IMG/VR virus record: IMGVR_UViG_2671180360_000003
Length of the DNA: 5,569 nucleotides
Source: a virus
Lineage: Duplodnaviria > Heunggongvirae > Uroviricota > Caudoviricetes
Direction: 5' to 3' (one strand)
A program made the translations under genes and the position numbers. How positions within the stretch are numbered: the stretch's first letter is position 1; every line of letters starts with the position of its first letter. Positions 1 through 5,569 of this stretch are shown here, piece by piece. The notes beneath the pieces are model-generated. The model searched no databases, had not been told where the DNA came from, and saw only the letters and a program-made list of their open reading frames with translations.

Positions 1-210
1 TCGATAAAGGTATTCAAGCCTGACACATTATGCGCTGTATCGTCGCCGTATTCCCGCATTAACCATGACCGTAGCCCGACGGGGAATTCCTTCTGCGTGA
101 GTGTGCGGGAATAATCAAAAACGATGCACACCGGGTTTTACTGTGCTGACAGACGCAGGGTTACCCTCATAGTCGCTTTTCCGGTGCGATGGTGGAAGAA
201 ACCGGGATGT

Positions 211-405
211 TCATCCATCATCACTTTGGATTGATGTATATGCTCTCTTTTCTGACGTTAGTCTCCGACGGCAGGCTTCAATGACCCAGGCTGAGAAATT
301 CCCAGACCCTTTTTGCTCAAGAGCGATGTTAATTTGTTCAATCATTTGGTTAGGAAAGCGGATGTTGCGGGTTGTTTTTCTGCGGGTTCTGTTCTTCGTT
401 GACAT
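211..405 (-). CDS. ylcI: Small 64-aa protein, probable DUF3950/ribbon-helix-helix-like prophage protein (YlcI-like)
   Basis: Complete ORF in the track (MSTKNRTRRKTTRNIRFPNQMIEQINIALEQKGSGNFSAWVIEACRRRLTSEKRAYTSIQSDDG). Basic N-terminus followed by an amphipathic segment, typical of small DNA-binding proteins. From memory it resembles the 64-aa YlcI protein that sits next to the Nu1 homologue in E. coli lambdoid prophages; the symbol is tentative and not checked by search. Confidence 0.5.
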   Translation of the reverse strand: MSTKNRTRRKTTRNIRFPNQMIEQINIALEQKGSGNFSAWVIEACRRRLTSEKRAYTSIQSDDG

Positions 406-569
406 GAGGTTGCCCCGTATTCAGTGTCGCTGATTTGTATTGTCTGAAGTTGTTTTTACGTTAAGTTGATGCAGATCAATTAATACGATACCTGCGTCAT
501 AATTAATTATTTGACGTGGTTTGATGGCGTAGATGCACGTTGTGACATGTAGATGATAATTATTATCAT

Positions 570-604
570 TTTGCGGGTCCTTTCCGGCGATCCGACAGGT
601 TACG
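570..604 (+). other. Right-arm terminus of the phage genome including a cosQ-equivalent region
   Basis: The sequence gcgggtcctttccggcgatccgacaggttacg immediately 5' of the cohesive-end sequence matches, from memory, the last ~30 bp of the lambda right end where cosQ lies. Exact cosQ boundaries cannot be set from sequence alone. Confidence 0.4.
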
Positions 605-622
605 GGGCGGCGACCTCGCGGG
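599..622 (+). other. cosN, terminase nicking site (12-nt cohesive end GGGCGGCGACCT at 605-616)
   Basis: Positions 601-646 read tacg|gggcggcgacct|cgcgggttttcgctatttatgaaaattttccgg, which matches the lambda right-end/left-end junction as I remember it (right end ...CGACAGGTTACG, left end GGGCGGCGACCTCGCGGGTTTTCGCTATTTATGAAAATTTTCCGG). Sits about 183 bp upstream of the small terminase start once one repeat copy is discounted, as in lambda. Confidence 0.85.
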
Positions 623-649
623 TTTTCGCTATTTATGAAAATTTTCCGG

Positions 650-756
650 GATCCATGTCCGGTTTCTCTGCAAGTTAACTATATGAAAAATATAAAAACA
701 GGCTGTCCGTGAACCGGACATGTGCAAAAAACGGACATGTAAACCGGACATGACCG
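650..756 (+). promoter_or_regulatory. cosB-like terminase small-subunit binding region: one inverted and three direct copies of an AACCGGACATG-like motif flanking an AT-rich probable bend/IHF site
   Basis: Motif copies: inverted catgtccgg at about 655-663; direct ccggacatg at 714-722, cggacatg at 732-739, ccggacatg at 744-752 (the last within the near-palindrome aaccggacatgaccggtt). AT-rich A-tract segment at 671-700 lies between the inverted and direct copies. Layout resembles lambda cosB (R3, I1, R2, R1), but the motif is not the lambda R sequence. Confidence 0.5.
671..700. promoter_or_regulatory. AT-rich putative bend / IHF-type site (I1-like) within cosB
   Basis: caagttaactatatgaaaaatataaaaaca is strongly AT-rich with A-tracts and sits between oppositely oriented motif copies. 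No clean WATCAANNNNTTR match found by eye, so this is by position only. Confidence 0.25.
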
Positions 757-983
757 GTTTTGTTGTGATTGTGAGGTGAGAGTTTTTGCGAGGTGAGGAG
801 TGGCTACGCAGACTGAAGTTGCCAGGCATTTAAGTCTGACCGATCGCCAGACATGAACAAAAAACAGACATGTAAACCGGACATGACCGGTTTTGTTGTG
901 ATTGTGAGGTGAGAGTTTTTGCGAGGTGAGGAGTGGCTACGCAGACTGAAGTTGCCAGGCATTTAAGTCTGACCGATCGCCAG
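717..983 (+). repeat. Tandem direct duplication, two copies of a ~133-bp unit (about 717-850 and 850-983)
   Basis: Read directly: 738-850 is identical to 871-983 (offset 133). The first ~21 bp of each unit differ at three positions (gacatgtgcaaaaaacggaca versus gacatgaacaaaaaacagaca). The unit contains motif copies, the SD-like gaggtgaggag and the first 17 codons of the small terminase gene. Confidence 0.9.
800..856 (+). pseudogene. Duplicated 5' fragment of the terminase small subunit gene (GTG start plus 17 codons, then TGA)
   Basis: In repeat copy 1 the same RBS and GTG as the real gene open a frame reading VATQTEVARHLSLTDRQT then stop (tga at 854-856), because the duplication junction follows the codon for Q17. 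Product of the duplication; expression unknown. Confidence 0.45.
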
Positions 984-1442
984 CTTCGCAGATTGCAGAA
1001 ATTGCCGGGTGCCCCGATATCGAATAAGCGAGGGCAACTGGATCTGGATGCCTGGCGCGATTTTTACATATCGTATCTGAGGAGAAGTAAAAACGATGTG
1101 CCTGATGGCGATAGCGAAGACGACTATGAGGAGAAATTGCTTATTGCCAGATGGGAACTGACAGCAGAACAGGCTGTTACACAGCAGTTAAAAAATGAGG
1201 TGTCAAAAGGAAAACTTATTGACACCGGGTTCTGTATTTTTGCCCTCAGTAAGCTGGCAATGGCGTTATCCAGTACGCTTGATTCCATCCCTTTATCCAT
1301 GCAGCGACAGTTTCCTGATTTAACACCGCGCCATCTTGACCATCTGAAAACCCTTATTGCGAAGGGGGCAAATCAGTGTGCGCGGGCAGGGGATAAATTA
1401 CCGGATTTACTCGATGAATATATCAGAGCAACAACTGAATAA
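933..1442 (+). CDS. Terminase small subunit (lambda gpNu1 family) with a divergent N-terminal winged-HTH DNA-binding domain
   Basis: ORF in track (169 aa). The C-terminal half (TGFCIFALSKLAMALSSTLDSIPLSMQRQFPDLTPRHLDHLK...LPDLLDEYI) aligns with lambda Nu1 as I recall it (ETAFCTFVLSRIAGEIASILDGLPLSVQRRFPELENRHVDFLK...IPGLLSEYI). The N-terminal ~50 aa differ from lambda but keep an HTH-like pattern. Start is GTG at 933; an in-frame TGA at 927-929 excludes an upstream start. The 3' end overlaps the large subunit start, as in lambda. SD spacing is short, so the start is less certain than the gene. Confidence 0.85.
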   Translation: MATQTEVARHLSLTDRQLRRLQKLPGAPISNKRGQLDLDAWRDFYISYLRRSKNDVPDGDSEDDYEEKLLIARWELTAEQAVTQQLKNEVSKGKLIDTGFCIFALSKLAMALSSTLDSIPLSMQRQFPDLTPRHLDHLKTLIAKGANQCARAGDKLPDLLDEYIRATTE

Positions 1443-3342
1443 TATGATGGCTGCCGTTTCGGTTGCGCTGCAGCCTCTGGTCAGGGTTGTACCAATGACG
1501 GCAGTTGAATGGGCTGATCAAAATTATTATCTGCCTAAAGAATCTTCATATGGTGAGGGAGAATGGAAAACGCTGCCATTCCAGATCGCCATTATGAACT
1601 GTATGGGTAACGACCAGGTTCGCACGGTTAACCTGATTAAATCTGCCCGTGTTGGCTATACAAAGATGTTGCTGGGGGTGGTCGGGTATTTTATTGAGCA
1701 TAAATCCCGAAACAGTCTGCTTTTTCAGCCCACGGATTCTGCCGCTGAAGATTTTATGAAGTCTCACGTGGAGGCGACGATTCGGAACGTGCCATGCCTG
1801 AAAGACCTTTCCCCATGGCTGGGTCGTAAACATCGTGACAATACTCTCACGCTGAAACGCTTTTCATCGGGCGTCGGTTTCTGGTGCCTGGGCGGCGCTG
1901 CCGCCAAAAACTACCGTGAAAAATCCGTGGACGTGGTCTGCTATGACGAACTTTCCTCGTTCGAGCCGGATGTCGAAAAAGAGGGCTCGCCAACCCTGCT
2001 GGGGGATAAGCGTATTGAGGGGTCGGTGTGGCCAAAATCCATTCGCGGCTCGACGCCTAAAATCAAAGGCACCTGCCAGATCGAAAAAGCCGCTAACGAG
2101 TCGGCGCATTTTATGCGTTTTTATGTGCCCTGCCCGCACTGTGGGGAGGAGCAGTATCTGAAATTTGGCGATGAGTCCACGCCTTTTGGGCTTAAATGGG
2201 AGAAGGACAGCCCTGAAAGTGTTTTCTACCTCTGTGAACATCATGGCTGCGTGATCCATCAGTCTGAGCTTGACCAGAGCAACGGGCGGTGGATCTGTGA
2301 AAACACGGGCATGTGGACCCGTGACGGCCTGATGTTTTTCAGCGCCCGGGGTGATGAAATTCCGCCGCCGCGCTCCATCATGTTCCATATCTGGACGGCG
2401 TACAGTCCGTTCACCACCTGGGTACAGATTGTCTATGACTGGCTGGATGCACTGAAAGATCCCAACGGCCTGAAAACCTTTGTGAACACCACGCTGGGCG
2501 AGACCTGGGAAGAGGCCGTGGGCGAAAAACTCGATCACCAGGTACTGATGGATAAGGTGGTGCGTTACACGGCGGCGGTGCCTGCCCGGGTGGTTTATCT
2601 GACGGCGGGCATTGACTCGCAGCGAAACCGTTTTGAGATGTATGTCTGGGGATGGGCTCCGGGAGAGGAAGCCTTTCTGGTGGATAAAATCATCATTATG
2701 GGGCGTCCTGATGAGGAAGAGACGCTGTTACGTGTGGATGCGGCGATCAACAAAAAATACCGCCATGCGGATGGCACCGAAATGACTATTTCCCGTGTCT
2801 GCTGGGACACCGGGGGGATCGATGGTGAAATTGTTTATCAGAGATCAAAAAAACACGGTGTTTTCCGGGTGCTGCCGGTAAAAGGCGCATCTGTCTATGG
2901 CAAGCCGGTGATCACCATGCCAAAAACCCGCAATCAGCGGGGCGTGTATCTGTGTGAAGTGGGAACGGATACCGCAAAAGAAATTCTCTATGCCCGTATG
3001 AAAGCCGATCCCACGCCTGCGGATGAAGCCACGTCGTATGCCATCCGTTTTCCTGATGATCCGGAGATTTTTTCGCAGACAGAGGCGCAGCAACTGGTGG
3101 CGGAAGAGCTGGTGGAGAAGTGGGAAAAAGGAAAGATGCGTCTGCTGTGGGATAACAAAAAGCGGCGTAACGAAGCGCTGGACTGCCTGGTGTATGCCTA
3201 CGCGGCATTACGTGTGTCCGTGCAACGCTGGCAGCTTGATCTGGCTGTACTGGCAAAATCCCGGGAAGAAGAGACGACCCGGCCAACCCTGAAAGAACTG
3301 GCAGCGAAGCTGTCCGGAGGAGTGAATGGTTACAGTCGCTGA
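1414..3342 (+). CDS. Terminase large subunit (lambda gpA family; ATPase plus endonuclease)
   Basis: Long ORF in track. From ATG 1414 the product begins MNISEQQLNN (lambda gpA begins MNISNSQVN) and is 642 aa against 641 for lambda. Near-identical blocks remembered from lambda gpA include AVEWADxNYYLPKES, KSARVGYxKMLLGV (Walker A region), GFWCLGGxAAKNYREKSVDV, GDKRIEGSVWPKSIRGSTPK, CPHCGEEQYLKFGD, HIWTAYSPFTTWVQIV, TFVNTTLGETWE, KGASVYGKPV and WDxKKRRNEALDC. The track start at 1357 would add 19 aa with no homology, so 1414 is preferred. Confidence 0.95.
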   Translation: MNISEQQLNNMMAAVSVALQPLVRVVPMTAVEWADQNYYLPKESSYGEGEWKTLPFQIAIMNCMGNDQVRTVNLIKSARVGYTKMLLGVVGYFIEHKSRNSLLFQPTDSAAEDFMKSHVEATIRNVPCLKDLSPWLGRKHRDNTLTLKRFSSGVGFWCLGGAAAKNYREKSVDVVCYDELSSFEPDVEKEGSPTLLGDKRIEGSVWPKSIRGSTPKIKGTCQIEKAANESAHFMRFYVPCPHCGEEQYLKFGDESTPFGLKWEKDSPESVFYLCEHHGCVIHQSELDQSNGRWICENTGMWTRDGLMFFSARGDEIPPPRSIMFHIWTAYSPFTTWVQIVYDWLDALKDPNGLKTFVNTTLGETWEEAVGEKLDHQVLMDKVVRYTAAVPARVVYLTAGIDSQRNRFEMYVWGWAPGEEAFLVDKIIIMGRPDEEETLLRVDAAINKKYRHADGTEMTISRVCWDTGGIDGEIVYQRSKKHGVFRVLPVKGASVYGKPVITMPKTRNQRGVYLCEVGTDTAKEILYARMKADPTPADEATSYAIRFPDDPEIFSQTEAQQLVAEELVEKWEKGKMRLLWDNKKRRNEALDCLVYAYAALRVSVQRWQLDLAVLAKSREEETTRPTLKELAAKLSGGVNGYSR

Positions 3343-3532
3343 ACTGCAGGCGCTGCGTCAGGCGCGCCTTGATTTATTAACCGGTAAACGGGTGGTGTCT
3401 GTCCAGAAAGATGGTCGCAGAATTGAATATACGGCGGCTTCTCTGGATGAGCTTAACCGGGCGATCAATGATGCGGAGTCGGTACTGGGGACAACCCGAC
3501 GTCGCCGTCGTCCGCTGGGAGTGAGGTTATGA
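3326..3532 (+). CDS. Head-tail joining / head completion protein (lambda gpW family)
   Basis: 68-aa ORF, same length as lambda gpW. LTGKRVVSVQKDGRRIEYTAASL resembles lambda gpW [23 protein letters not shown] as I recall it. SD ggagga at 3314-3319 precedes ATG 3326. Overlaps the end of the large terminase gene by 17 nt and the portal start by ATGA. Confidence 0.9.
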   Translation: MVTVAELQALRQARLDLLTGKRVVSVQKDGRRIEYTAASLDELNRAINDAESVLGTTRRRRRPLGVRL

Positions 3533-5115
3533 AACGAACGCCTGTCCTGATTGATGTGAACGGCGTTCCGCTTCGTGAGAGTCTCAGCTACAACGGGGGC
3601 GGCGCAGGATTTGGCGGGCAAATGGCGGAGTGGTTGCCACCGGCGCAGAGTGTCGATGCGGCCCTGCTGCCCGCGTTGCGTCTGGGGAATGCCCGGGCAG
3701 ATGATCTGGTGCGCAATAACGGAATAGCGGCTAATGCGGTGGCCCTGCATAAGGATCACATTGTCGGGCATATGTTTCTGATCAGCTACCGTCCGAACTG
3801 GCGCTGGCTGGGGATGCGGGAGACCGCAGCAAAAAGCTTTGTCGATGAGGTGGAGGCGGCCTGGTCGGAATACGCAGAAGGGATGTCTGGCGAGATCGAC
3901 GTGGAAGGAAAACGCACATTTACGGAGTTTATCCGTGAAGGTGTTGGCGTTCATGCGTTTAACGGCGAAATCTTTGTGCAGCCGGTCTGGGATACGGAAA
4001 CCACGCAGTTATTCCGTACGCGTTTTAAAGCCGTGAGTCCGAAACGGGTGGACACGCCAGGACACGGTATGGGGAACCGTTTTCTGCGGGCCGGGGTGGA
4101 GGTCGATCGATATGGCCGTGCCGTTGCGTACCATATCTGTGAGGATGATTTTCCTCGCTCCGGGAGTGGACGATGGGAACGGATCCCGCGTGAACTTCCC
4201 ACCGGGCGTCCGGCCATGCTGCATATTTTCGAGCCGGTGGAGGACGGGCAGACCCGTGGGGCTAATCAGTTTTACAGCGTCATGGAACGGCTGAAGATGC
4301 TGGATTCCCTGCAGGCAACACAGCTTCAGTCGGCCATTGTGAAAGCCATGTATGCAGCGACGATTGAAAGTGAACTTGATACCGAAAAGGCCTTTGAATA
4401 TATCGCCGGCGCGCCACAGGAGCAGAAGGATAATCCGCTTATTAATATTCTGGAGAAGTTCTCCAGCTGGTATGACACGAATAACGTGACACTGGGCGGT
4501 GTCAAAATTCCGCACCTTTTCCCTGGTGATGATCTGAAACTACAGACTGCGCAGGATTCAGACAATGGATTTTCTGCGCTTGAACAGGCGCTGCTGCGGT
4601 ATATCGCCGCCGGTCTTGGCGTTTCCTACGAACAGTTGTCCCGTGATTACTCGAAGGTCAGTTATTCAAGTGCCAGGGCCTCTGCCAATGAGTCGTGGCG
4701 CTATTTTATGGGGCGGCGAAAATTTATTGCGGCCCGGCTGGCCACGCAGATGTTTTCCTGCTGGCTGGAAGAGGCACTTCTTCGGGGGATTATCCGTCCG
4801 CCACGGGCGCGTTTTGATTTTTATCAGGCGCGATCAGCCTGGTCACGGGCAGAGTGGATTGGTGCCGGAAGAATGGCCATTGACGGGCTCAAGGAGGTTC
4901 AGGAATCGGTGATGCGCATTGAGGCCGGACTGAGCACGTATGAGAAAGAGCTGGCGCTGATGGGCGAGGATTATCAGGACATTTTCCGCCAGCAGGTCAG
5001 GGAATCTGCACAAAAAGCCGGACTCTCACGTCCGGTGTGGATAGCGCAGGCGTATGAGCAGCAGATAGCGGAGAGTCGCAGGCCGGAAGAGGAGACAACA
5101 CCACGTGAGACGTAA
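3529..5115 (+). CDS. Portal protein (lambda gpB family)
   Basis: 528-aa ORF (lambda gpB is 533 aa). Correct position after gpW in the conserved lambdoid order Nu1-A-W-B-C, with an ATGA overlap to the gpW stop. The N-terminus MKRTPVLIDVNGVPL... fits my recollection of lambda gpB. Confidence 0.93.
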   Translation: MKRTPVLIDVNGVPLRESLSYNGGGAGFGGQMAEWLPPAQSVDAALLPALRLGNARADDLVRNNGIAANAVALHKDHIVGHMFLISYRPNWRWLGMRETAAKSFVDEVEAAWSEYAEGMSGEIDVEGKRTFTEFIREGVGVHAFNGEIFVQPVWDTETTQLFRTRFKAVSPKRVDTPGHGMGNRFLRAGVEVDRYGRAVAYHICEDDFPRSGSGRWERIPRELPTGRPAMLHIFEPVEDGQTRGANQFYSVMERLKMLDSLQATQLQSAIVKAMYAATIESELDTEKAFEYIAGAPQEQKDNPLINILEKFSSWYDTNNVTLGGVKIPHLFPGDDLKLQTAQDSDNGFSALEQALLRYIAAGLGVSYEQLSRDYSKVSYSSARASANESWRYFMGRRKFIAARLATQMFSCWLEEALLRGIIRPPRARFDFYQARSAWSRAEWIGAGRMAIDGLKEVQESVMRIEAGLSTYEKELALMGEDYQDIFRQQVRESAQKAGLSRPVWIAQAYEQQIAESRRPEEETTPRET

Positions 5116-5569
5116 TCTTTCACACATTATTGCCGCAGCATTCAATGAACCGCTGCTTCTGGAGCCCGCCTATGCGCGGGTTTTCTTTTGCGCGCTCGGG
5201 CGCGAGATGGGGGCAGCAAGTCTTTCGGTACCACAACAGCAGGTACAGCTTGATGCTCCCGGAATGCTGGCTGAAACAGACGAGTACATGGCCGGAGGTA
5301 AACGACCGGCCCGTGTTTACCGGGTGGTGAACGGTATTGCGGTACTGCCGGTGACCGGCACGCTGGTGCACCGGCTGGGGGGGATGCGGCCATTTTCCGG
5401 AATGACTGGCTATGACGGCATTGTCGCCTGTCTTCAGCAGGCAATGGCAGATAGCCAGGTGCGGGGCATACTGCTGGACATTGACAGTCCGGGCGGGCAG
5501 GCCGCCGGCGCGTTTGACTGCGCTGACATGATTTACCGCCTCCGTCAGCAGAAGCCGGTCTGGGCACTG
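5105..5569 (+). CDS. Head maturation protease / scaffold (lambda gpC family, S49 ClpP-like peptidase), 5' partial, continues past the window end
   Basis: Not in the ORF track because there is no stop inside the window. Frame open from 5069 to 5569. Translation (V)RRNLSHIIAAAFNEPLLLEPAYARVFFCALG...VVNGIAVLPVTGTLV...GMTGYDGI...ILLDIDSPGGQAAGAFDCADMIYRLRQQKPVWAL parallels lambda gpC (ELRNLPHIASMAFNEPLMLEPAYARVFF...GIAVLPVSGTLV...GMTGYNGI...LLDMDTPGG..AGAFDCADII...KPVWAL). Proposed start GTG at 5105 with gaggag 12-17 nt upstream; it overlaps the last 11 nt of the portal gene. The exact start is uncertain. Confidence 0.85.
   Translation, partial: MRRNLSHIIAAAFNEPLLLEPAYARVFFCALGREMGAASLSVPQQQVQLDAPGMLAETDEYMAGGKRPARVYRVVNGIAVLPVTGTLVHRLGGMRPFSGMTGYDGIVACLQQAMADSQVRGILLDIDSPGGQAAGAFDCADMIYRLRQQKPVWAL

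Follow-up and report, generated by a model that had tools for sequence, protein, structure and literature searches.

The window, the whole 5,569-bp stretch of DNA analysed here, carries a cohesive-end site like that of lambda, followed by repeats and a terminase small subunit (TerS) that the original prediction, made from the sequence, took to differ from their lambda counterparts. This raises the question of whether the prophage uses a packaging specificity of its own, and how much of the DNA around the cutting site belongs to it. The elements at the cutting site are:

575-604, + strand: cosQ-bearing left flank of cosN (GGGTCCTTTCC...), identical at 29 of 30 positions to the lambda right end
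605-616, + strand: predicted cosN cohesive-end sequence GGGCGGCGACCT, 12 of 12 positions as in lambda and phage 21
617-649, + strand: cosN-cosB spacer (I2 in the Feiss nomenclature), 33 of 33 positions as in lambda

Position 605 corresponds to bp 1 of the predicted left end of the virion DNA. The claim that cosN and some 30 bp on each side match lambda was borne out, with a single mismatch in the left flank and none in cosN or the spacer. With the circularised lambda junction as reference, identity breaks at 649/650, and only 7 of the 35 positions at 650-684 agree. The 12-nt cohesive-end sequence is that of the lambda group and is preceded by a conserved cosQ region; a box of the GGGTCCTT type was found repeatedly 5' of the cosN-like sites of many distant loci. 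Judged by its sequence, the region is an ordinary lambda-style packaging start site, with a predicted cutting site identical to that of lambda.

To the right of the break lies a cosB with the lambda/21 architecture and an R element of its own, CATG-TCCGGTT:

654-665, + strand: R3-like element CATGTCCGGTTT (bp 50-61), at the annotated R3 position of phage 21 (bp 50-65)
676-688, - strand: IHF-like site (I1 equivalent) TTTCATATAGTTA, A/T-rich, with two mismatches to WATCAANNNNTTR
711-722, - strand: inverted R2-like element (GAACCGGACATG on the + strand; bp 107-118); R2 of phage 21 is annotated at bp 107-122
728-739, - strand: degenerate motif copy AAAACGGACATG
741-760, no strand assigned: R1-like composite palindrome AAACCGGACATGACCGGTTT, with the conserved half-site CATGACCGGTTT at 749-760

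The window has 11 occurrences of the motif CCGGACATG with at most one mismatch (1.6 expected; none of 200 shuffles reached 11), eight of them within 654-890. An R3 about 50-65 bp from the end is followed by an inverted R2 past the putative bend site, and in phage 21 too R2 is annotated in the orientation opposite to R3. The TCCGGTT core of R3 lies at bp 54-61 in every enterobacterial relative, and the spacing between the R3 and R2 cores is 54 bp in all 12 enterobacterial loci, with intervening DNA that is unrelated between loci. Matches to the IHF consensus with two mismatches appear at chance frequency (34 found, 39 expected); the candidate IHF site lies at the homologous position, its TAACT aligning with the annotated I1 of both phage 21 and lambda.

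Conservation among alleles was used to separate the likely functional copies from the others. The set consisted of the best 80 of 368 IMG/VR loci, all of them E. coli prophages 96-98% identical, and is informative only for allele conservation and the absence of duplication, not for co-variation. Across 25 cosB alleles from 76 E. coli loci the conserved set comprises R3, which does not vary at all, together with the nearly invariant R2 and CATGACCGGTTT, while neighbouring bases vary; CATGACCGGTTT, which has the orientation of R3, is constant except in two single alleles. The copy at 728-739 differs widely from one E. coli allele to another, is destroyed in phage PhiR12_1 and is probably not functional. 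The AAACCGG half of the R1-like palindrome becomes AAGCCGG in about one third of the loci. In E. kobei a third site lies at the same offset as the R1-like element, and in relatives such as E. kobei and Klebsiella the third site has the R2 orientation, against the R3 orientation of CATGACCGGTTT, which leaves R1 ambiguous in both identity and orientation.

The original description of the motifs as one inverted and three direct, roughly helically phased and distinct from lambda R sites therefore needs adjustment on each point. The inverted R2 and the direct R3 and CATGACCGGTTT hold up, but the middle "direct" copy is the variable one. The steps from R3 to R2 (54 bp) and from R2 to the copy at 742 (30 bp) are compatible with phasing, whereas steps of 17 and 13 bp are not. 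The motifs do differ from lambda R sites, yet they are a variant of the lambda/21 R family rather than something unrelated, the core being CATGTCCG here, CGTTTCCG in lambda and CATGTCGG in phage 21, one to two bases apart.

The protein expected to read these sites is encoded between cos and an overlapping gpA-type gene for the large terminase subunit (TerL):

933-1442, + strand: TerS, 169 aa, GTG start, Nu1 homologue (Pfam Phage_Nu1, PF07471)
933-1097, + strand: putative N-terminal winged-helix domain of TerS, residues ~1-55, strongly diverged from the lambda type
975-998, + strand: predicted TerS recognition helix, residues 15-22, with the Arg20 codon at 990-992
1414-3342, + strand: TerL, 642 aa, GpA_ATPase and GpA_nuclease domains, overlapping TerS
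1414 to ~1590, + strand: exchanged part of TerL, its first 30-60 residues, diverged from phage 21

The Phage_Nu1 profile scores 67.9 bits against a cut-off of 30 and covers residues 49-150 of TerS only. In tblastn searches against lambda, 21, N15, phi80 and Gifsy-1 the TerS N-terminus could not be aligned, alignments beginning at residue 59-73, in agreement with the proposal that the first ~50 residues differ from lambda Nu1. The C-terminal half is homologous, although "conserved", the word first used for it, is too strong for 25-60% identity per 20-residue bin; the partner of this half, the N-terminus of TerL, has diverged too. Profile alignment with hhalign connected TerS to lambda-type TerS along residues 5-167 (99.5% probability), placing residues 5-34 on the lambda helix-turn-helix and pairing Arg20 with N21 of lambda and R21 of phage 21, within the recognition helix. 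An AlphaFold model built with database homologues as input (mean pLDDT 71) has helices at residues 4-10, 15-22 and 38-55 in a helix-turn-helix layout. Foldseek returned no significant match in the PDB (best E value 0.66), with MerR-type domains and the RppC-TerS entry 6hn7 among the top ranks, and a profile search of PDB sequences with the TerS family found nothing for the N-terminus and only spurious helical-bundle matches.

If TerS recognizes the motif, the two would be expected to change together, and this comparison, suggested with the original prediction, gave a positive result. In 35 of 41 loci, ranging from Enterobacteriaceae to Azospirillum (Gamma- and Alphaproteobacteria) and including distant Pseudomonas, Aeromonas and Azospirillum prophages, TCCGGTT is found no more than 230 bp upstream of a TerS of this type, against a background of 20 occurrences in ~84 kb. 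The exact core is missing from six loci, all of divergent members; in four (L030-L033) the recognition helix is clearly different, and in L030 and L033 the different helices go with different repeats. Within the family, the base 5' of the core varies with residue 20 of the helix, being G at 12 of 12 sites where that residue is Arg and T at 47 of 47 where it is D, N, E, S or T. As all five Arg20 proteins may belong to a single clade, the residue-20 co-variation may reflect one evolutionary event. The comparison supports the motif as the candidate cognate recognition element of TerS. We see an even chance that it defines a fourth packaging specificity of the lambda family, after lambda, 21 and N15, split into two sub-specificities by a rule of one residue and one base in which Arg20 would read G, and Asn20 or Asp20 would read T, directly 5' of TCCGGTT.

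The right-hand limit of the divergent segment lies within TerL, which is 30% identical to its phage 21 counterpart over residues 1-30, 67% over residues 31-60 and mostly 97-100% from residue 61 onwards; nucleotide similarity to phage 21 begins at position 1488. The mosaic boundaries are sharp, at 649/650 on the left and around TerL residues 30-60 on the right. This pattern supports a swap of cosB and the TerS DNA-binding domain as a matched pair, in the style of the lambda-versus-21 exchange, with the nicking site kept as had been envisaged, although more was exchanged than the N-terminal domain alone. We propose that the segment from 650 to ~1590, comprising cosB, the entire TerS gene and the N-terminal part of TerL that binds TerS, is one co-adapted cassette and has displaced the corresponding segment of a head-gene region otherwise like that of phage 21. 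TerS would position the terminase by binding R3, 50-61 bp from the end, and the inverted R2 54 bp further on, across an IHF-like bend, with R1 as an accessory site, and cutting would occur at the lambda-identical cosN.

The cosB-TerS segment also contains a duplication:

717-983, + strand: 133-bp tandem duplication, 2.0 copies, 97% identical, detected by TRF and by a repeat search
800-856, + strand: truncated duplicate TerS start (MATQTEVARHLSLTDRQT, then a stop), created by the duplication
874-893, no strand assigned: second copy of the R1-like palindrome, created by the duplication

Copy 1 spans ~717-849 and copy 2 ~850-982, joined at CGCCAG/ACATGAAC. The original prediction had been silent on this duplication, which adds motif copies at 847-855 and 877-885.

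Were the duplication real, an illegitimate exchange between co-resident prophages would have provided a second, remote R1 and a decoy TerS leader of 18 codons before the intact TerS. In keeping with this, the junction is novel, and a pure k-mer graph cannot invent such a junction without supporting reads; the functional parts are also intact, with cosN, R3, R2 and R1 preceding or within copy 1 and a ribosome-binding site and full TerS from copy 2, and N15 offers a precedent in its remote accessory R site ~200 bp from R3 (PMC4669245). On the other hand, neither the best E. coli matches nor the 76 related loci contain the duplication. A 37-nt query confined to the junction found nothing in the 5,426 complete E. 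coli genomes searched, an 81-nt junction query gave only split matches there, and IMG/VR likewise yielded no match to the junction. Each copy has alleles typical of a different prophage lineage, the two lineages co-occurring in single genomes, small odd duplications or insertions are found in other singleton database versions of this gene, and PhiR12_1-5, deposited as complete phage genomes, carry the cassette without the duplication. Since the 5,569-bp window makes up the whole of contig CYDK01000072.1 in a draft assembly (GCA_001285005.1) and comes from a multi-copy prophage region, the duplication most likely arose by mis-joining of alleles from two co-resident prophages, and its reality is doubtful.

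Two other readings concern the repeats themselves. Since the R core CATGTCCG is intermediate between CGTTTCCG of lambda and CATGTCGG of phage 21, and only one to two bases from either, the same anatomy might come with no separate specificity, cross-recognition allowing cross-packaging with the lambda or 21 terminase in at least one direction; an asymmetric precedent exists in the N15 terminase, which packages lambda DNA with ~50% efficiency (PMC4669245). We consider this unlikely, given a recognition helix (RQLRRLQK) that differs at most positions from those of lambda (RTIQNWQE) and 21 (RTIERWQS), a 3' half of the site (GGTTT) unlike both, and a core 3 bp nearer to cosN than in either phage. 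The repeats could instead be a terminator or other regulatory element separating cos from the first late head gene, such as a hairpin at AAACCGGACATGACCGGTTT followed by a T-rich tract; in favour of this, a consensus scan flagged 741-760, 874-893, 704-720 and 646-662 as terminator-like (four found, 0.7 expected). The terminator reading of the palindromes was rejected on fold energy (z = -0.79; 40 of 200 shuffled sequences folded just as stably), and an explanation of this kind is hard to credit for R3 and R2, which are conserved in sequence at fixed distances from cosN and from each other while the intervening DNA is unrelated, and for a motif that tracks the TerS helix. The window probably contains a lambdoid prophage's cos site together with its packaging-specificity cassette, with the duplication, most likely a mis-join, outside the mechanism.

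The cassette is present in ~1,100 of the 5,426 complete E. coli genomes (about one fifth), many of them Shiga-toxin-producing, in up to four copies per genome. Literature searches on the motif strings and on cosB in O157 prophages found no paper describing this cosB/TerS class, and the putative matched pair, common in E. coli prophages, appears to be experimentally unstudied. Given this abundance, it could set which terminase packages which co-resident or defective prophage, and perhaps which cos-bearing island as well. The co-varying residue and base offer a specific hypothesis of DNA reading by Nu1-type winged helices, and the duplication is a caution that join artefacts are possible in short draft contigs of multi-copy prophage regions.

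Set against published work on packaging by lambda, 21 and N15 (PMC4669245, PMC9026076), the locus resembles phage 21 in layout. The two share an identical cosN, the order R3-I1-R2(inverted)-R1, in which I1 and R1 are candidate elements here, at nearly equal coordinates (bp 50-65 for R3 and 107-122 for R2 in phage 21, 50-61 and 107-118 here), CATGTC in both R cores, a TerL 97-100% identical past residue 60, and a TerL N-terminus that is part of the specificity cassette. They differ in the R core (CATGTCCGGTTT here, CATGTCGGNCCT in 21), in the first 60 residues of TerS (14-22% identical per 20-residue bin), in the recognition helix compared above, in TerS length (169 against 182 aa) and in TerL residues 1-30 (30% identical). 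With a core of CATGTCCGG instead of CATGTCGG, the helix RQLRRLQK and an N-terminus that gave no tblastn alignment, the specificity is probably not that of phage 21. With lambda the locus shares cosQ, cosN and the I2 spacer, together with a layout of putatively tripartite R sites and a candidate IHF site, whereas the lambda R sequence is CGTTTCC(G/T)TTCT and its core lies 3 bp further from cosN, the N-terminal domain has no tblastn similarity, and the wing loop is shorter here; neither the CGTTTCC core nor the helix RTIQNWQE is present, and a lambda specificity is likewise not expected.

As in N15 and Monarch, one TerS lineage occurs with both "simple" and "complex" cosB. Distant TerS relatives (Aeromonas phiARM81ld, E. 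coli 705R4, Pseudomonas, Azospirillum) have a single site at the R3 position, TTCCGGTTCCGGTT, directly before the TerS start, whereas enterobacterial members have R3 and an inverted R2. The R sequence and recognition helix are different from those of N15 and Monarch; in contrast with N15, no remote rR2 was seen inside the TerS gene, and the inverted R2 and R1-like elements of the window set it apart from the simple cosB of the N15 type, which has a lone R3 and lacks an IHF site, R2 and R1. The cos sites of phage-inducible chromosomal islands (PICIs) with Rpp (EcCICFT073 and relatives) are similar in keeping a lambda-like cosQ and cosN with a replaced cosB, and there a different winged-helix protein redirects packaging. 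The window itself was ruled out as a PICI because it encodes TerS, TerL, gpW and portal. The locus is part of a complete prophage that encodes TerS, TerL and portal of its own, no Rpp-like gene is involved, and its cosB, unlike that of the islands, keeps the equivalents of R2 and R1.

The window is one complete contig (CYDK01000072.1) of the draft assembly GCA_001285005.1, and its gene content is that of the late-region junction of a lambdoid prophage:

211-405, minus strand, YlcI/YnfO (DUF3950) gene, just upstream of cos
933-1442, small terminase (TerS) gene
1414-3342, large terminase (TerL) gene
3326-3532, gpW gene
3529-5115, portal gene
after the portal gene, at the end of the window, the beginning only of a head protease gene

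Its closest relatives are prophages in Shiga-toxin-producing and other E. coli. The cos-TerS stretch is matched at 99% identity or above, with most of it carried by 1,141 of 5,426 complete E. coli genomes. PhiR12_1 to PhiR12_5, deposited as phages, are likewise close. The placement of YlcI/YnfO beside a Nu1-like gene is repeated in related prophages. Around position 5011 the portal gene is missing two in-frame codons (6 nt) found in the E. coli relatives L001, L005 and L006, and the exact portal protein occurs on one contig only in the public collection. L001 (strain 2011C-4251, the closest complete-genome relative) lacks 14 nt corresponding to 2346-2359, and the annotation gives its TerL as a pseudogene with a frameshift; that of the window is intact.

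The cos region has the following elements, with lambda identities from an alignment to the circularised lambda junction and cosB numbered with window position 605 as bp 1:

575-604, left flank of cosN, 29/30 identical to lambda
605-616, cosN, GGGCGGCGACCT, 12/12 identical to lambda
617-649, right flank of cosN, 33/33 identical to lambda
650-684, beyond the right flank, 7/35 identical to lambda
654-665 (bp 50-61), R3, CATGTCCGGTTT
676-688, I1 equivalent, TAACT aligned with I1 of lambda and 21, consensus match at chance level
711-722 (bp 107-118), inverted, R2, GAACCGGACATG
728-739, degenerate motif copy, AAAACGGACATG
741-760, R1 equivalent, palindrome AAACCGGACATGACCGGTTT
800-856, truncated TerS start, MATQTEVARHLSLTDRQT*, preceding the full gene

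The original prediction of a lambda-identical cosN was correct, and the fall in identity from 617-649 to 650-684 places a sharp mosaic boundary at 649/650. The segment 540-649 is common to many lambda-like phages (93-100% identity), with divergence beginning at the same point. The predicted cluster of motifs downstream of cosN also exists, as CCGGACATG with at most one mismatch is present at 11 places in the window versus 1.6 expected, a number reached in 0 of 200 shuffles, and 8 of the 11 occurrences fall in 654-890. The composition proposed for it, one inverted and three direct copies, had to be revised. Among 25 different alleles drawn from 76 E. coli loci (counted within the best 80 of 368 IMG/VR loci, all 96-98% identical prophages), R3 is invariant, R2 nearly so, and CATGACCGGTTT (749-760) invariant but for two single alleles, whereas the copy at 728-739 is highly variable and is destroyed in phage PhiR12_1; the conserved set is therefore R3, an inverted R2 and an R1. 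AAACCGG is replaced by AAGCCGG in about one third of these loci.

Absent from the original prediction was a 133-bp tandem duplication at 717-983 (2.0 copies, 97% identical), in which a portion of cosB, the ribosome-binding site and TerS codons 1-17 occur twice, thus creating the truncated start upstream of the full gene. It is absent from every close relative, the best matches spanning 773 nt, not 906 nt; a 37-nt junction query had no match in the 5,426 complete E. coli genomes, the exact 30-nt junction pattern none in IMG/VR, and two TerS starts were found in 0 of the 76 IMG/VR loci with the window's TerS. Three clustered positions (723, 724 and 733 versus 856, 857 and 866) distinguish the copies, copy 1 having the allele of prophage lineage L001 and copy 2 the commonest allele of lineage L005/L006, matched by 567 records at 99% identity or above; both lineages are present together in the genome of strain 2011C-4251. 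Since the copies carry alleles of two lineages, the contig has the form of a join between two prophages, X as far as TerS codon 17 and Y starting at cosB bp 114. On a short contig in a multi-copy region this is probably a scaffold or gap-closure mis-join, a real illegitimate exchange being possible but the less likely of the two. Either way, a complete copy each of cosB and TerS is left. Three database versions of this TerS (P0001, P0003 and P0005) are singletons on short contigs with small internal duplications or insertions (e.g. SSTLDSIPLSSTLDSIPLS), which points to frequent assembly noise in this multi-copy prophage gene.

The divergence predicted for the TerS N-terminus is real: lambda, 21, N15, phi80 and Gifsy-1 align only from residue 59-73 onward (34-47% identity), and the Pfam Phage_Nu1 match is limited to residues 49-150. 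Profile-profile comparison of 24 members of the window's TerS clade with the TerS of those five phages gave 99.5% probability over residues 5-167, and placed the N-terminus on the lambda helix-turn-helix; in an AlphaFold model (mean pLDDT 71) residues 4-10, 15-22 and 38-55 are helical, and Foldseek put MerR-type winged helices and the RppC-TerS entry 6hn7 first, with non-significant E-values. On these grounds we take the domain to be a Nu1 winged-helix homologue that has diverged strongly, and not a foreign domain. Divergence extends further, as TerS's C-terminal half has only 25-60% identity per bin to lambda or 21, and TerL, in 30-residue bins against phage 21, shows 30% (1-30), 67% (31-60) and 90% (61-90), then 97-100% except for two bins (77% and 83%). 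The exchanged unit thus comprises cosB, the whole of TerS and the N-terminus of TerL (650 to ~1590), lying between the cosN identical to that of lambda and head genes resembling those of 21; at the nucleotide level, similarity to phage 21 begins at 1488. That these parts travel together is explained by the binding of the TerS C-terminus to the N-terminus of TerL in lambda and 21 (PMC9026076).

The proposed co-variation of domain and motif was found when one genome per bacterial species was scanned with the TerS N-terminal domain (26 loci, from Enterobacter, E. whittamii, Aeromonas, Pseudomonas, Microbulbifer, Azospirillum, Roseomonas and others) and three phages were added. All 22 loci fitting the helix [ST][DE]R..[RN]..L have a forward TCCGGTT within 150 bp upstream of TerS, mostly as TTCCGGTTCCGGTT at -13 to -30, against a background of 20 hits in ~84 kb. 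Where a cosN-like site is visible, this element lies at the R3 position (e.g. bp 52-68 in Aeromonas phiARM81ld). Other helices accompany other repeats before the TerS homologue: TQQAVSAL with GGTTGCGGGTTGCGG three times in a Pararoseomonas locus (L030, ~1290-1470), and GQSAVAKL with GGGAATT(T/C)CC-type repeats in an Acidiphilium locus (L033, ~1400-1480), which could represent additional specificities within the same TerS family. Eleven enterobacterial intermediates with TerS 57-81% identical (Klebsiella, E. coli, Salmonella, Citrobacter, E. kobei and metagenomes) all share cosN, the spacer, an R3 whose TCCGGTT lies at bp 54-61, an A/T-rich stretch and an inverted AACCGGA; between the R3 and R2 cores the spacing is 54 bp exactly in 12/12 loci, with unrelated DNA in between.

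Within the recognition helix, TerS residue 20 aligns to lambda N21 and phage 21 R21. Where it is Arg (five proteins: window, Salmonella, Citrobacter, E. kobei and one metagenome), 12/12 sites have ATG followed by TCCGGTT, and where it is D, N, E, S or T (30 proteins), 47/47 have T followed by TCCGGTT. The base at the matching R position is T in lambda and G in phage 21, the same direction as in the window's family. Sippy et al. reportedly located the discriminating contacts at residues 20 and 24 in 2015. Published genetics puts them at these residues (PMC9026076), so a direct Arg20-G contact is our inference; the Arg20 group may be a single clade.

In the distant relatives L007-L029 (Pseudomonas, Aeromonas, Azospirillum, E. 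whittamii, Enterobacter mori) cosB is simple, with tandem TTCCGGTTCCGGTT or TTCCGCTTCCGGTT directly before the TerS start, 20-60 bp upstream, and ~50-65 bp past a cosN-like site (e.g. GGGTAATTCGAGCCCCG or GGGTCGGTAGACGCGC); many also have a GGGTCCTT box upstream.

The anatomy, homology, constraint and co-variation of cosB and TerS are direct observations. By homology with lambda and 21 (PMC9026076, PMC4669245), a TerS dimer would bind R3 and R2 across a bend, possibly dependent on IHF, and would anchor TerL, held through the co-inherited TerS C-terminus/TerL N-terminus pair, for cosN nicks 12 bp apart, R1 serving as an accessory site. Specificity may be exclusive; the R cores are only 1-2 bases apart from the lambda and 21 cores, so that cross-packaging with these phages could occur, an outcome we consider improbable. 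The repeats could instead form a terminator or regulatory element, given that the R1-like palindromes at 741-760 and 874-893 were flagged as terminator-like (7-bp stem, then a T-rich tail), but their folding energy is not unusual (z = -0.79) and the elements are conserved in position, and this reading is unsupported.

Three documented specificities are listed by the Feiss laboratory, which remarks that the diversity found had been only modest (PMC4669245), and the full-text literature searched, with most subscription journals outside its coverage, held no description of the window's cosB/TerS class. What is new is the cognate site-and-domain pair, very common in E. coli prophages, which offers a clean recognition rule open to test, with no surprise of principle, and bears on which co-resident prophages get packaged together. 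The architecture and mechanism are known from lambda and 21, both of which have R3, an inverted R2 and R1 as here; in the annotated phage 21 record the elements lie at bp 50-65 (R3), 74-86 (I1), 107-122 (R2, inverted) and 150-166 (R1). The core lies 3 bp nearer cosN in the window than in lambda or 21. It reads CATGTCCG in the window, against CGTTTCCG for lambda and CATGTCGG for phage 21, so that the R element of the window is a variant of one frame shared with lambda and 21 and not an unrelated motif.

What the first reader, a model, noticed from the sequence alone, without database searches (positions are those of the whole stretch)
717..983. Tandem ~133-bp duplication spanning cosB motifs and the 5' end of the terminase small subunit gene
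Two adjacent copies of a ~133-bp unit sit between cosN and the small terminase gene. The last ~112 bp of each copy are identical; the three mismatches cluster in the first ~21 bp of the unit, where they degrade two motif copies in copy 2 (ccggacatg to ccagacatg, cggacatg to cagacatg). The junction at 850/851 lies at a short gacatg/ccag microhomology. This puts cosN ~317 bp from the gene start instead of the ~183 bp of a single-copy layout, adds intact and degenerate binding-motif copies, and duplicates the translation start. It is either a real recent rearrangement of the packaging-initiation region, which could alter terminase assembly at cos, or an assembly artefact at a repeat-rich locus.
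Basis: seen in the sequence. Interest (0 to 1): 0.65.

Follow-up and report, generated by a model that had tools for sequence, protein, structure and literature searches.

The report
Scaffold-join artefact, not cos duplication
The apparent 133-bp tandem duplication next to the phage packaging site is almost certainly two overlapping contig ends, from two slightly different prophage copies, that a draft assembly placed end to end across an unsequenced "N"; the DNA underneath is an ordinary single-copy lambda-like cos/terminase region.

Summary
The repeat is in the window as described: 717-849 and 850-982, 133-bp period, three mismatches. It is very probably not real DNA.

- **Unsequenced junction.** The window is the whole 5,569-bp contig CYDK01000072.1 of draft assembly GCA_001285005.1. 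The public record differs from the window at two bases, N at 851 and N at 5010, where the window reads 'A'. Base 851 is the duplication junction.
- **Two known alleles.** The three differences are the differences between two natural single-copy alleles. Copy 1 matches allele A and copy 2 matches allele B. Both alleles occur in separate prophages of one complete genome.
- **Single copy fits.** With 850-982 removed, the window is 100% identical to a complete-genome prophage over 1-2213.
- **No other occurrence.** The junction is absent from 5,426 complete E. coli genomes, IMG/VR, GTDB representative genomes and JGI metagenomes. All 76 IMG/VR relatives with enough upstream sequence are single copy.
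- **Second N.** It replaces 7 polymorphic bases with one, so Ns in this record are scaffold joins.

The real feature is a lambda-like cosQ-cosN, a non-lambda cosB built on CGGACATG motifs, then TerS, TerL, gpW and portal genes.

The parts
1..850 (.). Contig piece X of the scaffold, carrying allele A. It ends 117 nt after the last allele-specific base (733).
   Evidence: The public record has N at 851. Positions 1-849 plus 983-2213 are 100% identical to the single-copy prophage of FDAARGOS_1059 (L003).
851..851 (.). Placeholder base: N in record CYDK01000072.1, 'A' in the window. This is the scaffold join and the apparent duplication junction.
   Evidence: L004 differs from the window at only two positions, 851 and 5010, both N against A.
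852..5009 (.). Contig piece Y. Its first 15 nt carry the allele-B bases (856, 857, 866). Its first 132 nt overlap the last 132 nt of X with 3 mismatches.
   Evidence: The only end-overlap of X and Y with 5% mismatches or fewer is 132 nt with 3 mismatches. Allele B is seen in L002 and L009.
717..849 (+). 'Copy 1' of the 133-bp unit. This is the genuine cosB-to-terS-start region of the allele-A prophage.
850..982 (+). 'Copy 2' of the 133-bp unit. It is the same region repeated because Y overlaps X, and most likely does not exist as extra DNA.
800..856 (+). 18-codon ORF (VATQTEVARHLSLTDRQT*). It is the true start of terS, cut off by the artefactual join and running through the placeholder base.
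   Evidence: Translation. In single-copy relatives terS starts at this GTG.
194..649 (+). Segment 96% identical to joined lambda cos: lambda 48092-48502 followed by 1-45. Similarity stops just right of cosN.
   Evidence: Local alignment to NC_001416.
575..581 (+). GGGTCCT at the position of lambda cosQ (lambda 48473-48479).
   Evidence: The sequence is present and the position follows from the alignment. The identity of cosQ as this heptamer is from my own knowledge.
605..616 (+). The cosN cohesive-end 12-mer GGGCGGCGACCT, identical to lambda.
654..661 (-). Inverted CGGACATG motif, 50-57 bp into the left end, where lambda has R3. It is invariant in 28 distinct relatives.
715..752 (+). Three direct CGGACATG motifs (715-722, 732-739, 745-752). 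The first is nearly invariant, the middle one is variable and the third is invariant among relatives. These are the presumed TerS binding sites (cosB).
933..1442 (+). Small terminase subunit gene (169 aa, Pfam Phage_Nu1). In the real single-copy layout its start is the GTG at 800.
   Evidence: The protein is WP_000235436.1 in L001, L002, L003 and L009.
1414..3342 (+). Large terminase subunit gene (642 aa, GpA_ATPase plus GpA_nuclease).
3326..3532 (+). gpW head-tail joining protein gene.
3529..5115 (+). Portal gene (Phage_portal_2). It reads as 528 aa here and 530 aa in relatives because of the second scaffold join.
5010..5010 (.). Second placeholder base (N in the record). It stands for 7 polymorphic nt: AGAGCGG in L003, TGAGCGA in L005.
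211..405 (-). YlcI/YnfO (DUF3950) gene upstream of cos.

Best explanation
The 133-bp 'tandem duplication' is a scaffolding artefact in a short-read draft assembly. The source genome most likely carries at least two lambdoid prophages that share this packaging module but differ just upstream of it.

One contig (X, 1-850) follows the allele-A prophage and ends 117 nt into the shared sequence. The next contig (Y, 852 onward) starts in allele-B sequence, 15 nt before the point where the two alleles become identical.

X and Y therefore truly overlap by 132 nt with 3 mismatches. Because the overlap is not exact, the pipeline did not merge them. It placed them end to end with a single N, which the window shows as 'A'. 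Read straight through, the overlap looks like a two-copy repeat of period 132 + 1.

Shown here: the N at the join, the allele identity of each copy, the single-copy state of all relatives, and the wrong length of the second N. Inferred: which assembler or scaffolder did this, and that the source genome holds both alleles.

The underlying biology is an ordinary single-copy cos region. TerS would bind the CGGACATG sites about 50-150 bp right of cosN and position TerL to nick cosN, as in lambda.
For: (1) The window is contig CYDK01000072.1 of GCA_001285005.1. The record has only two Ns, at 851 and 5010, and these are the only differences from the window.

(2) Position 851 is the first base after the junction. 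Two Ns in 5,569 positions falling there by chance has a probability of about 1e-3.

(3) The second N replaces 7 nt that are polymorphic between relatives. Ns in this record therefore mark unresolved joins of unreliable length at sites where prophage copies differ.

(4) The tail of X and the head of Y overlap by 132 nt with 3 mismatches, and no other overlap exists.

(5) All three mismatches coincide with the A/B allele differences seen in single-copy prophages. Both alleles co-reside in one complete chromosome, strain 2011C-4251, as L001 and L009.

(6) The window minus 850-982 is identical to L003 over 1-2213.

(7) A contig from a second assembly that encodes the identical large terminase (CYED01000080.1, L005) starts exactly at the 734/867 equivalent. 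That is the first base after the last A/B difference, as expected where two alleles merge in an assembly graph. It then runs on for 4.7 kb without a break.

(8) The junction is absent from 5,426 complete E. coli genomes, IMG/VR, GTDB representative genomes and JGI metagenomes. No tandem pair of terS starts exists in IMG/VR or the metagenomes.

(9) Of 76 IMG/VR instances, cosN-to-terS spacing (measured to the terS search pattern, which begins 2 nt inside the gene) is 184-186 in 75 and 168 in 1, never about 318. The PhiR12 phages deposited in GenBank are also single copy.

(10) Assemblers are known to insert gaps between overlapping contigs and to leave negative gaps (PMC5368935; PMC8110574).
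Against: No reads were available, so the absence of junction-spanning reads is not shown.

A real tandem duplication with a 117-nt identical core would also create a repeat node. It could also cause a contig break at 850, because the sequence branches there.

The assembly method of this record is not known to me. A search for the accessions in the literature found nothing.

The tool reports '2 samples with this contig'. If these are two independent isolates, that would weakly favour a real structure, although clonal isolates run through one pipeline would repeat the artefact.

The exact contig end positions are not fully explained by a simple k-mer model. The end of X at 850 would need k = 117 or 118.
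Confidence: 0.9

Rival explanations
1. A real hybrid tandem duplication. Illegitimate recombination or a replication template switch occurred between two co-resident prophages. It joined terS codon 17 of an allele-A phage to the first cosB motif of an allele-B phage at a 1-nt microhomology. The result is cosN, cosB(A), an 18-codon terS stub, cosB(B) and then full terS. The assembler could not close one base at the junction.
For: The repeat is present in the deposited scaffold order. A real duplication would also create a branch at 850/983 and could break contigs there. Both parental alleles occur together in real genomes, so substrates for such an event exist.
Against: The junction itself is an N. 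No other genome or contig anywhere has the join.

Downstream of 866 the window follows the allele-A relative L003 exactly to 2213. The allele-B relatives differ from 1217 or 1361 onward. A real event would therefore need a second crossover or an unseen donor.

The other N in the record demonstrably misrepresents the sequence. The L005 contig shows no branch at the 983 equivalent.
Confidence: 0.07
2. A recent simple tandem duplication within one phage, followed by three point mutations that inactivated the extra binding motifs.
For: The mismatches cluster in the motif-bearing first 17 nt of the unit.
Against: All three 'mutations' reproduce a pre-existing, very common allele: TG>AA and G>A, found in 28 of 76 IMG/VR relatives, in L002 and in L009. 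Three independent mutations hitting exactly these states is implausible. The supposed fourth change (ccGg to ccAg) is simply the terS codon CAG at the join. The junction is an N.
Confidence: 0.01
3. The two-copy layout is a normal, conserved cosB architecture of this phage group.
For: None found.
Against: All 40 best complete-genome matches span 408 bp for the 541-bp query, which is single copy. Of 76 IMG/VR instances, 75 show spacing of 184-186 and one shows 168. No tandem pair of terS starts was found.
Confidence: 0.005

Closest known systems
Unmerged overlapping contig ends at a scaffold gap ('negative gap' flanked by duplicated sequence)
   Same: A single N lies exactly at the join. The sequence on the two sides overlaps by 132 nt at 97.7% identity. 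The locus is multi-copy in related genomes: a median of 2 and up to 8 places per complete E. coli genome that has it. A second N in the same record misstates the gap length. Gaps placed between overlapping contigs and negative gaps are described in PMC5368935 and PMC8110574.
   Different: The assembler and scaffolder of this record were not identified. The rule that some scaffolders write one 'n' for an overlap they cannot merge is from my own knowledge and was not verified here.
Bacteriophage lambda cos (cosQ-cosN-cosB) with gpNu1/gpA terminase
   Same: Window 194-649 is 96% identical to lambda's joined ends, including the identical 12-nt cohesive end and the GGGTCCT at the cosQ position. The gene order is Nu1-family TerS, GpA-family TerL, gpW, portal. 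An inverted motif sits where lambda R3 lies, followed by direct motifs before the terS start. cosN-to-terS spacing is 184 bp, against 178 bp in lambda, where nu1 starts at bp 191.
   Different: Similarity to lambda ends at lambda bp 45. cosB is unrelated in sequence, with CGGACATG motifs instead of lambda R sites. No IHF consensus with one mismatch or fewer occurs between the motifs. The N-terminal 60 or so residues of TerS do not align with gpNu1; only residues 73-164 align, at 46%.
Alternative cosB/TerS packaging specificities of lambda-like phages (21, N15)
   Same: The mosaic principle is the same as that described for lambda against 21: shared cosQ/cosN with a different cosB and a different TerS DNA-binding domain (PMC4669245).
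   Different: TerS here matches 21 gp1 and N15 gp1 only in the C-terminal two thirds, at 40-43%. It belongs to neither type. No experimental work on this cosB type was found in the papers read.

Membership tests
Genuine tandem duplication | The novel junction is sequenced as one continuous stretch | tested here: not met
   The public record has N at 851, the first base after the join.
Genuine tandem duplication | The copies are identical or differ by new mutations, not by pre-existing alleles | tested here: not met
   All three differences equal the allele A/B polymorphisms of single-copy prophages.
Genuine tandem duplication | The junction recurs in related genomes or independent assemblies | tested here: not met
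   There were 0 hits in 5,426 complete E. coli genomes, IMG/VR, GTDB representative genomes and JGI metagenomes.
Genuine tandem duplication | Reads or PCR products span both copies | not testable with these tools
   No read data or wet-lab access.
Scaffold-join artefact (overlapping contig ends not merged) | A gap character sits exactly at the repeat junction | tested here: met
   N at 851. The record has only 2 Ns in 5,569 positions.
Scaffold-join artefact (overlapping contig ends not merged) | The sequence left of the gap overlaps the sequence right of it, with small differences that block an exact merge | tested here: met
   A 132-nt overlap with 3 mismatches, all within the first 15 nt of the right piece.
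Scaffold-join artefact (overlapping contig ends not merged) | Removing the overlap restores a sequence known from finished genomes | tested here: met
   100% identity to L003 over window 1-2213 after deleting 850-982.
Scaffold-join artefact (overlapping contig ends not merged) | The locus is multi-copy with allelic variants in the source genome | tested here: inconclusive
   Not checked in the source assembly itself. Related complete genomes hold 2-8 copies and can hold both alleles. The L005 contig breaks exactly at the allele merge point.
Scaffold-join artefact (overlapping contig ends not merged) | The assembly pipeline is known to write single-N joins | not tested
   The assembly method of GCA_001285005.1 was not found.
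Lambda-like cos site | 12-nt cohesive-end sequence and flanks homologous to lambda cosN | tested here: met
   GGGCGGCGACCT at 605-616. The alignment is 96% identical over 456 bp, and window 594-649 is identical to lambda.
Lambda-like cos site | A Nu1-family TerS and a GpA-family TerL are encoded immediately downstream | tested here: met
   PF07471, PF05876 and PF20454.
Lambda-like cos site | Repeated TerS-binding (R) sites between cosN and terS, one of them inverted near cosN | tested here: inconclusive
   Four exact CGGACATG copies lie within 654-752, one of them inverted; the only other exact copy in the window, at 878-885, is the artefactual repeat of 745-752. Three of the four are conserved in relatives. 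Binding was not tested.
Lambda-like cos site | An IHF site (I1) between R3 and R2 | tested here: not met
   WATCAANNNNTTR has no hit with one mismatch or fewer in 650-720. Only an A/T-rich spacer is present.

The most novel reading that the evidence does not exclude
The join is real. An illegitimate recombination or template switch between two co-resident lambdoid prophages produced a hybrid two-copy cosB with a terS stub. The structure would be cosN, cosB of allele A, an 18-codon stub, cosB of allele B and then terS. It would be caught in a single isolate before selection removed it.
Probability: 0.06. Interest if true: 0.35.

Novelty: not a real feature. Interest (0 to 1): 0.05.

Why it matters
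As a biological finding it does not matter. The packaging-initiation region is the usual single-copy one, found in more than a thousand complete E. coli genomes.

It matters as a data-quality warning in two ways.

- **Hidden gap characters.** The window presents gap characters of the source record as ordinary 'A' bases. A sequence-only reader therefore cannot see scaffold joins.
- **A recognisable artefact class.** Single-N joins in multi-copy prophage regions of draft assemblies create false tandem duplications (850-982 here) and false small deletions (6 nt in the portal gene at 5010).

If the duplication were real, it would be a modest curiosity about cos-region plasticity. The cosN-proximal cosB copy is intact, so packaging would probably be unaffected.

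Tried and rejected
- **Junction searches.** I searched for the junction in complete E. coli genomes with a 44-mer. I searched for a 22-mer in IMG/VR, GTDB representative genomes and JGI metagenomes. Nothing was found.
- **Any tandem pair of terS 5' ends.** A search with spacing 95-125 in IMG/VR and the metagenomes found nothing.
- **A natural prophage with the allele-A left flank and allele-B bases.** Such a prophage would have allowed a simple unequal exchange between near-identical phages. None exists in complete genomes. The best hits are allele A, differing from the query by the three allele-B bases (99.6% identity).
- **Literature on the assembly.** A search for the assembly accessions found no papers.
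- **Published statement of the 'single n for unmerged overlap' rule.** Only general statements about gaps between overlapping contigs and negative gaps were found.
- **Explaining the contig ends with a k-mer model.** The end of X at 850 would imply k = 117 or 118. The start of Y at 852 follows a position (the 718 equivalent) that is polymorphic in some relatives (CCGGGCATG in L040 and L046). This is suggestive but not conclusive, so it is not used as evidence.
- **IHF consensus scan of cosB.** No hit.
- **Sequence search of TerS against solved structures.** No meaningful hit.
- **Rejected: post-duplication mutations degrading the motifs.** The changes are pre-existing alleles.
- **Rejected: a conserved two-copy architecture.** All relatives are single copy.

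Full report
**1. The observation**

Tandem Repeats Finder reports one long array at 717-983: period 133, 2.0 copies, 97% matches, score 513. Direct comparison of 717-849 with 850-982 gives three mismatches: 723/856 T>A, 724/857 G>A and 733/866 G>A. One further shared base (G at 850 and 983) extends the match. The identical core is therefore 117 nt (734-850 = 867-983).

The unit contains the last part of a motif-rich region and the first 17 codons of an ORF. In copy 1 that ORF (GTG at 800) runs into a stop after 18 codons. In copy 2 (GTG at 933) it continues as a 169-aa protein.

**2. Context**

Window 194-649 is 96% identical to lambda's joined ends, that is lambda 48092-48502 followed by 1-45. 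This stretch includes the identical cohesive-end 12-mer GGGCGGCGACCT (605-616) and GGGTCCT at the cosQ position (575-581). Similarity stops immediately to the right of cosN.

Downstream lie four genes:
- a Phage_Nu1-family small terminase (933-1442);
- a GpA-type large terminase (1414-3342);
- gpW (3326-3532);
- a portal gene (3529-5115).

A DUF3950/YlcI gene lies upstream on the other strand. Between cosN and terS there are four exact CGGACATG copies in the single-copy layout: 654-661 inverted, then 715-722, 732-739 and 745-752 direct. The only other exact copy in the window, at 878-885, is the artefactual repeat of 745-752.

**3. Relatives are single copy**

The 541-bp region 560-1100 matches 4,594 of 5,426 complete E. 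coli genomes. In every one of the 40 best records the match spans 408 bp in two pieces, which is single copy. The five phage records that hold the region (PhiR12_1, _2, _2_star, _4, _5) are also single copy.

A 44-mer centred on the junction finds nothing in the complete genomes. A 22-mer across the junction finds nothing in IMG/VR, GTDB representative genomes or JGI metagenomes. No tandem pair of terS 5' ends at any spacing of 95-125 occurs in IMG/VR or the metagenomes.

Among 76 IMG/VR instances with enough upstream sequence, the distance from the cohesive end to the terS search pattern, which begins 2 nt inside the gene, is 184-186 in 75 and 168 in one. It is never about 318.

**4. The two copies are two known alleles**

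Aligning both copies with single-copy prophages gives a clear pattern:
- Copy 1 is identical to the allele in L001 and L003 (…CCGGACATGTGCAAAAAACGGACATG…, 'allele A').
- The three deviating bases of copy 2 are exactly those of L002 and L009 (…CCGGACATGAACAAAAAACAGACATG…, 'allele B').

Allele B is the commonest in IMG/VR (28 of 76); allele A is rarer (4 of 76).

With 850-982 removed, the window is 100% identical to the FDAARGOS_1059 prophage (L003) from 1 to 2213. Both alleles occur in different prophages of one complete chromosome, strain 2011C-4251, as L001 and L009. No prophage with an allele-A left flank and allele-B bases exists in the complete genomes.

**5. The decisive result**

An exact-protein lookup of the large terminase shows that the window is the entire contig CYDK01000072.1 of draft assembly GCA_001285005.1. 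The record differs from the window at exactly two positions: 851 and 5010 are N in the record and 'A' in the window.

Position 851 is the first base after the junction, so the junction was never determined as continuous sequence. At 5010 the single N stands for 7 nt that are polymorphic among relatives (AGAGCGG in L003, TGAGCGA in L005). This shows that Ns in this record are scaffold joins of unreliable length placed where prophage copies differ.

Treating the Ns as joins gives three pieces: X = 1-850, Y = 852-5009 and Z = 5011-5569. The tail of X and the head of Y overlap by 132 nt with 3 mismatches, and no other overlap exists. Hence 132 + 1 N gives the 133-bp period.

A contig from a second assembly that encodes the identical large terminase (CYED01000080.1, L005) begins exactly at the 734/867 equivalent. 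That is the first base after the last A/B difference, and the contig then runs on unbroken. This is the behaviour expected when two alleles merge in an assembly graph. It shows no branch at the 983 equivalent.

**6. Explanation**

The most likely history has four steps.
1. The isolate carries at least two prophages that share this module.
2. The allele-A branch was assembled as X, ending inside the shared sequence.
3. The main path Y began a few bases inside allele-B sequence.
4. Paired reads linked X to Y with a negative distance. The imperfect overlap could not be merged, and a single N was written.

Gaps placed between overlapping contigs and negative gaps are documented behaviours of assemblers (PMC5368935; PMC8110574). 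That particular scaffolders write a single 'n' in this situation is from my own knowledge. The pipeline used for this record is unknown.

I put this explanation at about 0.9. The main rival is a real hybrid duplication made by illegitimate recombination between co-resident prophages, with one unresolved base. It cannot be excluded without reads. It would need a second exchange, because downstream of 866 the window follows allele-A relatives and not allele-B relatives. It has no support from any other sequence. I put it at about 0.06-0.07.

Post-duplication mutation and a conserved two-copy architecture are effectively refuted.

**7. What is really there, compared with known systems**

The real feature is a lambda-like cos with the same cosQ/cosN and a different cosB. 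Across 28 distinct relatives, the inverted motif at 654-661 and the third direct motif (745-752) are invariant. The first direct motif is nearly so, and the middle one is variable. The inverted motif sits at bp 50-57 of the left end, where lambda R3 lies.

The layout resembles lambda's R3-spacer-R2-R1. However, no IHF consensus is found in the spacer.

TerS aligns with lambda Nu1, 21 gp1 and N15 gp1 only over residues 64-166 or so, at 40-47% identity. The N-terminal DNA-binding part has no sequence match to any solved structure. The literature read here documents only the lambda, 21 and N15 specificities (PMC4669245). This widespread E. coli prophage type may be an uncharacterised further specificity. 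That is a side observation and not part of the finding.

**8. Verdict**

The repeat is in the text of the window but is not a real feature of the DNA. Interest is low. The practical lesson is that N-to-A substitution in the window hid two scaffold joins. These produced a false duplication at 850-982 and a false 6-nt deletion in the portal gene at 5010.

Noticed in passing
window 5010 (portal gene 3529-5115): The second base that is N in the public record but 'A' in the window. It replaces 7 nt that are polymorphic in relatives (AGAGCGG or TGAGCGA). The portal ORF therefore reads 528 aa instead of 530 aa. The apparent in-frame 6-nt deletion is an artefact.
   Followed up: yes
window 650-760 and 933-1120: cosB is built from CGGACATG motifs, one inverted at the lambda-R3 position and three direct. 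The first 60 or so residues of TerS match neither lambda Nu1, 21 gp1 nor N15 gp1, nor any solved structure by sequence. The C-terminal two thirds are 40-47% identical to those proteins. The papers read list only the lambda, 21 and N15 packaging specificities. This very common E. coli prophage type may be an uncharacterised fourth.
   Followed up: partly
window 649/650: A sharp mosaic boundary. Identity to lambda (96% over 456 bp) ends at lambda bp 45, directly after cosN and before the first TerS-site motif.
   Followed up: yes
window 732-739 and relatives L010-L089: The middle direct motif is highly polymorphic among relatives (CGGACATG, CAGACATG, TAGACATG, TGGACATG, TAGATATG, TAGACACT). The inverted and third direct motifs are invariant. 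This suggests the middle copy is not under the same constraint.
   Followed up: partly
L001 3722-5636 and L002 3565-5492: The large terminase gene is annotated as a frameshifted pseudogene in these two closely related complete-genome prophages, and the portal gene is also frameshifted in L002. In the window and in L003 terL is intact. Many copies of this module are decaying prophages.
   Followed up: no
L051 (IMGVR_UViG_2695420739_000008) 2094-2147 and 7556-7609: One 7,991-bp IMG/VR contig holds two copies of the terS 5' end, 5.46 kb apart on the same strand. This could be adjacent prophage modules or another assembly problem.
   Followed up: no
L005 (CYED01000080.1) position 1: A contig from a second assembly that encodes the identical large terminase starts exactly at the first base after the last A/B allele difference (the equivalent of window 734/867). 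It carries TGAGCGA where the window has its second N.
   Followed up: yes
window 1414-1442: terS and terL overlap by 29 nt, as in the annotated relatives.
   Followed up: no
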